From NCBI GenBank assembly GCA_963727825.1, contig CAVSHO010000009.1, positions 352,001 through 416,000 of the forward strand: a stretch of 64,000 nucleotides of DNA, written 5' to 3'. The position numbers were made by a program, and so were the translations under genes. Shown here piece after piece: positions 1-64,000 of the stretch. Within the stretch, counting starts at the first letter, position 1. Each line of letters begins with the position of its first letter. The stretch comes from Ignavibacteriota bacterium. GTDB lineage: Bacteria > Bacteroidota > Ignavibacteria > UBA10030. The notes below the pieces were generated by a model. It ran no database searches. It was given only the letters and a program-made list of their open reading frames with translations, and was not told where the DNA came from.

Positions 1-151
1 TGAAGCGATTGCTATGCTCAAGCCATCGGATCTCAACCGAAAACCTGCCGGCAGTAAATTCACAAATGCATCCATTATCTCCGGTATTGCCTGCCACGAC
101 GTTTACCATACAGGTCAAATACAATTGCTTAAACGATTGATGAAGCAATGA
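1..151 (+). CDS. DinB/YfiT-like protein, 3' end only (runs off window start)
   Basis: Manual translation from base 2 gives EAIAMLKP...IACHDVYHTGQIQLLKRLMKQ*. HxxxH-GQI is the typical DinB C-terminal motif. The TGA overlaps the next ATG (ATGA). Confidence 0.7.
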   Translation, partial: EAIAMLKPSDLNRKPAGSKFTNASIISGIACHDVYHTGQIQLLKRLMKQ

Positions 152-1389
152 GCAACAACGCACCTTCTAAAAAACCAATCTGGCAAAAGACTTTTGCGGC
201 GCTGAAACATAGAAATTACCGCCTCTGGTTCTGTGGACAAATGATATCATTATTCGGCACGTGGATGCAAACAACTGCCCAGGGATTTCTTGTTTATCAA
301 GTGACACATTCTTCGGCATATCTTGGGTACGTAGGTTTTTTTTATGGCGTTCCTTCTTGGCTTTTTATGATGTACGCTGGAGTTGTTGCAGATCGCGTCT
401 CAAAACGCAAGCTTCTCATCATCACACAATCTGTGATGATGACTCTCGCATTTATTCTTGCAGCACTTGTATTCACAGACACTGTCCGAGCATGGCATAT
501 TCTTATGTTAGCATTCGGCCTGGGATTGGCTAACGCTTTTGACGCACCAGCGCGCCAGGCATTTGTATCAGAATTGGTGGACCGAGAAGATTTAACAAAT
601 GCCGTTGCGCTAAATGCAACAATGTTCAACACAGCTCTTATCGTTGGTCCGGCAATTGCCGGCGTAATTTATGCCGCTTTCGGACCTGGGTGGTGTTTTG
701 CTGTCAACGGGATATCATTCATTGCTGTCATCATCGCACTGGCAGCGATGCGTTTTCTGCCAATCAAAGAAACTTCACAACGCAGTTCTACTCTATCTGC
801 ATTAAAGGAAGGGATTAATTATGTTCGTCATCAACCGACCATTCTTGCACTCATCGGATTGGTCGCGACAGCAAGTATATTCGGAATGTCGTTAGGCACA
901 TTACTTCCTGCATGGTCGGTGAAAATACTCCATGGTAACGCAGCAACAAACGGCCTTCTCTTTTCTGCTCGCGGCGTCGGTTCTCTTTTTGGAGCATTGA
1001 CCATAGCCACGCTCGGAAGATCTCATGTCCGTGGCAAATTTATTACGTTCGGCTCCCTCTGCTTTCCCATTTTTATTACTTTCTTTGCATTAACATATTG
1101 GCTGCCGTTCTCGCTGCTATTCATGGTATTTGTTGGTATATCTATGATATTTGTTGTTAATTTTTCCAATGCCACCATACAATCGATTGTACCCGACTCG
1201 CTAAGGGGACGTGTTATGGGTGTGTACACCACGATCTTTATGGGATCGATGCCGATTGGTGCATTGATGCTCGGAACCATTGCCGAACATGCCGGTGAAG
1301 CAGAAGCGGCTTTGATAAGTGCAGCAGTGGCTTTTATTATTGCATGCCTTGTATGGTTCTTGATACCAAAAGTACGAGCGATAGAATAG
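148..1389 (+). CDS. MFS transporter (MFS_3/DHA3-like)
   Basis: 413 aa, about 12 hydrophobic segments, GVVADRVSKRK MFS motif A, AFDAPARQAFV and PDSLRGRVMG motifs. Confidence 0.9.
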   Translation: MSNNAPSKKPIWQKTFAALKHRNYRLWFCGQMISLFGTWMQTTAQGFLVYQVTHSSAYLGYVGFFYGVPSWLFMMYAGVVADRVSKRKLLIITQSVMMTLAFILAALVFTDTVRAWHILMLAFGLGLANAFDAPARQAFVSELVDREDLTNAVALNATMFNTALIVGPAIAGVIYAAFGPGWCFAVNGISFIAVIIALAAMRFLPIKETSQRSSTLSALKEGINYVRHQPTILALIGLVATASIFGMSLGTLLPAWSVKILHGNAATNGLLFSARGVGSLFGALTIATLGRSHVRGKFITFGSLCFPIFITFFALTYWLPFSLLFMVFVGISMIFVVNFSNATIQSIVPDSLRGRVMGVYTTIFMGSMPIGALMLGTIAEHAGEAEAALISAAVAFIIACLVWFLIPKVRAIE

Positions 1390-1395
1390 ATATAT

Positions 1396-1436
1396 AAAAA
1401 AAGGTGAAGCATTTATTTTCTTCTGCTTCACCCTTT
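1396..1436. terminator. Bidirectional intrinsic terminator between convergent genes
   Basis: GGTGAAGCA...TGCTTCACC stem with an A-run on the left and T's on the right. Confidence 0.6.
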
Positions 1437-1462
1437 GCAAACCCAATGTATATTATATTCTT

Positions 1463-2740
1463 CTACTGGGTGCCCAATGCGTTCACTAGCCACAAGCTTA
1501 ACTCGGGAATGTATGTAATTACCATTAAAGCGATTGCCTCAAACAAGACAAACATAATTACTGCCTTTGAAAGATGAATAATCGATTTCTCGAACCGAAG
1601 GCTGGAGAGAAACAAATTGAGTCCCATTGGCGGCATAAGGTAACCCAGCTCAAGATTTGTTAGGAAGATAATGCCAAGATGTACAGGGTTAATATTAAAA
1701 TGTTGCGCTATAGGTAAAATGATTGGAACCGAAACGATCGCCGAAAATATTTCCATCATCATACCGATAACAATGAGAAACACATTTAAAATCAGAAGAA
1801 ACATAATTTTGCTAGACACATATGTTTGCACGATTTCAAATAATCTTTGCGGCACCTGTTGATCGATCAGGAAGTTCATCAATCCTAAAGCGCAGCCCAA
1901 GATCATTAAAATAGCACCGACGAGGAGCATACTTCGTTTCATTACACGCGGGATATCACGGAAGATATGAAGATCACGATAGATGAATACTTCAACCACA
2001 AATGCATAAAACGCTGTAATTGCAGCAGCTTCCGTTGCAGTGAAGAAACCACCATAAATTCCACCGATCACGACAAAAGGCAATGGTATCTCCCAAATCG
2101 CTGCCCGTAATGAGGACCAGACGTTTTTCCAAAAGAAGGGAATTTTGGGAACCTTGTACTTGACGCTCACTCTAAAACTATATGCACATAAGAACAGAAT
2201 GAGAATAATTCCGGGAATAAGTCCGGCAACGAAAAGCTTATTAATGCTCACACCTGCAACAAATGCAAAAAGAATAATGGGAAGACTCGGCGGGAAAAGC
2301 AATCCGATGCTTCCTGAAGCCGTTACCAGTCCAAGAGAAAATTTCTCCGGGTATTTTTGTTTTATGAGAATCGGATAAAGAAGCCCGCCCAACGCAACAA
2401 TTGTTACACCGGACGCTCCAGTAAATGCTGTAAAGATTGCACAGGAGAACAGAGCTACAATCGCTAACCCTGCAGGCATCCACCCGAACAATGCTTCTGC
2501 AAGATTAACCAGTCGTTTTGGAGATTTACTTTCCGCAAGCAAATAGCCCGCAAAGGTAAACAATGGCACAGCGATGAGTGTCGGTTGATCAGCAATTTTA
2601 CTGTAAAAATCGATGATGAGGGCAGACGTATCTATATCAGCAGAGCTGAAAGCGTATAATCCCACAGCTCCAATGATCGTAAACAACGGCGCGCCAAAGA
2701 ACGCGATAAGCAGTAATCCTAAAATCAACCAGATGCTCAT
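1463..2740 (-). CDS. dctM: TRAP transporter large permease (DctM family)
   Basis: 425 aa, very hydrophobic; LIAVPLFTFAG, GLLFPPSLP, GFFTATEAAA and PPMGLNLF motifs. Confidence 0.92.
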   Translation of the reverse strand: MSIWLILGLLLIAFFGAPLFTIIGAVGLYAFSSADIDTSALIIDFYSKIADQPTLIAVPLFTFAGYLLAESKSPKRLVNLAEALFGWMPAGLAIVALFSCAIFTAFTGASGVTIVALGGLLYPILIKQKYPEKFSLGLVTASGSIGLLFPPSLPIILFAFVAGVSINKLFVAGLIPGIILILFLCAYSFRVSVKYKVPKIPFFWKNVWSSLRAAIWEIPLPFVVIGGIYGGFFTATEAAAITAFYAFVVEVFIYRDLHIFRDIPRVMKRSMLLVGAILMILGCALGLMNFLIDQQVPQRLFEIVQTYVSSKIMFLLILNVFLIVIGMMMEIFSAIVSVPIILPIAQHFNINPVHLGIIFLTNLELGYLMPPMGLNLFLSSLRFEKSIIHLSKAVIMFVLFEAIALMVITYIPELSLWLVNALGTQ

Positions 2741-3231
2741 TCACCACCGCCTTTCGTGAGAGCATGTCCCCGGATTATTGCCCGGATGGCAAAATGTACT
2801 ACTAGCAGTCCAAAGCCGACCGGAATAATGATCTGGGCATACCACACGGGGATATTCTGATACATCATTTGTCCTGCCGCTTTTTCGGATTCAACAAAAA
2901 CCCGGGCAGCATTCATCAGAAAGTAACAGACAATCGCGGCGAAGAGGTCTGTAATAGCATCAACAGCAGAGCGAATACGAGGAGGAAGGAATCGCCGAAG
3001 GGCATCGATATTGATATGCCGTTTTTCACTGGTGGCAATTGCAGCACCAAGAAATCCAATCCAGAGGACAAGGTGTCGTAATAAAACATCTGCGCCATTG
3101 ATACCCGTATGGAATACATTTCGCAGCATGACCTGGCTGAATGCGACCAGCACCATGATAGAAAGCATCAGAATAAGCAGGGCGCCTTCAACTTTGTTGA
3201 GAGCAAGATCAAAAGATTTAAGTATCTTCAT
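2737..3231 (-). CDS. dctQ: TRAP transporter small permease (DctQ family)
   Basis: 164 aa, 4 TM segments, LWIGFLGA...HINID motif; lies between dctP and dctM with 4-bp overlaps. Confidence 0.9.
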   Translation of the reverse strand: MKILKSFDLALNKVEGALLILMLSIMVLVAFSQVMLRNVFHTGINGADVLLRHLVLWIGFLGAAIATSEKRHINIDALRRFLPPRIRSAVDAITDLFAAIVCYFLMNAARVFVESEKAAGQMMYQNIPVWYAQIIIPVGFGLLVVHFAIRAIIRGHALTKGGGE

Positions 3232-4235
3232 TTAGATTTACGGCTCTTTCTATAATCAGCAACTTCATTTTCTACGCGTTTTAAAAATCCTTCATCATAT
3301 AGTTTGCCGAGAAGCATTCTACGCGCGCGGGTGCCTGTTTCAATATATTCTTTTGTTGCTTTTGCATCTGCCTTAGTAAAAATAATGCCTCGCTTTTTTA
3401 ATTCAATCAACGAATTCTGGTTGTCCTTACGCCCAAGCTCAGTAAGCTTATTCATGTAGATTTTTCCATTACGAAGAAGAATTTCTTTGAGATCAGCGGG
3501 CAGGTTGTCGAAAAACTTTTTTGAGATGACAACAGCACCGGTCGAACAAGTTAATGGGAAATCGACGACATACTTCGCTTGTGTATACCATTGCAACGAA
3601 ATTCCTGCATAAGGCGTTGTATAGAACGCATTGATCAATCCCGTTTGAAGAGAAGTATAGACGTTATCGATGGAAAGTGGAATAGGCGTAAGGCCAATGG
3701 CAGCAAATGCGGTTTCAGCAACCGGGTCGCCTTCCCATACCCACATTTTCTGCTGCTTAATATCTGAAGGCTGCATAATTGGCGTCTTGCTGAACACATA
3801 CACAAATCCAATTTCAACTAAACCAAGTAATTCGTATCCGTTTGCTTCAAATGCCCCGCGAATTTCTCCGTCAAATTTATTATACAGATTATCGGCTTCA
3901 TCGCTCGTTTGAATGAGGAAGGGTGCATCGAACAATCGAATCTTCGGCGCTATTTCGCCAAGTCCGACACCTGTGAATCCGGCTGCGTGCAATTGGCCAA
4001 CAGAAATTTTTCGCACCACCGTTTTTTCATCTCCCTGTACCATACCCGGATACATTTTGAACCCAAGGCGTCCACCGCTCTCTTGCCGGATTGTTTTATC
4101 ATATTCATGCATCACATTCATCCATGTAGTACCTTCTGGAGAAATAGAAGCGAATTTGATTAAATATTGCTGGGAAAAGCAAGTGTAGAAGTAAAAGGTA
4201 AAAAGTAAAAAGTAACTTAAGTGTTTAATATTCAT
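3228..4235 (-). CDS. dctP: TRAP substrate-binding protein (DctP/TatP type)
   Basis: Signal peptide, IKFASISPEGTTW, GVQGDE-like motif, VYTSLQTGLINA. Confidence 0.88.
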   Translation of the reverse strand: MNIKHLSYFLLFTFYFYTCFSQQYLIKFASISPEGTTWMNVMHEYDKTIRQESGGRLGFKMYPGMVQGDEKTVVRKISVGQLHAAGFTGVGLGEIAPKIRLFDAPFLIQTSDEADNLYNKFDGEIRGAFEANGYELLGLVEIGFVYVFSKTPIMQPSDIKQQKMWVWEGDPVAETAFAAIGLTPIPLSIDNVYTSLQTGLINAFYTTPYAGISLQWYTQAKYVVDFPLTCSTGAVVISKKFFDNLPADLKEILLRNGKIYMNKLTELGRKDNQNSLIELKKRGIIFTKADAKATKEYIETGTRARRMLLGKLYDEGFLKRVENEVADYRKSRKSK

Positions 4236-4269
4236 TGTAATCCTTTGGGTTTTATTATTTCTTCATGCT

Positions 4270-5127
4270 CTAAAATAATTCACTCTCTTGAACTAACAAT
4301 CGTTGCGCCTTTTGCTTTGCGATAACATTCGCAAGCCGAATTTCAGGCACATCGTCTATTGAAGCAGCTTCAACTTGTTTCAGTAACGACTCAAATAACG
4401 ATTGATTCTGAGTTGCTACCGCATACGTCTTTGCATAATACAATTGCGTCATTAAAAACTTGCCGCCGTTTATTGTCAGACATTTCTCAAAATACTCTTT
4501 CGCTTTGTCGGGATTTCCGCCGAGCGCCCGAGGTGTGGCACCTTCTAAAACACCGAGAAATAAATATGCCCCGCCATGGTAGAACGATGGATCTTTTTCT
4601 GCCACAAATTCGATAAGAGCTTGCACTTTGTTCAAATCAGCAAGACCCGCAACATCTGTGCGTGTGATATTGACGTAACTACCCCAGCTAAATGCCGTCC
4701 AGAAAATTGCAGGTACATCTTCTTTATCAAATGTTTTTACTGCCTCTCGGAATGTTGTATTATCGCCATCCAATGCATCTTTAAATTTCTTGTTTTTCAA
4801 CAGAATATGCATCCCATATTCTTTTGCGCGCAAATAAAAAACACGGGCACGTTCTACGCTATCATCCTCACAAAACGCCAGCGCATAGGAATTATACCCC
4901 TGTGCAGCAAATAAAAGAAATTGCTCGTTCTCCGGATCGCTCTTGATCATTGCCTCGATCAGTTTGAGATTACTTCCGAGTGCTTCATGTGCTAGTTGTA
5001 GATCGGATTCCTCATTAAACGATGCCAATCCATTATCGAGAATTCCACCCATTGAACGCAACGCAATGGTCTGGATGCATCCCTCTAAGAGAAATGCTGC
5101 CGCCAGAAGCAACAATACATGCTTCAT
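4270..5127 (-). CDS. TRAP transporter T-component lipoprotein (TatT family)
   Basis: Lipobox LLEGC; TPR-like helices; RARVFYLRAKEYG and GGNPDKAKEYFE motifs; first gene of the TRAP operon. Confidence 0.85.
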   Translation of the reverse strand: MKHVLLLLAAAFLLEGCIQTIALRSMGGILDNGLASFNEESDLQLAHEALGSNLKLIEAMIKSDPENEQFLLFAAQGYNSYALAFCEDDSVERARVFYLRAKEYGMHILLKNKKFKDALDGDNTTFREAVKTFDKEDVPAIFWTAFSWGSYVNITRTDVAGLADLNKVQALIEFVAEKDPSFYHGGAYLFLGVLEGATPRALGGNPDKAKEYFEKCLTINGGKFLMTQLYYAKTYAVATQNQSLFESLLKQVEAASIDDVPEIRLANVIAKQKAQRLLVQESELF

Positions 5128-5371
5128 ATCACCATCCTATAATTACTATGTATAAAAAAATATAGGAAAAAAATGTGTGTGATTCAAAGACGACAAGATG
5201 AAGAGTTTTTCATCTGCGATCAAGTACGCTGAGAAATATTTGTTCCTTGTATATTTCTAGCTGCTCTTACTTATTGGGCATTTGTTTGAGGAAATGCGGT
5301 CAATTAACAGAGGATTGAACTTGTATAGAGAACGAAGGTGGTCTTTACGATAAAGATGATTTATATTTACT

Positions 5372-7045
5372 ATGTTGGATATTAAAATCGATCTCATTAG
5401 AGAGAAAACGATTATGAAAACATCATCCCTGAAGACCTTACCGGCTTGGAAAGCATTAGAAGCACATTACGCTAAGGTGCGATCTATGCATTTGCGGCAA
5501 TTATTTGACAATGATCCTAAGCGCGGAGAACAGTTTACCGCTGAAGCAGCGGGGTTGTATCTTGATTTTTCTAAAAATCGAATTACTGATGAAACGATTC
5601 CTTTACTGATACAACTTGCGGAGGCATGCGGTTTACGTCAGAGTATCGATGCAATGTTTAGCGGCGAGAAAATCAATACAACCGAACAGCGGGCTGTGCT
5701 TCATACCGCATTGCGCGCCCCAAGGGGGAAGAAAATTCTGGTGGATGGTACGGATGTAGTTCCTGAAGTGCACGCCGTACTCGAGCGAATGGAAGTGTTC
5801 GCAAATAAAGTCCGTAACGGCGAATGGCGAGGATATTCAGGCAAACCAATACGCAATATTGTCAACATAGGCATTGGAGGGTCTGACTTAGGTCCCGTAA
5901 TGGCGTACGAAGCATTACGATTTTACAGTCAAAGGGATATGACCTTCCGTTTTATCTCTAACGTGGATGGCTCCGACTTTGCAGAAGCGACACGTGATCT
6001 TAATCCCGGGGAAACGTTGTTCATTATTTGTTCAAAGACATTTACAACGGTAGAGACATTGGCGAATGCCAACAATGCACGCGCTTGGTGTTTGAAAGCA
6101 CTTAGTGATGAGAAAGCGGTGAGCAACCATTTTGTTGCCATTTCGACTAATGGCAAAGAGGTAGCAGCATTCGGTATCGATACTGCAAATATGTTCGGGT
6201 TTTGGGACTGGGTAGGCGGACGCTATTCGATGGATTCGGCGATCGGACTTTCGACAATGATTGCTGTTGGGCCGGAACGCTTTCGTGCTCTACTTGATGG
6301 ATTCTATGCGATGGATGAGCATTTTAGATCGGCGCCGTTCGAGAAGAATCTACCGGTACTTATGGGATTGCTGACAGTGTGGTATACGAATTTCTTTGGC
6401 GCCGAAACAACTGCTGTGCTGCCGTACGATCAATACCTTAAACGACTTCCCGCATACCTGCAGCAATTGACGATGGAAAGCAACGGCAAGCATATTACAC
6501 TTGACGGTGTGAACGTCGATTACCAAACGAGTCCGATTTACTGGGGCGAACCGGGCACCAATGGACAACATTCATTTTTCCAGCTTCTGCACCAGGGGAC
6601 AAAATTAGTACCGTGCGATTTTATCGGTTTCTGCCAAACTTTGAATCCCGTAGGAAGCCAGCATGCGATGCTCATGGCAAATTTCCTTGCGCAAACAGAA
6701 GCACTTGCGTTCGGGAAAACGGAAGAGGAAGTAAAAACAGACGGAACATCTGCTTGGTTAGCGCCTCACCGTGTGTTTGAAGGAAACAGGCCGACCAACA
6801 CTATTTTTGCAGAAAAGTTGACGCCGGAAGTGCTTGGAGCATTGATCGCCCTCTACGAGCATAGCGTTTATACTCAAGGAGTCATCTGGAACATTGATTC
6901 ATTTGACCAGTGGGGAGTTGAACTCGGCAAAGTACTGGCGAAACGAATGATACCAGAACTTGAAAATACGGATGAACCTGTGCTGAAGCACGACAGTTCC
7001 ACGAATACACTCATACGAAGATACAGGAAATTCAATTCATATTAA
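5372..7045 (+). CDS. pgi: Glucose-6-phosphate isomerase (true start may be 5414)
   Basis: [32 protein letters not shown] and [10 protein letters not shown] signatures. Confidence 0.97.
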
Positions 7046-7195
7046 CATGAAGGAGAAATGACTTGGCTTTATTCTTATTACTCAAGTTATTCTACCCCAT
7101 CATCTTTTTACATTCTCCATTTGACACTTTTCCGATAAACGAGTAACTTCACCCTGCAATAAAAATTTAATAACCTCACCAAGAACAGGATCGTT

Positions 7196-7930
7196 ATGCG
7201 CATCCTCGTAATTGAAGACGAATTAAAAGTTGCCCGTTTCCTAAAAAAAGGTCTGGAAGCCGAAAGATATGAAGTAGAAACTGCTGCTGATGGAAAATCC
7301 GGCGAGAAGTTAGCCCGCACCGAAGCATACGACCTAATCCTGCTCGATGTCCTATTGCCCAAAAAGGATGGCTTTGAAATATTACGCGACCTTCGCAAAG
7401 ATGAAATCCGAACTCCTATATTGATGCTGACCGCGCGAAGCACAACTGAGGATATAGTTGGTGGATTGGATCAAGGCGCAGATGATTATTTAACAAAACC
7501 ATTCGCCTTCACTGAATTGTTGGCGCGCATCCGATCTCTCATGCGCCGGGGAACAGTTAAGACAAAACTCAAATATATCGATCTGACATTGGACACGATC
7601 GCACACAAAGCCAGCCGTTCCGGTAAACAGATCGAATTAACCGCCCGCGAATATGCTTTAATAGAATACTTTATGTGCAACCGTGGCAAATTGATTTCGC
7701 GACAGGAACTAGCAAAAGAAATTTGGGGATATAATTTTGATCCCGGAACAAATGTTGTTGATGTATACGTGAATCATTTGCGGAATAAAATAGATACTGA
7801 TTTCACAGTGAAGCTTCTACAAACAGAACGCGGCAAAGGGTACTACCTTTCAGACAAGAAGATTACATTCAAGCCCGCCAAGCAAACGGTGACCTACCCC
7901 GAAAAATTCGGGGCAGGCAAGTCGACATGA
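7196..7930 (+). CDS. OmpR-family response regulator (CusR/CzcR-like)
   Basis: Receiver (IEDE, LLDVLLP, GADDYLTKPF) plus winged helix (TNVVDVYVNHLRNKID). Confidence 0.93.
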   Translation: MRILVIEDELKVARFLKKGLEAERYEVETAADGKSGEKLARTEAYDLILLDVLLPKKDGFEILRDLRKDEIRTPILMLTARSTTEDIVGGLDQGADDYLTKPFAFTELLARIRSLMRRGTVKTKLKYIDLTLDTIAHKASRSGKQIELTAREYALIEYFMCNRGKLISRQELAKEIWGYNFDPGTNVVDVYVNHLRNKIDTDFTVKLLQTERGKGYYLSDKKITFKPAKQTVTYPEKFGAGKST

Positions 7931-9414
7931 CAATTCTTCACTCCATCCGTACCAAGCTTTCGCTGTGGTACGCTGCAATTCTTGGTGTCACACTTCTCGG
8001 CTCAGGTGTTATTGCATATTTTGCATCGCGATCCTCGCTCCGTGATAATCTGGACTATTCCTTAAAGAATGAAGTGGAATGGGTGAACGAATTCATCGGA
8101 CCGCAAGCTAAGAAAGTAAAAATAAAACGCGCCGCACTCAAAGAACTGCAAGAACTTAAACGCACAGCCGCACAGCAGGAAGAGCAGCCGGAAGTAATTG
8201 ATACAAGCGCCGGTAAACGTACTGAAATAGATGAAATGTGGAATCAAATTTATCAGCACACTCTGCTGAGTCCACGTCGGCATTATATTCAAATTCTTGA
8301 CCGCAACGGCGACTTGCTGTACCGATCTCAAAGCCTCCGTGGGCACACGCTTAGCTACAACGAGATTCCATATCAATGGATCAATGTCGTCAGTACGAAG
8401 GGTCCGGATAATCAGGATATTCGCCTTGCATTGACACAAAACGATTATGTCAAAATTTTTGTGGCGTACCCGCTGGAACCGATCTATGAAGTTACGGATA
8501 ATGTCTTCTACAATTTTCTTTTTATCACACCATTTGCATTATTGATCTCTATTATCGGCGGATGGTTTCTGGCGCACAAATCACTCAAGCCTGTAGACGA
8601 ACTGACGAAGACTGCAAAAGAAATTACCGCGCAAAATCTTAGCCGCCGGCTTCCAACGCTCCGTGCCGATGACGAACTTAGCCGGCTCACAGAACAATTC
8701 AACGATATGATCAGCCGGCTCCAGGCATCATTCGCACAAATCCAGCAGTTTTCTGCCGATGCATCGCACGAATTGCGCACACCGCTCACGATTATGCGCG
8801 GCGAAATAGAAGTAGCGCTTCGCAACCAACGATTGTCTAAAGATTCACGCGAACTGCTCAACAGCATCAATGATGAACTTATCCGGCTTTCTTCTATTGT
8901 AGAAAGCTTAATGATTCTTGTTAAATCTGATACAGGTAGATTAGTGTTCAATGTGCAGCCAATAGCTCTTGATGAGTTCATAGAAGAACTTTTTGAAGAA
9001 ACGAAAGTACTTGCCGAATCAAAAAAAATAAAGGTGAAATTAGAAAGCTCACAGCCAATCCGAATCAATGGCGATGCAGTGCGCTTGAAGCAGCTCTTCC
9101 TCAATCTTATCGATAACGCCTTAAAGTACACGCCGCCGCGAGGACAAGTTACGCTGACACTCACAAAAAAAGAAGGCGACGCCGTATTGTCGGTGAAGGA
9201 TAACGGCATGGGTATTCCACGGAAAGACCTGACCAAAATATTTGAGCGCTTTTATCGCGTGGATAGAAGTGAAGATACCATTGAAGACGCAGGCGGCAGC
9301 GGGCTCGGTCTCTCGATCGCTAAATGGATTACTGAAGCACACAACGGCTCAATCGAAGTGAAAAGCAGAGAAGGTAAAGGCAGTACGTTTATCGTAAGAT
9401 TACCTTCGCTCTAG
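7927..9414 (+). CDS. HAMP-domain sensor histidine kinase (CusS/CzcS-like)
   Basis: Two TM segments, HAMP, H-box ASHELRTPL, N-box NLIDNALKY, G-boxes DNGMG and GSGLGL. Confidence 0.93.
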   Translation: MTILHSIRTKLSLWYAAILGVTLLGSGVIAYFASRSSLRDNLDYSLKNEVEWVNEFIGPQAKKVKIKRAALKELQELKRTAAQQEEQPEVIDTSAGKRTEIDEMWNQIYQHTLLSPRRHYIQILDRNGDLLYRSQSLRGHTLSYNEIPYQWINVVSTKGPDNQDIRLALTQNDYVKIFVAYPLEPIYEVTDNVFYNFLFITPFALLISIIGGWFLAHKSLKPVDELTKTAKEITAQNLSRRLPTLRADDELSRLTEQFNDMISRLQASFAQIQQFSADASHELRTPLTIMRGEIEVALRNQRLSKDSRELLNSINDELIRLSSIVESLMILVKSDTGRLVFNVQPIALDEFIEELFEETKVLAESKKIKVKLESSQPIRINGDAVRLKQLFLNLIDNALKYTPPRGQVTLTLTKKEGDAVLSVKDNGMGIPRKDLTKIFERFYRVDRSEDTIEDAGGSGLGLSIAKWITEAHNGSIEVKSREGKGSTFIVRLPSL

Positions 9415-9488
9415 TAGAGTCCAGTCATTGACTAGACTTTATTTCCATTGTTTTCCTTAAGTCGTCCAATCTGATGATCGGACTCTAC
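9414..9488. repeat. 75-bp REP-like palindromic element, copy 1
   Basis: GTAGAGTCC...GGACTCTAC terminal inverted repeat; same length and clearly similar to 12735-12809. Confidence 0.8.
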
Positions 9489-9492
9489 CGAT

Positions 9493-9576
9493 ACTGATGT
9501 CCATAAAGGCTCAATCGAAGTAAAATGCAGAGAAGGCAAAGGCAGTACACTTATCGAGCGGTTTTCCATATTATAA
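9493..9576 (+). pseudogene. Diverged duplicate of the last 28 codons of the upstream kinase
   Basis: Reads TDVHKGSIEVKCREGKGSTLIERFSIL* versus TEAHNGSIEVKSREGKGSTFIVRLPSL* at 9331-9414. Confidence 0.8.
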
Positions 9577-9621
9577 AAACCAATTCAATGCAAAAGTGCG
9601 ATATGCTCAACACTATTTTTT

Positions 9622-10789
9622 TTACACCAGAGGTAAGGCTATTTCTATTTGAATGCGGTTATCTGTATTGACATTCACATGGAAAGCGCCCCCTTGAGCT
9701 TCAATGATTCTTCGTGAAATTGCAAGATCTAAAGTGATTTCCATTGAGGTGTTATTGATATTTTTCCACTCGGTTTCCATTTCGGTCATTCCTACCAAAA
9801 GTCCGTCAGAAGTCATCGAACGATTTGAGTACTCGATTGTACAAAGCACACATTCAGATTGATCTCCATTCAAACCGATTTGAGATTTCGAGAGCGTTAC
9901 ATTCAGGAGATCCCCTTGTTTTGAAGCATTTATCCCAATCTCAAAAATGCTATTCAAGACTTGCTCAACTCGTTCAGCGTCACATTTTACATGGGGGAGC
10001 TGAGAATCGTTTAATTGCTTAAACACAATTTTCTTTTCTAAAATGCAAGACTCATATCGGTCGGTTATCCGTTTTATTAACGAACCAAGATCCGTCTCTG
10101 TTTGGCGTAGAAGAAAAAATCCATCTGTGTGATCGTATTCTTTTACATTTTCTTCATCTTTGAGTGCACAATCTGCACATTTATGAGAACGATCGCACAC
10201 TGCAAAATCATTGACCTTTGTGCTTTCTCTCAGTGTATGAGCAATTTGATCATTGATATCGAGTGCATACGAGAGCAACGCCCTATCTTTCTCAGATAAC
10301 ACAGATCCCATTGACTCAAGCGTATGGTTCATTATGAATTGAATACTTCGCAGTGATCCTCGTACATCAAACAACACGGTGGACTGCCATAAATTTCGGA
10401 GCGCTGAGAATCGTTGTTCAGAATTACGCACACGAAGCAACGAATTAATTCGCGAGACCAATTCTGTAAGATCGATGGGTTTTAATAAATAGTCTTTTGC
10501 CCCCTTTTCTATACACTCTGTAGCCATAGAATAATCGTCAATGCGCAGTCAACATAACCACGTCTGTATAAGGATGTTTTGCCGTAATAAATTCCAACAC
10601 TTGTATTCCATTCATGAGCGGCATTTTGATATCCAGAAGCACGATATCATAAGTTTTTTGTTCGATACGAGTCAGCGCCTCCTCACCATTCGCCGCTGTG
10701 TCGACATCATACCCCTGTGATTTAAGTTTGTATTGACTGGACAGTGCAATTGCTGCCTGGTCGTCAACGACAAGAATTGAAGCTTTCAT
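9622..10789 (-). pseudogene. Receiver plus degenerate histidine kinase hybrid, split by a +1 frameshift near 10542
   Basis: ORFs 10538-10789 and 9622-10527 are two halves of one receiver domain. Removing one base gives MLTA-IDDYSMATECIEKGAKDYLLKP. The H-box lacks His (VLFDVRGSL). Confidence 0.75.
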
Positions 10790-10851
10790 TCAAACACCTC
10801 TTTCTAACGACATATTAGTATTCCTATTAAAATCCTAAATCCTTTGGTTCA

Positions 10852-11241
10852 CTAAGAACCGATATATTTCTGAATAGTGTTCAGCAATTCCTCCGGATCC
10901 ATTGGTTTCGTATAATGCTCTACGCAACCAATCGAGCGCGTACGCGCAATATCTTCCGGACGAGCTTGAGCTGTAAACGCAACGATCGGGATTGAACGGT
11001 ACAATAGATCTCTTTTGATGACAGACACAGCCATATAACCATCCATAACAGGCATTTGCATGTCCATCAATATCAGATCAGGCCGTTTTATCTTGAGAGA
11101 ATCGATCGCTTCCTGACCGTTCATTGCAACTACACACTCGATGTCGATGCGGCTGCGAGCTATAACAAATTTCACTAATTCACGATTATCTTCGTCGTCA
11201 TCGACTATTAGAACAACTTTGCTCATTGAATGAACCTCCAT
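10852..11241 (-). CDS. Single-domain response regulator (DivK/CheY-like)
   Basis: IVDDD, LMDMQMPVMDG, AFTA, YTKP. Confidence 0.9.
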   Translation of the reverse strand: MEVHSMSKVVLIVDDDEDNRELVKFVIARSRIDIECVVAMNGQEAIDSLKIKRPDLILMDMQMPVMDGYMAVSVIKRDLLYRSIPIVAFTAQARPEDIARTRSIGCVEHYTKPMDPEELLNTIQKYIGS

Positions 11242-11280
11242 GTGAGCGCTGAGTGATAAAAATATTTTCTTTTTGAACGA

Positions 11281-12435
11281 TCATGTAAGCGATCCTATGT
11301 ATTCACGAATATACTGCAATTTTTCATTGACCAATATGCTGATCTCATCAAATTCACAAGTTTTAGGAATAAACCCTTCGGCAACTTTTAATTCAGAAGC
11401 GCGAATTTGATTTTCTTCAGACGGTTCGCACAACAAAATGAAAGGGACTGTTTGATTTTTTGAACGGGTGCGCCAAAAATGTAGAAACTTGAAACCGCTT
11501 AAACCACCCTTCTCAGACATTGTATCGCAGAGAACAATTGTTGGATTAAGTTTTTCAACTTTTTCGAGCGCTTCCTCGGCACTTGAAGCCGACGCAACTG
11601 CAAATCCGATTTCCTTAAATCGTGGAACGAACTCTCCCCGCAGCTTATTATCTGGCGATATAAACAACATGGTGCCCCTGAATTGACTTGTCACTAATTC
11701 TGTTAAGAAATGAGACTCATATTCGAGATATTCATTGATAGAGATCTGATAAATTTTCCGCAACCACTCGAGCGTGGATGATGAACTTCGCAATAATTTT
11801 CGTTTAGCAATTACTTCTTTCACAGCTTTGCCATACATCATCAATTTAACTTCACGCGTTATTGATGTTTCTACTTCGGGTGGTATATTGAGAATCCGTA
11901 CTAATCTCTGAAGTTCTTCCACTTCGTTGTTTTTTGGTGCGCCAAATTGCCATGCTTTCTCAAGCTCAGCACGCAGTTGCCGTACTGACGCTTCAAGCTG
12001 CTGGTTCACTATTTCTTCGCGAGCCACTTGTTCTAGTTTAAGTGCACGGTTCAGTTCAGCAATTTGCTGACGCATTTCCATAATTGTTGATGTGAGTGAC
12101 TCTTCTTTTGATGAAACTTGAATTGGCTCAAATGGAGAAGCTGGAGTCGGATTCACCAACAATACGGGCTGAGGTCTTGTGATGACCATTGTATCTTTTG
12201 CGTTGTGATCTCTGGGGGCAGCTTGCAGATTTATATTGTTATGTTGTTTTGTATACGCCTCTTCAAAAAGCTTTAGACGTTCTTCAAAAGCGGAGATGTA
12301 CGGATTAGTGGGATCAATCCGACAAGCGTTTTGTATTTCTTCACGTGCCTTGTCAAAGATGTTATTCTTAAGATACTTGTCGGAAGCAAGAAGATGATCC
12401 TTTGCGACCATCCTATTTTTATCCGGGATTGTCAA
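11281..12435 (-). CDS. Protein with N-terminal TPR-like helix pair, coiled coil and C-terminal atypical receiver domain
   Basis: AREEIQNACRIDPTNPY (TPR-like); C-terminal IVLCDTMSEKGGLSGFKFL...FIPK receiver fold with a degenerate acidic pocket. Confidence 0.65.
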   Translation of the reverse strand: MTIPDKNRMVAKDHLLASDKYLKNNIFDKAREEIQNACRIDPTNPYISAFEERLKLFEEAYTKQHNNINLQAAPRDHNAKDTMVITRPQPVLLVNPTPASPFEPIQVSSKEESLTSTIMEMRQQIAELNRALKLEQVAREEIVNQQLEASVRQLRAELEKAWQFGAPKNNEVEELQRLVRILNIPPEVETSITREVKLMMYGKAVKEVIAKRKLLRSSSSTLEWLRKIYQISINEYLEYESHFLTELVTSQFRGTMLFISPDNKLRGEFVPRFKEIGFAVASASSAEEALEKVEKLNPTIVLCDTMSEKGGLSGFKFLHFWRTRSKNQTVPFILLCEPSEENQIRASELKVAEGFIPKTCEFDEISILVNEKLQYIREYIGSLT

Positions 12436-12734
12436 TTCAATTTTCCCTCGTAACTCATTGCTTTCCTTCTTGTATGTGCCTAATACTCATCTGCTTATTA
12501 CAACAAACGTTTTACATTTTCCGTTCGCCTATATAAAATAAGAAGCTATTATTTTACATTAAAAGTAATCCGAAAATGGCGGAGTTTGGAATAGGATTAT
12601 TCCTATGCATGTTGAATGATTGATTTATCGAGGATTTCCTAGCGAATTTTGTGTTATAAACAAAAAAGGCAAAGCCAACACGTTTCTCGCGAGATTGCCT
12701 GTTTTGTAGATAACCATTGAGCCTTTGAGCCATA

Positions 12735-12809
12735 GTAGAGTCCAGTCACCGAATGGACTTTCTTTCCATTGTAGTCTTTAAGTCATCCGATCTAATGATC
12801 GGACTCTAC
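12735..12809. repeat. 75-bp REP-like palindromic element, copy 2
   Basis: GTAGAGTCCAGTCA...ATGATCGGACTCTAC; direct repeat of 9414-9488. Confidence 0.8.
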
Positions 12810-12870
12810 ATTATCGTTTTTTTTTGTAAAGCAAGGGATTTTTTTCTTGTTTAATCGTCAGACAGTCCCA

Positions 12871-13770
12871 TTATTCTTCGTTAAAATAGTCTGAATCGAT
12901 CCGTTTAATTTCATAGTTGGTTACGGGTGTAACTCCGATATTATGATCAATCATATATTGCGCCAATTGTTGACCATCAATTAAGACAATTTTGCTATCA
13001 ATTTTTGCCGCGAAGTCATTCGCCTCTTTGGAAAAATCAGAAGTTGTTATAAAAACTCCCTTCTTGGCTCGCTGTCCTTGAAGTGCGCCTGCAAACTTTT
13101 GTATTTCAGGACGACTCACCGTGTTTTCCCAACGCTTGGCTTGAATATAAATGATATCGAGACCAAGGCGATCTTCTTTAATAATGCCGTCAATTCCTTC
13201 ATCGCCTGACTTGCCAACTGCTCTACCGGCATCTTTAAGACTGCCACCATAACCCATTGCGACAAGTAATTGAACTACAATTCTCTCGAATTGCCGTGGA
13301 GGGCTGGATTTAATCTGTTGGAGAATATCGCTCGCCAAACTTTGGCGCATACTAATGAAAGCACTTTCGAGAATTTCTTCCGGCGTATCACCGGCGGTAG
13401 GTAATACTTCTTCATCCTTTTCGTGTCTGATAGATTGAAATTCGACAAACTCAGGATATTGTTCAAGAAAGACACGATCTATTTTCTTAGGATTTGAAGA
13501 AAGAACATCTTGTCCACGTTTAGTAATAATGAAATAGGAACGTCGAGGTGATTCAAGCAATCCTGCTTTCTTCATATATGTTCTTGACCAACCTAATCGA
13601 TTGAAAAATACGGTTTGCTGACCACTCGGCAAGAGAATCCCTTGTTCCTGTTCACTAAGATTGAACACCTTAGCCAACTTCTCTTCTGCTTCGTGAAGTG
13701 TATGTTCTTTTGCATCTCCAGCAAATTTCAAGAGAGGGAGCATGATTGTTTGAAAATCTGGTATGGTCAT
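12871..13770 (-). CDS. mrr: Mrr-family type IV (modification-dependent) restriction endonuclease
   Basis: N-terminal IPDFQTIMLPLL...NRLGWSRTYMKKAGLL winged helix; catalytic GDEGIDG...YIQAKRW; GVFITTSDF. Confidence 0.93.
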   Translation of the reverse strand: MTIPDFQTIMLPLLKFAGDAKEHTLHEAEEKLAKVFNLSEQEQGILLPSGQQTVFFNRLGWSRTYMKKAGLLESPRRSYFIITKRGQDVLSSNPKKIDRVFLEQYPEFVEFQSIRHEKDEEVLPTAGDTPEEILESAFISMRQSLASDILQQIKSSPPRQFERIVVQLLVAMGYGGSLKDAGRAVGKSGDEGIDGIIKEDRLGLDIIYIQAKRWENTVSRPEIQKFAGALQGQRAKKGVFITTSDFSKEANDFAAKIDSKIVLIDGQQLAQYMIDHNIGVTPVTNYEIKRIDSDYFNEE

Positions 13771-13849
13771 AGTATTTATCCCTATTTTTATTGGAACCAT
13801 TAGCGAATATCAACTCCGCGCTACAAATTCATTCTCCACCATTATAATT

Positions 13850-14329
13850 TTACTTTTTATTTTTCTGCAGTAGCGCTTTAAGCACAATCGGCGGAACAAA
13901 ATTGCTTACATCGCCGCCCAGCCGGGCAATTTCCCTAACAAAATTTGAACTAAGGTAGGTGTATTTTTCATTAGGCATCAGAAAGATAGTCTCCATCGTT
14001 TCATCTAACTTCCGGTTCATCAGCGCCATTTGAAGCTCGTATTCGAAATCTGTCATCGCGCGCAAGCCACGTACGACCGAAATAGCCTTTTGTTTCTTTA
14101 CATAATCCACCAATAATCCTTCAAAAGAATCCACTTCTACATTTTTATATTTTTTCGTCACCTTCCGGAGAAGTGCGATTCGTTCCTTTTCCGTGAAAAG
14201 TGGGTCTTTGGCCGTGTTCCGCGCGATGGTGATAATGACTTTGTCAAATAGCTTAAGCGCGCGCTCGAGAATATCTATGTGACCGTTTGTTACAGGGTCA
14301 AATGTTCCGGGATAAATGGCAATTTTCAT
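13850..14329 (-). CDS. coaD: Pantetheine-phosphate adenylyltransferase
   Basis: YPGTFDPVTNGH, RGLRAMTDFEYE, LSSNFVRE. Confidence 0.97.
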   Translation of the reverse strand: MKIAIYPGTFDPVTNGHIDILERALKLFDKVIITIARNTAKDPLFTEKERIALLRKVTKKYKNVEVDSFEGLLVDYVKKQKAISVVRGLRAMTDFEYELQMALMNRKLDETMETIFLMPNEKYTYLSSNFVREIARLGGDVSNFVPPIVLKALLQKNKK

Positions 14330-14341
14330 TTTATGTCCTTG

Positions 14342-15349
14342 TTAATAATGGATCGCCTTTTTGAGATTCTGTTTTTGAATATTAAATGTGTTGCGTTCCC
14401 AGAAGACCTTTTCGACATATCCTTGAATCGAATTATCGGTATCCGTATTTAATATTCTTTTTTCGGCCCAAAGAGCATATTCCTGATTCATCTCAACGCC
14501 AAAATAGTTTCTTCCTAATTTTTTTGAAACAACAGATGTAGTTCCAGAGCCTAAAAATGGGTCAAAAACTAATCCATCTTTAGGACAACTTGCTAAAATC
14601 AATTTTGCAATTAACTTTTCCGGCTTTTGGGTAGGATGATCTGTGTTTTCAGGCATTGACCAATATGGGATAGTAATATCATCCCAAAAATTGGATGAAT
14701 ATGTTAATCGAAAATTCCCTTCTTCTGTTTCTTGCCAATCCTTTGGTTTGCCGTCCTCTCTATACGGCGCAATCACTTTCCTTTTCATCTTCACAGATTC
14801 AACATCAAAATAATAATTCTTTGGATCCTTTACTCCAAACCAAATGTCTTCCATACCATTTTTCCAGTTGCTTAATGCTCCTCTCCCTTTCTCCCTTTGC
14901 CATGTAATACGATTTAAAACGGTTAAATTTTCCTCCATTACTTGCTGTAATGCCGAAGTGCATTTCCAATCACCACACAGATAAAGAGAGCCATTCGGTT
15001 TTAGAATGGTTACCACTTTTGGGAACCAAGACCTTAGGTATTCAAGGTAATCTTTATCGCTAGACAATTTGAATTTATAACCATGAAAATCCTTTGTCAA
15101 ATTGTAAGGAGGATCAATGATAATTAAATCCGCTATGCCCTTTGGCAATAAATCAATTACCTCAAACAGATCGCATAATATCGTTTTGTTCAGGATTTCT
15201 TCTCTGGTAAAAATATTTTTCCTATTTGGTTTTACAATGTTCTTGAATAAAACTGATTTTTCTTTTTCTTTTATTGTCAAAGTCTGGTTTCTACCAGCTC
15301 TAACTTTTTCATTCAATTTGTTCATCTCTATTTTTTTGTCATTGTTCAT
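14342..15349 (-). CDS. DNA N6-adenine/N4-cytosine methyltransferase (beta class)
   Basis: Motif IV DPPY precedes HPTQKP and motif I DPFLGSGTT. Confidence 0.92.
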   Translation of the reverse strand: MNNDKKIEMNKLNEKVRAGRNQTLTIKEKEKSVLFKNIVKPNRKNIFTREEILNKTILCDLFEVIDLLPKGIADLIIIDPPYNLTKDFHGYKFKLSSDKDYLEYLRSWFPKVVTILKPNGSLYLCGDWKCTSALQQVMEENLTVLNRITWQREKGRGALSNWKNGMEDIWFGVKDPKNYYFDVESVKMKRKVIAPYREDGKPKDWQETEEGNFRLTYSSNFWDDITIPYWSMPENTDHPTQKPEKLIAKLILASCPKDGLVFDPFLGSGTTSVVSKKLGRNYFGVEMNQEYALWAEKRILNTDTDNSIQGYVEKVFWERNTFNIQKQNLKKAIHY

Positions 15350-15903
15350 ACTGTTGGAACAATCGTTTTTAAGATGAGTACGGTCGTTTGGCCAAATGCT
15401 TTCTTTAGAACTTCATATTTTTGTTCGTCTAATTCAATTATAGATTCGCGGCTGTGTTCCATCACCACATACGTGCCGTTGCGTAAAACACCTGAATCAT
15501 AAATTGCATTCGGCAGTATACCTATGTTTTCCAATTTATACGGCGGGTCAATAAAGACAAGATCGTATTTCCGATTAATATTCTTCAGATACCAAAATAC
15601 ATCCGCTTGATAGACAGAACATTGCGATTCGCACCCTAGCGAAGCTATATTCTTCTCCAGCACGTCCAACGATTTGCGGGCTTTGTCTATAAAAGTGACA
15701 CTTTTGACACCACGGCTAAGTGCTTCCAATCCAAGACTGCCGCTGCCTGCAAATAAATCCAAAACATCCAAGCCGTCAAACTCGATTCGGTTTGATATAA
15801 TATCAAAGATGGTTTGTTTTGCGCGGTCTGTCGTTGGTCGGACGGACAAATCGCGCACAGATTCAATTGAACGGCCGCGGAATTCGCCTGCAATAATCCT
15901 CAT
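15346..15903 (-). CDS. rsmD: 16S rRNA m2G966 methyltransferase
   Basis: MRIIAGEFRGR, RPTTDR, LDLFAGSGSLGLEALSRG, DPPY. Confidence 0.95.
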   Translation of the reverse strand: MRIIAGEFRGRSIESVRDLSVRPTTDRAKQTIFDIISNRIEFDGLDVLDLFAGSGSLGLEALSRGVKSVTFIDKARKSLDVLEKNIASLGCESQCSVYQADVFWYLKNINRKYDLVFIDPPYKLENIGILPNAIYDSGVLRNGTYVVMEHSRESIIELDEQKYEVLKKAFGQTTVLILKTIVPTV

Positions 15904-16820
15904 TTAGTGCGCAGCGCCAAACCGATTGCCGCAGCGAACCGGTAGCTTTCTTTCATAAACTGTTGTGATAAGTTGTTCACTGCACGGATTTTCCTCAACG
16001 AATTCATCGCAAGCGTTTGTTTTATACCAGTCGTCGTCCTGAGCGATACGACAAAATCCCTGGTGATGTCTATGCCGTGCAGAAGAATTGCCGCCGGTGT
16101 TTCGATGTCTTTCTGTTTAAGGTATTTCAAATATTTCATTATGGGTTTCGTCGGATCGGAATTGCCATTATAATGAAATGCCCTGTAATCCGTCATCGCA
16201 CCCTCGTGAATGAGGCTTGCATCTACTCCGTTTTTACGAAATCCGAAGAGTACAATTTCATGTTCGAGAATCTCTGGATAATTCGTGATGAGTGTTTTCT
16301 CCGTGCTGAACTGATCAATGTCAATGATATTCAGATTCATCTTTAATCCTGCTACGGCTTTTTGCAGGAACGCCGCTATTCCACGCCGTATAGCCACCAT
16401 AAACGTTTGTTGTGCCATTTTATTTTTAAGGGGCAGACTGTCTGCACCGATGAAGAACTCTTTCGGAGACGCGTTTGGAAAATACTGATTCATTTCCCAT
16501 TGCAGATATTGAGATAAATCTTTTCCCTTCAATCCTGGATCAGTAGGAATAATACTGATGAACATCGGATCAGGCGGAAGCGCAAAGGAAATGTTTTCCG
16601 CAATCACTTTCTGCTGTTTAATGATCCCCTTTAATTCCGACACAAATATTCCCAGCTGTGGATGCGTAGCCGATAGATTTGCTCCGGTTTGCGCAAAGTC
16701 TATTGCCGTTTCTCGTTCTGCCAATACCGTAACAGTTCGTTTTTTCCTCTTGTGTTCAACTTCGGCTAATTGGATTTTTCCTTTGAGGAACGAAACGCCG
16801 ACATATCTGATTGCTTTCAT
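15900..16820 (-). CDS. PilM-like (actin-fold) protein
   Basis: LQWEMNQYFP, LNIIDIDQF and C-terminal FAAAIGLALR typical of PilM-like proteins. Confidence 0.6.
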   Translation of the reverse strand: MKAIRYVGVSFLKGKIQLAEVEHKRKKRTVTVLAERETAIDFAQTGANLSATHPQLGIFVSELKGIIKQQKVIAENISFALPPDPMFISIIPTDPGLKGKDLSQYLQWEMNQYFPNASPKEFFIGADSLPLKNKMAQQTFMVAIRRGIAAFLQKAVAGLKMNLNIIDIDQFSTEKTLITNYPEILEHEIVLFGFRKNGVDASLIHEGAMTDYRAFHYNGNSDPTKPIMKYLKYLKQKDIETPAAILLHGIDITRDFVVSLRTTTGIKQTLAMNSLRKIRAVNNLSQQFMKESYRFAAAIGLALRTK

Positions 16821-16845
16821 GTAAAAATCTCTCGATGAGTGGTCG

Positions 16846-17271
16846 CTATTGAGTTGTAATCAACGGTCTAAGGTTTTCTATTTTTTTCTTACTCATTCCT
16901 TTTACAGCACGTAATTCATCAACGTTGGAGAACTTTCCTGTTTCTGTGCGATATGTGAGAATGCGATCTGCTGTCACTTCGCCAACGCCGGGCAAATCCA
17001 GAAGCTGCTGCTTTGTTGCTGTGTTGATATTAAGTTTGCCTGATGTATCTTCGATTCCTTCCTTGACCGCTTCAGCTGAACTATCTTCAGGTGCGGTACT
17101 CAATGCGGCGAATGTACTATCGGATGTATGATAATCAAATTGCGGCGCTGATGGAAACGTCGCTTGATACAACCGGATGCCGGCACCCGCAAGCAGTGTG
17201 ACAATGAGGAACAGAATTACCTTCCGTTCTGTATTAGTCAATGCAACCCAGTCTGCGATGCGCTTCAGCAT
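16846..17271 (-). CDS. comEA: ComEA-family helix-hairpin-helix DNA-binding protein
   Basis: N-terminal TM, LNINTATKQQLLDLPGVG HhH, FSNVDELRAVKG. Confidence 0.85.
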   Translation of the reverse strand: MLKRIADWVALTNTERKVILFLIVTLLAGAGIRLYQATFPSAPQFDYHTSDSTFAALSTAPEDSSAEAVKEGIEDTSGKLNINTATKQQLLDLPGVGEVTADRILTYRTETGKFSNVDELRAVKGMSKKKIENLRPLITTQ

Positions 17272-17277
17272 GTCCGA

Positions 17278-18450
17278 TCAAGAAAAAGTATCTTTTACTT
17301 TATCAAAAAAACTCCGATCGCTATTGCGGAGATCTTCTTCGCTTGGATTGACGTGTTCGCAAGAAGAAAGAGTGCGCAGTAACTCCTTTTCTTTACTGTT
17401 AATTTTTGTCGGCACCCATACATTCACACGCACTAATTCATCTCCGCGGCCATAGTTGTTTAGATGCGGAATTCCGCGTTCGCGCATCCTTAGCAATCTG
17501 CCGGCCGGTGTTCCAGGATCAATTGTAAGTTTCGCTTTTCCTGTCAGTGTGGGGATCTCCACGCTGCCGCCGGTCACTGCGGTTGGATAACTGATCCATA
17601 AATCATAAACGATATCATCGCCGTTACGTTTGAAATTCTGATGTCGTTCTTCTTCAATGACGACAATTAAATCGCCGGCAGGGCCTCCGCGACGCCCGGC
17701 ATTACCTTGACCAGTAAGTGTGATATAATTACCTTCCGACACGCCAGCTGGTACTGTAACCTTAATAGTCGATTCGCCCTGTACTCTTCCTTCGCCAGAA
17801 CAAGTGAGGCACGGATCTTTGACAATACGTCCTTCACCTTCGCAATTTGGACAAGTGGTAATGTTCACAAATTGACCGAACATCGAGCGTGACACTTGGC
17901 GCAATTCCCCGCTTCCACCGCATTGTGGACATTCTGTTTTTCCGCTGGATGTTTTTGCACCGCTACCGTTACAAATATCGCACTTTTTTTGTCGCTTTAC
18001 CTTAATTTTCTTTTCGATACTACTGGCAATTTCTTCAAGCGTCAAAGATAGACGCACACGCAAGTCAGAACCCGGTTGTCCATGTTGCGAAGAAGAACGC
18101 CGCCGCGATCTTTGACCGCCGCCGAATACTTCATCGAAAATCGAGCCGCCAAAACCACCGGTAAAAATATCACCGAATGTGCTAAAGATATCGTTAATGT
18201 CATTAAAGTCACGATAGTTAGTACCGCGCAATCCTTCATGACCAAACTGATCATAACGTTGTTTCTTTTCCGGATCACACAGCACTTCATACGCTTCTGC
18301 TGCTTCCTTAAATTTTTCTTCCGATTCTTTATTTCCGGCGTTGCGATCAGGATGATATTTCATCGCCATTTGGCGGTATGCTTTCTTGATTTCATCCTGC
18401 GTAGCGTTTCGTTCAAGTCCTAACACTTCATAAAAATCTCTTTTCGCCAT
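17278..18450 (-). CDS. dnaJ: Chaperone DnaJ
   Basis: J-domain HPD, G/F-rich linker, four CxxCxGxG repeats. Confidence 0.98.
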
Positions 18451-18456
18451 ATCCGG

Positions 18457-19068
18457 TTATTCCTCTGAAGTGCTGATCGAAGATTTTGTCTGTTTTATTT
18501 CGCTCTGTTCTTCTGGCGGAGCGGAAGAAACAACTACCTTTGCATGGCGAATGATTTTATCGTCCAGCATATATCCTTTTTCAATTTCTTCGATCACTGT
18601 ATGAGGCGGCAGGTCTTTTCTCGGCATTTGCAATAACGCGTCATGATAATCGACGCTGAATTCTTTTCCTACTGTTTCAAATGTCTTCACGCCTCGTCCT
18701 TCCAGCACTTTCACCAATTTCAAATAAATCAATTCCACACCTTTTACTAAGGCATCAGATTCTTTGCTTTCTTTGCTGTGCTTGAGCGAGCGTTCAAAGT
18801 CGTCCAGCACCGGAAGCAAATCATCGATCAGTGATTCAGTCGCAAACTTGACAATGTTAGTCGTTTCATTTTCGATACGCCGTTTGTAATTATCAAACTC
18901 AGCCGCCTTTCTTAACAGCATATCTTTGTATTGATCAACTTGTTTCTGCAGTTCTTCTATCTGAAGCTTGGGTGATGCTGCCTCTGTCAATTCGGTTTGT
19001 GGTTGTGTTTCCGGTTTTTGTTCTTCTTTAGTTCCATTTTTCTTTTTTTCCAAATCGCTCATTTCCAT
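18457..19068 (-). CDS. grpE: Nucleotide exchange factor GrpE
   Basis: AEFDNYKRR, LLPVLDDFER, KGYMLDDKIIRHAKVVV. Confidence 0.96.
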   Translation of the reverse strand: MEMSDLEKKKNGTKEEQKPETQPQTELTEAASPKLQIEELQKQVDQYKDMLLRKAAEFDNYKRRIENETTNIVKFATESLIDDLLPVLDDFERSLKHSKESKESDALVKGVELIYLKLVKVLEGRGVKTFETVGKEFSVDYHDALLQMPRKDLPPHTVIEEIEKGYMLDDKIIRHAKVVVSSAPPEEQSEIKQTKSSISTSEE

Positions 19069-19118
19069 TTCTTACCTAATGAATTTATCCGCATGGCAAT
19101 TCCTACGGTTTTTTTATT

Positions 19119-20168
19119 TTATGAATTTAACATCTTTGCAATCGCCTGCGCCACGTAATCGACTAACGGAATAACTTTGCCATAATTCATTCGTGTAGGG
19201 CCGATAATGCCAACACGACCTGTCACTCCGCCAACATCGTACGTCGCTGTAACAAAGCTGTATTCTTTTGTTGTTTCGTCTTTATTTTCTGTACCGATTG
19301 TTACTACATAATTCCTACGTGATTCATCATGCCTTTCCAATAAGTGAACTATGATATCTTCGTTTTCAATAAGTTCAATAACAGATCTAAAGTTTTTGGG
19401 ATCCACAAATTCCGGTTGATCTACTATGTTCTTCGTCCCGCCGATGATGACTTTTTCGCGATCTTTGGAATCAGTAAAAAGTTGATCTACCGATTCAATA
19501 AATAGCCGGATCAATCCGGTTTTTTCATTCTGCATGTCCCGAACCCGGTCAATGAACGAATCGCGTATTTCTTTAAGCGTCAATCCGGACAACCGCTCGT
19601 TGATGATACGACCAACTTGATCCAGATGATCGCGAGGGACTTCAGCACCGACTTCCAACATAATCGTTCGGATAATACCGGTACGAATTGAAATCACCAC
19701 GAGAAGCTTTGAGCTTGTTATAGGGATTAATTCAACTTTTTCAAATATCCCGCTGCTTAAATGCGGCGATGTTACAACACTAAGTTGATGTGAAATCTTC
19801 CCGAGCAATTTTGAGGTCTCACGCAGCATTTCATCTGCATCATTTGTCTGGTTCAATTGCTGCTGAATTCGCAGTTTTTCATCATCATCTAATTGCTGCA
19901 TCTCCATCAGATAATCAATATAAAACCTGTATCCCAGGTCAGTCGGTACCCTTCCTGCCGATGTATGCGGATGAGACAAGAACCCCGTTTCTTCCAAATC
20001 CGCCATAACATTGCGGATAGAAGCCGCACTGAGATTCTTTTCCAAATGTTTTGAAATATACCGCGAGCCGACAGGAATAGCCGTTTGAATATAATTGTAC
20101 ACAACGTGATGCAAAATGCTCTGTTCACGTTCGGTCAACTTTCCATTTTCTTTAGTTACTTCTACCAT
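19119..20168 (-). CDS. hrcA: Heat-inducible transcription repressor HrcA
   Basis: PVGS, SAASIRNVMADLE, HPHTSAGRVPTDLGYRFY, GIIGPTRMNY. Confidence 0.97.
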   Translation of the reverse strand: MVEVTKENGKLTEREQSILHHVVYNYIQTAIPVGSRYISKHLEKNLSAASIRNVMADLEETGFLSHPHTSAGRVPTDLGYRFYIDYLMEMQQLDDDEKLRIQQQLNQTNDADEMLRETSKLLGKISHQLSVVTSPHLSSGIFEKVELIPITSSKLLVVISIRTGIIRTIMLEVGAEVPRDHLDQVGRIINERLSGLTLKEIRDSFIDRVRDMQNEKTGLIRLFIESVDQLFTDSKDREKVIIGGTKNIVDQPEFVDPKNFRSVIELIENEDIIVHLLERHDESRRNYVVTIGTENKDETTKEYSFVTATYDVGGVTGRVGIIGPTRMNYGKVIPLVDYVAQAIAKMLNS

Positions 20169-20222
20169 CTTACACCTATATCTCCAATACAAAATTAACC
20201 ATTAAACGCTCCTTTGTCAAGG

Positions 20223-20249
20223 TAAGCACTCGATGAGTGCTAGTGCTCT
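20223..20249. promoter_or_regulatory. CIRCE-like HrcA operator
   Basis: TAAGCACTC-N9-TAGTGCTCT versus consensus TTAGCACTC-N9-GAGTGCTAA; lies 55 bp upstream of hrcA; a further GAGTGCTAG half-site is nested at 20235-20243. Confidence 0.7.
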
Positions 20250-20331
20250 GATATTGCAAATGAAATCTTACAACTCTCAAAATTTGCTGGAAATTGCATC
20301 GCCTTACATTTCTTCTTATCTTATCATAGTT

Positions 20332-21453
20332 ATGAATGCAAAACTTGTTCTCGAAAACGGCACTATTTTCAACGGCGAATCGTTCGGTGCAAATGGTGAA
20401 ACAACCGGCGAAGTGGTTTTCAACACCAGTCTTACCGGATATCAAGAAATCCTTACCGATCCATCGTACGCTGGGCAAATCGTAACAATGACGTATCCAC
20501 TTATCGGAAATTACGGCGTGAACACGGAAGATCTCGAATCGGTTAAACCGCAAGTAGCAGGATTCGTAGTAAAGGAATATAGTGAATTTCCAAGTAACTT
20601 CCGCTCGACCGAAAGCCTCGGCAATTGGCTCTCAAAGCACAATATTGTTGGTATTCAAGGTATAGACACAAGAATGCTGACGAAGATGATTCGTTCCGTC
20701 GGTGCAATGCGTGGAATTATTTCTACGGAAGATTCAGATGATAATAATTTGCTTGTTAAGGTGATGCAATCGCCGCAAATGGCGGGATTAGATCTAGCCA
20801 GCCGCGTTACAACGCTCCAACCATACAAATGGGATAAAGTTGATAAGACACAGTTCGCGCTTCCTTTAGCTAAGGCTGTTTCTGGAAAGAAATGGAATGT
20901 GCTTGTGTACGATTACGGCGTGAAGCAAAATATCCTGCGCCGGCTGACTTCCTACGGATGCAATTTAACCGTATTGCCCGCACAGACTTCTGCAGAAGAC
21001 GTATTAAAAATGAAACCGGACGGGATTTTTCTTTCTAATGGTCCGGGCGATCCGGCAGCAGTAACTTATGCCATCGATAACATTAAAAAGTTAATTGGAA
21101 AGAAACCGATCTTCGGAATTTGCCTCGGACACCAGCTGCTGGCATTAGCGCTTGGTGGAAAAACATTTAAATTGAAATTCGGACATCGCGGCGGCAACCA
21201 TCCTGTAAAGAATCTGATGACCGGAGCAATCGAGATTACCTCGCAGAATCATGGCTTCGCAGTCGATCCGGATTCACTCGATTCAAAATCTATTGAGATT
21301 ACTCACGAGAACTGGAATGACCACACGAATGAAGGATTTCGCCATCGTTCGCTGCCGATTTTCTCCGTTCAATATCACCCGGAAGCTTCACCCGGTCCGC
21401 ATGACAGCGATTATCTTTTCTCCCAATTCGTGGAAATGATGGGAAAACAGTAA
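20332..21453 (+). CDS. carA: Carbamoyl-phosphate synthase small subunit
   Basis: [48 protein letters not shown]. Start moved to [10 protein letters not shown]. Confidence 0.97.
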
Positions 21454-21479
21454 CCATTCTAACTTCACAATTCAAAAGT

Positions 21480-21510
21480 GAGCCGAATGTAAAAGCATCC
21501 GGCTTTTTTG
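21480..21510 (+). terminator. Intrinsic terminator after carA
   Basis: AGCCG.ATG...CAT.CGGCT stem followed by a T-run. Confidence 0.65.
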
Positions 21511-21541
21511 TTTATTTCACTCAGTATTTCTTTATAAATAA

Positions 21542-21895
21542 TTATATGTAGTGCAAGGATTTAAGTAACTTTAAAATTGGGTTTAGGATGATGCCTAGTA
21601 CTGCTAAAATAAAAAGAATTTTGGCAAGTATTATTCCGTACTTCGACCAGATTTTTTGTTCGCGTTGGAATTGTTCAACACTCTCCCACCGTTTATTCTG
21701 CCAAGCCCATTCATTCCCTCTCATTCCCAGAACAATCATCATTATAAATCCAATAACCGGTATAAAACAAAGGAAAGCAATATAGGTCTTGTTACGAATT
21801 CCCCATATCCAATTCAGGAAGAAGGCACCCCAATTCCATCGGATAATTTCTCGAGGGACATCTGCCGCCTCTCCCTGTCCAGATGTGTTCTCCAT
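21542..21895 (-). CDS. Small membrane protein with WNWGAF motif
   Basis: WNWGAFFLNWIWG...GNEWAW...FQREQKIW; widespread uncharacterised membrane family. Confidence 0.75.
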   Translation of the reverse strand: MENTSGQGEAADVPREIIRWNWGAFFLNWIWGIRNKTYIAFLCFIPVIGFIMMIVLGMRGNEWAWQNKRWESVEQFQREQKIWSKYGIILAKILFILAVLGIILNPILKLLKSLHYI

Positions 21896-22052
21896 AATTA
21901 CATTTCCATTATCGATGCTGTCGGTACATATGTTTCATAACACCTGCAAAGATGTTGTTTATAAAAACTGTTCGTTACTCTCAAGCCGCGGATAAGTTCC
22001 AAAATAAGTGTCGCATTTTATTACGTGCAACGCGGTCTCATTACTTTAACAT

Positions 22053-22673
22053 TTACCTATTTTTCAAGCCTTTTAAAATCGCATATAGGTCCCCATATTT
22101 AATTGGTTTTGTATAATCATTAATAAAGAGTCTGCTGAGAGATCTACGTATATTCTCCGGAAATACATTTATGTTTATTTCTCCGAGAATTCCACCCATT
22201 TCACGCGATGGATCGACGGAATACTGCATTGCCAGTTCATTAAAATTTTTACCTTGTTCAATTACATTATAGATGGAGTCGGCTTCTTCTTCTGTTGTGC
22301 AAAGTATTTCGCCGAGATTCATATACTGTGGACTCGCATAGCGTAAGACAGATTGCATATGAAACCATGAACCGATCGGTTTATTATCCATCCGTGCAGG
22401 AGCAAAACGCCATTGTTTCATCGAGGATAATGTAAGCGAATCCCAAGTAGCATCTTCACTGCCTTTGATCATACGTGCCTTTCCAACGGTTCCATCTTCC
22501 ATCACGAACAATACTACATCAAGATTTAATACGAGTTGTCGTATTGATTCCGGAATTGGAGGCAATTGGGATTGAATTAATAATTGTGGAACCGAGCTAT
22601 CTGAAGTTTGTTTTATAATAGATGAACAACCGATTAAACACACAAGGCACATGGTAAAAAAGATTGGTTTCAT
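22053..22673 (-). CDS. Lipoprotein: TonB C-terminal-like domain fused to parvulin (PPIC) rotamase-like domain
   Basis: Lipobox LIGC; VMEDGTV...QWRFAPA (TonB_C); ILC..EEEA...GKNFNELAMQYSVDPS..GGILG (parvulin). Confidence 0.7.
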   Translation of the reverse strand: MKPIFFTMCLVCLIGCSSIIKQTSDSSVPQLLIQSQLPPIPESIRQLVLNLDVVLFVMEDGTVGKARMIKGSEDATWDSLTLSSMKQWRFAPARMDNKPIGSWFHMQSVLRYASPQYMNLGEILCTTEEEADSIYNVIEQGKNFNELAMQYSVDPSREMGGILGEININVFPENIRRSLSRLFINDYTKPIKYGDLYAILKGLKNR

Positions 22674-22854
22674 AATCCACCTCCTAAAAATGTCAGTGAA
22701 TATCTAAACCTTATTTTACTATACAAGCCTTCCTAAAATACTTAAAAAGATACCAATCGGTTTTCCTTACAATCTCAAGCGGTTTAACACTATTTGACTG
22801 CATACGGATATTCGGAATTATAAGATTCAGGCAGAATGATAAAAAGAACGAGTT

Positions 22855-23244
22855 TTATTCAACGCCAAAGATCGACACGATTGTTGATACAATGATCGTA
22901 ATAAGAAACCAGTAAATGAATACGAAGACCACGATCGCAATAATAAAAATAACGGCATGTTCAATCAATATGCTTTTTAAGTCTTCAAACAATCTCTTTA
23001 TAGATCTAAAAGGCGTTATTAAGCCGATAAGCATCCAAATCGCTATGGAGACAATGAAATAAGTAGAAGATGATGTTTCGAATTCTGTTATATCAACATC
23101 AAGAAATGATATAACAACGTAACCCAATGGAATTAAGACAAAACCAAGTAGGGCACTAAGGAATGTCACAACAGATCTATATAATATAATCCCAAATAAT
23201 TCTTGTTCTGGTTCCTCTAGAGGGTCTTTTGGTATGTCGGACAT
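22855..23244 (-). CDS. Hypothetical membrane protein
   Basis: 129 aa, three hydrophobic segments, AT-rich; no recognisable motif. Confidence 0.55.
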   Translation of the reverse strand: MSDIPKDPLEEPEQELFGIILYRSVVTFLSALLGFVLIPLGYVVISFLDVDITEFETSSSTYFIVSIAIWMLIGLITPFRSIKRLFEDLKSILIEHAVIFIIAIVVFVFIYWFLITIIVSTIVSIFGVE

Positions 23245-23621
23245 ATATATTCCATTCTATAATAGTACTCCTGTGTTTAAGAAATACTGAAACTGATGAA
23301 TGTCTAATAGCATCGGCAAGATTTGATTGACTGTTTCGTGCCGCATGCCGTTTTATTCAAGTGAGGCTTCTTTTATTCGCCCTGATATAGAACCATCCGA
23401 TGAAGCAATCTAAAAAGATACAAGGAACGAAATAAGTATATCCATCTTATCACTTGGATATTTTTAAACTAATGATGAAACAATGTAAAATCAACTTTTT
23501 ATCAATAAAGTTAATTACAAGACTATTCTTTTTTGGGCATTATGCCCACAAGCGATACTGGTAAGAATTATCAGCGTAATCAGCACAATATGCCTAGAAT
23601 TCATCTTAAAAATGATTTTAA

Positions 23622-23765
23622 GTCACGCTGAGCTATGCTGAGCAAAGTCGAAGCACGAAGGGTAACGGAATATATCACTGGTCAGACTTTGACAAGTGGC
23701 GCTTTACGCCATGTTGAAAACGGCGCAGTATGCGACGGCGCCAAAGGCGCTCACTCAGTCTGACA
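23622..23765. repeat. Nested miniature palindromic repeat (GTCAxxCTGAGC...CTCAGxxTGAC type)
   Basis: GTCACGCTGAGC...GTCGAAG arm and CTTTGACAAG...CTCAGTCTGAC arm with an inserted GC-rich hairpin; left end matches 51167. Confidence 0.5.
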
Positions 23766-23788
23766 GCAAGGAGTATTTTTGAGATAGA

Positions 23789-24016
23789 TTATATTTGTCT
23801 TTTTTCGTGGATGGCTGAAATCCGTGGTATATCCTCACTACAACTGAGGCAAGAATATATGACACCAGCCAGTGAATGACTAAGCGAAGTACCAGTTTGT
23901 GTGTGATATAGATAATCAAAATCAGGAGCCATACTGCCGATGACAAGACTTGTCATATCCAAACGTGTTTTTCGGAAGGGAACGACTGCTAATGGATGAG
24001 CAAGAGTAAATGGCAT
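23789..24016 (-). pseudogene. Truncated DUF4184-family membrane protein
   Basis: MPFTLAHPLAVVPF...LVIGSMAPDFDY...SHSLAG is the family N-terminus; the ORF ends after 75 aa, next to a repeat element. Confidence 0.7.
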
Positions 24017-24100
24017 ATTAGAACATGCCTGAAATCAATGTTTATCCGAATTTGCTTTTATTAACTTTATCTTACGCTGAAATGGTAGAAAGCTTTTAGC

Positions 24101-24139
24101 CAAAACACAAACGCCGATGTTGTTTCCAACACCGGCGTT
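24101..24139 (-). terminator. Repeated terminator-like hairpin, copy 1 (after gdhA)
   Basis: Minus strand CGCCGGTG-TTGGAAACAA-CATCGGCG-TTTGTGTTTTG. Confidence 0.75.
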
Positions 24140-24174
24140 AATTTCGGCTATGACCGATGTTACATATTAAAAAT

Positions 24175-25545
<1,371 letters not shown>

Positions 25546-25745
25546 CTAAAATTTTTGATGAAGATATAAAATTATGATGAAAATATTTTGTGGAAGTGTA
25601 TCGCTATTTAATCAAAAACTCAAGCAAAGACCGATAATGATTTTATATAATGGGGAGAGATACTGAAAGTGTGAATTTAGCTGAAAACAAGGGAAAATAT
25701 GCGGTAATTATTTATAAATAAATTAAAATTCTACACAGCGACAGT

Positions 25746-25854
25746 CCTCATGTTGGAAGGGAGTTTCACTCCCGACCTTTGCTTGCTCGGGAGAACATCT
25801 CCCTCGCAACTTTGTTCCAAAACACAAAACGCTGATGATGTTTACACCACCTGC
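25746..25854. repeat. ~110-bp direct repeat A: REP doublet plus degenerate copy 2 of the terminator hairpin
   Basis: GGAAGGGAGTTTCACTCCCGA...TCGGGAGAACATCTCCCTCGCAAC followed by CAAAACACAAAACGCTGATG; nearly identical to 26489-26598. Confidence 0.85.
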
Positions 25855-25877
25855 ACAATAATATCATTCTGGGTTTT

Positions 25878-26464
25878 TTAAAAGAATAGTACATCTTTTG
25901 GGGTTTCTTTGTCAAATGTCCATGTAATGACATTATTGGCAATGTAATCGCGGATGTTATTTAATTCTTTTTCATTGCGGATAATTCGGTCATAATATCT
26001 TGGCTGCCAAAGCGGTGTATCCCCCGCACCGGTTAAATGCATTTCATTGATTCGTTTTGTAACAGCAGATTTGAATGACCTCACAATTGTCGACAATGAA
26101 CCAGGTACTGGTTTCCTGAATTGTTCCAGTAGTAGGGACGCGGCATGCCGTGTCCCTACTGATTCATTCAATATTAATATTCCATGAATATGGTTCGGCA
26201 GCCGGAGGCCTTAGAATGTTGCCCCGCATCGTGGGGCACCTTCTTTTCATATTCATCCAATACAACATTCGAAAAATGCTCCGGAATTCCTTTCCAACAT
26301 CTATTAATAATATTTCCCTCCTCATTCAAATTCATCTTACCGTCTACAATTGCACCAAACCTGTGTTCATGATTTTGTGCACAAATTGTTACAAAATATT
26401 CTCCCGGCTGGGAATAATCAAATCCTTTAAGGCGAATCGTTTTTCTTTTATGCTTTTCTATCAT
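25878..26464 (-). mobile_element. REP-associated tyrosine transposase (RAYT/TnpA-REP, Y1 HUH) pseudogene
   Basis: RKTIRLKGFDYSQPGEYFVTIC, HUH motif PNHIHG (different frame after a ~40-bp insertion), SLSTIVRSFKS, WQPRYYDRIIRNEKEL...YIANN. Confidence 0.85.
26132..26159. repeat. GTAG-type REP palindrome inside the RAYT coding sequence
   Basis: GTAGGGACGCGGCATGCCGTGTCCCTAC. Confidence 0.8.
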
Positions 26465-26488
26465 CAACACGATTTCAAAACACAACCG

Positions 26489-26598
26489 CCTCACGCTGGA
26501 AGGGAGTTTCACTCCCGACCTTTGCTTGCTCGGGAGAACATCTCCCTCGCAACTTTGTTCCAAAACACAAAACGCCGATGATGTTTCCAACACCGGCG
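26489..26598. repeat. ~110-bp direct repeat B: REP doublet plus copy 3 of the terminator hairpin
   Basis: Matches 25746-25854; hairpin at 26561-26598 lies just after the serine hydrolase stop. Confidence 0.85.
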
Positions 26599-26623
26599 GT
26601 TCATGACAGAAAGGGCTTTCTTC

Positions 26624-27991
26624 TTATATTCCAAGCAATCTTCGTATCTGCTTGGTAATTTTTTCGGCGACAGGCGGATCATAATTGCTCAGTACGACTA
26701 TCACATAGTCGGTTCGTTTGTTCCACTCCAGCGCCGCATTGACGCCGGCAGTTCCACCGGCAATTCCCATCCCGTTACGCGCTTCAAATGATTTTGGTGC
26801 AATTGCACTGTTCTGCAGTGCCTTCGTATACAAGAGTAAATCATATGCAGTAGAATATCCTCCACCGGCGGAACTTCCCTTCTGTGGCAGGAGTTCTGTA
26901 TTCCGATGTCGCACGCTATCCTTGCCGTTTCCTGTCGAGTAAGTATATCCGAAAGAACAATTCACCGGAATTGCAGTTCGTTCGTACCAATCAGTATTTG
27001 TCATGCCGGCAGGGATCAATAATTCCTTCTTTATATACTTATAATAATCCATTCCTGTTACGTGTTCGATGATCACCCCAAGAACGATATAACCACCGTT
27101 CGAATAACGGTTTCTTGTCCCGGGTTCAAACTCAAGCGGTTTATCGGCGAACAATGGGAGATAATCCTGTAAACTTCTGATCTTCTCTTTGTGGGCAGCG
27201 ATAAACCGTTCACCAAAGAAATCGCCAATACCGGACCTCATATCGAGCAAGTGTTGTATTGTCACTTTTACCGCAGCATCTTTATTAGGATATTCGGGAA
27301 GAAATTTTTGGATCGGATCGCTAAACTTTAGTTTTCCCTGCTCGGCTAATCTATGAATCGCAAGCGCTGTAAAACTTTTATCCATAGAGCCAATATTGAA
27401 TTTCGTATCGAGGGTATTGAGTATTTTATTTTCCTTATCGGCAAATCCCCATGCATGCTGATAGACTGGCTCGCCGTTTCGTGCGATCAGCACCACACCG
27501 GAAAAATCATCAGATGCCGCAAGCCTGTCGACATACTCTTCGGTCTTTGCTGCCAAATCGATATCGTTCTTTGCCGATTCTACGCTGCTCTCTCCTGTAT
27601 CCTCATCAATTCCGATACCGACGATTCCATGCGGGGCTTCTGGCTCAAACTCAAACGTCATCGCCAGTTTTTTTCCACTTCCATCTACAACAATCGTTTT
27701 CACAAAAGTTTGCTGAACAATGAGTGCTCTTTGGAATGTCAACCCTTTGGTCATAGAATAGAACTGTCTGTAGCGTTCGAGCCGTTGAGCAATAGGGGCT
27801 CCCTTCAAAACATCTGCAGCATAGTGCACAAGGATGAATTCCTTCATCACGGTTGTATCGCCTGAATTGAATGCTTTGAAATATTCCGCTGCCACCTGCC
27901 CTGATGGCGAATCTGACAGCGAAATCTGCTGCTGAGCATGTAGTGGATGAAGAAAGATGAGTAATAAAACCAAAACGGAACCAATGCGCAT
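26624..27991 (-). CDS. Secreted serine hydrolase, beta-lactamase class C/PBP-like family
   Basis: Signal peptide, FNIGSMDK (SxxK), YSN (YxN), FEPG, GGGYSTAYDL. Confidence 0.88.
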   Translation of the reverse strand: MRIGSVLVLLLIFLHPLHAQQQISLSDSPSGQVAAEYFKAFNSGDTTVMKEFILVHYAADVLKGAPIAQRLERYRQFYSMTKGLTFQRALIVQQTFVKTIVVDGSGKKLAMTFEFEPEAPHGIVGIGIDEDTGESSVESAKNDIDLAAKTEEYVDRLAASDDFSGVVLIARNGEPVYQHAWGFADKENKILNTLDTKFNIGSMDKSFTALAIHRLAEQGKLKFSDPIQKFLPEYPNKDAAVKVTIQHLLDMRSGIGDFFGERFIAAHKEKIRSLQDYLPLFADKPLEFEPGTRNRYSNGGYIVLGVIIEHVTGMDYYKYIKKELLIPAGMTNTDWYERTAIPVNCSFGYTYSTGNGKDSVRHRNTELLPQKGSSAGGGYSTAYDLLLYTKALQNSAIAPKSFEARNGMGIAGGTAGVNAALEWNKRTDYVIVVLSNYDPPVAEKITKQIRRLLGI

Positions 27992-28119
27992 AGCGTTACT
28001 CCTTGTTTATAGAAATTGTACGTTTGACGTTGGCTGTAAAAGATTGTTCCGTCCGACCATTGTGCCATACTCTCCCGAGAGTCAAACTGATGCTCCGGAG
28101 TGATAAGGTAAGCCACTTT

Positions 28120-28156
28120 AAAACACAAACGCCGATGATGTTTCCACCACCGGCGC
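28120..28156 (-). terminator. Repeated terminator-like hairpin, copy 4 (after the RT gene)
   Basis: AAAACACAAACGCCGATGATGTTTCCACCACCGGCG on the plus strand. Confidence 0.75.
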
Positions 28157-28198
28157 ATTATAGTATTAAAAGAAGAAATGCTCTTTCATTTTGTAAAA

Positions 28199-29041
28199 TT
28201 AATCCGTGTCTTTTACCATTCTCTTTAGATCATCAGCCTGTTGAGGATTTACATATGCTATATAGTCAATTTTCCCTTTGATCGATTTATAGCTTCCTTT
28301 TAAGTTCTTTTTGTAGTCAACAATTTCATGTTTCACGGCATCAACATAACGTTGATTAACCCTTAGTTTAGGATATACTCCAATTCCCATTATCTCTCTT
28401 GGAGATTTGTTATTAAAGACCTCAAATTCATCAAGTAGAAATCCATGCTGTCTAAATATTTTTACAAATAATCTTTGAAACCCTGCTGGGTCAAAATCTG
28501 ACCCAATCACTAAATTGTCTGCATACAGACCGACTCGGAACGCCTCTTTTCCCGCCAATCCGTCGAGTCGAATTATTACAGGATTTAAAGTAAGTGCAGC
28601 AATTTTTGGACTTGTTGGAAATCCTTGAGGAAGTTCAAAATCAAAGGTTATTATTCTTGTAATTAGTTTTGCTGCAGGATTATCAAAATTCAAACCCATG
28701 AGTGTTTTTGTCACCATTGCAGGATAGATTGTAGGATAAAAATCATCGACATCCGCTGCAATCAAGAACTTCGACTTTGAAAATTGAGAAAGCATTTTGA
28801 TATGATTACATCCAGGTTGTAAAAAAAGGAATTTATGCAAAGTGAATTGGCTTAAGATCATCTTATTTATTTTGCGCAACAGATCTTTTAATTCCTCGTT
28901 TGGACATGTGATATCTCGATATCCTCCACTCTTCTTTGCCTTCTTCCGCTTTTTCACCATATAAGACAGATTGCGTGCAATAAAAGAAAGATACTCTTCT
29001 CTTTTATTAAGACGATTCGCAATCTCCTGGATTAAGATCAT
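28199..29041 (-). CDS. Retron-like reverse transcriptase with non-canonical motifs (start ATG 29041 or TTG 29053)
   Basis: KKSGGYRDITCP (RT1), ADVDDFYPTI (RT3), LPQGFPTSP (RT4), LYADNLVI (RT5), IMG (at the VTG position), C-terminal GKIDYIAYVN; about 280 aa with no maturase, Cas1 or nuclease domain. Confidence 0.85.
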   Translation of the reverse strand: MILIQEIANRLNKREEYLSFIARNLSYMVKKRKKAKKSGGYRDITCPNEELKDLLRKINKMILSQFTLHKFLFLQPGCNHIKMLSQFSKSKFLIAADVDDFYPTIYPAMVTKTLMGLNFDNPAAKLITRIITFDFELPQGFPTSPKIAALTLNPVIIRLDGLAGKEAFRVGLYADNLVIGSDFDPAGFQRLFVKIFRQHGFLLDEFEVFNNKSPREIMGIGVYPKLRVNQRYVDAVKHEIVDYKKNLKGSYKSIKGKIDYIAYVNPQQADDLKRMVKDTD

Positions 29042-29053
29042 TGAGGTGAACAA

Positions 29054-29296
29054 TTAATAAGATTGAATAAGTAGTGTTCGTTGGGGTTCTAAATAAGTTT
29101 TGTGGGAGAAGCTCACGATGATCGAGATTAACTTAGCAATAAATTCTAAAACTCTTAACAAAAAACCCAAAGGTTTTTCATTCCGATTTAAGAATTTAAC
29201 AAACTTACTTTTCTTTCTCGAATATCTATAAAGCTTCTCCCTTCTCCTGATTCGATTATAACATCGAATTAAGCGAAGTACAAGCTTCCTTTTCAT
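29054..29296 (-). CDS. Small basic protein with hydrophobic/amphipathic helix, candidate RT-associated effector
   Basis: Strong AGGAGG Shine-Dalgarno upstream of the ATG; K/R-rich N-half; LGFLLRVLEFIAKLISIIVSF helix; in frame with the RT. Confidence 0.65.
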   Translation of the reverse strand: MKRKLVLRLIRCYNRIRRREKLYRYSRKKSKFVKFLNRNEKPLGFLLRVLEFIAKLISIIVSFSHKTYLEPQRTLLIQSY

Positions 29297-29581
29297 GTTC
29301 TTTTCCTCCTTTCTAATCGTTTAGTGGAACATATCATTATGAATCGATGATTAGTCGCCACAATGCCTGTACTTTCAAAACTTGAAAAAAAACGCATAGA
29401 GCGTTTCGTTTTATCCATGCATTGCACTGTATAAATTTCTGCAATTGCATAATTGTCTAATAAACAGATATATATTCTCCTATTTATTAGAAATTCTCAG
29501 ATTGGTTTGAACACATATACCCAAATCAACCGAGATACGGCTAGTTTCGCCGGGAAAAGAGGCTAACCTTAGAACATGAAA
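29291..29581 (-). ncRNA. Putative RT-associated structured ncRNA (msr-msd-like)
   Basis: Perfect 11-bp terminal inverted repeat TTTCATGTTCT/AGAACATGAAA enclosing hairpins at 29539-29568, 29495-29535, 29456-29491, 29417-29450, 29390-29406 and 29313-29354. G-U pairs in the first three favour the minus strand. Confidence 0.7.
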
Positions 29582-29689
29582 TTTCAAAGAACATCTAACA
29601 ACTAAAACAAAAAACATTTCTTAAAAAATATTATCAAGAAAAACCGTTCGTGTTTCCATCCCACCAAACAACGTCGGGACGTCAGCATA

Positions 29690-32446
29690 TCAGGAACATC
29701 CTGATGTGCTTCCACACTCCAGACATTTGTAACACGAGCCGCTTCGAATCATAATGCTTCCGCACTCGTGGCATGGAGGTGCATCGGATTGTGTTTCAAA
29801 TACAAATTTCTCGTTCTTCTCCAGCACCGAGGCAGCTTTTGTCGCCGCAGCATTGAGAATCGCACCCGGTTTTTTCGCAGTCTCTGCACTAATTTTTACA
29901 TCGCTCATTGGCGCCTCACCGCGATCCTCTATAAGGAACTTCTTACCAAGCCATCGGAAAATATAATCGCTAACCGACTTTGCAATCGGTATCTCCGGAT
30001 TGTTAGTAAAACCGGATGGTTCATAGCGCGCGTGGCTGAACTTATCCACCAGCACTTTCAGCGGCACACCGTACTGCAGAGCAATCGAAACAGACGTTGC
30101 CAGAGAATCCATTAATCCGGAAATCGTGGAACCCTCTTTAGACATCGTTATGAACAACTCGCCGGGTGATCCGTCTTCAAACATCCCGACGGTGATATAA
30201 CCTTCGTGGCCGGCAATACTGAATTTGTGCGTGATAGATTGGCGTTCATCCGGCAAATGCCGCCGGGCAGGTTTGTTACTTATCTGCAGTTTTTCCTTTT
30301 TCTTGTCGAGTGAAGTACTGAGAGGCTGTGTACGCTTGCATCCGTCGCGGTATACAGCAATAGCTTTTAATCCAAGTCTCCATGCTTCGGTATACGCTTT
30401 CATGATATCTTCTGCATTCACATCGGTCGGCATGTTCACAGTTTTGGAGATCGCACCGGAAAGGAATGGTTGTGATGCCGCCATCATCTTAATATGCCCC
30501 ATATAGGGAATGAAGCGCTTGCCGTTTGCCGGTTTGAATGCGCAGTCAAATACCCGAAGATGTTCTTCCTTCAAATGCGGCGCACCTTCGATTGTGTCGT
30601 TCTTATCGATATAAGAAATAATGTGTTCAATCTGTTCATCGTCGTAGCCCAATTTCGTGAGTGCTTCCGGCACTGTTTGGTTGACGATCTTCATCAATCC
30701 GCCACCGCTCATCTTTTTATACTTCACAAGAGCGATATCAGGTTCAATTCCTGTGGTGTCACAATCCATCATGAACCCGATTGTGCCTGTCGGAGCAAGA
30801 ACTGTCGTTTGCGAATTGCGGATGCCGTGCATTCGTCCAAGTTCAACAACATCTTTCCATACGTTACACTGCGCTTCCCATAGACTTGGTTCTACCGCAT
30901 TCTTATCGATGCGTTCTGCGTGAATGCCATGTTTCGCCATCACGTTCAACATCGGGTCTTTATTTACTGCGAATCCGCTAAACGGTCCTTGTGCTTGAGC
31001 AATCTTAGCAGATTGTTTGTACGCTTCGCCACTCATTAATGATGTGATAGCAGCGGTTAATGTTCTGCCCTCATCGCTATCGTACGCAACACCGCGGGAC
31101 ATCAGCATTGCGCCGAGGTTTGCATACCCGAGTCCGAGCGGGCGATAGTCGTGGCTGTTTTGCGCAATTGCCGGTGTCGGGTAACTCGAGTTATCAACGG
31201 ACATTTCCATTGCGGTAATTGTAACCTGAATAGCTTTTTTAAACGCTTCCACATCGAGATCGCCGTTTGCCCTACGAAACTTCATCAGGTTCAAAGATGC
31301 AAGGTTGCATGCACTGTCATCAAGGAACATGTACTCGCTGCAAGGATTGGATGAATAAATCGGTGCGGTACCGGAACATGTGTGCCAGTTGTTGATCGTT
31401 GTATCAAATTGAATACCCGGGTCGCCACATATCCATGCTGCATCGGCAATTTGTTTCATCAGATCGCGCGCGCGGAATTTTTCTACCGGCATTCCGCCTT
31501 TTACAGCTTTGGTCCAAAATTCCTTATCTTCCAGAACAGCTTTCATGAATTCATCGCTTACACGAATAGAGTGATTGGCGTTTTGATAGAACACAGAATC
31601 ATACGCGCCGCCTGGAACATTGAATCCACCGTCGTAACCCGCATCGATGAGCGCACAAGCTTTTTTCTCTTCTTCCGCTTTACAATTGATGAAACTGATA
31701 ATATCCGGATGGTCGACATTTAATATTACCATCTTTGCAGCGCGGCGTGTCTTGCCACCGGATTTAATCACGCCTGCAAACGCATCGTACCCTTTCATAA
31801 ACGAAACCGGGCCGGATGCAGTACCGCCGCCGGTAATGCGTTCCTTGGAAGAACGAAGTGTCGAAAGATTAGAACCTGTGCCCGAACCGTACTTAAAGAG
31901 CATACCTTCTGTCTTTGCAAGCTCCAGTATGGAGGTCATTGAATCTTTCACTGAATTAATAAAGCAGGCCGAACATTGCGGCATTTTTTCTACACCCACA
32001 TTAAACCATACCGGGCTGTTGAAGGACATATATTGATTGACGAGAATGAAGACCAGTTCATTATAAAATATTTCTGCGTCTTCTTCCGACGCGAAATAGC
32101 CATCTTTCAAACCCCAGGCATAGTACGATTTTGCAACACGGTCGACAAGCTGACGTATGCTCGTTTCACGCTCTGGAGTACCCATTTGACCATAGAAATA
32201 TTTTGAAACAACAACATTAGTTGCAGTCATTGACCAAAACTTTGGGATTTCTACATCTTTCTGTTCAAAGATTTTTTCACCACGATCATTTGAAATAATT
32301 GCAGTGCGTAGTTCCCATTCAATTTCATTAAAAGGATGAATACCTCGTTTAGTAAAGTACCGCTCAAAACGCAATCCGTGTTTTTCTGTGGCGTGCATAT
32401 TATTATGAGAATCTACCGAAACATTGGCTGGTTGCAAATTCTGCAT
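29690..32446 (-). CDS. nrdJ: Class II (adenosylcobalamin-dependent) ribonucleotide reductase with C-terminal TSCPD/Zn-ribbon
   Basis: QCSACFI, NPCSEY, LGLGYANLG, APTGTIG, GAISKTVN, C-terminal CHECG...CLECGSTSGCS. Confidence 0.95.
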   Translation of the reverse strand: MQNLQPANVSVDSHNNMHATEKHGLRFERYFTKRGIHPFNEIEWELRTAIISNDRGEKIFEQKDVEIPKFWSMTATNVVVSKYFYGQMGTPERETSIRQLVDRVAKSYYAWGLKDGYFASEEDAEIFYNELVFILVNQYMSFNSPVWFNVGVEKMPQCSACFINSVKDSMTSILELAKTEGMLFKYGSGTGSNLSTLRSSKERITGGGTASGPVSFMKGYDAFAGVIKSGGKTRRAAKMVILNVDHPDIISFINCKAEEEKKACALIDAGYDGGFNVPGGAYDSVFYQNANHSIRVSDEFMKAVLEDKEFWTKAVKGGMPVEKFRARDLMKQIADAAWICGDPGIQFDTTINNWHTCSGTAPIYSSNPCSEYMFLDDSACNLASLNLMKFRRANGDLDVEAFKKAIQVTITAMEMSVDNSSYPTPAIAQNSHDYRPLGLGYANLGAMLMSRGVAYDSDEGRTLTAAITSLMSGEAYKQSAKIAQAQGPFSGFAVNKDPMLNVMAKHGIHAERIDKNAVEPSLWEAQCNVWKDVVELGRMHGIRNSQTTVLAPTGTIGFMMDCDTTGIEPDIALVKYKKMSGGGLMKIVNQTVPEALTKLGYDDEQIEHIISYIDKNDTIEGAPHLKEEHLRVFDCAFKPANGKRFIPYMGHIKMMAASQPFLSGAISKTVNMPTDVNAEDIMKAYTEAWRLGLKAIAVYRDGCKRTQPLSTSLDKKKEKLQISNKPARRHLPDERQSITHKFSIAGHEGYITVGMFEDGSPGELFITMSKEGSTISGLMDSLATSVSIALQYGVPLKVLVDKFSHARYEPSGFTNNPEIPIAKSVSDYIFRWLGKKFLIEDRGEAPMSDVKISAETAKKPGAILNAAATKAASVLEKNEKFVFETQSDAPPCHECGSIMIRSGSCYKCLECGSTSGCS

Positions 32447-32652
32447 TTGTGACTCCTTACCCCAATAAAGTGCAGCGAAGCGTTATTAATAAAAGACAAT
32501 AAATCGACAAGCGCGCCTCACGACGGCTTAACGTACTTAATCTCAATTTTCAAATTACAAGTGATGACAAAACAAATGGGTGGTAATTGCACACCACGAA
32601 TTAAGAGTAAAAAACTGTACCATTTTTAGATTTTTTTTAGTGTGCAACTGGT

Positions 32653-32685
32653 TGTAAATATATTGGGTTGCAGTCCCTTTGTCAA
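32653..32685 (-). promoter_or_regulatory. Sigma70-type promoter for nrdJ with overlapping NrdR-box-like site
   Basis: Minus strand TTGACA-17nt-TATATT; ACCCAATATATTTACA resembles the NrdR box consensus and overlaps the -10. Confidence 0.55.
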
Positions 32686-33094
32686 GTTAAATTTGAAGTG
32701 AAAAAAAATCACTTTTAAAGAGTAAAAAAAACACTTGACAAGAAAAATATTATTAATATGTAAACTGATTCTTATTCTTGTTATATAAACATCTCAGCTT
32801 TCACGATGTCCGTCTAAAAGCGACTTGAATTCATTCTATACAGTCATAGTATAAAATCAATTATTATTTCTAAACACCAAACAGGTTAAAAAAGTTCTCT
32901 GATTTTAGAGGCGGCATGGGAAACACAGAAATATTTTATCTCTCCTTAAGAAAGATAGAAAAGAAAAACGCATTAAAGAAATGATATCTTAGATAGGGTT
33001 ATTCGGAAGTTTGCAAAGAGAATAAAACGAAGGATTAAGCTGGTTGGTTAGCTAATTATCCTCCACTTTGTACTAATTTAGGATCGTTGTAAGA

Positions 33095-33658
33095 TCATTT
33101 TGAAATTGAAATACGCACCAATTTCCTTTGAACAATCATATCTGGCACAATCCACGCATCGCGATATCCCTTTTCAACAAACTCCGGCAATCGCTGATTG
33201 GCTTCATAACGATTTACAAAATCTCCAATTCGCACTTTATACACCGGTGCATCGTACACAACATAAATTGAGTCACCTACAAATTTCTCCAGTGCGAGAT
33301 TCTTCATCAACGATATTTCATCCACATTGGAGGATGAAAATATCTGGATGCGGAATCCTTGCACGACTTCTTCCTGAACAACCATACTGTCTTTAGGAAT
33401 TTCCAAGGGGCTCTGCACTTTCTTTTCCTCACTGCGCGCCTTTTGCGCAATCTCAATCTCTTGATCATATTCAACAGGGTTGAGTGTTATTTCATATTCA
33501 GAAATTGGAATTTTCTTCTCCTTTATTTGTCCGTTTTTTACTCTCTTATCCGGCAGAGATGATTTCGATGAAGAACAGCCAACAATGAGTACTGTAAATA
33601 AAATGATTCCAAAAAACAATATTCCACTGGTTTTTACGGGATGAAGTTGATCCAGCAT
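33095..33658 (-). CDS. SPOR-domain lipoprotein
   Basis: Lipobox IVGC; GFRIQIF...YKVRIGDF...AWIV. Confidence 0.82.
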   Translation of the reverse strand: MLDQLHPVKTSGILFFGIILFTVLIVGCSSSKSSLPDKRVKNGQIKEKKIPISEYEITLNPVEYDQEIEIAQKARSEEKKVQSPLEIPKDSMVVQEEVVQGFRIQIFSSSNVDEISLMKNLALEKFVGDSIYVVYDAPVYKVRIGDFVNRYEANQRLPEFVEKGYRDAWIVPDMIVQRKLVRISISK

Positions 33659-34212
33659 GACTTGTACTCATCAGAATATTTCTGTGTTAAAGAATCGTAA
33701 AGAGCAAATGCATCTTTTCGATTTTCATACCTACCGATACTGACACGGTATAGTTTTGCACGCTTGACAAAAATATTAAATACCGGCTGGGATGCAAAAC
33801 GTTCCTTAGCTTTCTTTTGTGCACGCAATGCATTTGTTACCCGACTAAAAGCACCGACCTGCACAGTGAACACCGGATGCTCTGGGCGAACAATCTTGAT
33901 AATCGAATGTAAAGAGGATTTGGACTTTGTAACTATAGACGCACGCAAAGTATCTTGCCGTGATCTGAATTTCGGAGCAACCCGCGGTTTTTTTATTTGT
34001 GCAATCTTCATAGAATCAATTTTTGATTCAAAAGTAGTGTCTGGCATAATTGCACGATGCGCCACACGATGTGTTGTATCGATTGGACCAAAAATTTGTA
34101 CGGGATTTTTTGTTCGATTGCCTCCACCGGTTTCTTCAGAAGGAACACAGCCAACGAGCACCAGCGCTGCGCCGACAGAAAATAAAATAAACGTAAGGAG
34201 CCGTTGAATCAC
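33634..34212 (-). CDS. SPOR-domain lipoprotein
   Basis: Lipobox LVGC; FTVQVGAFS...NA...YRVSIGRY. Confidence 0.82.
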   Translation of the reverse strand: MIQRLLTFILFSVGAALVLVGCVPSEETGGGNRTKNPVQIFGPIDTTHRVAHRAIMPDTTFESKIDSMKIAQIKKPRVAPKFRSRQDTLRASIVTKSKSSLHSIIKIVRPEHPVFTVQVGAFSRVTNALRAQKKAKERFASQPVFNIFVKRAKLYRVSIGRYENRKDAFALYDSLTQKYSDEYKSCWINFIP

Positions 34213-34228
34213 TACGTACCGCTTTCAA

Positions 34229-35104
34229 TTATGTGGATGGTAAGGTTACCTTTTCCCCGGTGACAATCTTGACACTCGCACTCGCGCCAATGCGATCAGC
34301 GCCGCTTGCAATAAGAGCACGTGCTTCTTCCTGCGATCGCACTCCCCCTGATGCCTTGACTCCTAATTCCGGACCAACAACTTTCCTCATCAACGCGATA
34401 TCGCCGACAGTCGCCCCACCTTTTACAAATCCAGTCGAAGTTTTCACAAAGTCTGCTCCGGCATGTTTCGCCAGCATACAGGCTTTCACTTTTTCTTCAT
34501 CGGTCAACAGTCCGGTTTCAATAATCACCTTAGCAAGCACTCCATAACTATGTGCTACGCTAACGACTGAAAGAATATCTTCTTCTACATAATTATACTC
34601 GCCCGACTTCAGCATCCCGATATTGATTACCATATCCACTTCACGCGCGCCGTCTTTGATTGCCCGATCTGTCTCAAACGCTTTTGCCGCACTCGAAGTT
34701 GCTCCCAACGGGAAACCAATAACAGTACAAACTTTTACATCCGTATCACGTAAAAGTCCCGCGCAAAGCTTTACATTTGATGGATTAATACAAACGCTTG
34801 CAAATCCGTATTGTTTTGCTTCAGAGCAGAGTTTTTCGATTTCCTTTTGCGTCGCATCTGGCCTCAGAAGTGTATGGTCAATCATCCGTGCAAGGTCGGG
34901 ATCGAAGGTATTCTCCTCCAGCCCAATACCTGTAGAGATTCGGTCTGCACCACTTTGAACGATATTTTTCACGCCATCTTTATTATGGATGACGCAAAGA
35001 TTATCTGTGCAAATGCCGTCCTTAGTGCAAGTGTAAGCATTTGTCTCGTTTAGTACCTGTTCGATAAGATGAAGAATTGTTTGCTTATCCATTCTCTTTT
35101 CCAC
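34229..35104 (-). CDS. deoC: Deoxyribose-phosphate aldolase with N-terminal extension
   Basis: [45 protein letters not shown]. Confidence 0.96.
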
Positions 35105-35298
35105 AGCATTTTCAAAAAAACCGTCTGTGTCAATATACGAGAATTATTTTGAGTTACAAGAGTCTTAATTGTTAAGTCGATTAAGTCCTATTTTTCGAAG
35201 AAAAATATTATGTTTGCAAACAAGTTCAATATAAAGTGCAAGTCATTGTCTAAGTCTCAAGCAAAACAATATGTCAACATGTTATTGGCGGAAAATGA

Positions 35299-36222
35299 TT
35301 ATTCGAACAACTCACCAGTTTCAATTTCATAGCCGCGAAGAAATTCTTCTATGCCGAGACGGCGTTTCCCTTCTTGCTGAATTTCGAGAATAGATACAGC
35401 GCCATCTCCAGTTCCGATGAGTAGTGTGTCATTCGTTCGCTGAAGAACAATCCCTGCTGTTTTCAATTGTGTTTCTGCAATTTTTACACGATATATTTTA
35501 ATTGTCTTGCCTTTATGTGTTGTCCAAGAAGCTGGCTGTGGTGAAAGTCCTCTAATAAAATCATGAATCTGATGCGATGATTTCTTCCAATCAATACGAC
35601 AATTATTTTTGAAAATCTTTGGTGCAGGACATGCCAGTGAATCATTTTGAATATGTGGTTGTGCCTTACCAAGTTCGATCAGCCGGACAGTTTGAAGAAC
35701 AATTTCAGCACCGACTTCAGAAAGTGTGTCATGCAATTCGCCGGCGGTTTCATCCGCACCGATTTTTACACGCGCTTGTAGAAGCACAGCGCCTGTATCC
35801 ACTTTATCCTGCAGAAAAAATGTTGTAACACCAGATTCTTTTTCGCCGTTGATAATCGCCCAGTTAATCGGAGCCGCGCCGCGGTACCTCGGCAGAAGTG
35901 ACGCATGAAGATTAAAAGAACCGAGCTTTGGAATTGTGTATACTTCTCGCGGTAAGACCCGAAAGGCTACTATTACGATGAGGTCGGGCGCAAGTTCCTG
36001 AACGCCTGAAATAAAATCTGAATCTTTAAGATTTTCAGGTTGAAGAATCGAAAGACGACGATAAAGTGCGAATTCTTTTACCGGTGTGAAAGACATTTGC
36101 TGACCACGCCCTCTCGGTTTATCAGGCGCTGTCACAACAGCTGAAATCTCATATGAATGATCAAGAAGGATACGAAGACTTGGGACAGCAAATTCCGGTG
36201 TGCCCATAAAAAGGATTCGCAT
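35299..36222 (-). CDS. fmt: Methionyl-tRNA formyltransferase
   Basis: FMGTPEFA, NLHASLLPRYRGAAPINWA. Confidence 0.97.
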   Translation of the reverse strand: MRILFMGTPEFAVPSLRILLDHSYEISAVVTAPDKPRGRGQQMSFTPVKEFALYRRLSILQPENLKDSDFISGVQELAPDLIVIVAFRVLPREVYTIPKLGSFNLHASLLPRYRGAAPINWAIINGEKESGVTTFFLQDKVDTGAVLLQARVKIGADETAGELHDTLSEVGAEIVLQTVRLIELGKAQPHIQNDSLACPAPKIFKNNCRIDWKKSSHQIHDFIRGLSPQPASWTTHKGKTIKIYRVKIAETQLKTAGIVLQRTNDTLLIGTGDGAVSILEIQQEGKRRLGIEEFLRGYEIETGELFE

Positions 36223-36226
36223 GTTT

Positions 36227-36823
36227 TTATTCCTCCTTTGCCGTCACCACCGGATAATCCACTTCGATTTCTCCTTTTCGTATCTTTCTTAATTTTGGCA
36301 GCAACAAGCTCCGTTTTGTCTTGCTTACACGATCCACAAAAAGTATCCCATTAAGATGATCTAACTCATGAAGAATGACACGCGCAAGTAATCCATCGGC
36401 AAGCAGATCTTGTTCTTTGAATTCGGCATCATGAAAACGAACACGTACCTTCTCTGCACGTTCTACTTCCCCGCGTAGATTTGGAAGGCTAAGGCATCCT
36501 TCTTCCATCAACCACTTACCTTCTTCACTAATAATTTCAGGATTAATCAATGTCAGTGTTCTCGGAAGATGGGGCGACGTAGGATGCATTGTATCTTCTG
36601 TTTCGCCCTCGGCATTTGGCTCAGTTACATCTGAAATATCTATGGTGATAACACGCCGAAGATCGCCCACCTGCGTTGCTGCAAGGCCAAGACCGTTGGC
36701 CTCATGCATTGTCTCAAACATATCGTATATAAGCTTGACAGTCGAGTCATCTAACAATTCTATCGGCTTGGCTGTTTTCTTTAGAATTTTTGTTCCGAAA
36801 AGATAAATTGGAAGAATAGACAT
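36227..36823 (-). CDS. def: Peptide deformylase
   Basis: GLGLAATQVG, EGCLS, HELDHLNG. Confidence 0.97.
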   Translation of the reverse strand: MSILPIYLFGTKILKKTAKPIELLDDSTVKLIYDMFETMHEANGLGLAATQVGDLRRVITIDISDVTEPNAEGETEDTMHPTSPHLPRTLTLINPEIISEEGKWLMEEGCLSLPNLRGEVERAEKVRVRFHDAEFKEQDLLADGLLARVILHELDHLNGILFVDRVSKTKRSLLLPKLRKIRKGEIEVDYPVVTAKEE

Positions 36824-36927
36824 GCGTGCGAACCTTTGTTAATCCTGGTTTTTTATAATTATGATTTTAAAAAATCCTAATTGAATTCCCTACATGTTAT
36901 TTGCGTTTTACAACCTGTAATCTGCAA

Positions 36928-37548
36928 TTAGTTATTAACAATCCGACGCGCTGTCTCAAACCGCTTAGAAAAGTATGAACTTTGCAGTGAAGAAATCGTT
37001 ACGCCAAATGAGACACTCGCATGCGCAAAGAGATCGTCTCCCAAATAAATACCAACGTGAGATGCGCTTTCCCCATTAGTATTGAAGAAAATCAAATCAC
37101 CAAACTTCAAATCACTTAATTCGACTGCCTTGCCAAGCTTCGATTGTTCCGCGCTGGAGCGTGGAAGCAGTTTGCCGATAGAATTCTTGTACACCGTCAT
37201 TGTATAACCCGAGCAATCCATTCCATCTGGTCCGGCGCCGCCAAGCACGTATGGTACACCCATAAATTTTGAAATCTCCCGCATCATCTTGCTCTGATCA
37301 AGTGGTTTAAGAGCTTCGTTTTTTTCCTTCCGAAAATCACGTGTGCCGCTGGTCACGCGTTCAATTTCTTTCACATCCGGCTTTTTATCATTCTCTTTAT
37401 TTTCCTCTTCCGCTTCCTTTGACGAGAAACGCGTACCATGAGTCGATCCTGTCTCTGTATGCGAAGATTTTTTTCCTTCACTGCCAAATCGTGGAGATGA
37501 TGTGCCGCATCCTTCAAGTACGAAGATTGAAATAGAAATTCCAATCAC
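36928..37548 (-). CDS. NlpC/P60 (C40) peptidase lipoprotein
   Basis: Lipobox LEGC, GVPY..GG, DCSG, LPRSS, GDLIFF, HVGIY, HAS. Confidence 0.92.
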   Translation of the reverse strand: MIGISISIFVLEGCGTSSPRFGSEGKKSSHTETGSTHGTRFSSKEAEEENKENDKKPDVKEIERVTSGTRDFRKEKNEALKPLDQSKMMREISKFMGVPYVLGGAGPDGMDCSGYTMTVYKNSIGKLLPRSSAEQSKLGKAVELSDLKFGDLIFFNTNGESASHVGIYLGDDLFAHASVSFGVTISSLQSSYFSKRFETARRIVNN

Positions 37549-37597
37549 GTAAAATATTGAACGTTTTAAGCCGATGAAGAAAATGCTTTCTTTATGA

Positions 37598-37620
37598 CAA
37601 AGCCCCGCACACGCGGGGCC
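37598..37620 (-). terminator. Intrinsic terminator after the sigma factor gene
   Basis: Minus strand GCCCCGCGTGTGCGGGGC-TTTG. Confidence 0.55.
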
Positions 37621-37670
37621 TGTTATGGATTCTAACCAAAATGTTGTTCGTGTGCCAATAAGTTTTCTAT

Positions 37671-38528
37671 TTATCCAAGATATGCGCGCAACGCTTTGCT
37701 TCTAGATGCATGCCGCAAGCGGCGAATTGCTTTTTCTTTAATCTGCCGAACTCGTTCACGAGTCAAGTTAAATTTTTCTCCGATTTCTTCAAGCGTGAGC
37801 GAATGCTCAGAATCGAGGCCGAAATAGAGTTTGATAACCTGCGATTCGCGTTCGCTCAGTGTCGCCAATGCACGCTTCACCTCATTCTTCAACGATTCTT
37901 CTAAAAGGCCGGAGTCTGGAGTCGGCTGACGATTATCCTGAATAACATCGAGCAAACGATTATCTTCACCTTGTGCAAATGGCGCATCCATCGATAAATG
38001 TCTGCCGGAAATTTTTAGCGTGTCGGAAACTTCAAAGAGCGACATATCTAATTCTTCCGCCAACTCACTCGCACTCGGCTCACGTTCAAATTCTTGTTCC
38101 AGTGTACTAAATGCCTTGCCAATCTTGTTCAAAGCACCTACACGATTGAGCGGTAAGCGCACAATGCGCGATTGTTCCGCCAGTGCCTGAAGAATTGATT
38201 GTCGAATCCACCATACGGCATACGAAATAAATTTGAATCCGCGCGTTTCGTCAAAACGCTTTGCAGCCTTTATAAGACCAAGATTGCCTTCGTTAATCAA
38301 GTCGCCGAGCGACAATCCCTGGTTTTGATACTGCTTTGCTACGCTGACAACAAAGCGAAGGTTTGCCTTTGTCAATTTCTCCAGCGCTTTTTGATCGCCT
38401 TTTTTGATACGTCGGGCGAGATCAATCTCCTCCTGCGGCACTAATAATTCAACTTTGCCAATTTCTTGAAGATATTTATCTAACGATTGGCTTTCACGAT
38501 TCGTATATTGTTTGCTTATTTTCACCAT
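37671..38528 (-). CDS. rpoD: RpoD/SigA-family primary sigma factor (short Bacteroidota type)
   Basis: [50 protein letters not shown]; no region 1.1. Confidence 0.93.
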
Positions 38529-38636
38529 TGACTCTTTTACCAAAATTTAACTTTTGTTTCCCGTCCGGCTCTTGGCTGGACTACGGGTGTTCCAGCGATA
38601 GTTTCTATTTATTAACATTAAAGGAGGATGGAAAGT

Positions 38637-38909
38637 TCACGACCGCTGAAGATCGATCCTATCCACTATCCCGACAATACTTGCATCTACCGGCGCCATT
38701 TCTACCGGTAATGGAATTACCGCTTCGCGTGATGTGATATAAAAAACTGTTTCGCTCTGTCCGGCCCCAACAGTATCTACTGCTATAATCGGAGAGCCTG
38801 CTTGCTCGCGTTTTGCGTTCAACGGCTGAATGATCTGAAGTTTAAAACTCTTCATATTTTCATCCTTTCGCGTTGCCCACAGAGTTCCAATTACCTTTGC
38901 AAAAAACAT
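38637..38909 (-). CDS. EutN/CcmL-family microcompartment vertex (BMC-P) protein
   Basis: AKVIGTLWATRK...AVDTVGAG...PVDASIVGIVD. Confidence 0.92.
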   Translation of the reverse strand: MFFAKVIGTLWATRKDENMKSFKLQIIQPLNAKREQAGSPIIAVDTVGAGQSETVFYITSREAVIPLPVEMAPVDASIVGIVDRIDLQRS

Positions 38910-38921
38910 GCCCGCCTCGCA

Positions 38922-39191
38922 TTACTCAGATACATCTAATTTATCAACCACCGCCATAATGACGGCGTCCACGGGTTTATTTTTTGTAACTGCCGTTTGG
39001 CGCGCAGAACTTCCTGATGCCACGAGCACGATGTCGCCAACACCCGCTTGCACGGTATCGACGGCAACAACAAATGAATCTTTGAGCTTATAATCTAAAT
39101 CAACATGCTTGACAATTTGAAGCTTCATCCCGACCATCTCTTCGTCTTTGCGTGTTGCCCAAATCGTGCCAATGACTTTTCCAAGAATCAT
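38922..39191 (-). CDS. EutN/CcmL-family microcompartment vertex (BMC-P) protein
   Basis: GKVIGTIWATRK...AVDTVQAGVGD.VLV..GSSAR...PVDAVIMAVVD. Confidence 0.93.
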   Translation of the reverse strand: MILGKVIGTIWATRKDEEMVGMKLQIVKHVDLDYKLKDSFVVAVDTVQAGVGDIVLVASGSSARQTAVTKNKPVDAVIMAVVDKLDVSE

Positions 39192-39255
39192 GATTCACCT
39201 GTTTATTAGACTCTGCAATCGGTATATTGTTTCCTTTTACAGCGCATCTTTCGTC

Positions 39256-40446
39256 TTATAAAATGTTTGCTAGAAAACTTTGACCGGAAAGCGATCGAGC
39301 ATTTGCGGCGTCAAAGAACTCTGCTATAGTCTTGCCAATATCAGCAAACGAATTACGAACACCGAGATTTACATTCTTCTTGCCTGACTTTGTATAGCAC
39401 AACAATGGAACATATTCTCGCGTGTGATCCGTGCTCTGATCTGTCGGATCGTTGCCGTGATCGGCAGTCAAAATCAGCATATCATTATCACCTATGCACT
39501 TCTGGATTTCAGGAAGCTTCGCATCAAACTCTTCAAGTGCTTTGGCATATCCTTTTGCATCTTGGCGATGACCAAAGAGCATATCGAAGTCAACTAAGTT
39601 TGCCATTAAAAATCCGGATTGCATTGATCTTCCAACTTTAATAATTTCTTCGATGCCTTCTGCATTGGACTTGACATGAATCTTTTCCTGCAATCCGCGA
39701 CCACTAAACAAGTCATCTATCTTACCAATGCCGATTGTTGTTACGCTGCTTGCATATAAAACATCCAGCACGGTTTCTGCCGGGGGTTGAACTGCATAAT
39801 CTCGTCTATACGGTGTACGCGTGTAGTTGCCGGTTACTCCGATGAATGGACGAGCAATCACGCGGCCAACACGATACTCATCTACTACGACTTGGTCACG
39901 TGTTTTTTGACAAATCTCATAGAGACGCTCTAATGGAATTACATCCTGATGTGCAGCAATTTGGAAAACAGAATCACCGGATGTATATACAATCGGAAAA
40001 CCAGTGCGCACATGCTCATCGCCCAACTCTTTGATGATCTCTGTGCCAGATGCCGGCTTGTTGCCTAAATATCCATTGCATCCAGTGACACGAAGAAACT
40101 TCTCAAGCAATTTTTTCGGAAAACCATTCGGATATAATGGAAATGCTTGTCGAGTAATAATGCCAGCTATTTCCCAATGTCCAGTTGTACTGTCTTTGCC
40201 ATTCGACGCTTCAGCCATTTTGCCGAAGCAACCAATTGCATCCTTGTTTTTTGAAACACCATTTATATTCGTAATGTTTCCAAGTCCAAGTGCTGCCAGA
40301 TTTGGTAATCGCAGTCCGCCTACTTGCTGAGCAATGTGAGAGATCGTATTAGTTCCTTTGTCTCCATAAGCTCCGGCGTCGGGTAATTCACCAACACCAA
40401 CACTATCTAAAACTATGAGTATAAGTTTCGTCTGCTTCAACCTCAT
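39256..40446 (-). CDS. deoB: Phosphopentomutase
   Basis: LIVLDSVGVG, GKDSTTGHWE, RVIARPF, NLVDFD..FGHR, TADHGNDP, DHTRE. Confidence 0.96.
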   Translation of the reverse strand: MRLKQTKLILIVLDSVGVGELPDAGAYGDKGTNTISHIAQQVGGLRLPNLAALGLGNITNINGVSKNKDAIGCFGKMAEASNGKDSTTGHWEIAGIITRQAFPLYPNGFPKKLLEKFLRVTGCNGYLGNKPASGTEIIKELGDEHVRTGFPIVYTSGDSVFQIAAHQDVIPLERLYEICQKTRDQVVVDEYRVGRVIARPFIGVTGNYTRTPYRRDYAVQPPAETVLDVLYASSVTTIGIGKIDDLFSGRGLQEKIHVKSNAEGIEEIIKVGRSMQSGFLMANLVDFDMLFGHRQDAKGYAKALEEFDAKLPEIQKCIGDNDMLILTADHGNDPTDQSTDHTREYVPLLCYTKSGKKNVNLGVRNSFADIGKTIAEFFDAANARSLSGQSFLANIL

Positions 40447-40482
40447 CTGAAATTTTCTCTACGAGGATTGCGCATTGAACTA

Positions 40483-40677
40483 TTATCCTAAAAGCTCCTT
40501 CTCGTTGCACTTACAGATCTGCACCCGTTGTCGGTTGAATTTATAGGACCCATGCGCTGAACGCACCGATTGTACATAGAGTGTTGGTGTTTTAGTAGTG
40601 CCGCACTTTGGGCACTTCACCCCTTTTTCCTGTGCGGCTTTTCTTGCTTTTTCAGCAAAGTCAGTTTGTTTTGCCAT
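40483..40677 (-). CDS. Small basic Zn-ribbon-like protein
   Basis: 64 aa, GGAG RBS, CPKC...CKC, fills the gap in a co-oriented operon. Confidence 0.65.
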   Translation of the reverse strand: MAKQTDFAEKARKAAQEKGVKCPKCGTTKTPTLYVQSVRSAHGSYKFNRQRVQICKCNEKELLG

Positions 40678-40712
40678 TTACATCTCCAAAAAAAGAATTA
40701 TTGTCTTGTTAT

Positions 40713-42695
40713 TTAATATACTCTTACAATATTGCCGCCCGCCTCGATTGCTTTGCGAAGAACGCGATCTGCATTCTCCAACAATTCAACGTCAGACGCT
40801 TCTTCCAGGGCGCCGGCAACACCAACGCTGATTGTAATTGAAAAACTTTTATTTTCTATATTGAGAATGTTGCTGGCAACATTCTTACGGATTTTTTCCG
40901 CCCATAGCGAAGCCTCATTCGATGTCGTGTGAACAAGAACCACAACAAAACAATTGAAATCGAACCTACCGACAACATCGTATGGACGGATGGAAACTTT
41001 TACCATTCGGCTTACATTCTGCAGGATAAAATCAAACGCTTCCTTTCCATACCGCGTGATATGCTCATCCATCCGGTCGATGGAAATCATTACCAGCGAT
41101 AATTCATTTGAGAAATCATTAGCACGCTGTACTTCTTCTTGTAAGCGCCCTATAAAACTCTTACGTGTTGCTACGCCAGTGGTTTCATCAAGCGAGACGT
41201 AGTTATTCATAACATCTGTCAAACTAAGGATCTCAAGAGCCCAAGATGAAGTCTCGGTAAGCTTTTGAACAAGTTTTACATCAGCGTCGGAATAAGTCTT
41301 TGGGTCTTTGCTTTCGACCAACAGAGCACCATAACATCGACTCAACGAATTGAGCGGTATAATCATTAAGGCACCTTTCGAGTCGCATCGTTCTGCTTGA
41401 TAAAACCGCGGCATTGATGTCGTCGAAATTTCATCTATGATTTTGGGAATCCCCGCTTGAATCACACTGGCTACTATACTTTGCTGGGCGTCAAGTTCGC
41501 ACATCAGCGAAACATACGGATCGTTCATTCGATTCAAAAGATAATGAACAATCCATGATTTTCGGCTATCATCAAATAAGACCACCGCAACATAATCCCA
41601 CGGAATAAGTCTAGACACTTCTTCAGCAAGCGACCGCGTAATTGAATGAGCATCAAATTCCATGCTCAATTGTTCGCGTACACGATTGATCGATCTTAAA
41701 ACTTCAGAATCCAATAACAGATCATATTTTGAAGTATAACTGCGAATGAGTGTGGAAACCAATTTCGCTATTTGAGCGAGTGAAGTGATTGTTTCGTTAC
41801 CATAGGCATCGGCCTCTAAGCAATCCAATATAAGAACCGCAACCGGATCCTGTGATGCACCACTATAAAATATTGGAATGCCGACAAATGTTTTTACCGC
41901 TTCGATTGTTTCATAATACGGCAGAATATCACTTTGCCCCAGAGCATTTACATAGTTGACGATTTGTGGCCTTCCACTTATGGCAATTTGACTTACCAAA
42001 TCAGAACCGAAAGACAGTCGTCTGTTCTTCATGAATTGCGCGCTATCAGATAGATGGCTTTCAAGCACCAACTGCTGTTTTTCCCTATTTATCCAGAACA
42101 GGGCAACAGTATAAGCAAAATGCACATCCTTCACAACACTCAATAGGCGTTGGATCAGCGTATTAAATTCTGCACGAGGTCCATCCTCCGTTTGTCCGCT
42201 ACCGTCCGGAGCGTCAATGAATTCGTTCAAGTCAAATACCGTTGTCGTTGATATTTCTGATTCTGGGGCTTTTTTTTCCGAAGCCATACTGTCTCTTTCA
42301 AGGAGTACTGGTTGGGAAGATTCCGGCTCGTCGATAAAATCAATTTTGTATTGTTTGCCGGAAGCTTGATAATCATCAAAAACAAGTTTCTTCATTTGAT
42401 TGTCACGCTCCTCTTCTTCTGTGAGAGAATGACTACTTTCCTCTGCTTGTGCAGCAAGTCCTTTGCGTTTTCCTGTTCTCACAATCACATAAGCAATCGA
42501 TGCTCCGAAAAGTAGAAAGAGCATTATCTTCACAAACACGACTGAGAGAGCAAGTCCCCCTAAAAATGAAACGACGCCCACCATCACAATTAATTCTTCC
42601 GCAAACGTTAAACGATGCATTAAGGAAAAAATTGAGTTGAAACTTCGGGCGTCAGTCATTTCATCGATTATAGGACGTTTTATAGTTGCCCACAA
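40713..42695 (-). CDS. Membrane-anchored GAF-GAF-degenerate GGDEF protein
   Basis: Two N-terminal TM segments, two GAF-like regions, DETTGVATR, RPYD I-site, and FDFNCF in place of GGDEF. Confidence 0.85.
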   Translation of the reverse strand: MWATIKRPIIDEMTDARSFNSIFSLMHRLTFAEELIVMVGVVSFLGGLALSVVFVKIMLFLLFGASIAYVIVRTGKRKGLAAQAEESSHSLTEEEERDNQMKKLVFDDYQASGKQYKIDFIDEPESSQPVLLERDSMASEKKAPESEISTTTVFDLNEFIDAPDGSGQTEDGPRAEFNTLIQRLLSVVKDVHFAYTVALFWINREKQQLVLESHLSDSAQFMKNRRLSFGSDLVSQIAISGRPQIVNYVNALGQSDILPYYETIEAVKTFVGIPIFYSGASQDPVAVLILDCLEADAYGNETITSLAQIAKLVSTLIRSYTSKYDLLLDSEVLRSINRVREQLSMEFDAHSITRSLAEEVSRLIPWDYVAVVLFDDSRKSWIVHYLLNRMNDPYVSLMCELDAQQSIVASVIQAGIPKIIDEISTTSMPRFYQAERCDSKGALMIIPLNSLSRCYGALLVESKDPKTYSDADVKLVQKLTETSSWALEILSLTDVMNNYVSLDETTGVATRKSFIGRLQEEVQRANDFSNELSLVMISIDRMDEHITRYGKEAFDFILQNVSRMVKVSIRPYDVVGRFDFNCFVVVLVHTTSNEASLWAEKIRKNVASNILNIENKSFSITISVGVAGALEEASDVELLENADRVLRKAIEAGGNIVRVY

Positions 42696-42890
42696 ATTGC
42701 ATTAAATTTACCTGTTTTGTGTCGAAAAGTCAATTAATCATATCAATATTAATAATTTCCATATTTTAAAACCTAACTAAATTTCTCGCTTTGATTTTAG
42801 AATTGCCTATGCTTGCAGCAGTATCTTTTTTTGCATAACTTTTTATAATTAAGTTATTTCTATCTCGTATCCAAGAATCGAAAGCTCTCA

Positions 42891-45404
42891 ATGAAAGCTG
42901 TCATCATGGCTGGAGGGTTTGGGACGCGATTGCGGCCGCTCACTAGCAACATTCCCAAACCGATGGTTCCAATGGTCAATAAACCCATTATGGAACATAT
43001 CGTTGAATTACTAAGAAATCATGGTATTATTGATATCGTTTCTACTCTCTTCTATCAACCTGATGCAATCACTGGCTATTTCGGCCATGGCGGCACCTTT
43101 GGCACAAAGATGCAATATCGGAAAGCGGAAGCCGATTATGGAACAGCAGGCAGTGTCCGCAATGCAAATGACTTCTTGGACGAGAGATTTTTAGTTATCA
43201 GTGGGGATGTTCTTACCGATTTCGACTTGACTGCAGCGATTCGTTTCCACGAAGAAAAAAAAGCGAAAGCTACAATGTTGCTAACGCGCGTTTCCAATCC
43301 GCTTCAATACGGCGTTGTTCTAACTAATGCAGACGGAAAAATAACGCGATTCCTTGAAAAACCTTCGTGGGGTGAAGTATTCAGCGATACAATCAACACT
43401 GGAATTTACATTCTTGAACCCGAAGTGCTGGATCTTGTACCCGAAAAGCAAGAATTTGACTTTGGAAAAAAACTTTTCCCACTTCTCTTGGATCGTGATC
43501 TTGGATTGTACGGCTTTATCGCCCAAGGATATTGGAAAGACATCGGCAGTTTAAATGAGTATCAAGATGCTCATATGGATGTTCTTCGAGGCGATGTAAA
43601 ACTTCAGATTGATGGAGTAAAAAAAGGAAATCTAACCGTTGGAGAAGGTACGACCATTGACGCAGAACCTCACCATCTCACAGGTACAAGCGTTATAGGG
43701 AAGAACTGCCATATCCATAACGGCGCAGTAATTAGTAATGCTATCATCGGCGACAATTGTGAAATCTTCCCCGGTGTCGTTATCCGAAATTCCATCATTT
43801 GGAAAAATTGCAAAATTGGTGCTCGTTCTGAATTGACGCTTGACGTAGTTGGAAACGACTGTATCATTAATGATGATGTAGTAATTCTCGAAAATGTTTT
43901 TATCGGTGATTCATGCACAATAGGCAAACGGAGTAAGCTTCTTTCCAACATTAAGATTTGGCCAGAAAAGGATATCGAAGATGGCTCCATCGTAACCAGG
44001 AGTTTGGTATGGGAAGATCGATGGTTGCGTGAATTGTTTACCGATGCACGTATCAGTGGTATTTCCAACCTTGAGATCAGTCCGGAATTTGGGGCCAAAT
44101 TAGGAGCGGCGTTCGGTGCTTTTGTTGGTTTAGGTTCAACGGTAGTTACCAGCCGCGATGCCGATAATGTCTCCCGTATGATAAACCGTGCAATTATGTC
44201 CGGCATCATGTCCGCCGGCGTTCATTGCATAGATTTGCGTACGACTTCAATTCCAATAGTCCGGCACGAATTGCGAACCGGAAAAGAACGTGGCGGGTTT
44301 CACGTTCGCAAATCTCCATTCGATAAAAACAGCACGGACATTATTTTCTTTGATGCACAAGGCAAGGATTTGCCATCAAGTAAAACGAAATCGATAGAGC
44401 GCCTTTTCTTCGGCGAAGATTTTAGCCGTGCACACCACGATCAAGTCGGTTCTATCTCTTTCCCGGAACGCACGACGGAAAGTTACATCCAACGTTTTTT
44501 AGAAACGCTTGACACAGAGGCAATCCATTCTTCAAAACTTAAATTGGTGATCGATTACTCTAATGGGATATCTTCCACAATCTTCCCAAACATCCTTGGT
44601 AATTTAGATGTGCAGGTTGTAGCGCTAAACGCATATTTGGATAGCCGTAAGAATACACGGACAAAAGAAGAGCTCGATGCTTCGCTTCGGCAGCTTGCAT
44701 ACGTGGTCACTTCATTAAAATATGACATAGGTTGTATGCTAGATGCCGGGGCAGAAAAAATGTTTATCATTGATGAACATGGCTCCATCATCGACAGTGA
44801 CCGTTTACTGACACTGATGTTGAAGTTTTACGCACTTACTGAAAAAAATGCGTCAAAAATTGCAGTACCGATTTCAGCAAGCGGCGAAGTGGATATCATC
44901 GCTGCAGAATTCAATTTGCGGGTTTTAAAAACGCGGGACAACCATCTTGCAATGATGGACGCTGCAACTGACAAACAGAATAAATTCGTGGGAGGCACAA
45001 AAGGAGGATTCATTTTCAATGATTTTCTATTTGCCTGCGATGCAATGTATTCAATAACGAAACTGCTTGAATGCATCGCCAAAACGAAAAAGCGGATTGG
45101 CGAACTCGACAACGAAACTCCTCGGCTCCATTTTGTCAAAAAGAACATATCATGCCCTTGGCATGTGAAGGGGCAAATTATGCGAAAGCTGACTGAGGAG
45201 TCAGAGGGAATTCCGCGTGATTTGATTGAGGGAATAAAGCTGTATCCCGTTGACATTGGCAGACATACTTCTATCCTTTTATCCCCCGATCGCGCACGTC
45301 CTATATTCCATATTAACGCGGAATCTGTTGATATTGCTGTGGCACAACGGATTGCAAATGAATACGAATCAAAAATAATAAAATGGATCGACGGTGAGCC
45401 ATAG
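42891..45404 (+). CDS. Mannose-1-phosphate guanylyltransferase / phosphomannomutase-like fusion
   Basis: MAGGFGTRLRPLT...PKPM, GTAG, FLEKP, hexapeptide repeats, then a PGM/PMM-like domain lacking the TASHN motif. Confidence 0.9.
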   Translation: MKAVIMAGGFGTRLRPLTSNIPKPMVPMVNKPIMEHIVELLRNHGIIDIVSTLFYQPDAITGYFGHGGTFGTKMQYRKAEADYGTAGSVRNANDFLDERFLVISGDVLTDFDLTAAIRFHEEKKAKATMLLTRVSNPLQYGVVLTNADGKITRFLEKPSWGEVFSDTINTGIYILEPEVLDLVPEKQEFDFGKKLFPLLLDRDLGLYGFIAQGYWKDIGSLNEYQDAHMDVLRGDVKLQIDGVKKGNLTVGEGTTIDAEPHHLTGTSVIGKNCHIHNGAVISNAIIGDNCEIFPGVVIRNSIIWKNCKIGARSELTLDVVGNDCIINDDVVILENVFIGDSCTIGKRSKLLSNIKIWPEKDIEDGSIVTRSLVWEDRWLRELFTDARISGISNLEISPEFGAKLGAAFGAFVGLGSTVVTSRDADNVSRMINRAIMSGIMSAGVHCIDLRTTSIPIVRHELRTGKERGGFHVRKSPFDKNSTDIIFFDAQGKDLPSSKTKSIERLFFGEDFSRAHHDQVGSISFPERTTESYIQRFLETLDTEAIHSSKLKLVIDYSNGISSTIFPNILGNLDVQVVALNAYLDSRKNTRTKEELDASLRQLAYVVTSLKYDIGCMLDAGAEKMFIIDEHGSIIDSDRLLTLMLKFYALTEKNASKIAVPISASGEVDIIAAEFNLRVLKTRDNHLAMMDAATDKQNKFVGGTKGGFIFNDFLFACDAMYSITKLLECIAKTKKRIGELDNETPRLHFVKKNISCPWHVKGQIMRKLTEESEGIPRDLIEGIKLYPVDIGRHTSILLSPDRARPIFHINAESVDIAVAQRIANEYESKIIKWIDGEP

Positions 45405-45518
45405 TAGGAGTTGTAAATTTATTTGTATTTTGAAAGAAATTCTGCAATCTTTGATATGAATGCCGAGAGAGGTGGAGATCAACTCATCCCTTGCGGATCT
45501 GTAAATTTGGAGATATGA

Positions 45519-45989
45519 ATGAAGATTACCGATATTTTAAATGAAGCGGTCGTGCGAACTAATCTTCCTGGCGGCACAAAGGAAGAAGTAATTAATGCGA
45601 TGATCGAACTGGCCGGCACTCAAAAGCAGGTTGCCGACAAGGAGCGTATGCGTACGGCAATTTTTGAACGAGAAAAAATCATGTCCACCGGTGTTGGTTC
45701 TGGGTTCGCGATCCCGCATGGTAAAACAGATGCTGTCAATGACATTGTTGCAGCTTTCGCAGTTACCACAAAACCCATCGATTATCAGTCGCTTGACGAT
45801 CAACCGGTACGGTTAGTGTTTCTTCTTGTAGGTCGCGACAATATGGTCGGCCCTCACATCAAGCTCCTTAGCCGCATTTCACGTCTGATGAATAAGGAAG
45901 ATTTCCGAAAACGCCTCCTTGAAGCAGAAACTTCAAAAGATATTCTAGAAATTTTTCGTCAGGAAGAGGCAACTATTTCCGAAGGATAA
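45519..45989 (+). CDS. PTS EIIA (fructose/nitrogen-type) domain protein
   Basis: RE..STGVG.G.AIPHG, PIDYQSLDDQPV, HIKLLSRI. Confidence 0.92.
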   Translation: MKITDILNEAVVRTNLPGGTKEEVINAMIELAGTQKQVADKERMRTAIFEREKIMSTGVGSGFAIPHGKTDAVNDIVAAFAVTTKPIDYQSLDDQPVRLVFLLVGRDNMVGPHIKLLSRISRLMNKEDFRKRLLEAETSKDILEIFRQEEATISEG

Positions 45990-46068
45990 ATTCATCAACC
46001 GTGTTTCCACGCTTTATACTGATGTCCTGCTTTTCGATTTACATTGACATTGCAAGAAGGGCTGTATC

Positions 46069-47316
46069 GTGAAATTCCGTTCAATTAAAGGCACTAAAGA
46101 TATTCTGCCAGAAGAAACTGCCGGCTGGCAACATGTAGAATCTGTAATCCACCGCGTGATGCAGAACTTCAATTATCAGGAAATCCGCACACCCGCTTTT
46201 GAACAAACGGGACTGTTCGCCCGCAGCATCGGTGAACTGACCGATATTGTGAGCAAGGAAATGTACACTTTTCTTGATCGTAGCGAAGAAAGTATCACGC
46301 TTCGCCCCGAAGGGACTGCTGCTACACTTCGGGCATACATCCAAAATAACCTTGGTGAACAGTCACCGCTTACAAAAGTGTATTACATAGGACCAATGTT
46401 TCGCCAGGAACGCCCACAAGCTGGACGACTGCGGCAATTTCACCAGTTTGGCGCGGAAGCGCTCGGTGCATCATCACCGCAGCTTGATGTGGAGATGATG
46501 GTGCTGCCGCTTGAAATTTACAAACAGCTTGGCATCATTCACTTTGCACTGAAAATTAATTCGGTTGGATGCGAAAAGTGCCGGCCTCCGTACAAACAAC
46601 TTCTCCAAAAAGAATTACGGAAAATATTTGCACAACTCTCTCACGATAGCCAGATACGCGTAGACCAAAATCCGCTCCGCGTGCTCGATTCCAAGGATGA
46701 GAAAGACAGGAAACTGACTGCCGGAATGCCGCTGATGAATGAACATTTATGCGAAGAATGTGCGGCGCATTTTGCGTCGGTCCGCTCGCTCCTCGATGCG
46801 CTTAAAATTTCTTATGAGGTTGACGGGCGGCTCGTTCGCGGATTAGATTATTATACAAAGACAGCATTCGAAATCACAAGTACCGCACTTGGTTCGCAAG
46901 ATGCACTCGCCGGTGGCGGCAGATACGATTTGCTGGTCGAAGAACTCGGCGGGAAACAAACACCGGGTGTGGGATTCGCTGCCGGCATCGAGCGACTGCT
47001 GATTGTACTTACTAAACTCGACAAGAGTAAAATCATTTCATCTACTCCGGTTATCTATTTCGTTGGATTAGATGAAACTGCGCGTATCTGGGCCTTTCTG
47101 AAAACAAATGAGTTACGGCGCCAAGGTATCTGCACAGAAGTTGATTATTTGGGCAGAAGTGTCAAATCTCAAATGAGGGAAGCTAATCGCCAGAAGGCAC
47201 AGTATGTAGTTGTGGTTGGAGAACAGGAAATGAAAACAAAGACTGCCAAACTGAAAAACATGCACACCGGCGAAGAGACTACTATCTCTCTCGAAAAGAT
47301 CGAGATACCCTCTTGA
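46069..47316 (+). CDS. hisS: Histidine--tRNA ligase
   Basis: LRPEGTA, FRQERPQAGRLRQFHQ, LVRGLDYY, GGGRYD, GFAAGIERL. Confidence 0.98.
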   Translation: MKFRSIKGTKDILPEETAGWQHVESVIHRVMQNFNYQEIRTPAFEQTGLFARSIGELTDIVSKEMYTFLDRSEESITLRPEGTAATLRAYIQNNLGEQSPLTKVYYIGPMFRQERPQAGRLRQFHQFGAEALGASSPQLDVEMMVLPLEIYKQLGIIHFALKINSVGCEKCRPPYKQLLQKELRKIFAQLSHDSQIRVDQNPLRVLDSKDEKDRKLTAGMPLMNEHLCEECAAHFASVRSLLDALKISYEVDGRLVRGLDYYTKTAFEITSTALGSQDALAGGGRYDLLVEELGGKQTPGVGFAAGIERLLIVLTKLDKSKIISSTPVIYFVGLDETARIWAFLKTNELRRQGICTEVDYLGRSVKSQMREANRQKAQYVVVVGEQEMKTKTAKLKNMHTGEETTISLEKIEIPS

Positions 47317-47720
47317 TTATGACAAATAAAAGAAAACGCAATCCAGATTACACGCTTAATATTTTTCACCACTATGACGAGAAGACAAAGCGAAACGTTG
47401 TAGTGTTTCTGGTGCAAACCACAAAAATTTTTGTCAGCTTCCGGTATGAGATTCTGTTAGATCACGAACTTGTCGGTAACCAAATCAATTTGCGAATTAC
47501 AGGTCTGCACATCCCAGAACTGTTAATGCCGCAGACCGGGCCTGCGCAAGGACGATGTGATTATACAAATCTGGATGGATTATACAAAATAAAAATAACT
47601 AAACAGGACAAGACAGTAAATGAATTTTCAATGCAAATTTCACCAACAAAGATCGACATCGTACACAAGCAGAGATCTTCGTTTATTCTTGTCTCTAGCG
47701 ATCCTGTAAATCTTTCATAA
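47313..47720 (+). CDS. Hypothetical beta-rich protein
   Basis: 135-aa ORF overlapping the hisS stop, within a co-oriented operon. Confidence 0.6.
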   Translation: MIMTNKRKRNPDYTLNIFHHYDEKTKRNVVVFLVQTTKIFVSFRYEILLDHELVGNQINLRITGLHIPELLMPQTGPAQGRCDYTNLDGLYKIKITKQDKTVNEFSMQISPTKIDIVHKQRSSFILVSSDPVNLS

Positions 47721-47784
47721 CCATTTTTCATTTATTTTCTTTTAACTTTTTACTTATCACTTTTAACCTTTCATTTGAGTAACT

Positions 47785-48600
47785 ATGTGCCCTCGACTTT
47801 TCCAAATTGGACCATTCACCGTGTATGGCTATGGATTAATGCTTGCCCTCGGTTTCCTTGCAGGCAGTTATCTGCTTGTCAGTGAATTCAAGCGCCGTAA
47901 AATAGACCCAAACATTGCAAATAATGTCACACTCATTGCACTCGTCGCGGGGGTTGTTGGCTCCAAGATCCTCTATCTATTTGAAAATTGGTCTTCTTTT
48001 ATCGCTGATCCTATCGGTATGACATTCAATCCCGGCGGACTGACTTTCTACGGTGGATTTCTGCTTGCCACATTTTCTATTTATGTGTACGGAAGAAGAA
48101 AAGGAATTACATTTCTCACGATCTGTGATGCAATTGCCCCTGGTTTGATGCTCGGTTACGGTATAGGGCGTCTTGGCTGTCACCTTGCCGGTGATGGCGA
48201 TTACGGTTTCCCGACGACACTCCCGTGGGGTACAGATTATTCCAATGGAACTTATCCGCCGTCAGTTGCATTCAGAGATTTTCCGGAAATTACAAGCCGA
48301 TTTCCCGGCGGCATTGTTCCCAATAACATTCCGTGTCATCCAACGCCAGTGTACGAATTCATTATCTGTGCTTTAATGTGCTGGTTTCTCTGGCGCATGC
48401 GGAAGAAAGTAACACCCGCCGGAAAGCTATTTATGATTTACTTGACGTTAGCAGGAATTGAACGATTCGCAATTGAATTTCTGCGTCTAAATCCGAGAAT
48501 AGTTTTAGGCTTGAGCGAAGCACAGATTATTGCATTGGCTTTAATTGCTATTGGATTATTCGGTTGGTGGAGGTTCACAAAAACATTGACAATAAAATAG
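47785..48600 (+). CDS. lgt: Prolipoprotein diacylglyceryl transferase
   Basis: YGLM, GGLTFYGG, GRLGC, HPTPVYE, RFAIEFLR. Confidence 0.95.
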   Translation: MCPRLFQIGPFTVYGYGLMLALGFLAGSYLLVSEFKRRKIDPNIANNVTLIALVAGVVGSKILYLFENWSSFIADPIGMTFNPGGLTFYGGFLLATFSIYVYGRRKGITFLTICDAIAPGLMLGYGIGRLGCHLAGDGDYGFPTTLPWGTDYSNGTYPPSVAFRDFPEITSRFPGGIVPNNIPCHPTPVYEFIICALMCWFLWRMRKKVTPAGKLFMIYLTLAGIERFAIEFLRLNPRIVLGLSEAQIIALALIAIGLFGWWRFTKTLTIK

Positions 48601-48700
48601 TACTGCTTCAAGAAGATCACTATTTGTTTGCGTCCAAGAATATTCAAATTGGAAACTAGCACCATCCCTCAATAATACAATTAATAGAAGTGGCATTAGC

Positions 48701-49456
48701 ATGGACAACCTTATCATCGGCAGACAACCGGTACTGGAAGCGCTCAAATCACGCCAGCCAATCGAACGAATTTTAATTCTCCATGGCACAGCCGGTAGCC
48801 ACATTGATCAGGCAAAACAACTTGCACGAAAACTTGCTATTCCTGTAAAAGAAACAGACAAAGAACGCTTTATCGAATTAGCCGGCAGTACATTAACGCA
48901 GGGTATTATCGCAATCATTGACTCATACCGTTACGCAGAGATTGAGGAAATTCTTGCCGTCGCTAAACAGAAAAATGAACCGCCGTTTATTCTCATACTC
49001 GATGAAATTGAAGATCCGCACAATCTTGGCGCGCTTATTCGCTCTGCAGAATGTGCTGGTATGCATGGTATTATCATTCCGCTTCATAACGCCGCATCGG
49101 TCAATTCTACTGTTGTAAAAACATCAGCCGGAGCAACTGCACATCTTCCAATTTCGCGCGTTACCAATATCGTTCAAACAATAGATGAGCTGAAAAGAGC
49201 CGGAGTATGGATTGTTGGAACCGAAATGGAAAGCGATAAACTTTACTACGAACACGACTATCGCGGTTCGCTTGCTATCGTCATCGGGAATGAAGGAAAT
49301 GGTATTCGTCGGTTAGTCAAAGAGAAATGCGATTTTTTAGTCAAGATTCCGATGCATGGAAAGATTGAATCGCTCAATGCATCTGTGGCAGGAGCGCTGG
49401 TGATGTTTGAGGCGGCTAAGAGCAGGATGCGTAAATCAGTTAAGGAAAATCTGTAG
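48701..49456 (+). CDS. rlmB: 23S rRNA Gm2251 methyltransferase (SpoU family)
   Basis: LDEIEDPHNLGALIRSA, GNEGNG, IPMHGKIESLNASVA. Confidence 0.93.
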   Translation: MDNLIIGRQPVLEALKSRQPIERILILHGTAGSHIDQAKQLARKLAIPVKETDKERFIELAGSTLTQGIIAIIDSYRYAEIEEILAVAKQKNEPPFILILDEIEDPHNLGALIRSAECAGMHGIIIPLHNAASVNSTVVKTSAGATAHLPISRVTNIVQTIDELKRAGVWIVGTEMESDKLYYEHDYRGSLAIVIGNEGNGIRRLVKEKCDFLVKIPMHGKIESLNASVAGALVMFEAAKSRMRKSVKENL

Positions 49457-49588
49457 ATAGAAAAGATTAGCTTGTATATTTGTAATATAATTTTCAAGAC
49501 GGCAACAGGATAGAACATCTTCAACAAACTTTTACACCTCTGTGTAATTTCTTGATAAACCAGCCGACATATTCACCAAAAAAGCATC

Positions 49589-49617
49589 TTGACTAGGCAT
49601 CAAAATGGTTGTATATT
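49589..49617 (+). promoter_or_regulatory. Sigma70-type promoter for tRNA-fMet
   Basis: TTGACT-17nt-TATATT. Confidence 0.65.
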
Positions 49618-49631
49618 AAATGACAAAAGAT

Positions 49632-49688
49632 CGCGGGGTGGAGTCCCGATAATTAAAATTATCGGGAGTAGCTCGTTGGGCTCATAAC
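49632..49688 (+). pseudogene. tRNA-fMet 5' half with a 24-bp palindrome replacing part of the D-loop
   Basis: CGCGGGGTGGAG-[TCCCGATAATTAAAATTATCGGGA]-GTAGCTCGTTGGGCTCATAAC; no T-arm or acceptor 3' strand follows. Confidence 0.8.
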
Positions 49689-49723
49689 GCACGAGAGATA
49701 ACTAATTCGCATTGGTATATGAT

Positions 49724-49796
<73 letters not shown>

Positions 49797-49810
49797 CTTA
49801 GTCCAAAGAA

Positions 49811-49846
49811 GAATCCTCATCAATGAAAATTGGTGAGGATTTTTTT
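49811..49846 (+). terminator. Intrinsic terminator after tRNA-fMet
   Basis: AATCCTCATCAAT-GAAA-ATTGGTGAGGATT followed by a T-run. Confidence 0.8.
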
Positions 49847-50049
49847 GTTTATGTGCAAAACTTTGATGTGCTTTTATTGTTTTTAATACCGGCGCTCATT
49901 CGGTCACCTTGCCTGTCTGCCGCTCCCCTAATCGGGAGCGCCTCGTATATAATGAACTCGATTTTCATTTAATGTAAAGAAGATCTGATCAGTTTATTGA
50001 AAAAGAAGTGTAAAATAAAAAATGTCGTGTGTGCAGATTTTTGGTAAAG

Positions 50050-50493
50050 CTAGGAAGCGGAGAGTTGATATGGATAAACATACACATTAACAACCTGACA
50101 TCTATAATATGGAGATGTTAGAACTTTTTTGATGACCGCAATTTGTTTCGCTGTAACGCCTCCAAATTTTCCAGTCACAGTTACTCGCGCTTCATCAGAG
50201 GAAAGACCACTTAGATTTCTTTCAACAATATATGATGCAGTATCACCACCTGCCAGCACTAAATTATTGACTTTCACTGGGTTGCTTAACCCGCCCGCCC
50301 ACAACGACGTATCTCTCATATTGTAGATAGCATCATTTAGACCGGCAGTTGTGATCATACACGCTTCTGTGTAATAACTTCTTTGATTTCCTACCTGTAT
50401 GATCCTGTTGTTGTTTCCTTGGATCATGAAAGCATAGAAACCAAATACAACACTAAACCCAATTACTAATACAACTTTTACACTCCCATTCAC
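50050..50493 (-). CDS. Hypothetical protein with N-terminal TM helix (PilX/pseudopilin-like layout)
   Basis: Hydrophobic N-terminus, A..I..AGL..AI helix, beta-rich C-terminus (VTVTGKFGG). Confidence 0.5.
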   Translation of the reverse strand: MNGSVKVVLVIGFSVVFGFYAFMIQGNNNRIIQVGNQRSYYTEACMITTAGLNDAIYNMRDTSLWAGGLSNPVKVNNLVLAGGDTASYIVERNLSGLSSDEARVTVTGKFGGVTAKQIAVIKKVLTSPYYRCQVVNVYVYPYQLSAS

Positions 50494-51142
50494 GCTGATT
50501 TATCCTTTAATGTCCTGCAATATTCTTATTGCTTGATTTCTTATGTATAATATGTTCTTTCGCCTCCACATATGCAATCGGGGTTCTCCCCTATTTTGTT
50601 TCTTGGGTGTTTCCACTTAGGAAATGGCGGACAATTTAATTTAGAAGAGTCACAAGTCCCCACAATCTCAATGCAGTCGGCGCAACGTCGAAGCTTAATA
50701 TATAACTTAGTATAGTCAGCAAAAGTTCCCTGATAGTTTCCAATCATAACTTTTGCGCTGCCTTTTTTAGGTAGGTATTAGCATTATATGGGTTTAAATC
50801 GATTCCAACGGTGAGATCTACAAAAGCTCCTGGATAATCTCATAGTTCATACTTACTATTTGCGCTCTTAATCCAATCATTCGCGTTTTTAATTTATCTT
50901 CCAAGTATAAGTTTATTTCAAAGCGAACTAAGTGATCAGCGCTTCGCCAAGAAGACAGCGGACAAGCAAGCAGCGGCATGACCAATTATTGTAATGCATC
51001 CAAGGAAACGGGTTCACGCTACCAACTGAATTATTAAACACCATACCTCTACTCGCAATGTAAATTGCTCTTACGCCTGCCTACACGGGGCAGGCTCATC
51101 TGATAAGTTTGTTACGAAGTGACCACTTCTCACAAAGTGATA

Positions 51143-51261
51143 GAGACTGTGTAAAAAGTCTTTATTGTCACGCTGAGCGTAGCGAAGAGTCTCTTTTTCG
51201 GTTCAGCTTCTTCACTTCGTTCAGAATGACAAGACCCTTTTTCTGGTTTTGACACAAACTC
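51143..51261. mobile_element. MITE-like element containing a REP-type palindrome
   Basis: Imperfect terminal inverted repeats GAGACTGTGTAAAAA / TTTTGACACAAACTC enclosing TGTCACGCTGAGCGTAGCGAAGA...TCTTCACTTCGTTCAGAATGACA. Confidence 0.6.
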
Positions 51262-51308
51262 GATACATTCGGCAGTGGAGCCACGGGCTAGGCAAACTGT
51301 TAATAAAC

Positions 51309-51625
51309 TTATAGTGAACTTTTCGATTTCCATAGCTTTTGAGCACGTTCTCCAAGCCATGCACCTAAAATCGAAAAAAAGAAGAATATTAAAGTTATGA
51401 CAAGCAATTGTATGGGAGACTGAGAAAATGTTAGTTCTACTGGTCCACTACTAAATATTTTTTTAAATATTACTATTATAATGAAAAAAAGATCAATGAA
51501 TACTCCTGCTGCTATTGCTGGTTCCCAAATTGTCACTCCTTCTGATAAGTAGCCTGTGATTGCTCCGATAATACTTATTCCTGCAAACAACCATATACCG
51601 ATAAATAATGAGCTGCCGACGTCGC
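51309..51625 (-). pseudogene. AT-rich 3-TM membrane protein, probably 5'-truncated
   Basis: Hydrophobic segments begin at VGSSLFIG; the only ATG upstream lies inside rhaT. Confidence 0.4.
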
Positions 51626-51661
51626 TTGAATTATTGGAGTCTTGTCGGCTGAAGTTTCCTT

Positions 51662-52726
51662 TTAGGTTAATCTGCCTGCGTAACCCGATAAGATAGACGT
51701 CATCACGAGCAGCGATAGGCCAGCAGTCAGAATTAGTTTTGTCTTTCGGCTGGTACCCTTCCACTCACCTAAAAAAACACCAATAATCGAACCGAACAAT
51801 ATTTGGCAAGCCATCAGCAGCGCCCATCCCACATACGCCGTTGGACCCATAGCAGGTTCACCTGTCTTGAAGCAAACGAATTGTGAACACCAAATAGTGC
51901 CTGCAATGCCCGCGAATATCAGGTTCGCTAATAACGGAGTCTCGGCTTTAATATAGTCTTTAATAGTTTTATTCTTCATGTTGAGATATAAACACCACAA
52001 AAAATTCACAGTCAATCCGCCGAGAAGTACAACCACCAGCACGGGCATACCAGCCCAAGTCTTCGACGTAGTAGGCATGGTAATTAAAGCTAGCTCCTGA
52101 ATTTTAGATCCACCCACAAGTCCAAGTCCCATTGCCGAACTCATCAGTCCCGAAAACAACGCCGCTACCAAACCCTTTTTAAAATCGAATTCAGCTACAC
52201 CTTGCTTCTTTTGCGCATCTGATAGCTCCTTCTCTTTCGACATTCCGGCTATACCGATTAGAACAATACCAGTCAGAGAAATCAGTACGCCGACAAACGA
52301 AATAATGCCCGCGCTTGACTCGAACAAACTTCCGAATTCACCCTTTATCAACTTGGGAATTAAAGTGCCAGCAGCAGAACATATGCCGCATCCGAATGCC
52401 AGGCCAAGACCAACGCCGAGGAAGCGTATCATCAAACCCCATGTAAGTCCACCGATTCCCCATGCAGCACCGCAGATGTAACAATAAATTATTTCATTTG
52501 TGGGAGCCGCTTTCAGAACTGAAAATACGTTGGGTGATACAGCAAGAGTAATTGCCCATGGCACTATTAATAAACCAAATAAAGCATAGATGAGCCAGTA
52601 GCTTTCCCATGCCCAGTTCTTAACTTTTTTAAAAGGAAGATAAAAGACAGCGCCGGCAAGTCCGCCCAGTGCAAAGATGAGCACGCCCAGTGTCGGATTG
52701 TTTGCAGCGTTTGCTAAGTCATTCAT
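51662..52726 (-). CDS. rhaT: L-rhamnose/proton symporter
   Basis: FYLPFKKVKNWAWESYW, WGIGGLTWGL, LGEWKG; adjacent to rhaA. Confidence 0.92.
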   Translation of the reverse strand: MNDLANAANNPTLGVLIFALGGLAGAVFYLPFKKVKNWAWESYWLIYALFGLLIVPWAITLAVSPNVFSVLKAAPTNEIIYCYICGAAWGIGGLTWGLMIRFLGVGLGLAFGCGICSAAGTLIPKLIKGEFGSLFESSAGIISFVGVLISLTGIVLIGIAGMSKEKELSDAQKKQGVAEFDFKKGLVAALFSGLMSSAMGLGLVGGSKIQELALITMPTTSKTWAGMPVLVVVLLGGLTVNFLWCLYLNMKNKTIKDYIKAETPLLANLIFAGIAGTIWCSQFVCFKTGEPAMGPTAYVGWALLMACQILFGSIIGVFLGEWKGTSRKTKLILTAGLSLLVMTSILSGYAGRLT

Positions 52727-52749
52727 AGAATGTTCCTTCTTTCACTAAA

Positions 52750-54012
52750 CTATTTGCGTTTTGAAAGTATATTAGTCTCGTACTTTTTTACTTCGGCTAA
52801 CCAGTTCATTCCTACAGGAACATTCTTCTGACTGCAGTAATAATCCCACACAGCAGAGAACGGCATGGTCTTAAGTTCTTCCATCAACGCAAGACGGGAA
52901 GTGAAATCTCCTTCGGCTTCCAACGCTTTAAGTTTTTTACTCGGTTCGAGCAATGCAAAGCATAGGGCTCTCTGCATGTTGCGCATACCTATAACCCATG
53001 CGGCCACCCGGTTGATACTCGCGTCAAAATAATCAAGGCCGATGTGTGTACGTTCAAGATAATTTCCACGCACCAGTTCCTGCGCAATGGCAATCAGATC
53101 GTCGTTCAACACAATCACATGATCACTGTCCCAGCGGACACCACGGCTCACATGCAAAAGAATTTCATCGACAAATGTGAGCACCGACGATATTTTGTCT
53201 GATATGGTTTCTGTCGGATGGTAATGACCAGCATCAAGGGTTAAAAGTTTTCCCTTCTTCGCAGCATACGCCAGATAGAATTCGTGGGAGCCCACAGTGT
53301 AGCTTTCGACACCTACACCGAATAACTTCCCCTCGATAGCATCGAGGTTGTATTTGGGGCTGAGTTTTTCGGCAAACACCTGGTCGAGTGCTTCTCTCAG
53401 ACGTTCACGCGGACCCTTACGGTCAGCCGGTGTGTCTTTCATACCATCAGGAATCCAAATATTGGTGACCGCAGGTGTGCCAAGCGCTTTGCCCATTGCC
53501 TCGCCAATTTTTCGGCACGCGATGCAATGGTCGATCCAGAATTGACGCACGGACTTATCTTTGTGTGACAACGTAAATCCATCTGCGGCTTTAGGATGCG
53601 CAAAACAAGTTGGATTAAAATCCATACTGATGCCGAGTGACTTCGCCCAGTCAATCCAATTTTTATAATGTTCTGGCTTGAGATTATCGCGATCGACTTT
53701 TTTGCCAGAAGGAAATTCCACGTAAAATGAATGAAAATTGAGTCTGTGTTTTCCTGGAATAAGAGAGAATGCTTTTTCAATATCGGCTTTTAATTCAGCG
53801 GGATTGCGGGCTTTGCCGGAATAATTGCCGGTTACGGCTAAGCCGCCGCCGAGGTCCGATCCTATGTTTTCGAAACCGCCGACATCATCCCCCTGCCAGC
53901 AGTGCATGGAAATAGAAATGGTTTTCAGTTTGGCAATTGCCTTGTCTGTGTCAACACCAATCTCCGCATATCTTTCTTTTGCAACCTGATATTGTTGGTC
54001 GATTATTTTCAT
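52750..54012 (-). CDS. rhaA: L-rhamnose isomerase
   Basis: [49 protein letters not shown]. Confidence 0.97.
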
Positions 54013-54021
54013 AAGATGTCC

Positions 54022-55496
54022 TTATATGAATAATGATTTATGTTCTCGGAATATATTGCTCCATTGTTCAGTCTTCGCCGGTAGATACGTTTTCAGTGGA
54101 AATGAATTTGCAATAATTTCGCGTCCGGAATTTATCGATTCGATTTTCTTTTTCGCAATCGCCTGCATCAACACATTTCCGATTGCCGTTGCTTCCACCG
54201 GCCCTGCTACAACAGGAATTCCGCATGCATCAGCTGTGAATTGATTCAATAGTTCATTCTTCGAACCACCGCCGACGATGTGAAGTTGTTCAATGGAAGC
54301 ACCGCTTACGGTGCAAATATTTTCAAGGATTGCTTTATATTTAAGTGCAAGGCTTTCCAGGATACAACGAGTAAACTCGCCGGGGGTTTGTGGTGAGAGC
54401 TGGCCGGTTTTACTGCAAAACGCTCGTATTGTATCGGGCATATCCGGCGGATTAAGGAACGAAGTGTCATCCGGATTTATGATGTGGATAAACTCTTTTT
54501 CTTTAAGTGCCAATTTTACAAGTTCGTCATATTCGCACGCAGTGCCCTGTTGTATAAAACTTTTACGTGTTTGCTGGAGCAGCCAAAGCCCCATGACGTT
54601 CTTTAAAAACCGGATTGTTCCAAACACTCCACCTTCATTCGTAAAATTATTTTTTAGTGACCGCTCGTTGATAATCGGTTTTTGTGTTTCAATTCCGATT
54701 AGCGACCACGTGCCTGAACTTAAATATGACCAATTCTTTTTCTGTGCAGGTACTGCTGCAATTGCGCTTGCCGTGTCGTGGCAGCCGACCGCAACAACAT
54801 CAACATCTCCCAGCCCGGTTTCCTCGCATATTTCCGGCAGTAATTTTCCGACAACCGTTCCCGGCATTATTATCGGTGCGGTAATCTGTATTGGCAATCC
54901 GAGCGAAGAGAATATTTTCTTATCGTATAATTTTGTTCCGGCATTTAAAAGCTGAGAAGTAGAAGCAATCGTGTATTCATTTCTCATTACACCGGTAAGA
55001 AAAAAGTTAAACAAATCCGGAATGAACAACAACCTGGCATCACAGCTCAATGCAGGATCATTGTACAGTTTAGCACTATAAAGCTGAAAGACAGAGTTGA
55101 ATTGCATGAACTGGATGCCGGTAATGCCGTATAGTTCTTCGCGTGAAATTTTTTCAAATGCTTTTTCCATAATGCCGTTTGTGCGCACATCACGATAGCG
55201 TATGGGAATCCGAACAAAGCATTGTCATTTCCGACAAATCCAAAATCAACTCCCCACGTATCAATACCGATGGATTGAATATCGGAATGCCCTTTTTGAA
55301 CAGCGAGTTTCAAACCGGTTTTTATCTCTTCAAATAAGGTGAGAACATCCCAATGCAAATGACCGAGAATTTCTATTTGTCGATTCTGGAATCTATGAAT
55401 TTCTTCGATCTGGAATGTATTGCCGTCAAGAATACCTATTATCGCGCGACCACTTTCCGCACCAAAATCAAAAGCAAGATATTTTGATAATGCCAC
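54022..55496 (-). pseudogene. rhaB: Rhamnulokinase, single-base frameshift near 55197
   Basis: N-part AFDFGAESGR, GIDTWGVDF; adding one base restores PYA-YRD-VRT into the C-part (HDTASA, SSGTWSL, FTNEGG, GPVEATAIGN). Confidence 0.88.
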
Positions 55497-55665
55497 AGGA
55501 GTACCGGATCCTTTCTATTTAATCCTATATTCTTTGTACGAGCTAAACCATTGTTGAAGAGAACCAATGCCGCGACCTGCCAGTTCTACCCATATGAACA
55601 TTATGCACACCAAGATATTATTGAATGTTTCTTCACGCTTGGGCAATAGGTAGTGTACATTGGAG

Positions 55666-56367
55666 TTACGGTCGTATCGTCTTCGACAAGGGAGTTGCAT
55701 CGCACAAAGCCACGCGCCCTGGCAGCTTGAATTTTTCCCTGAGCCCCATAAGACGATCTCTCTCATATTCGGAAAGAACATTGAGATTTCCCAATTGGAT
55801 GGCTTTCCAAATGATAGTTGCCGTATGTTCAAGAGTTTCCATTTTATGATAGGCATCAATCAAATCGATCCCGAGGGTGAGCGCACCGTGATTTTCCAGC
55901 AATATTACATCCGATGTTTTTATATATTCGTGAATAGCGTCGGGAATTTCCATCGTTGAAGGCAATCCATATTTTGCGATTGGGACCGCACCAAGAACAA
56001 TCGTTGCTTCAGGCAACACGCACTTGTTTAAGGGTATTCCCGCTACAGCAAAGCTTGTGGCATATGTCGGATGCGCATGCACTACGGATTTGATATCCGG
56101 GCGTTCTTTGTAAACTTCCAGATGCATTTTAAGTTCACTTGACGGCTGATATTTAGCATTACCAGAAATGACTTTTCCACTTCTATCAACTTTGATGATC
56201 ATTTCCATTGTTAAGAAACCCTTGCTCACTCCATGCGGCGTTGTGAGCACTTCATCCTCATTTATCATAACTGAAATATTGCCATCGTTAGAAGCCACAT
56301 AACCTCGTATCCATATCCTGCGCCCTATATCAATAATCAGTTTTTTCAATTTCCGTTCTTTATTCAT
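55666..56367 (-). CDS. Class II aldolase (FucA-like; probable rhamnulose/fuculose-1-phosphate aldolase)
   Basis: NDGNIS, PSSELKMH, VVHAHP, LENHG; first gene of the rha cluster; GGAG RBS before MNKERK. Confidence 0.88.
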   Translation of the reverse strand: MNKERKLKKLIIDIGRRIWIRGYVASNDGNISVMINEDEVLTTPHGVSKGFLTMEMIIKVDRSGKVISGNAKYQPSSELKMHLEVYKERPDIKSVVHAHPTYATSFAVAGIPLNKCVLPEATIVLGAVPIAKYGLPSTMEIPDAIHEYIKTSDVILLENHGALTLGIDLIDAYHKMETLEHTATIIWKAIQLGNLNVLSEYERDRLMGLREKFKLPGRVALCDATPLSKTIRP

Positions 56368-56381
56368 TGTATAACTCCGAT

Positions 56382-57584
56382 CAGTGCTGTCCAAAATAAG
56401 TTGGGTTAGTTCATAGAAATAGTAAATCCATGTCAATGAGAGCTACCATAAGAATGATGACTGCGCTTTTAGTATTTTAAGAATCAGGATAACCAATAAT
56501 GCTGTCCAAATCTGAATTTTTAGTGCATTGGCACTGGTACCGACAAAGGTCTTAATCTTCAGAATCTGTTTGATTGTTTTAATCCTGCAAAGCGGGACAA
56601 TTTGCCAACGTTCTTTGTAAATAAGTGCAATAGTTGTGCTGCTGAAGGTGAGATGATTCGTCAACAAAACGATTACTTGCTGATTTTCCTCATCCCATAC
56701 CTCAATACGGCGTAAATCGTAATCGCATTTTTCTGAGGTAACAGTTCCGTTGAATTGAATGATTTCGTCTTTGAGAATGTTGCTGTTTTTCGGTATCCGA
56801 TTGATGTTCACAATATCGTAGGTAGCATTGCTTTTCATTCGTGTGACGAAGTATATGTCCTGTTTACACCAGCTAGAGAATTGTTCATAATCCGTATACC
56901 CTCGATCAAAGACAATAATACTGTGCGCCGGAAACCTGAATTTATTGGCGATATGTCTCTTGCGACAGTTACTTCGTGTGTTTTTCCATCGGTAATATGA
57001 GCAAAGGCTGGAAGATAACCATCATGGTCGAGTAATAGGTGCAGTTTAACAGCTCCCTTGGTGCTACGAAACTTTGCCCAATCAAAGAGACTCAGGCAAA
57101 GATTAATTACTGTGGCATCTATACCAAAGAGCTTATTCTTGAATCGAAACGTTCTCTTTCCTTTAATACTGGATTGAGCGTGCGCTAAAGTTCGATAAAA
57201 TGTTTCTTCAAATATCTGATAAGGACGGTGTTTGTTTGCATAGGACAAGGTCGATCGTTTGGGACTCTCGCATAAACCCAGATGGGATAATTTTCCCATA
57301 CAAGTTACTAAGCCACCACAAATCTCACGTAATGTCTGTGCTTTTCCTAAATGACAAAACATCATGCTTACCATCTGCTCCTAACAGGTAAAGCCCTTGA
57401 CGTATCGTTCTCCTTTATGTCTGCACACACTGATAGCGAATGTGGATTTATCGATATGTGATACTATTTGTGAAAAAATGTTCGTACCCTTGATTGACAT
57501 ATGTCGCTCCGTTTTGTTGGTGTTTCTTGTTGTCTTTCAACTACACGATACCACTTTCCGAAGTCTTTAATTTGGACGGGTCTT
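56382..57584 (-). mobile_element. Degenerate IS4-family element (frameshifted DDE transposase)
   Basis: Fragments with TLREICGGL, RSTLSYAN, IDATVI, KLHLLLD, YKERWQI, NALKIQIWTAL; imperfect IRs CTGTCCAAAATAAG / TTTAATTTGGACGG. Confidence 0.85.
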
Positions 57585-57591
57585 TAATATT

Positions 57592-58035
57592 TTATTTAAT
57601 TGGTTTATTAAGTAAAAGCCAATATAATCCGATTTCATCAACTGCTTTGATAAAATTTTCGGATTCGACTGGTTTGACAATGTAACTGTTTACGCCCAGT
57701 CTATAGCTCTCGACAACATCGCGTTCTTCATCGGATGATGTTAATACTACAATAGGTATTGCCTTTTTGTCTTCATCACTTTTTAAGCGCTTCAAAATTT
57801 CCAAACCGTCAATCTTTGGTAACTTTAAATCCAATAAAATTAATTTCGGATTAAGAGCCCCAACTCTATCCGCATATTTACCTTTCGAGTAAATAAAATT
57901 CAGAGCATCCTCTCCATCTACAAGGACTTTAATATTATTTTCCAGATTCATTCTTTTCAATGATCTTAAGGTTAGTTCAGCGTCCTCTTTACTGTCCTCT
58001 ATCAATAAAAGCTCGATAATTTGTTCATCTACCAT
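57592..58035 (-). CDS. Single-domain response regulator (Rcp1-like)
   Basis: LIEDS, LLDLKLPKIDG, VLTSS, GVNSYIVKPV, YWL. Confidence 0.92.
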   Translation of the reverse strand: MVDEQIIELLLIEDSKEDAELTLRSLKRMNLENNIKVLVDGEDALNFIYSKGKYADRVGALNPKLILLDLKLPKIDGLEILKRLKSDEDKKAIPIVVLTSSDEERDVVESYRLGVNSYIVKPVESENFIKAVDEIGLYWLLLNKPIK

Positions 58036-58037
58036 TT

Positions 58038-61000
58038 TTAATCCTCCCTTTGGGGTATTGAGAAATAAAATGTTGCTCCTTTATTGATCTCCCCAATAGC
58101 CCAAACATGTCCATTATGCCGTTGAATTATTCTTTGAACAATTGCTAATCCTGCGCCGGTACCTGCAAACTCACGATCACTGTGTAATCGTTGAAACACA
58201 CCAAACAATTTATGAACATACTCCTGATTGAAGCCTGCACCATTATCTTTAACATAGTATATTTTGCTTACACCTTCAGTCCAGCATCCGATTTCAATTT
58301 CCGGATTAGGGATCTTTGACGAAAATTTTATGGCATTAGATATCAGATTTTGCCAGACCTGTTTCATTAGTGATTGATCGCCATACATTTGCGCTAAAGA
58401 ATGAATTTTTATTTCGTTTTTACTTCGGTTTGTATTTTCCAATAATTCGTTGATTACCGTATTTACTATCATTTCCACATCGATAAATTGCTTTTTCAGT
58501 TCTGTTCGAGAAGCCCTTGAAAATTCCAGTAATTCGCTAATGAGATTTCCCATCTTAACTGAACTGGAAGCGATTACATCGAGTAACCGTCTACCTTCAT
58601 CGTCTACTTTATTATCATACTCCTCTTTAAAAATCTTACTGTATGCATTGATTGCCCGTAAAGGCGCTCTAAGATCGTGAGAGACAGAGTATGAAAATGC
58701 TTCCAACTCTTTATTGGTAAATTCCAATTGGGCAGTTCGTTCTGAAACACGTTTTTCCAGCTCTCTATTAATAGCAATAATTCTTCTTGTTCTAATTTTA
58801 TAACCGAGTAATAATATTCCTATTAGTATTGAAGCAGCAAGAAATTTGAACCAAAGAGTTGCCCAAAACGGCGGTGTAATCTTTATTTGAAGCGAAATTT
58901 CGGGACTATTCCAAACACCATTTTGATTAAAAGCTTTCACATATAATATATACTTACCTGACGGTATTTTTGTATAAGTTGCGTAATGTCTATTCCCAAT
59001 ATTATTCCAGAATTTATCGTAGCCTTCCAGAAAATATGAGTATTGAATCTTATCCGGATTTGAGTAATCAAGCAATAAAAACTCGATGGAAAAAACCTCA
59101 TCTTTATAAGAAAGTGTAATTTCTTTTTGTTCCGTTATTGATTTAGTTAGAATGATTCTCCCATCAACAGGTTTATTAATCGGAATTGATTTATTAAACA
59201 ATTGAATATCCGTAAATACTATAGGAGGAATAAATGTTTTATAAATTATTTTCTCAGGCCAGAATGAATTAAATCCCTTTATTCCACCAAAGAAAATTTC
59301 TCCGGTTAGACTATAACAAAAAGAGTTTACATGAAACTCATTGTTTATCAATCCATCATGCGCATAAAAATTAAAGATTCTTTTTTGAGTAAGATCTATT
59401 TTTGATATTCCGTTTCTTGTGCTCAGCCACAAATTGCCTTTTTTATCTTCCAAAATACTATGAACTGAACTCGATATTAATCCATCTTTTTCTGAGATAA
59501 CAGTGACCTCTTTCTTTATAGGATCATAACAATTCAATCCTCCTCCGCCAGTTCCAATCCATAATCCGTATTTATTTTGAAAAAGGGTTAATACTCTGTC
59601 ATTATTAATTCTAACTGTGCTTTTTGAATTACTGTTTATATATTGAATGAATTTCCCTTTTATTCTATCCAATATACTCACACCACCTTCGTCGGAACCT
59701 GCCAGAATATCCCCATCCTGATTTTCAATTAGTACTCGTATAATATTGAATTTTGAATTTATTGAAGCCGGAATATCATTAATGTAATGAACAAACCGAT
59801 TGTGCACACAATCATATTTATCAATTAAACTGCTATTTGATCCGATCCAAACTCCTCCCTTATGATCAATCAATATACTCTTTATCAAATTATTGCTGAT
59901 CGAATAGGGATCTTGAGGATTATTGAAATATCTATAAAATTTATTTTCCTTTTTATTAAATCTGTTTAATCCATTGTCTGTGCCTATCCATAATGTCCCA
60001 TTAGTATCTTTATAAATACAACGAACAATATTATTGCTTATGGAATATTCATTATTTTGATTGTTAACATAGAATTTAAATCCATAGCTCTCTCTATCAA
60101 ATAATACCAATCCACTCCATGTACCAATCCAGATGAATTTTCCTTTATCATCAGGATCTTCATAAAAACAAGTTACATTGTTGCTAAAAAGATTTTTGTT
60201 TTGTGAACGAATGGTATAAAATAAGAATTGATTTTTCCATTTATCGTACTTACTTATACCCCCATAAGCTGTTCCTATCCAAATAATTCCAGAGTTATCT
60301 TCTATTATCGTGTAAATAGAATTGCTACCTATACTAGTTGGGTTATCTGGATCATTTTGATAATGGATGAATCTATCATAAATAGGGTCGTATTTATCCA
60401 ATCCTCCGCCAAAGGTACCTATCCAAAGATTTCCTGATTTATCTTTCAATAAGGCTCTTACATAATTATTACTTATACTAAATGGATTCTTGGGGTCGTT
60501 TATATAGCGCTTAAATTTGTTTGTTTTTTTATCAAATTTATTAAGTCCGCCATTTTGTGTCCCTATCCAAAGAAATCCGTTTTTGTCTTCACATATACTA
60601 TAACAACTATTCATACTAATACTGTTGGGATTAGTATCATTGTGCATATATCGCAGGAATATTTCCTTTTCGCTATTAAAAAGATTTAATCCATTGTCAG
60701 TTCCTATCCAAATATTACCTTCGCTATCTTCATATATTGCACGAATGGAATTGTTGCTTATACTTAGATTGTTTTTAGGATCGTTTTTATAAATTTTGAA
60801 AGAATTATTTTTGTAGTTGTAAATGTTCAATCCATTTTCAGTCGCAATCCAAAGTAATCCGTTTTTATCCAGATGAATTTTTCTAATGTGGTCGTTTGAG
60901 ATACTATTTTTATTGTTGTTATTTTCTACAAATCTTGTAAATGTTTCTGTATCTTTATCATATTTATCTAATCCTCCATCTGTGCCAACCCAGATATTTC

Positions 61001-61286
61001 CTTCGTAATCCTCACATATATCCCAAATAAAACTACGACTTATGCTAGTAGAATCTTCTGGGATATATCTAAAAATCTTAAATCGGTTACCATCATATCT
61101 GTTTAGACCGTCAATGGTTCCAAACCAAATAAAACCTTTTTTGTCCTGGTAAATAGTAGAAACTGAACTCTGGGAGAGACCCTGGTCGGTAGTTATGTTT
61201 TCGAATCTTATATTATCTTTTTGTGCCCAAATCTGATTTGAAAAGGCAAAGAAAAATATATAAACCATTATTTCTTTTCTTTTCAT
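58038..61286 (-). CDS. Sensor histidine kinase with periplasmic beta-propeller repeats and Y_Y_Y domain
   Basis: About 14 D..G.IWIGT..GL repeats, YSYFLEGYD...YTKIPSGKY, PPFW-TM, SHDLRAPL, NLISNAIKF, GTGAGL. Confidence 0.93.
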   Translation of the reverse strand: MKRKEIMVYIFFFAFSNQIWAQKDNIRFENITTDQGLSQSSVSTIYQDKKGFIWFGTIDGLNRYDGNRFKIFRYIPEDSTSISRSFIWDICEDYEGNIWVGTDGGLDKYDKDTETFTRFVENNNNKNSISNDHIRKIHLDKNGLLWIATENGLNIYNYKNNSFKIYKNDPKNNLSISNNSIRAIYEDSEGNIWIGTDNGLNLFNSEKEIFLRYMHNDTNPNSISMNSCYSICEDKNGFLWIGTQNGGLNKFDKKTNKFKRYINDPKNPFSISNNYVRALLKDKSGNLWIGTFGGGLDKYDPIYDRFIHYQNDPDNPTSIGSNSIYTIIEDNSGIIWIGTAYGGISKYDKWKNQFLFYTIRSQNKNLFSNNVTCFYEDPDDKGKFIWIGTWSGLVLFDRESYGFKFYVNNQNNEYSISNNIVRCIYKDTNGTLWIGTDNGLNRFNKKENKFYRYFNNPQDPYSISNNLIKSILIDHKGGVWIGSNSSLIDKYDCVHNRFVHYINDIPASINSKFNIIRVLIENQDGDILAGSDEGGVSILDRIKGKFIQYINSNSKSTVRINNDRVLTLFQNKYGLWIGTGGGGLNCYDPIKKEVTVISEKDGLISSSVHSILEDKKGNLWLSTRNGISKIDLTQKRIFNFYAHDGLINNEFHVNSFCYSLTGEIFFGGIKGFNSFWPEKIIYKTFIPPIVFTDIQLFNKSIPINKPVDGRIILTKSITEQKEITLSYKDEVFSIEFLLLDYSNPDKIQYSYFLEGYDKFWNNIGNRHYATYTKIPSGKYILYVKAFNQNGVWNSPEISLQIKITPPFWATLWFKFLAASILIGILLLGYKIRTRRIIAINRELEKRVSERTAQLEFTNKELEAFSYSVSHDLRAPLRAINAYSKIFKEEYDNKVDDEGRRLLDVIASSSVKMGNLISELLEFSRASRTELKKQFIDVEMIVNTVINELLENTNRSKNEIKIHSLAQMYGDQSLMKQVWQNLISNAIKFSSKIPNPEIEIGCWTEGVSKIYYVKDNGAGFNQEYVHKLFGVFQRLHSDREFAGTGAGLAIVQRIIQRHNGHVWAIGEINKGATFYFSIPQRED

Positions 61287-61664
61287 ATAGATTACCAGTC
61301 ACTTCTATAAACTACTTTTATGAAAAGATTCTTTTCTTTGTAATAGCCTTGTTGAAAGGTAAATTTTAAATGCGAGTATTTCAAATGGTTGGACTATTCA
61401 ATTATATTTATATCCATATATTTTGGGACTAGCATGAAAACGTTAATTGGCTTTAGGTCGTAACGGCCAATTGATTTGAACCAGTTTTACCGATACAGAA
61501 GTTGCCACCGCTTATCTTAGCCTACAAATGGTTCACTGAGAAAAAATACAATAATTCCGTATTGTTCGTATTGTTAAAACGAAAAAACTAACTTATAATT
61601 GGTATGCAAATTGGGGGGTAGGTCAAATTTTTAAGTGGATTTTCAATATTGGAAGAATATATAG

Positions 61665-64000
61665 ATGTTCAACAAATTCGTAATACTTGTGTTATGTTTC
61701 ACAATATCGGCAGCGTTCGCACAACAAAGCGATCGAGTGGACATTGGAAACTTACAGACCGGGGCAACGGTCTCGTTTGTCCGCACCGCAGGAGTTGAGT
61801 GGGGTATCGATATCTCCGGCGGCAGCGCTCCGCGACTGACGCAACAGAAACCTGCACAAATCGAAGTCTTTCAAAGCGAAAAGAATGTGTGTCAGCTTGC
61901 TGCGGGCTACCAGTCAGTGCGAAAGGAAAATAATTCGGTTGTAGCGAGAGCAAAGATATCAGGTGGAGGAAAAATAAGGTTTGATATCGAGGACAGATGG
62001 AATATTTCGGGCGCTGTATTATCGCTTAGCCGGAAAGTGAGCGTGACCGGTACAGAAGACAGTGCCGGGTTCTATTCGGCTATCCGTTTTTCGACAGATC
62101 CAATTATAAAATGGCAGGATGTGAATTTTCTTGCTCCGGGCCTTCTCTATGGCGAACCGCACACGAACCCCCGCGCACTTGGTGGTAGTTTATATTACGA
62201 TGCCAAACGTTTTTCGATACGAGAAGACTATCTCTCCGCTCCGCTATTCGGGCTTTCCTTCCATGACGGGAATTGGGTGGCGGCATTAGACCTTGCCCCG
62301 AACGGTGCAACCACCATAACAGAAACCACTTCTCCAGCTACGACGCCAGTGATTGACGAACAAATTCAGTTCGGAGCCTTGGGTGCTCGCGAAGTTTCCG
62401 AAGGAGGAGTTGAGATCGGATTCTGGCTGCCCGGCACAACGAACGAATTCTTAGGCGGGTTCTTTGAAGGCAGCCGAGGGAATCCAAGCACCGCTCCTGT
62501 GGTGCGACGGCGCTATCATCCTGTCAAAGCAGGATTTTCGCAGAGTTACAAAGTAGGATTCCGATTTGGAAAGAGCGAGTCTTTCCGTGATATGGAACGC
62601 GAATCATGGCGATGGGCATGGCAGAGCCTCAATCCCAAAATCACACCTGTGGATGTGGAAGTTGTCCGTCGCACGCTGATCGATCACTTAGCGGATCGCG
62701 TCCTCGTTGTGGAGGATCGGGCCGGAATTCCATTTGTTATCGATGCTGTTTCGGGGAAGCCTGGTTCGTTTCGTCCTGCCTTAACGGCTCGAATGTTTCA
62801 CGCATTCAATGCGGGGCGCGGAGCGCCAGCGAATCAGAACCAAGAGCTGATTAATTGGGCCAAATCCATTGGCATTGATATTGACACCAAGGCAGCAGAA
62901 TTGGATATATGGCCAAAGATCGTAATTGGTTTCTGCGGCAAGCACATTGAGGTAGCAGAACAATTATTGTTGGAAAGCGATCGTGACTCGGGTCCACGTG
63001 GTCAAAGGATGAGGAAACTGGGTGAGATGATCATAGAGAGCCTTATTCGCATTGTGCCTGTATCACCACCTTGTGGAGAAGGCTTTGATATACGGACAGG
63101 CAAGCCTGGTGCCGTCCACGGTGGAACTGCGTTCTCTCTCCGTTCTTGGGCAGAAGACATGCGCATCATGATAGATTTAATTCGCCGTGAGCGTCCTCAT
63201 GGACGCCAGCATCCGGAATGGTTTAAATGGGCAAAGTCTTATACCGACTGGTTGTTAATGCAGCAGCGAGAAGATGGGTCATTCCCCATGACCTGGCAGG
63301 ATTCAACAGGAGCAGTGAAAGAGGGTACCACTGGTGTCACCAGTTACGCAGGTGTACCATTGCTGGTGAAGATGAGCGAGGAAACTGGGGATAAAAAATA
63401 CATCAACTCGGCCATCCGTGCCGCCGACTATATTTGGACGAACTTTGGCAGTAAGTGTGTATTCCTTGGCGCAACCGGCACTCCAACTGTAGCCGACAAA
63501 GAATCCGGCATGTTGTCTGCGGAAGCCTTCTTAGCTTTATACGAAAACACCAGGGAAGATAAGTGGTTGGAGTATGCCAAAACTGCGGGTGATTATACTG
63601 AAAGCTGGATATGGATTTGGAATGTTCCCATGCCGGTTGGTGCCAATTATGCCGACCTGGGATGGAAACCCGGCGTGCCTACAATAGGCGTTAACGGAAT
63701 TGGATCGAATGATATTGGTGGTGTGGACCAATACCTGGATTGGGCTGTTCCCACCTATGCAAGGTTGTACAAATACACCAAAGATGAGCATTACTTAGAT
63801 GTTGCCCGTATTCTTTTGCATGGCACCAAAGCTATGCTCGCACTTCCAGGACGCACATACGATTTGAAGGGACCAGGCTGGCAGCAGGAACACTGGCGCA
63901 TGGGACCGATCAGAGGTATTGGAGCCCACCGTACCTGGCTGCCGTGGATTTCCGTCAACCACCTGCATGGTATTACCGGCTTAGAAGAGTTCGACCCAGC
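61665..64000 (+). CDS. Large secreted protein, probable (alpha/alpha)6 six-hairpin glycosidase-like; runs off window end
   Basis: Manual translation: MFNKFVILVLCFTISAAFA signal peptide, then WLLMQQREDGSF, ETGDKKYINSAIRAADY, LYKYTKDEHYLDVA helical repeats. Same frame at start, middle and end; absent from the ORF track, consistent with having no stop in the window. Confidence 0.75.
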   Translation, partial: MFNKFVILVLCFTISAAFAQQSDRVDIGNLQTGATVSFVRTAGVEWGIDISGGSAPRLTQQKPAQIEVFQSEKNVCQLAAGYQSVRKENNSVVARAKISGGGKIRFDIEDRWNISGAVLSLSRKVSVTGTEDSAGFYSAIRFSTDPIIKWQDVNFLAPGLLYGEPHTNPRALGGSLYYDAKRFSIREDYLSAPLFGLSFHDGNWVAALDLAPNGATTITETTSPATTPVIDEQIQFGALGAREVSEGGVEIGFWLPGTTNEFLGGFFEGSRGNPSTAPVVRRRYHPVKAGFSQSYKVGFRFGKSESFRDMERESWRWAWQSLNPKITPVDVEVVRRTLIDHLADRVLVVEDRAGIPFVIDAVSGKPGSFRPALTARMFHAFNAGRGAPANQNQELINWAKSIGIDIDTKAAELDIWPKIVIGFCGKHIEVAEQLLLESDRDSGPRGQRMRKLGEMIIESLIRIVPVSPPCGEGFDIRTGKPGAVHGGTAFSLRSWAEDMRIMIDLIRRERPHGRQHPEWFKWAKSYTDWLLMQQREDGSFPMTWQDSTGAVKEGTTGVTSYAGVPLLVKMSEETGDKKYINSAIRAADYIWTNFGSKCVFLGATGTPTVADKESGMLSAEAFLALYENTREDKWLEYAKTAGDYTESWIWIWNVPMPVGANYADLGWKPGVPTIGVNGIGSNDIGGVDQYLDWAVPTYARLYKYTKDEHYLDVARILLHGTKAMLALPGRTYDLKGPGWQQEHWRMGPIRGIGAHRTWLPWISVNHLHGITGLEEFDP

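Follow-up and report, generated by a model that had tools for sequence, protein, structure and literature searches.

The window is the whole stretch of DNA analysed here, 64,000 nucleotides of contig CAVSHO010000009.1. On its minus strand, downstream of nrdJ, three co-oriented parts follow one another: a structured RNA of about 300 nt, a small ORF whose product we call SP, and a reverse transcriptase (RT) gene. ORF calls and base composition bear out the preliminary description, which had placed these parts in an AT-rich insert. The retron insert, located between nrdJ and a REP-like terminator, is 33% G+C; the G+C fraction is 0.32–0.38 over positions 28200–29650 and 0.43–0.49 in the flanks. 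The main features of the locus are:

29690–32446, minus strand: nrdJ
29630–29658, minus strand: weak sigma-70-like promoter candidate, TGGAAA-17-GATAAT
29297–29594, minus strand: structured non-coding part of the retron RNA, msr-msd-like, about 298 nt, conserved in seven loci
29054–29296, minus strand: SP, a small basic helical protein of 80 aa, candidate toxic effector
28199–29053, minus strand: RT ORF, 284 aa with a TTG start
28129–28156, minus strand: terminator-like REP-type hairpin closing the operon, a 12-bp stem followed by a T-run
26624–27991, minus strand: beta-lactamase-family serine hydrolase, identified with Pfam

The RT probably starts at the ATG at 29041, where its homologues begin, which gives a protein of 280 aa. 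No obvious Shine-Dalgarno (SD) sequence precedes the RT start in the window, and in 7/7 loci the RT start directly adjoins or overlaps the SP stop, leaving no space for another gene. The promoter candidate, with 9/12 matches, precedes the conserved 5' end of the RNA by about 40 nt; a scan of the region gave seven such sites against 6.0 expected in shuffles, which is not significant. The REP-type element occurs in four copies within the window. In three of five same-genus genomes (G002, G009 and G015), where the retron is absent, matches to it lie within about 200 nt of the nrdJ end.

Judged from HMMs and fold, the RT is a retron RT, as the preliminary description had proposed. It matches Pfam RVT_1 (4e-12) and, among the PADLOC models, RT_II-A (1.1e-34), RT_VI (2.3e-34) and RT_III-A (3.3e-32); retron RT models account for all of the best 25 among 39 PADLOC matches. 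NCBIfam retron_St85 matches at 1e-29, under the family cutoff. In a PDB profile search all 12 matches are retron RTs, the best being Ec86 (4e-20). The predicted structure has a pLDDT of 92 and a pTM of 0.84, and ranks 1–17 of the Foldseek search with this model are all retron RTs, with TMq between 0.65 and 0.85. These rankings set aside the DRT affiliation that had been entertained alongside the retron one: DRT models are absent from the best 25 PADLOC matches, and DRT9 and Abi-P2 reach TMq values of 0.49–0.59. A group II intron RT was likewise rejected, since the fold scores of group II intron, DGR and DRT9 RTs (TMq 0.59–0.67) fall below those of retrons. A diversity-generating retroelement (DGR) was rejected on three counts. 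The RNA/SP region has no second genomic copy (only chance matches of 19–37 nt, E 0.85), SP matches neither Avd nor any other Pfam family, and the DGR RT ranks 25th by fold (TMq 0.64).

The retron type of the RT is ambiguous. Scores on RT_VI, RT_III-A and RT_II-A are nearly tied, at 110–118 bits for the window and 132–161 bits for its relatives, on a scale where proteins clearly matching one PADLOC type model score 237–383 bits. On RT_VI itself the window RT reaches 117 bits versus 237–249 for three clear RT_VI matches. The PADLOC labels of neighbouring RTs are a mixture of VI and III-A that does not follow the tree, and best-HMM type labels are therefore unreliable here. In the maximum-likelihood (ML) tree, built without type IV/V outgroups and with unsupported deep nodes, the family lies apart from the proteins that score well on RT_VI.

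The RT belongs to a small and distinct clade. Ten representatives among 1.84 billion are found at E≤1e-30; all ten lie at ≤2.1e-38, and the next match, across a gap, lies at 2.7e-27. All 18 family rows form a monophyletic group in the ML tree (UFBoot/SH-aLRT 100/100). The nearest relatives are a sister group of five representatives (P0019, P0020, P0029, P0041 and P0050; clade support 100/98), whereas the union of sister group and family, including the long-branched row P0047, is supported at 84/88. The sister proteins share with the family a one-residue deletion before region X and a short length (266–281 aa). They differ in having AAxxH, VLG or SLG with the G kept, and in retaining (Y/F)(V/A)DD. 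The loci compared in what follows are all from outside this sister group.

Three retron signature motifs had been reported as replaced (KMLSQF, IMG and YADN), and aligning the window RT with 31 other retron-type RTs confirms all three; the family counts given below are over 18 members. In the window these positions are:

28781–28795, minus strand: region X, MLSQF where NAxxH is expected
28514–28525, minus strand: motif C, codons TAT GCA GAC AAT, YADN
28385–28393, minus strand: region Y, IMG where VTG is expected

YADN is present in 17 of the 18 members and invariant in the ten close homologues; the exception, L033, has YADD and is placed inside the family in the tree. In region X no member keeps the N and nine keep the H, the residue given as the most conserved of NAxxH in PMC7736814. 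In region Y no member keeps the T; nine have the G and the other nine an N. For VTG we take the G to be the most conserved residue. The preliminary description had allowed that this copy might be a decayed retron whose homologues carry the canonical motifs and a known effector; the near-fixed YADN speaks against that, and the alignment supports reading the non-canonical motifs as a conserved trait of the family, not as decay.

Taken together, YADN, the loss of the N and H of NAxxH and the loss of the T of VTG could give an enzyme that does not make msDNA. One possibility is a pseudo-enzyme: the RT would persist to bind RNA, as a regulator or antitoxin holding the RNA in a translation-off fold, like a protein-RNA toxin-antitoxin pair. 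The alteration of all three signature motifs across the clade fits this idea, as do published data on type VI retrons: in 10.1101/2025.10.22.683967, a catalytically dead Retron-Vpa2 RT lacks toxicity while binding of the RT to the hybrid RNA persists, and none of the type VI retrons tested is described as giving msDNA at baseline. Yet the remaining catalytic residues are invariant, whereas drift at these positions would be expected of a protein that only binds RNA: neither motif A (DxDD) nor motif B (LPQGFPTSP) varies in the family, D97 and D175 (280-aa numbering) and the PQG, P and S of motif B are invariant across both clade and sister group, and the first Asp of motif C is kept throughout. 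Active natural polymerases with a D-N motif C also exist, namely those of non-segmented negative-strand RNA viruses, with GDN. These active enzymes and the YADD of L033 both weigh against a pseudo-enzyme, which we consider improbable. Most likely the conserved YADN site has kept its catalytic activity, perhaps in weakened form.

Upstream of SP lies the hairpin-rich region of about 290 nt noted earlier, with the following elements:

29586–29592, minus strand: invariant 5' heptamer GUUCUUU, in 7/7 loci
29571–29581, minus strand: predicted anti-start-codon strand, the 5' arm of an 11-bp inverted repeat, pairing with 29291–29301 including the AUG
29554–29562, minus strand: predicted anti-SD strand CCUCUUUUC, pairing with GAAAGGAGG (29305–29313)
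29538–29552, minus strand: conserved hairpin 1 (CGGC-loop-GCCG), RNAalifold pairs 58–61/70–73 of alignment A2
29305–29313, minus strand: SD sequence GAAAGGAGG of the SP ORF

The upstream RNA, taken as 344 nt, folds at −80.6 kcal/mol (z = −2.3), and 2 of 100 shuffles do as well. Its hairpins are preserved through compensatory changes: in hairpin 1 two pairs have changed on both sides (GC to AU in L001). A further double-sided difference in L033 (CCAGCC/GGCUG), seen by eye, was left out of the count because of an offset in the MAFFT alignment. An Rfam scan of 27900–29900 at E≤10 returned no known family, only four chance-level matches (best E 0.83) far under the gathering scores.

The perfect 11-bp inverted repeat of the preliminary description is real, with arms at 29291–29301 and 29571–29581, 269 nt apart, but it is not simply the boundary of the region: it forms a predicted helix with the SP start codon. 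The arm at 29291–29301 overlaps that codon (ATG, 29294–29296), and the RNA and the ORF are therefore one regulatory unit, not two parts. Taken alone the repeat is only moderately unusual, as repeats of at least 11 bp occur in 18 of 500 dinucleotide shuffles of 29250–29720. It is maintained in L026 and L027 by wobble-compatible changes, and the four more distant loci have an equivalent helix of other sequence. The anti-AUG helix is thus found in 7/7 loci, both of its strands changing at positions −4 to +6; in L033 the A of the AUG is unpaired. GGAGG stands 8–10 nt upstream of the AUG in all seven loci, and anti-SD:SD pairing appears in each of their minimum-free-energy folds and also in duplex folds. 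The pairing was tested with per-sequence duplex folds anchored on the AUG, which lean towards structure and were controlled with shuffles: of 300 shuffled 5' strands per locus, 6, 7, 4, 1, 0, 0 and 5 reached the observed duplex energy. Counting covariation column by column in the MAFFT alignment A2 was dropped because lineages differ by one column in the placement of the anti-SD strand. The covariation shows that a predicted sequestration of both SD and AUG is conserved in the seven loci.

Other elements of the RNA are less easily assigned. The complement of GUUCUUU adjoins the SD in 7/7 loci, at two different positions, and the heptamer may serve as a priming stem or contribute to a different fold. 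The seven sequences do not reveal a conserved unpaired G that could act as the branch point. The longest direct repeats shared by the 5' strand and the inner RNA, a feature proposed in Retron-Vpa2, measure 6–7 nt and are not significant, being matched in 87–179 of 200 shuffles. Contigs from RNA libraries (four runs from four studies) cover 29305–29593 of the non-coding RNA; they come from relatives and cannot give the RNA's ends, strand or level. Homology to one relative's RNA contig stops at 29593, and three contigs from three studies end at 29305/29306, which is a weak hint of an RNA end there. The RT gene and most of SP are uncovered by these contigs, which is not evidence of absence.

SP carries 22 K+R against 4 D+E and has a hydrophobic segment at residues 43–63. 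It is predicted to be all-helical (H2–27, H31–38 and H40–79; pLDDT 78, pTM 0.33), and all seven loci have an ORF of 80–110 aa with the same pattern at this position. Searches of SP against Pfam, PADLOC, NCBIfam, the ESM Atlas and Foldseek/PDB gave nothing recurrent or convincing, only single weak matches (best E 0.0018), and just 13 relatives were found among 5.8 billion proteins. The preliminary description had concluded that this ORF resembles no retron effector. Its position, size and helices do fit the small protein of type VI retrons, which is described as a helical toxin of 55–79 aa acting through a hydrophobic C-terminal helix (10.1101/2025.10.22.683967; 10.64898/2026.04.27.721009), and SP may by this likeness be toxic. 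The system as a whole, first thought undescribed, has the layout of a type VI retron. This type was defined in 2020 (PMC7736814; RT clade 3 of Mestre et al. 2020), and its mechanism has been studied in two preprints (10.1101/2025.10.22.683967; 10.64898/2026.04.27.721009). Its order is given in these sources as ncRNA-SP-HTH-RT, with the SP ribosome site within the basal stem. The HTH protein, of Cro/C1 type (cluster 2_1), is encoded ahead of the RT gene or overlaps it; it is reported for about 78% of type VI entries, and as essential to restrain the system in both studied members. All seven family loci lack an HTH gene, and neither the SPs nor three further scanned neighbouring ORFs of these loci have an HTH Pfam match.

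With the HTH protein unavailable, another antitoxin would be needed. SP might then be made constitutively, co-translated with the RT, and neutralised post-translationally by the RT or an RT-msDNA complex until phage proteins release it, the RNA helices only tuning expression. This would be the toxin-antitoxin logic of canonical retrons, with the RT standing in for the HTH antitoxin of type VI. The abutting or overlapping SP and RT ORFs, with no obvious SD for the window RT, imply co-translation at a fixed ratio, and Retron-Sen3 is reported to act post-translationally although its ribosome binding site also lies in a stem (10.64898/2026.04.27.721009). On the other hand, mere tuning hardly explains why SD and AUG would both be sequestered with full covariation in all lineages, and the RT-SP contact on which this account depends is putative. 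We regard it as unlikely, though less so than the pseudo-enzyme.

The three parts are conserved together. In seven of eight distinct loci the RNA and SP lie directly upstream of the RT, answering the concern that RNA and small ORF might not be kept among RT homologues; in the L030/L031 locus the RNA and nearly all of SP have been lost. The ORFs are intact in all eight loci at 37–91% identity. Compared with L026, the window is 88.5% identical in the RNA, 86.7% in the SP gene and 69.7% in the RT gene, versus 77.1% at the nrdJ end, and the differences by codon position are 75/51/132 in the RT and 3/10/19 in SP. The central segment of the RNA varies between relatives. The changes concentrate at third codon positions, and purifying selection is already indicated. 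The locus could nevertheless be a decaying or neutral remnant without present function, as its non-canonical motifs and the losses at L030/L031 might suggest; but with intact ORFs in eight distinct loci, third-position changes relative to L026, and a covarying RNA more conserved than the neighbouring housekeeping gene, we consider this very improbable.

In all five same-genus genomes homology stops at the nrdJ stop codon and no part of the retron matches. Among 100 relatives there is no close homologue, the four other matches being 22–26% identical. Searches of plasmids and of IMG/VR found no family member either: every one of the 41 plasmid records fell under 60% identity (23–28% for the 12 listed), and IMG/VR gave one relative, at 23%. 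The low G+C and the absence from same-genus genomes suggest that the locus was acquired horizontally, a point that forms part of the reading we favour and shares its probability.

Based on these observations, we suggest, with a probability of roughly 55%, that the locus is a type VI-like abortive-infection retron of a rare, divergent, HTH-less family, horizontally acquired, in which the fold of the RNA gates translation of a toxic SP. A single transcript would carry the msr-msd-like structured RNA, then the SP gene, then the RT gene. In the resting fold, two RNA segments near the 5' end would pair with the SP SD and start codon and keep SP translation low; RT translation would probably also be low, the RT ORF abutting or overlapping the SP end. 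The RT would bind the RNA and copy part of it into cDNA. Upon phage infection, accumulation of cDNA or an altered RT-RNA complex might open the basal stem, and the SP then made would arrest or kill the cell. Several points count against this gated-translation model. Strict repression of SP would leave the RT unmade as well if the two are translationally coupled, and the type VI-like assignment itself is weakened by the absent HTH, the ambiguous RT type and the similarity of SP to nothing else. The altered RT motifs, the lack of an identifiable branching G and of significant Vpa2-like direct repeats, and RNA contigs that come from relatives also count against it.

A more speculative variant, doubtful at present, is that the RT has replaced the HTH brake of type VI. 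YADN and the altered regions X and Y would then make a throttled or condition-dependent enzyme, the condition being perhaps a metal ion or the dNTP pool, and the RNA would toggle between a priming-competent fold on the GUUCUUU stem and a translation-off fold hiding SD and AUG. If true, this would link reverse transcription to toxin translation, giving a minimal immune switch of two proteins and one RNA.

So far as could be searched, there is no earlier description of the RT clade, of its conserved YADN or of the missing HTH partner; the supplementary tables of retron papers may already list members. Type VI retrons are the least understood retrons, and the two studied members follow opposite control logics, both dependent on the HTH protein. 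A lineage that lacks it while retaining the hybrid RNA and small protein is the simplest form of the type VI circuit. Its start-codon and SD helices, defined by covariation, allow a direct test of whether an RT-RNA complex gates translation of a toxin. The fixed YADN and the lost N and T would mean either that these hallmarks are dispensable for retron function or that a retron RT can be recruited to a non-polymerase role. Retron surveys by HMM or motif can overlook or mis-type such lineages.

In its presumed control the locus recalls the mRNAs of type I toxin-antitoxin systems such as hok/sok and tisB, where fold-back inhibition operates and the 5' part of the transcript sequesters the toxin's ribosome site. 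The analogy would extend to the toxin, small and perhaps active at membranes, and to the hiding of its ribosome site by long-range 5' pairing; the locus differs in that no antisense RNA is evident here, an RT gene is part of the unit, and SP is larger and strongly basic. With canonical retrons the locus shares an RT of about 280–320 aa, a structured RNA upstream, and the RT fold over its whole length, including the C-terminal helical region, at TMq 0.81–0.85 (Ec86/Eco1, Eco7, Ec78 in entry 9nnb, the type I-A complex 9n69, and Ec67/Eco2; the second Ec78 entry, 9l7p, gives 0.77). Terminal inverted repeats on the same strand, of the a1/a2 kind generally expected of retrons, are also present, as long-range 5'/3' helices in 7/7 loci. 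Unlike in canonical retrons, the effector is tiny, has no recognisable domain and sits between RNA and RT; NAxxH, VTG and YADD are all altered, and msDNA is putative.

The closest likeness is to the type VI retrons Retron-Vpa2, Retron-Eco12 and Retron-Sen3. Their RNA is reported as about 280 nt before SP, with terminal inverted repeats and the ribosome binding site in the basal stem (10.64898/2026.04.27.721009). Structured ncRNA, small helical protein and RT follow one another on one strand in both; the RNA is about 280–300 nt, ahead of the small ORF, with terminal inverted repeats and a variable central segment; the ribosome binding site and start codon of the small protein would lie inside RNA stems; and the small protein, of 55–80 aa, is helical with a hydrophobic C-terminal helix. 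The family differs in lacking the Cro/C1-type HTH gene (0/7 loci) and in an RT with YADN that has lost the N of NAxxH and the T of VTG. Similarity of SP to type VI small proteins is undetectable in the sole comparison made, with the small ORF of L014 beside a type-VI-scoring RT (hhalign probability 0.3%). Finally, the predicted basal stem encloses only the SP start, whereas in Retron-Vpa2 and Retron-Sen3 the distal inverted repeat also encloses the SP coding region.

The three-part arrangement reported in the preliminary description, a structured RNA followed by a small ORF and a reverse transcriptase (RT), was confirmed by the ORFs, the inverted repeat, the RNA fold and a motif alignment. We refer to the product of the small ORF, an 80-aa basic protein, as SP. 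The features of the region are:

29690-32446, minus strand: ORF of nrdJ
Between nrdJ and the 80-aa ORF, minus strand: non-coding stretch of ~390 nt
29054-29296, minus strand: ORF of SP, 80 aa
28199-29053, minus strand: RT ORF from TTG; homologues use the ATG at 29041 (280 aa)
28129-28156, minus strand: terminator-like, REP-like hairpin
26624-27991, minus strand: serine hydrolase of the beta-lactamase family

Pfam assigns the RT ORF to RVT_1. Retron RT models fill the first 25 places among its 39 PADLOC hits, with a near tie at the top (RT_II-A, 118 bits; RT_VI, 117; RT_III-A, 110), and the NCBIfam retron St85 model matches at 1e-29, far under its cutoff. All 12 matches of the family profile to PDB sequences are retron RTs, the best being Ec86 (4e-20). 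Using the AlphaFold model of the RT (pLDDT 92, pTM 0.84), Foldseek places retron RTs at ranks 1-17 (TMq 0.65-0.85), followed by group II intron RTs (0.64-0.67), DGR (0.64) and DRT9 (0.59). A HMMER scan of 1.84 billion representatives returned 4960 proteins at E<=0.001 and only 10 at E<=1e-30; these ten lie at E<=2.1e-38, and the next value after the gap is 2.7e-27. Nine proteins were found when 5.8 billion were searched by words. The maximum-likelihood tree contains 55 rows (18 family members, 31 neighbours named after their top PADLOC model and 6 further references), with close copies of the window protein (P0001-3, P0007, P0008) and a fragment (P0018) omitted. The family is monophyletic (100/100) and adjoins a five-protein group (group support 100/98; 84/88 for the union including the long-branched row P0047); deeper nodes were not resolved. 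This sister group (P0019, P0020, P0029, P0041, P0050), the nearest neighbour of the family, consists of short retron-type RTs of 266-281 aa carrying AAxxH, VLG or SLG (G retained) and (Y/F)(V/A)DD. With the PADLOC models that fit them best, family members reach 132-161 bits, compared with 237-383 for proteins clearly fitting one type model; the sister group is also poorly typed (173-183 bits). The retron type of the family is not assignable from HMM scores. We conclude that the window RT is of retron type and forms, with its family, a separate clade. The clade is rare, and no description of it was found in the literature searched. Separately, three loci from Prevotella and related organisms (L003, L008, L011) have 401-412-aa RTs that score best on RT-protease type XI models (312-323 bits); going by length and match coordinates, many of L038-L064 probably belong with them. 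These RTs are too short for a protease domain and resemble protease-independent type XI-like lineages (PMC13712802).

Scans of genomes and metagenome contigs yielded DNA for eight distinct loci of the family, namely the window, L026, L027, L028, L029, L030 (the same as L031), L033 and L001 (the same as L032; a Wenzhouxiangella MAG). The replacements of retron hallmarks noted earlier, MLSQF for NAxxH, IMG for VTG and YADN for YADD, were all borne out when the RT was aligned with 31 further RTs of retron type. YADN is present in all ten close homologues and in 17 of 18 family sequences; a full-text literature search for it gave no paper about an RT motif, judged on titles and abstracts. The sole exception, L033 (YADD), is nested beside a YADN protein at 100/100, and is thus most simply a reversal. 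At the NAxxH position N occurs in 0/18 and H in 9/18 family sequences; at the VTG position T occurs in none, G in nine and N in the remaining nine. Motif A (DxDD), motif B (LPQGFPTSP) and the first Asp of motif C show no variation, even with the sister group included. Differences between the window and L026 fall mostly at third codon positions (75/51/132 in the RT, 3/10/19 in SP). The altered motifs are family traits and reflect purifying selection on a changed but largely intact active site rather than decay. It is very improbable that the locus is a remnant. It is also improbable, though not to the same degree, that the YADN RT has stopped polymerising and serves only as an RNA-binding regulator.

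Upstream of SP, the perfect 11-bp inverted repeat is real (29571-29581 and 29291-29301); alone it is moderately unusual, being reached in 18 of 500 shuffles. Compared with shuffled sequences, the RNA upstream has a more stable fold (z = -2.3). The conserved region is ~300 nt long, with 5' and 3' ends alignable in 7/7 loci and a variable middle. In every MFE fold, a pyrimidine strand CCUCYUUUC (29554-29562 in the window) pairs with the Shine-Dalgarno (SD) sequence GAAAGGAGG (29305-29313), and a second strand, 5' of the first, pairs with the SP start codon and its flanks. This start-codon helix, which in the window is the inverted repeat, is built from different sequences in L028/L029, L033 and L001. 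Both-sided pair changes occur at -4, -3, -2, -1, +3, +4, +5 and +6 relative to AUG, in pairing tables that were fitted per sequence for both the start-codon and SD helices and so lean towards structure. For the duplex between the 5' strand and the translation start, the observed energy is reached in the seven loci by 6, 7, 4, 1, 0, 0 and 5 of 300 dinucleotide shuffles, a conservative control because shuffled 5' strands retain the pyrimidine bias. RNAalifold shows compensatory changes in hairpin 1 and in a helix just before the SD, and in L027 the long central hairpin retains its form despite a different sequence. Compared with L026, the window is better conserved in the RNA (88.5% identity) and the SP gene (86.7%) than in the end of nrdJ (77.1%) or the RT gene (69.7%). 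An invariant 5' heptamer, GUUCUUU, has its complement beside the SD in 7/7 loci, at two different positions; the pairing crosses other helices in four loci and may be a priming stem or an alternative fold.

Metatranscriptome contigs (four runs, four studies) match 29305-29593 at 85-96% likeness and thus derive from relatives. Three of them, each from a different study, stop at the final SD bases (29305/29306), and homology stops at 29593, one base before the heptamer. These contigs, from runs chosen together with this stretch, are uninformative on ends, strand and level, and hint only weakly at an abundant, discrete non-coding RNA. One relative (run X16, record 4) keeps both RNA flanks while the central 117 nt (window 29397-29515) are swapped for 211 unrelated letters, which fits a hypervariable msd-like core.

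In seven of the eight loci, a small ORF of 80-110 aa lies directly upstream, abutting or overlapping the RT start. These proteins, 15-83% identical, share one pattern, running from an N-terminal helix through a basic linker and a hydrophobic helix to a final S-x-K/Q-T motif. SP contains 22 Lys and Arg residues and a hydrophobic segment (residues 43-63), and is predicted to be all-helical (2-27, 31-38, 40-79; pLDDT 78, pTM only 0.33). Its relatives number 13 in 5.8 billion proteins, all unnamed. Apart from isolated weak matches (best E 0.0018), searches of Pfam, PADLOC and NCBIfam gave nothing recurrent or convincing, and neither Atlas nor the fold search yielded a match. The L030 locus (3091-4008), whose RT keeps YADN, has lost the RNA and almost the whole small ORF; in their place is a 305-aa ORF with a weak endonuclease/exonuclease/phosphatase match (3.7e-5, just under the Pfam cutoff) and a hydrophobic N-terminus, by eye a possible lipoprotein signal. 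Only the last ~14 codons resemble the SP gene end of L029.

Based on these observations, we suggest, with a probability of roughly 0.55, that the locus is an abortive-infection retron. In the resting state the RNA fold would block translation of the putatively toxic SP, and an RT-dependent event would open the fold, permitting SP synthesis and abortive infection. The translational coupling between RT and SP argues against absolute repression. This coupling is the main point in favour of a different arrangement, unlikely but of appreciable probability, in which SP is co-produced with the RT and neutralised by RT or RT-msDNA.

G+C content is 0.32-0.38 over 28200-29650 versus 0.43-0.49 in both flanks. 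In all five same-genus genomes examined, homology stops at the nrdJ stop codon and no retron part matches; three (G002, G009, G015) carry a REP-like hairpin match within ~200 nt of the nrdJ end. The low G+C and the absence of the retron after nrdJ in these genomes indicate an insertion at this site. Among 100 relatives' genomes, 15 of them from the same genus, none has a close homologue, the four other matches being 22-26% identical, and no family members were found in plasmids or IMG/VR. The L026 and L027 retrons likewise sit just after nrdJ, suggesting either that the site is favoured or that the element was inherited within a sub-lineage. The REP-like G+C-rich hairpin occurs in four copies in the window (24112-24135, 25830-25853, 26573-26596, 28130-28153; all minus; none expected by chance), at least two of them just downstream of gene ends (gdhA-like, RT). 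Among them sits an IS200-like/RAYT-type Y1 transposase gene (25878-26593, minus), frameshifted into two ORFs (139 and 97 aa) in different frames. In L026, a Y1_Tnp gene just downstream of the retron is intact (204 aa).

Type VI retrons are defined in PMC7736814 by two features, a helix-turn-helix (HTH) protein of the Cro/C1 kind and small helical auxiliary proteins of 75-79 aa. For Retron-Vpa2, the published study (10.1101/2025.10.22.683967) places msr-msd and the SP gene on a single 'hybrid RNA' with the RBS and AUG in stems; SP is toxic via its hydrophobic C-terminal helix, its translation is derepressed only with msDNA, and the HTH restrains reverse transcription. In Retron-Sen3 and its lineage, according to 10.64898/2026.04.27.721009, a conserved RNA with terminal inverted repeats lies within ~280 nt of the SP start and keeps the SP RBS in its basal stem; SP is constitutive in Retron-Sen3, with the HTH as its antitoxin, and the HTH occurs in ~78% of type VI entries. 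In a Lysinibacillus sp. locus (L014, 570-1845), the RT reaches 249 bits against PADLOC RT_VI, its NAxxH, YYDD and VTG are canonical, and directly upstream lies a 92-aa ORF that has a hydrophobic C-terminal half and no similarity to the window SP. The HTH gene is absent from this 5.2-kb contig, and type VI-like layouts without HTH may thus occur elsewhere. No HTH gene was found in any family locus, and there is no space for one between SP and RT. The window locus shares with type VI retrons the RNA-SP-RT order, RNA size, RBS sequestration and kind of small protein; it differs in the missing HTH, in the divergent RT with three altered hallmark motifs, and in a basal stem that closes around the SP start only. 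The earlier interpretation, an undescribed or poorly described RT-based defence or toxin-antitoxin system, stands in part. The locus is a retron, for which the best description is a type VI-like variant that lacks the HTH and has YADN fixed.

Follow-up and report, generated by a model that had tools for sequence, protein, structure and literature searches.

A structured leader predicted to lock the start of a small-protein gene in a compact retron-like operon of an Ignavibacteriota bacterium

The analysed window, a 64,000-nt stretch of DNA from an Ignavibacteriota bacterium, contains a unit of ∼1.5 kb that consists of a structured leader, a gene for a small protein (hereafter SP) and a reverse transcriptase (RT) gene. 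The unit and all genes around it are on the minus strand. Upstream lies a class II ribonucleotide reductase gene (hereafter RNR; 32446-29690, minus strand; Pfam Ribonuc_red_lgC, 2.8e-145), which is separated by 393 nt from the 80-codon SP ORF (29054-29296, minus strand). The 296-nt leader (about 29297-29592, minus strand), recognized by blastn conservation and by its folds, lies within this gap. The RT gene (28199-29041, minus strand) starts with an ATG 12 nt after the SP stop codon, and the unit ends at a terminator- or REP-like GC hairpin with a T run (28119-28155, minus strand). This GC hairpin lies just past the RT stop codon in the window and in two related loci (L002 and L003), and a GC hairpin with a T run occurs ∼140-190 nt past the RNR stop codon in three genomes of the same genus (G189, G261 and G073), where it directly follows the RNR gene. 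Judged from this gene order, the leader-SP-RT unit is an insertion complete in itself: it carries no further gene and sits between the RNR gene and the terminator-like hairpin of that gene. The preliminary description of this DNA had placed a structured RNA upstream of the RT; the shared strand and the retron type of the RT were borne out, but the conserved SP gene between the two had been missed.

Pfam gives no match for SP or for a 103-aa ORF after the RT. On the minus strand, a terminator scan found no terminator-like site between the RNR gene and the leader, and transcription of the RNR gene may thus continue into the unit. The promoter scan placed a single sigma-70-like site on this strand, with its -35 at 29658 and its -10 running to 29630, and the count of 2 sites against 2.8 expected from shuffles is no excess.

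We then collected relatives of the unit. Scanning metagenomes with the RT gave 63 loci, among them L002 and L003, in which the RT is 71% and 61% identical to that of the window and the RNR gene is also upstream. RT identity is only 37-41% in L004, L005, L008 and L009. These six loci and the window locus, together representing four independent lineages, provide the leaders compared below. A search of genome contigs with the single RT protein gave no relatives, while one with an RT alignment gave 25 loci, of which only L065, a Wenzhouxiangella metagenome-assembled genome identical to L008 at this locus, belongs to the clade. Among 401 genomes of the same phylum a strong RT match is present in the window's own genome only (none in five genomes of the same genus or 17 of the same family); the other 16 matches score ≤108 bits and are other RT types. 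Two further members of the RT clade (L006 and L007) are without leader and SP, and have an Exo_endo_phos-like ORF upstream instead.

The RT has 280 aa and matches RVT_1 (4.2e-12). The best 25 of its 38 PADLOC matches are all retron RT profiles (e.g. RT_II-A with 118 bits and RT_VI with 117 bits), with no DRT profile among these 25. The best NCBIfam match is retron_St85_RT at 103.8 bits, below the cut-off of 235. The typical retron N-terminal region aligns from residue 8, and nine database homologues are mostly 280 aa long with the same start methionine. In a quick tree of 42 RTs whose backbone is not resolved, the window clade (eight rows) is monophyletic (SH-aLRT 98) and joins L045 and the VI-labelled L011 (95). 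The RT is not clearly placed in Type VI (RT clade 3 of Mestre et al.), with RT_VI, RT_II-A and RT_III-A tied at only 117-158 bits, against 249 bits for RT_VI in L078, a clear member of that type. The clade is also small: 10 representatives at E ≤ 1e-30 were found among 1.84 billion proteins, followed by a gap from 148 to 112 bits.

Motif C reads YADN in the window and Y[AG]DN in all 10 clade representatives and in nine of nine close homologues, compared with xxDD outside the clade; L009, a clade member, has YADD. NAxxH and VTG are signature motifs of retron RTs. At the corresponding positions the window RT has KMLSQF and IMG, while the other collected retron RTs have NAxxH and [VIT]TG, and the RTs of L004, L006 and L008 retain the H of NAxxH. 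The YADN, KMLSQF and IMG sequences mean that polymerase activity of the RT is not assured. A literature search on YADN in reverse transcriptases returned unrelated matters only. The RT is clearly under purifying selection; neither motif A nor motif B varies, nor does the first of the two motif C residues that are Asp in YADD.

In SP the N-terminal half is basic and the C-terminal helix hydrophobic; the gene is exactly 80 codons long in the window, L002 and L003. Differences between the window and L002 fall 3/10/19 on the three codon positions, a third-position bias, and the substitutions are conservative. In L004, L005, L008 and L009, homologues of 108-110 codons lie immediately before the RT or overlap it, and share the C-terminal pattern ..LL.K[VI][VI]S[LI]...[FI]S.KT[CY]. 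In all, an SP homologue precedes the RT in seven of eight distinct clade loci, and a profile search of 5.8 billion proteins found 12 unnamed members of 80-162 aa. The AlphaFold model is all helix (H2-27, H31-38 and H40-79; mean pLDDT 79.5, pTM 0.34). Sequence conservation and this model thus identify SP as a real, conserved small-protein gene whose product is predicted to be helical. Comparison by hhalign with nine SPs from RT_VI-labelled loci of our own collection gave a probability of 0.2%, that is, no detectable homology; set apart from these nine by sequence, the SP family appears to be new. By analogy with Type VI retrons, we infer that SP is a toxic effector.

The SP coding sequence (CDS) is itself folded, with z-scores of -4.38 in the window and -4.07 in L008, and of only -0.72 in L004. 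It contains a long-range helix (29104-29241, minus strand) in which GGGAGAAGCU (29241-29232) pairs with AGCUUCUCCC (29113-29104) at 10 of 10 positions, with two both-side changes in L003 and analogous arms in L004 and L008. The fold of the whole of 29620-29030 has three arms, formed by the leader, by a hairpin early in the SP CDS and by the remainder of this CDS.

The leader is closed by an inverted repeat. As the preliminary description had claimed, TTTCATGTTCT (29291-29301) and AGAACATGAAA (29571-29581) are complementary at 11 of 11 positions. By simple arithmetic, ∼0.1 such 11-mer repeats are expected in 900 AT-rich bases; the repeat alone is not rare, and it gains its weight because it is conserved in relatives. 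The preliminary description had also proposed a fold check on both strands, and this came out in its favour: compared with 200 dinucleotide shuffles, the 291 nt from arm to arm reach -81.6 kcal/mol on the minus (RT-sense) strand (shuffled -58.2 +/- 5.0; z -4.68; 0/200 as good) and -69.1 kcal/mol on the plus strand (z -4.45; 0/200 as good). The minus strand, which had been preferred for its G-U pairs, is supported by the two substitutions in the arms (C>U in L002 and A>G in L003), each of which leaves a U-G pair here and would leave an A-C mismatch on the plus strand; the RNAalifold consensus of the window locus, L002 and L003 likewise includes G-U pairs.

Similar z-scores on both strands, and a repeat that is unremarkable by itself, are also what chance structure in AT-rich intergenic DNA would give. 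This explanation is already refuted by conservation of the leader, and the probability left to it is practically nil. In blastn, 29593-29042 of the window aligns to L002 with 89% identity and 29593-29216 to L003 with 74%, while the adjacent 118 nt between the RNR gene and 29593 (29594-29711) are not conserved in either; conservation of the leader therefore starts at 29593. Moreover, the same architecture recurs where the RT is only 37-41% identical.

In the minimum free energy (MFE) fold the leader is closed by two stacked long-range stems, one between UUUCAUGUUCU and the SP start-codon region, the other between CCUCUUUUC and the SP Shine-Dalgarno (SD) sequence. On the minus strand, to which all parts of the leader belong, the series of elements opens with GUUCUUU (29586-29592), located just 5' of the closing stem and invariant in all seven loci. 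The 5' arm of the closing stem follows (UUUCAUGUUCU, 29571-29581; a1-like; found by repeat search, MFE and in the relatives), and then the anti-SD CCUCUUUUC (29554-29562), which pairs with 29305-29313 and has a 9-12 bp stem in 7/7 loci. Directly past the anti-SD is a small hairpin (CGGC/GCCG, 29538-29552), in the same place in 7/7 loci with pairs changed to CGACAU/AUGUCG in L008 and CAGCC/GGCUG in L009. A two-part hairpin with a conserved UUUGGG..AU.U.U (29495-29535; from folds and alignment) leads to the central hairpins (29416-29491), i.e. a 12-bp stem at 29456-29491 and a second one at 29416-29451. These vary between lineages in sequence and number, and the 12-bp stem shows three both-side changes between the window and L003.

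On the 3' side of this variable centre lies an A-rich/U-rich element (29380-29407; 7-locus alignment and folds) that consists of a hairpin at 29389-29407, a U run at 29385-29392 and a conserved CAAGU at 29380-29384. The MFE fold has a further stem at 29372-29388, followed by a long 3' hairpin (29324-29361), of which L004, L005, L008 and L009 have an 8-12 bp counterpart of other sequence. Last come the conserved AAACGAUUAGAAAGGAGG (29305-29322; pattern search), which includes the SD core GGAGG at 29305-29309, and the 3' arm of the closing stem (AGAACAUGAAA, 29291-29301; a2-like; repeat search and MFE), in which the SP AUG occupies 29294-29296. Most stems listed in the preliminary description reappear in the MFE fold, some with shifted ends. 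The exception is its local stem at 29539-29568, which is replaced, in the MFE fold and in all relatives, by the long-range stem 29554-29562/29305-29313 together with the small hairpin at 29538-29552.

The U run deserves separate mention, since the preliminary description had taken the internal U8 (29385-29392), which is indeed present, and the many short stems as reminiscent of DRT-type non-coding RNAs that template repeats or homopolymers. Our results do not bear this out. The U run supplies the 3' strand of a conserved hairpin and continues as its tail, is followed by the invariant CAAGU and varies from 3 to 8 U across loci; the RNA includes the gene of a putative effector protein; and the RT, as noted above, matches retron profiles and none of the DRT type among its best 25 of 38 PADLOC matches. 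A DRT-like template is thus very improbable. Terminator scanning finds the hairpin at 29389-29407 terminator-like on the plus strand only.

Folded singly, the leaders of all seven loci share one order of elements: (i) a closing stem with the AUG region; (ii) an anti-SD/SD stem of 9-12 bp; (iii) a hairpin of 4-7 bp; (iv) the UUUGGG hairpin; (v) a variable centre; (vi) the A-rich/U-rich hairpin with CAAGU; (vii) a long 3' hairpin; and (viii) the conserved GAACGAUCAGAAAGGAGG. The arms of the closing stem are lineage-specific yet matching (UUUCAU/AUGAAA, UCUCAU/AUGAGA, UCAUCU/AGAUGA and AUUCAGUA/UGCUGAAU). Their lineage specificity comes from SP codons 2-4, which change from lineage to lineage and are tracked by the 5' arm. 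Own arms form duplexes of -8.6 to -18.8 kcal/mol, while most cross-lineage combinations give -2 to -9 kcal/mol; one exception, the 5' arm of the window group with the 3' arm of L004 (-13.5 kcal/mol), is as stable as own pairs. RNAalifold on the window locus, L002 and L003 gives 98 pairs, 11 of them with both-side changes. The leader layout, including the retron-like terminal repeat (a1/a2) of the preliminary description, is kept through compensating changes in distant relatives. Pairs were counted on the window locus, L002 and L003, since the seven-locus MAFFT alignment is off by one column at the anti-SD.

A covariance model of 272 positions built from L008/L065 finds L009 at full length (26.9 bits, E 2e-5) and does not find the window locus or L002-L005, even with filters off. 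The AAACGAUUAGAAAGGAGG pattern is present in the window locus, L002, L004, L005, L008, L009 and L065 versus none of the other 82 loci, and occurs once in the window's own genome. In viral contigs the pattern gave one match (L091), which is a chance one within a phage ORF without an RT.

We then focused on the start of SP. The SD GAAAGGAGG (29313-29305) precedes the AUG at normal spacing, and the AUG is inside the 3' arm AGAACAUGAAA. SD-like words stand before 11 of the 31 long ORFs of the window by a crude count, which indicates that this organism uses Shine-Dalgarno sequences. The stem next to the closing stem pairs CCUCUUUUC (29562-29554) with the SD GAAAGGAGG, and partition-function probabilities of being unpaired are 0.002 for the SD and 0.001 for the AUG in the window. 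Across the seven loci the SD has a probability of 0.000-0.049, compared with 0.18-0.41 when the leader is shuffled. The AUG, calculated with 30 nt of CDS added, is at ≤0.008 in five of seven loci; for L004 the prediction is an open AUG (0.90) and for L009 a half-open one (0.37), which counts against a full lock. With SD and AUG in the basal stems, SP is predicted to be untranslatable from the RNA as folded. This suggests that the inverted repeat serves, if nothing more, to lock translation in the manner of Type VI hybrid RNAs, and we consider it highly probable that the leader is such a lock on a real gene.

Seven-locus RNAalifold gives the SD another partner: AAAGGA is paired with the invariant GUUCUUU (29592-29586) in 7/7 loci. 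This preference of the consensus counts against the pairing with CCUCUUUUC; in our reading the two are compatible, and GUUCUUU is possibly a second, alternative anti-SD.

A lock of this kind raises the question of whether the leader does anything else. Type I toxin-antitoxin messengers (e.g. hok) have fold-back leaders that control translation: their toxin is small and hydrophobic, and in its heavily folded mRNA long-range pairing keeps the SD locked. The unit resembles them in that the SD of a small hydrophobic protein is predicted to be locked within its own mRNA, and differs in that no antisense RNA gene is seen and the partner is a reverse transcriptase. The leader could therefore be a pure translational lock of a toxin messenger that is not reverse transcribed, with the YADN RT inactive or serving as an RNA-binding regulator. 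Sequestration of the SD across lineages (and of the AUG in 5/7 loci), two alternative anti-SD elements, the lack of a long single msd-like hairpin, and an RT with Y[AG]DN in 10/10 representatives and 9/9 close homologues and altered NAxxH and VTG positions are all in line with this explanation. We nevertheless consider it unlikely, since the RT is under purifying selection and keeps motif A, motif B and the first motif C Asp unchanged, with YADD in L009, and since a mere lock would leave the variable but always hairpin-forming centre of ∼150 nt superfluous. This centre resembles the variable msd region described for Retron-Sen3, and reverse transcription is reported to be needed for defence in Retron-Vpa2.

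The opposite possibility is a classical msr-msd. As in classical retrons (PMC7736814, as far as described there), a structured RNA closed by an inverted repeat lies upstream of a retron-type RT on the same strand, so that the general retron feature of an RT-strand ncRNA closed by a1/a2 is present. In this case the repeat would be the a1/a2 priming stem, the branching G would be 29568 or 29567, and an abundant, constitutive msDNA would be the antitoxin. The terminal repeat shows covariation, and a G lies 1-4 nt past the 5' arm in the window locus, L002 and L003. In contrast to classical retrons, a gene separates RNA and RT: the 3' arm contains the start codon, and the RT is a whole gene (240 nt) away from it. 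The candidate G (29568) is not conserved in position across lineages (AAGG in the window, GAUG in L002 and L003, AAAUU in L004). The MFE fold has no single long msd-like hairpin, an absence already noted in the preliminary description. An Rfam search (evalue mode, window 20-40 kb) matched no family on the leader, retron msr included, and gave only a weak RsmY match elsewhere (E 0.16). Furthermore, the closest studied systems are described as having scarce msDNA or msDNA that is no antitoxin. A classical msr-msd thus appears quite improbable.

The closest known counterpart is the hybrid RNA of Type VI retrons (Retron-Vpa2 and Retron-Sen3). Retron-Vpa2 of Vibrio parahaemolyticus is described as having a ∼470-nt hybrid RNA that joins an msr-msd part to the SP CDS, with conserved 7-nt direct repeats, and with the SP RBS and AUG within stems; its SP is a translationally repressed toxin that acts through a hydrophobic C-terminal helix (10.1101/2025.10.22.683967). 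According to the same report, Retron-Vpa2 msDNA builds up only after triggering, SP translation depends on it, reverse transcription is required for defence, and an HTH protein represses reverse transcription (10.1101/2025.10.22.683967). Compared with this description, the unit would likewise have one structured transcript with an msr-msd-like part and a small-protein CDS, an SP with a hydrophobic C-terminal helix, and a three-arm layout in which the SP CDS forms arms of its own. It differs in having no HTH gene, which in Retron-Vpa2 lies between SP and RT, and in having YADN instead of YADD in the RT.

Retron-Sen3 and 53 relatives (cl2075 lineage, Type VI), with Proteobacteria as hosts, are reported to have, no more than ∼280 nt from the SP start, an ncRNA that has paired inverted repeats at both ends, several stem-loops, a central segment that varies and a basal stem that includes the SP RBS, and an SP CDS whose covariation points to RNA structural selection; SP and ssDNA are made constitutively in Retron-Sen3, and the HTH protein is the antitoxin (10.64898/2026.04.27.721009). 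The leader described here shares the terminal repeats, stem-loops, variable centre, SD in the basal stem and structured SP CDS. It differs from this description in that the start codon is paired too, that RT and SP belong to other families, and that Sen3 has a constitutive, HTH-reliant SP. Compared by description, the leader fits the account of Type VI ncRNAs point for point at the RNA level.

Of the features that mark Type VI loci, the small SP gene upstream on the RT strand (here an 80-aa helical protein) and the ncRNA near SP with terminal repeats and RBS in the basal stem (here a leader of 296 nt with the SD paired in 7/7 loci) are both present. A Cro/C1-type HTH gene next to the RT is absent from the insertion, by ORF list and Pfam; as a control, Pfam HTH_3 is found in four of four tested HTH candidates of Type VI-like loci. 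Collected loci that score best with RT_VI have the order SP-HTH-RT, while in L078, the clear RT_VI member, SP is directly before the RT with no HTH ORF listed. An HTH gene is reported for ∼78% of Type VI systems (10.64898/2026.04.27.721009). Published Type VI SPs, as far as described, form several unrelated clusters, and their reported size range is 75-79 aa (Mestre et al. 2020, PMC7736814). On sequence comparison, the unit is set apart from known Type VI systems by the absence of an HTH gene, an apparently new SP family and a small, separate clade of YADN RTs.

Taken together, we propose that the leader is probably the 5' part of a compact retron-like operon that would work like a Type VI hybrid RNA, keeping a small toxin untranslated until triggered. 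The leader, closing on itself by two basal stems, would hide the SD and AUG of SP. By analogy with Vpa2 and Sen3, the RT may bind the leader and make single-stranded DNA from a portion of its variable central hairpins, and a phage cue could open the lock, so that SP would be made and the cell stopped. The hairpins at 29416-29491 are, by the same analogy, the candidate template for reverse transcription; whether the leader serves as such a template at all is in our judgement about evenly balanced. Without an HTH gene, nothing but the RNA fold, perhaps helped by the RT, would hold SP back. The alternative anti-SD GUUCUUU might, more speculatively, make the leader a two-state switch.

Several points count against this Type VI-like reading, namely the absence of an HTH gene, the weak RT_VI placement, the YADN motif and an SP with no detectable homology to those collected from Type VI-like loci. 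Others concern the fold, namely the stable -13.5 kcal/mol arm pair between lineages, the AUG predicted to be open or half open in L004 and L009, the GUUCUUU preference of the seven-locus consensus, and the L008-based covariance model that finds L009 but none of the other lineages. A further one concerns priming: in the classical mode, the synthesis of cDNA would begin by crossing the SD, and the SD would not obviously be freed. A more radical, rather doubtful idea is that the clade-wide YADN RT is no longer an ordinary msDNA polymerase, that the RNA fold replaces the HTH antitoxin, and that the RT acts mainly as an RNA-bound sensor or chaperone that chooses between the GUUCUUU and CCUCUUUUC pairings, which would be mutually exclusive. 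If true, the unit would be a retron-derived riboregulated toxin switch that needs little or no DNA synthesis.

The interest of the locus lies in what Type VI retrons combine. Type VI is the sole retron type whose RNA both templates DNA and encodes a toxin, and the two examples studied so far differ in what restrains this toxin: translational repression in Vpa2, an HTH antitoxin in Sen3. With no HTH gene, and with the RBS and start codon in the closing stems, the unit is a natural minimal case for testing control at the RNA level. The clade-wide change from Asp to Asn at a metal-binding position of the RT makes it possible to ask whether reverse transcription is needed at all. As a self-contained unit of ∼1.5 kb, it should be easily moved to a laboratory strain.

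Three candidate features of the locus were rejected on comparison with relatives. A match between the leader side and the stretch past the RT, which could pair across the operon (22 nt at 77% in the window, 29601-29622/28173-28194), is not conserved: L003 has 34 nt at 71% elsewhere and L002 has none. An upstream ORF of 44 codons in the leader, with an ATGA overlap at the SP start, is present in the window locus and L002; among the ORFs listed for L003 and L004, none of ≥40 codons corresponds to it. A read-through fusion of SP and RT, which share a frame with one stop codon between them in the window locus and L002, does not recur in L003 or L004. Outside the unit, a second copy of the GC hairpin (26598-26562) lies beside an ORF that resembles, by eye, an IS200-type transposase; the window ORF has no Pfam match, and the corresponding ORF of L002 matches Y1_Tnp (5e-07).

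The RT of the retron unit (window 28199–29041) carries YADN, not YADD, as its motif C (near 28515–28526). Our results reveal that Y[AG]DN is shared by all 10 representatives of the RT clade and by 9/9 close homologues, while xxDD is the motif C of RT matches outside the window clade; the RT of the related locus L009 is a clade member, yet has YADD. At the positions of the retron NAxxH and VTG motifs, the window RT contains KMLSQF and IMG, respectively.

The 80-aa small protein gene (SP) and RT are in-frame with one TAA between them (window 29054–29056), likewise in L002, and in different frames in the related loci L003 and L004. The leader itself contains a 44-codon ORF (window 29293–29427), whose TGA overlaps the SP ATG (ATGA). 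This ORF has a 40-codon counterpart in L002 and none among the ORFs listed for L003 and L004. L006 and L007, which are near-identical and belong to the window RT clade, contain neither leader nor SP; in their place is a lipoprotein-like ORF of 305 aa (3091–4008 in both) that overlaps the RT start at its 3' end and has a weak Exo_endo_phos match (3.7e-05).

Two leader segments are complementary to the RT coding sequence. The anti-SD region, which is predicted to pair with the Shine-Dalgarno sequence of SP, is a perfect 13/13 complement (29551–29563 versus 28542–28554, encoding residues AGKEA), and this complement is absent in L002 and L003. The second match (11/11) is between the 5' arm of the closing stem (29573–29583) and 28322–28332.

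In L008, L004 and L009, a short stem-loop lies immediately 5' of the invariant leader word GUUCUUU (L008, about 3270–3322, GCAGAGAAGUUCUGC; L004, about 3300–3335, GACAGAGAAGCUCUGUC; L009, about 3360–3390, UGACAA..UUGUCA). In L008, it is directly preceded by a promoter-like TTGACT-N17-TATATT. These structures recall Retron-Sen3, for which a stem-loop upstream of the 5' repeat has been reported (bioRxiv 10.64898/2026.04.27.721009).

The ∼1.5-kb retron insertion carries T-rich words of the TTTTGTTTTAG type at either end (window 29600–29615 and 28113–28129); they may be a trace of the insertion mode or merely T-rich sequence.

A GC hairpin with a T run (CGCCGGTGGTGG.AACATCA.CGGCG TTTGTGTTTT) is REP-like and occurs twice in the window. 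Copy 2 (26562–26598) adjoins a 139-aa ORF (26174–26593) that has no Pfam match and appears by eye to be IS200/RAYT-type transposase-like. Copy 1 (28119–28155) sits after the RT, while in three same-genus genomes the same hairpin stands after the class II ribonucleotide reductase gene.

Follow-up and report, generated by a model that had tools for sequence, protein, structure and literature searches.

A closing stem predicted to cover the start of a small protein gene in a minimal, Type VI-like retron cassette of an Ignavibacteriota bacterium

A 64,000-nt stretch of contig CAVSHO010000009.1 from an Ignavibacteriota bacterium (hereafter the window) carries on its minus strand a compact retron cassette in which both the Shine-Dalgarno (SD) sequence and the AUG of a small protein (SP) are predicted to be buried in the closing stem of the adjoining non-coding RNA, an arrangement that, in computed folds, is conserved in related loci. 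On its sequence features the locus is filed here as Type VI-like, in a minimal variant that lacks an HTH gene. It is distinguished by this lack, by a reverse transcriptase (RT) with YADN in its active site, by a rare SP family and by a closing stem that takes in the AUG as well as the SD. The reading that we favour, and on balance consider probable, is that the two helices of the stem (H1 and H2) silence SP and probably a coupled RT, that SP is an effector, and that infection leads to opening of the lock through RNA remodelling that depends on the RT.

Read along the minus strand, the gene order is a class II ribonucleotide reductase (RNR) gene, a 390-nt gap with no convincing ORF, the 80-aa SP ORF, a 280-aa retron-type RT and a GC-rich hairpin. 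The RNR gene occupies 29690-32446 (minus strand; Pfam Ribonuc_red_lgC, 2.8e-145, with Ribonuc_red_2_N). A promoter-like site upstream of the RNA (TGGAAA, 17 nt, GATAAT; 29630-29658, minus strand; 9 of 12 matches) is weak evidence, and eight such sites were found in the region compared with 5.4 expected from shuffles. RNA, SP and RT are presumably co-transcribed as a single transcript. At the end of the cassette, the GC-rich hairpin with its T-rich tail (28129-28156, minus strand) sits inside a repeated element (28119-28155).

The GC content between 28000 and 29600 is 33-37%, compared with 44-50% in the flanks, and by its sequence the cassette is an AT-rich insertion of approximately 1.5 kb between the RNR stop codon and the repeated hairpin element. 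In G189, G073 and G261, genomes of the same genus, that element lies approximately 115-185 nt past the RNR gene with no retron sequence between the two; the three same-genus retron-free sites are loci L034, L035 and L038. The retron occupies the same site as in the window, behind the RNR gene, in relatives L001 and L002, while in L036 and L037 the RNR gene is present and the repeat is absent.

The repeated element is a GC-rich, REP-like palindrome of 33-38 nt with three copies in the window (approximately 25819-25854, approximately 26562-26598, and 28119-28155), and it recurs downstream of the RNR gene in relatives. Two ORFs flanked by REP-like copies (25878-26171 and 26174-26593) had no Pfam match at 1e-5; an IS200/RAYT-like label considered for them (25878-26593) was dropped, as Pfam support was absent at this threshold.

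The first-pass annotation had read the minus strand at the SP start as AGGAGG, AAA and then the 3' arm of an inverted repeat, with the ATG of the 80-aa ORF lying inside that arm. The sequence bears this out: AGGAGG occupies 29310-29305 and is followed by AAA (29304-29302) and the arm AGAACATGAAA (29301-29291), and the ATG at 29296-29294 opens the ORF 29296-29054. The SD ends 3 nt 5' of the arm and 8 nt 5' of the ATG. The inverted repeat is 11 nt long and 100% complementary (29291-29301 with 29571-29581), with 269 nt between its arms. Its 3' copy forms the 3' arm of H1 and holds the SP start codon (29291-29301, minus strand; seen in the sequence, the inverted repeat and the fold), and its 5' copy, TTTCATGTTCT, forms the 5' or anti-AUG arm (29571-29581, minus strand; seen in the inverted-repeat listing, the MFE fold and the RNAalifold consensus).

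A second helix had been overlooked in that annotation. Directly inside H1, CCTCTTTTC (29562-29554) is paired to GAAAGGAGG (29313-29305) to form H2, both arms being on the minus strand. The 5' arm is an anti-SD (29554-29562; MFE folds, RNAalifold and pair counts) and the 3' arm is the Shine-Dalgarno region itself (29305-29313; sequence, folds and RNAalifold), so that the SD is predicted to be sequestered along with the AUG. The MFE structure of the 351-nt RNA closes with H1 and H2 (-87.1 kcal/mol, z = -2.73), a stability matched by 1 of 100 shuffles.

The 11-mer alone is weak evidence, because the same search lists 48 inverted pairs within 851 nt. When the SP initiation region (-20 to +10) was compared with the upstream 360 nt using RNAduplex, the pairing energy was -23.5 kcal/mol, and none of 300 dinucleotide shuffles was as low. 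Of 36 other ORF starts in the window, 4 reach the same raw energy, so the case rests on composition-matched shuffles and on conservation. Among strain variants in contigs of sequencing runs X1-X4, of which X1 spans the whole stretch, the arms of H1 and H2 are unchanged apart from 29288/29289 (SP codon 3).

Relatives with an RT of at least 37% identity comprise seven loci (L001-L007); L005 repeats L004 and L007 repeats L006, leaving five distinct loci. The layout of RNA, SP and RT is common to L001, L002, L003 and L006; in L004 the YADN RT is present, and the SP ORF and both RNA boxes are absent nearby. Conservation of the overlap between inverted repeat and ATG had been proposed as a check on the annotation, and pairing of SD and AUG with a 5' arm does recur in four of the five distinct loci (L001, L002, L003 and L006). 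Independent MFE folds of the window and these four relatives pair the SD to an anti-SD and the AUG to a CAT in the 5' arm, with the AUG paired in 5/5 sequences. Pairing of the five SD bases to the first 70 nt has P of at least 0.89, again in all five sequences; for L003, the printed AUG probabilities are those of an out-of-frame AUG 5 nt upstream, and the pair list places the true AUG with U33, A32 and C31. In the duplex shuffle tests, the observed energy was equalled or bettered by 0/300 shuffles for the window, 0/300 for L001, 1/300 for L002, 0/300 for L003 and 16/300 for L006.

The start-codon arms vary by clade: ATGAAA/TTTCAT is replaced by ATGAGA/TCTCAT in L003 and by AGATGA/TCATCT in L006. 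The RNAalifold consensus contains H1, H2, a hairpin (hairpin A) and two further hairpins, and 19 of its 55 pairs have at least one change on both sides. When the closing helices, hairpin A and a candidate crossing helix (H0) are taken together, 89.4% of cells are paired, compared with 43-57% when the partners are slid, and five pairs are changed on both sides, a count reached by 4 of 500 shuffles. None of the H2 pairs is changed on both sides, this helix varying only via G-U pairs, and covariation is thin because there are only five sequences, three of them close. The MAFFT alignment shifts the L006 AUG by two columns. A structured non-coding RNA with terminal inverted repeats is thus found next to the RT, and it has several internal hairpins with compensatory changes; a search of Rfam at E <= 10 gave chance-level matches only, all far below gathering scores.

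The 48 inverted pairs and the 4 of 36 control starts would also suit a reading in which the pairing is without function and arose by chance from AT-richness and from the start codon's near-palindromic CATG. This reading is already disfavoured by the retention of the pairing in four relatives, down to 38-40% RT identity (L003 and L006) and with different arm sequences, and by the same layout in three HTH-carrying loci; we give it next to no chance.

Just 5' of the 5' inverted repeat is a 5' box (29585-29596, minus strand; alignments and H0 pair counts), part of which (29596-29589) would be the 5' strand of H0. The core of this box, TCTTT..AT (TCTTTGAAAT in the window), is invariant in 7/7 aligned loci, including three HTH-carrying Type VI loci. 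The 3' strand of H0 would be a pre-SD segment (29315-29322, minus strand; pair counts and constrained folding). A complement to the 5' box adjoins the SD in every locus: it immediately precedes the SD in L003 and L006 and, by eye, also precedes it in L008 and L012, and a complement can also be seen by eye in the SD-AUG spacer of the window. H0 forms 7-8 of 8 pairs in L003 and L006 and 6-7 of 8 in the subclade of the window; overall, 85% of cells are paired and one pair is changed on both sides. Because H0 crosses H1 and H2, it is either an alternative to them or part of a pseudoknot. Forcing H0 costs from +4.8 (L006) to +17.5 (window) kcal/mol and leaves the initiation region of the window fully unpaired. 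With five sequences compared, H0 is a possible switch partner, to be taken as a lead and not a finding. With respect to the a1/a2 priming stem, H0 is as good a candidate as the H1/H2 stem.

Directly past the anti-SD lies hairpin A (29538-29552, minus strand; folds, RNAalifold and pair counts), whose CGGC/GCCG stem has 4/4 pairs formed in all five sequences, one of them changed on both sides (CGAC/GTCG in L006). Hairpin E (29382-29406, minus strand, with its stem at 29390-29406) is followed by a T-run and is terminator-like, although located mid-RNA; it is seen in the sequences and in folds. Hairpin E and a following CAAGT-type motif can be seen by eye in four related loci with different stem letters, and its columns are unpaired in the RNAalifold consensus. 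Hairpin E could yield a short RNA with a free 5' arm acting in trans. Short ORFs within the RNA (29293-29427 and 29480-29617, minus strand) appear "conserved" in L001, and the N-terminal extension of database protein P0022 derives from translation of RNA-region sequence in an L003-like locus; both look like gene-calling by-products of a conserved RNA.

The SP gene (29054-29296, minus strand; 80 aa) was delineated from its ORF, a profile search and codon-position differences. The N-terminal half of the protein is very basic (18 K+R in 42 aa) and is followed by a hydrophobic helix that spans approximately residues 43-63, and the protein ends in a conserved S-x-K-T-Y/C motif. The ORF runs to 80 codons in the window and in both L001 and L002, and to 108-109 in L006 and L003, and differences between the window and L001 are distributed 3/10/19 over the three codon positions. 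A profile search of 1.84 billion representatives recovered nine proteins at E <= 1e-3, all with the basic N-terminal half, the hydrophobic helix and the S-x-K-T-Y/C end. By its kept length, its codon-position pattern and these nine family representatives, the SP ORF looks real. AlphaFold (AF2) models SP as one long helix (pLDDT 79.9), which offers too few features for searching by fold; SP had no Pfam or PADLOC match and no usable match in the ESM Atlas, and comparison of its profile with five SPs from HTH-carrying loci gave no similarity (hhalign probability 0.1).

In the window, L001 and L002, the RT begins 12, 12 and 8 nt beyond the SP stop; in L003 and L006 it begins 29 and 41 nt ahead of that stop, all of these starts being first-start guesses. 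No SD-like motif was seen ahead of the RT start of the window. This spacing and the absent SD-like motif suggest that SP and RT are translationally coupled. The same observations, made in all five loci with respect to spacing, would agree with a different role for SP, as would its overall composition (22 K+R vs 4 D+E in 80 aa): it could be a basic, nucleic-acid-binding accessory of the RT and not a toxin, the stem then exerting autogenous stoichiometric control over a coupled SP-RT operon. However, the conserved hydrophobic C-terminal helix matches the part of the Retron-Vpa2 SP that is reported to be required for toxicity (Zhang et al., bioRxiv 10.1101/2025.10.22.683967), and the SPs of both characterised Type VI retrons are described as toxic in their preprints; an accessory role is therefore one that we hold to be very improbable. 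By analogy with these systems, SP is likely to be a growth-arresting effector and is presumed to be toxic.

The RT (28199-29041, minus strand) is predicted to start at ATG 29041, because its homologues are 280 aa long. It was identified using Pfam (RVT_1, 4.2e-12), PADLOC (hits to 39 retron RT models, led by RT_II-A at 1.1e-34 and RT_VI at 2.3e-34) and alignments. Motif C (residue 176) reads YADN: the catalytic YxDD expected of retrons is absent, and the first motif C Asp is retained. YADN is invariant in nine aligned RTs and in L003, L004 and L006, and its conservation holds for the whole clade and extends to members with about 37-42% identity. Other relatives have WIDD (HTH-carrying loci) and YYDD or YADD (L020, L022 and L024). 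The motif A aspartates and LPQGFPTSP are invariant, and all other polymerase motifs are intact. A full-text literature search for YADN with reverse transcriptase returned nothing on RTs, as judged by title or abstract.

The equivalent change in HIV-1 RT, D186N, has been used as a mutant that disrupts metal binding at the polymerase site (PMC1976467), and polymerase activity is reported to be abolished when D185N is combined with D186N (PMC5498913). The cassette is presumed to synthesize msDNA, and this is uncertain because YADN equals the D186N change. One could go further and suppose that the YADN RT is catalytically weak or dead, that no msDNA is made, and that the RT is an RNA-binding repressor or sensor holding or releasing the stem. 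The invariance of YADN in a family whose other members have WIDD, YYDD or YADD is consistent with this proposal, as are the HIV-1 mutants and the report that SP neutralisation in Vpa2 needs no catalysis (10.1101/2025.10.22.683967). It is opposed by the invariant motif A aspartates, LPQGFPTSP and first motif C Asp, which are as in a working polymerase, and by the conservation of the Asn, which suggests a tuned rather than a lost site and not drift; moreover, defence is described as requiring RT catalysis in both Vpa2 (10.1101/2025.10.22.683967) and Sen3 (10.64898/2026.04.27.721009). We consider a dead RT quite improbable.

A search of a phylum sample with the RT profile gave a match in 1 of 401 genomes, that of the window itself. 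Viral contigs had no RT relative, and plasmids had only RTs at 27% identity or less. The sources of the clade are environmental metagenomes and one Wenzhouxiangella MAG. The locus shared by L004 and L005 (2091-3882) encodes a YADN-clade RT without an SP gene or ncRNA boxes and may be a decayed or rewired copy. Upstream in L004 is an ORF of 305 aa that has a hydrophobic N-terminus and overlaps the RT start; a nuclease-like label for this ORF was dropped, Pfam support being absent at 1e-5.

For the window, L003 and L004, only a few bits separate the scores of the RT_VI, RT_II-A and RT_III-A models, and RT_VI is the best model only for L006. In an RT tree of 26 rows, each cut to 360 aa and with no labelled reference RTs among them, the YADN RTs form a monophyletic clade (100/100) at the end of a long branch, and their deep placement has support of only 29/59; near-duplicates (P0001, P0002, P0007, P0008, L001, L002, L005 and L007) were omitted from the tree, as were six Prevotella-type loci and L023 (no ORF). 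One Type VI trait, a small accessory protein gene between the ncRNA and the downstream genes, is present and is kept in four related loci. Another, a Cro/C1-type HTH gene (cluster 2_1; Mestre et al. 2020), is missing: no such ORF lies between SP and RT or flanks them, and the HTH_VI model has no match within the window, its nearest match on the contig being approximately 100 kb away and the model itself being unspecific (matches in 13 of 14 control genomes). Among 158 Type VI entries, approximately 78% are reported to encode an HTH protein and about 22% are without one (10.64898/2026.04.27.721009).

Weaker relatives L008, L012, L019 and L021 have an SP-HTH-RT layout, and HTH_VI matches the middle ORF in each of the two that were scanned, L008 (4.3e-11) and L021 (2e-16). 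The 5' RNA domain of the window aligns with those of L008, L012 and L021, with the box, anti-AUG region and anti-SD in the same order. A duplex test of seven wider Type VI-like loci found significant long-range pairing in these three; L019, L020, L022 and L025 did not pass, with 25 to 163 of 200 shuffles equal. In folds of L008, L012 and L021, the only wider loci folded and picked for passing the duplex test, the SD is paired to a 5' arm at P = 1.0; AUG pairing is partial in L008 and L012 and absent in L021.

A predicted fold that sequesters a start site is not proof of a switch, because in Retron-Sen3 (Garcia-Rodriguez et al., bioRxiv 10.64898/2026.04.27.721009) the ribosome binding site (RBS) of SP lies in the basal stem and yet SP is described as constitutive: tagged SP is detected without phage, and the HTH protein neutralises SP at the protein level, independently of RT and ncRNA. 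By the same token, the stem studied here might be structural, serving RT recognition or priming, with the start overlap arising from compactness and SP made constitutively at a low level and checked post-translation as in Sen3; terminal inverted repeats are indeed reported to be a general retron feature (10.64898/2026.04.27.721009). However, with the HTH gene absent from the cassette and its surroundings, no candidate protein antitoxin is seen except the RT itself, and burial of both SD and AUG (5/5 sequences) is a tighter lock than the RBS-only case. We judge a purely structural stem to be unlikely, though of some weight.

The favoured reading, a stem that silences SP until the RNA is remodelled, would operate as follows. 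Structured RNA, SP and RT would constitute one "hybrid RNA" in the sense used for Vpa2, where the term covers msr-msd and the SP coding sequence (10.1101/2025.10.22.683967). The newly made 3' end of the non-coding part would pair with the 5' arm transcribed about 270 nt earlier, giving a ground state in which H2 buries the SD and H1 the SP AUG. Because both are buried, SP would be translationally silent, and the RT would probably be silenced too because it starts 12 nt past the SP stop with no SD-like motif seen. Once the stem is opened or bypassed, SP, with its basic N-terminus and hydrophobic C-terminus, would likely arrest growth, resulting in defence. The trigger and the opening step we infer. 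The likeliest route would be RT-dependent RNA remodelling, either by reverse transcription and template loss or by msDNA on the RNA as in Vpa2; a possible alternative is a flip to the crossing helix H0, by which the initiation region would be freed. A bolder version would make the cassette a two-gene retron with the closing stem as sole antitoxin, the YADN RT as RNA-binding sensor or slow gated polymerase, an H0 flip that fires defence, and little or no msDNA. We think this version unlikely; if it were true, the retron would be a cis-acting RNA toxin-antitoxin switch.

To our knowledge, Type VI is the one retron group in which toxin control has moved to the RNA level, and its two studied examples disagree as to whether an RNA lock or an HTH protein is the working control. 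A natural HTH-less version with SD and AUG locked and an altered RT site is a clean test case: if the cassette defends against phage, the RNA lock and the RT must suffice, and the YADN site would reveal the amount of reverse transcription required for a switch of this kind. The cassette is also very small (about 1.5 kb) and thus suited to study or engineering.

Outside the retrons, the arrangement resembles that of hok/sok-type type I toxin mRNAs, in which a long-range 5'-3' fold-back keeps the mRNA of a small hydrophobic toxin inert until it is remodelled. Long-range 5'-3' pairing over the start of a small hydrophobic protein is common to both; unlike in hok/sok, no antisense RNA gene is evident here, and the RNA that represses belongs to a retron template and is linked to an RT.

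The cassette shares with the Sen3/cl2075 lineage a structured ncRNA within about 280 nt of the SP start, terminal inverted repeats, an SP RBS in the basal stem and a conserved element just 5' of the 5' inverted repeat (10.64898/2026.04.27.721009). Sen3 differs in having the order SP-HTH-RT, an HTH antitoxin and constitutive SP, whereas the present locus has no HTH gene and has the AUG in the stem together with the SD. The hosts reported for the Sen3 lineage are Beta- and Gammaproteobacteria, in contrast to the environmental metagenomes and single Wenzhouxiangella MAG of the clade described here.

Retron-Vpa2 is the nearest precedent for the proposed mechanism. The first-pass annotation had presented a translational switch for a toxic effector as a departure from known retrons; the stem over SD and AUG holds and is conserved, but the novelty of RNA-level control does not, such control being already in print for Type VI (10.1101/2025.10.22.683967), and for the present locus a switch of this kind is plausible only by analogy with Vpa2. 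As reported in that preprint, deletion of the non-coding part of the Vpa2 hybrid RNA makes the system toxic, SP translation requires msDNA, which derepresses it, and the HTH protein is part of the complex and represses reverse transcription. The present cassette differs from Vpa2 in lacking the HTH gene and in having YADN where the Vpa2 RT has YADD. The SP families are unrelated as far as can be tested with a Vpa2 SP known by description only. In Vpa2 the RBS and AUG are sequestered in local stem-loops of a second arm, while here both lie in a long-range closing stem. In both systems, RNA structure would hide the SP start, the protein itself is small and hydrophobic in its C-terminal part, an RT gene is located downstream, and template RNA and SP coding sequence would share one transcript, as is presumed for the cassette described here.
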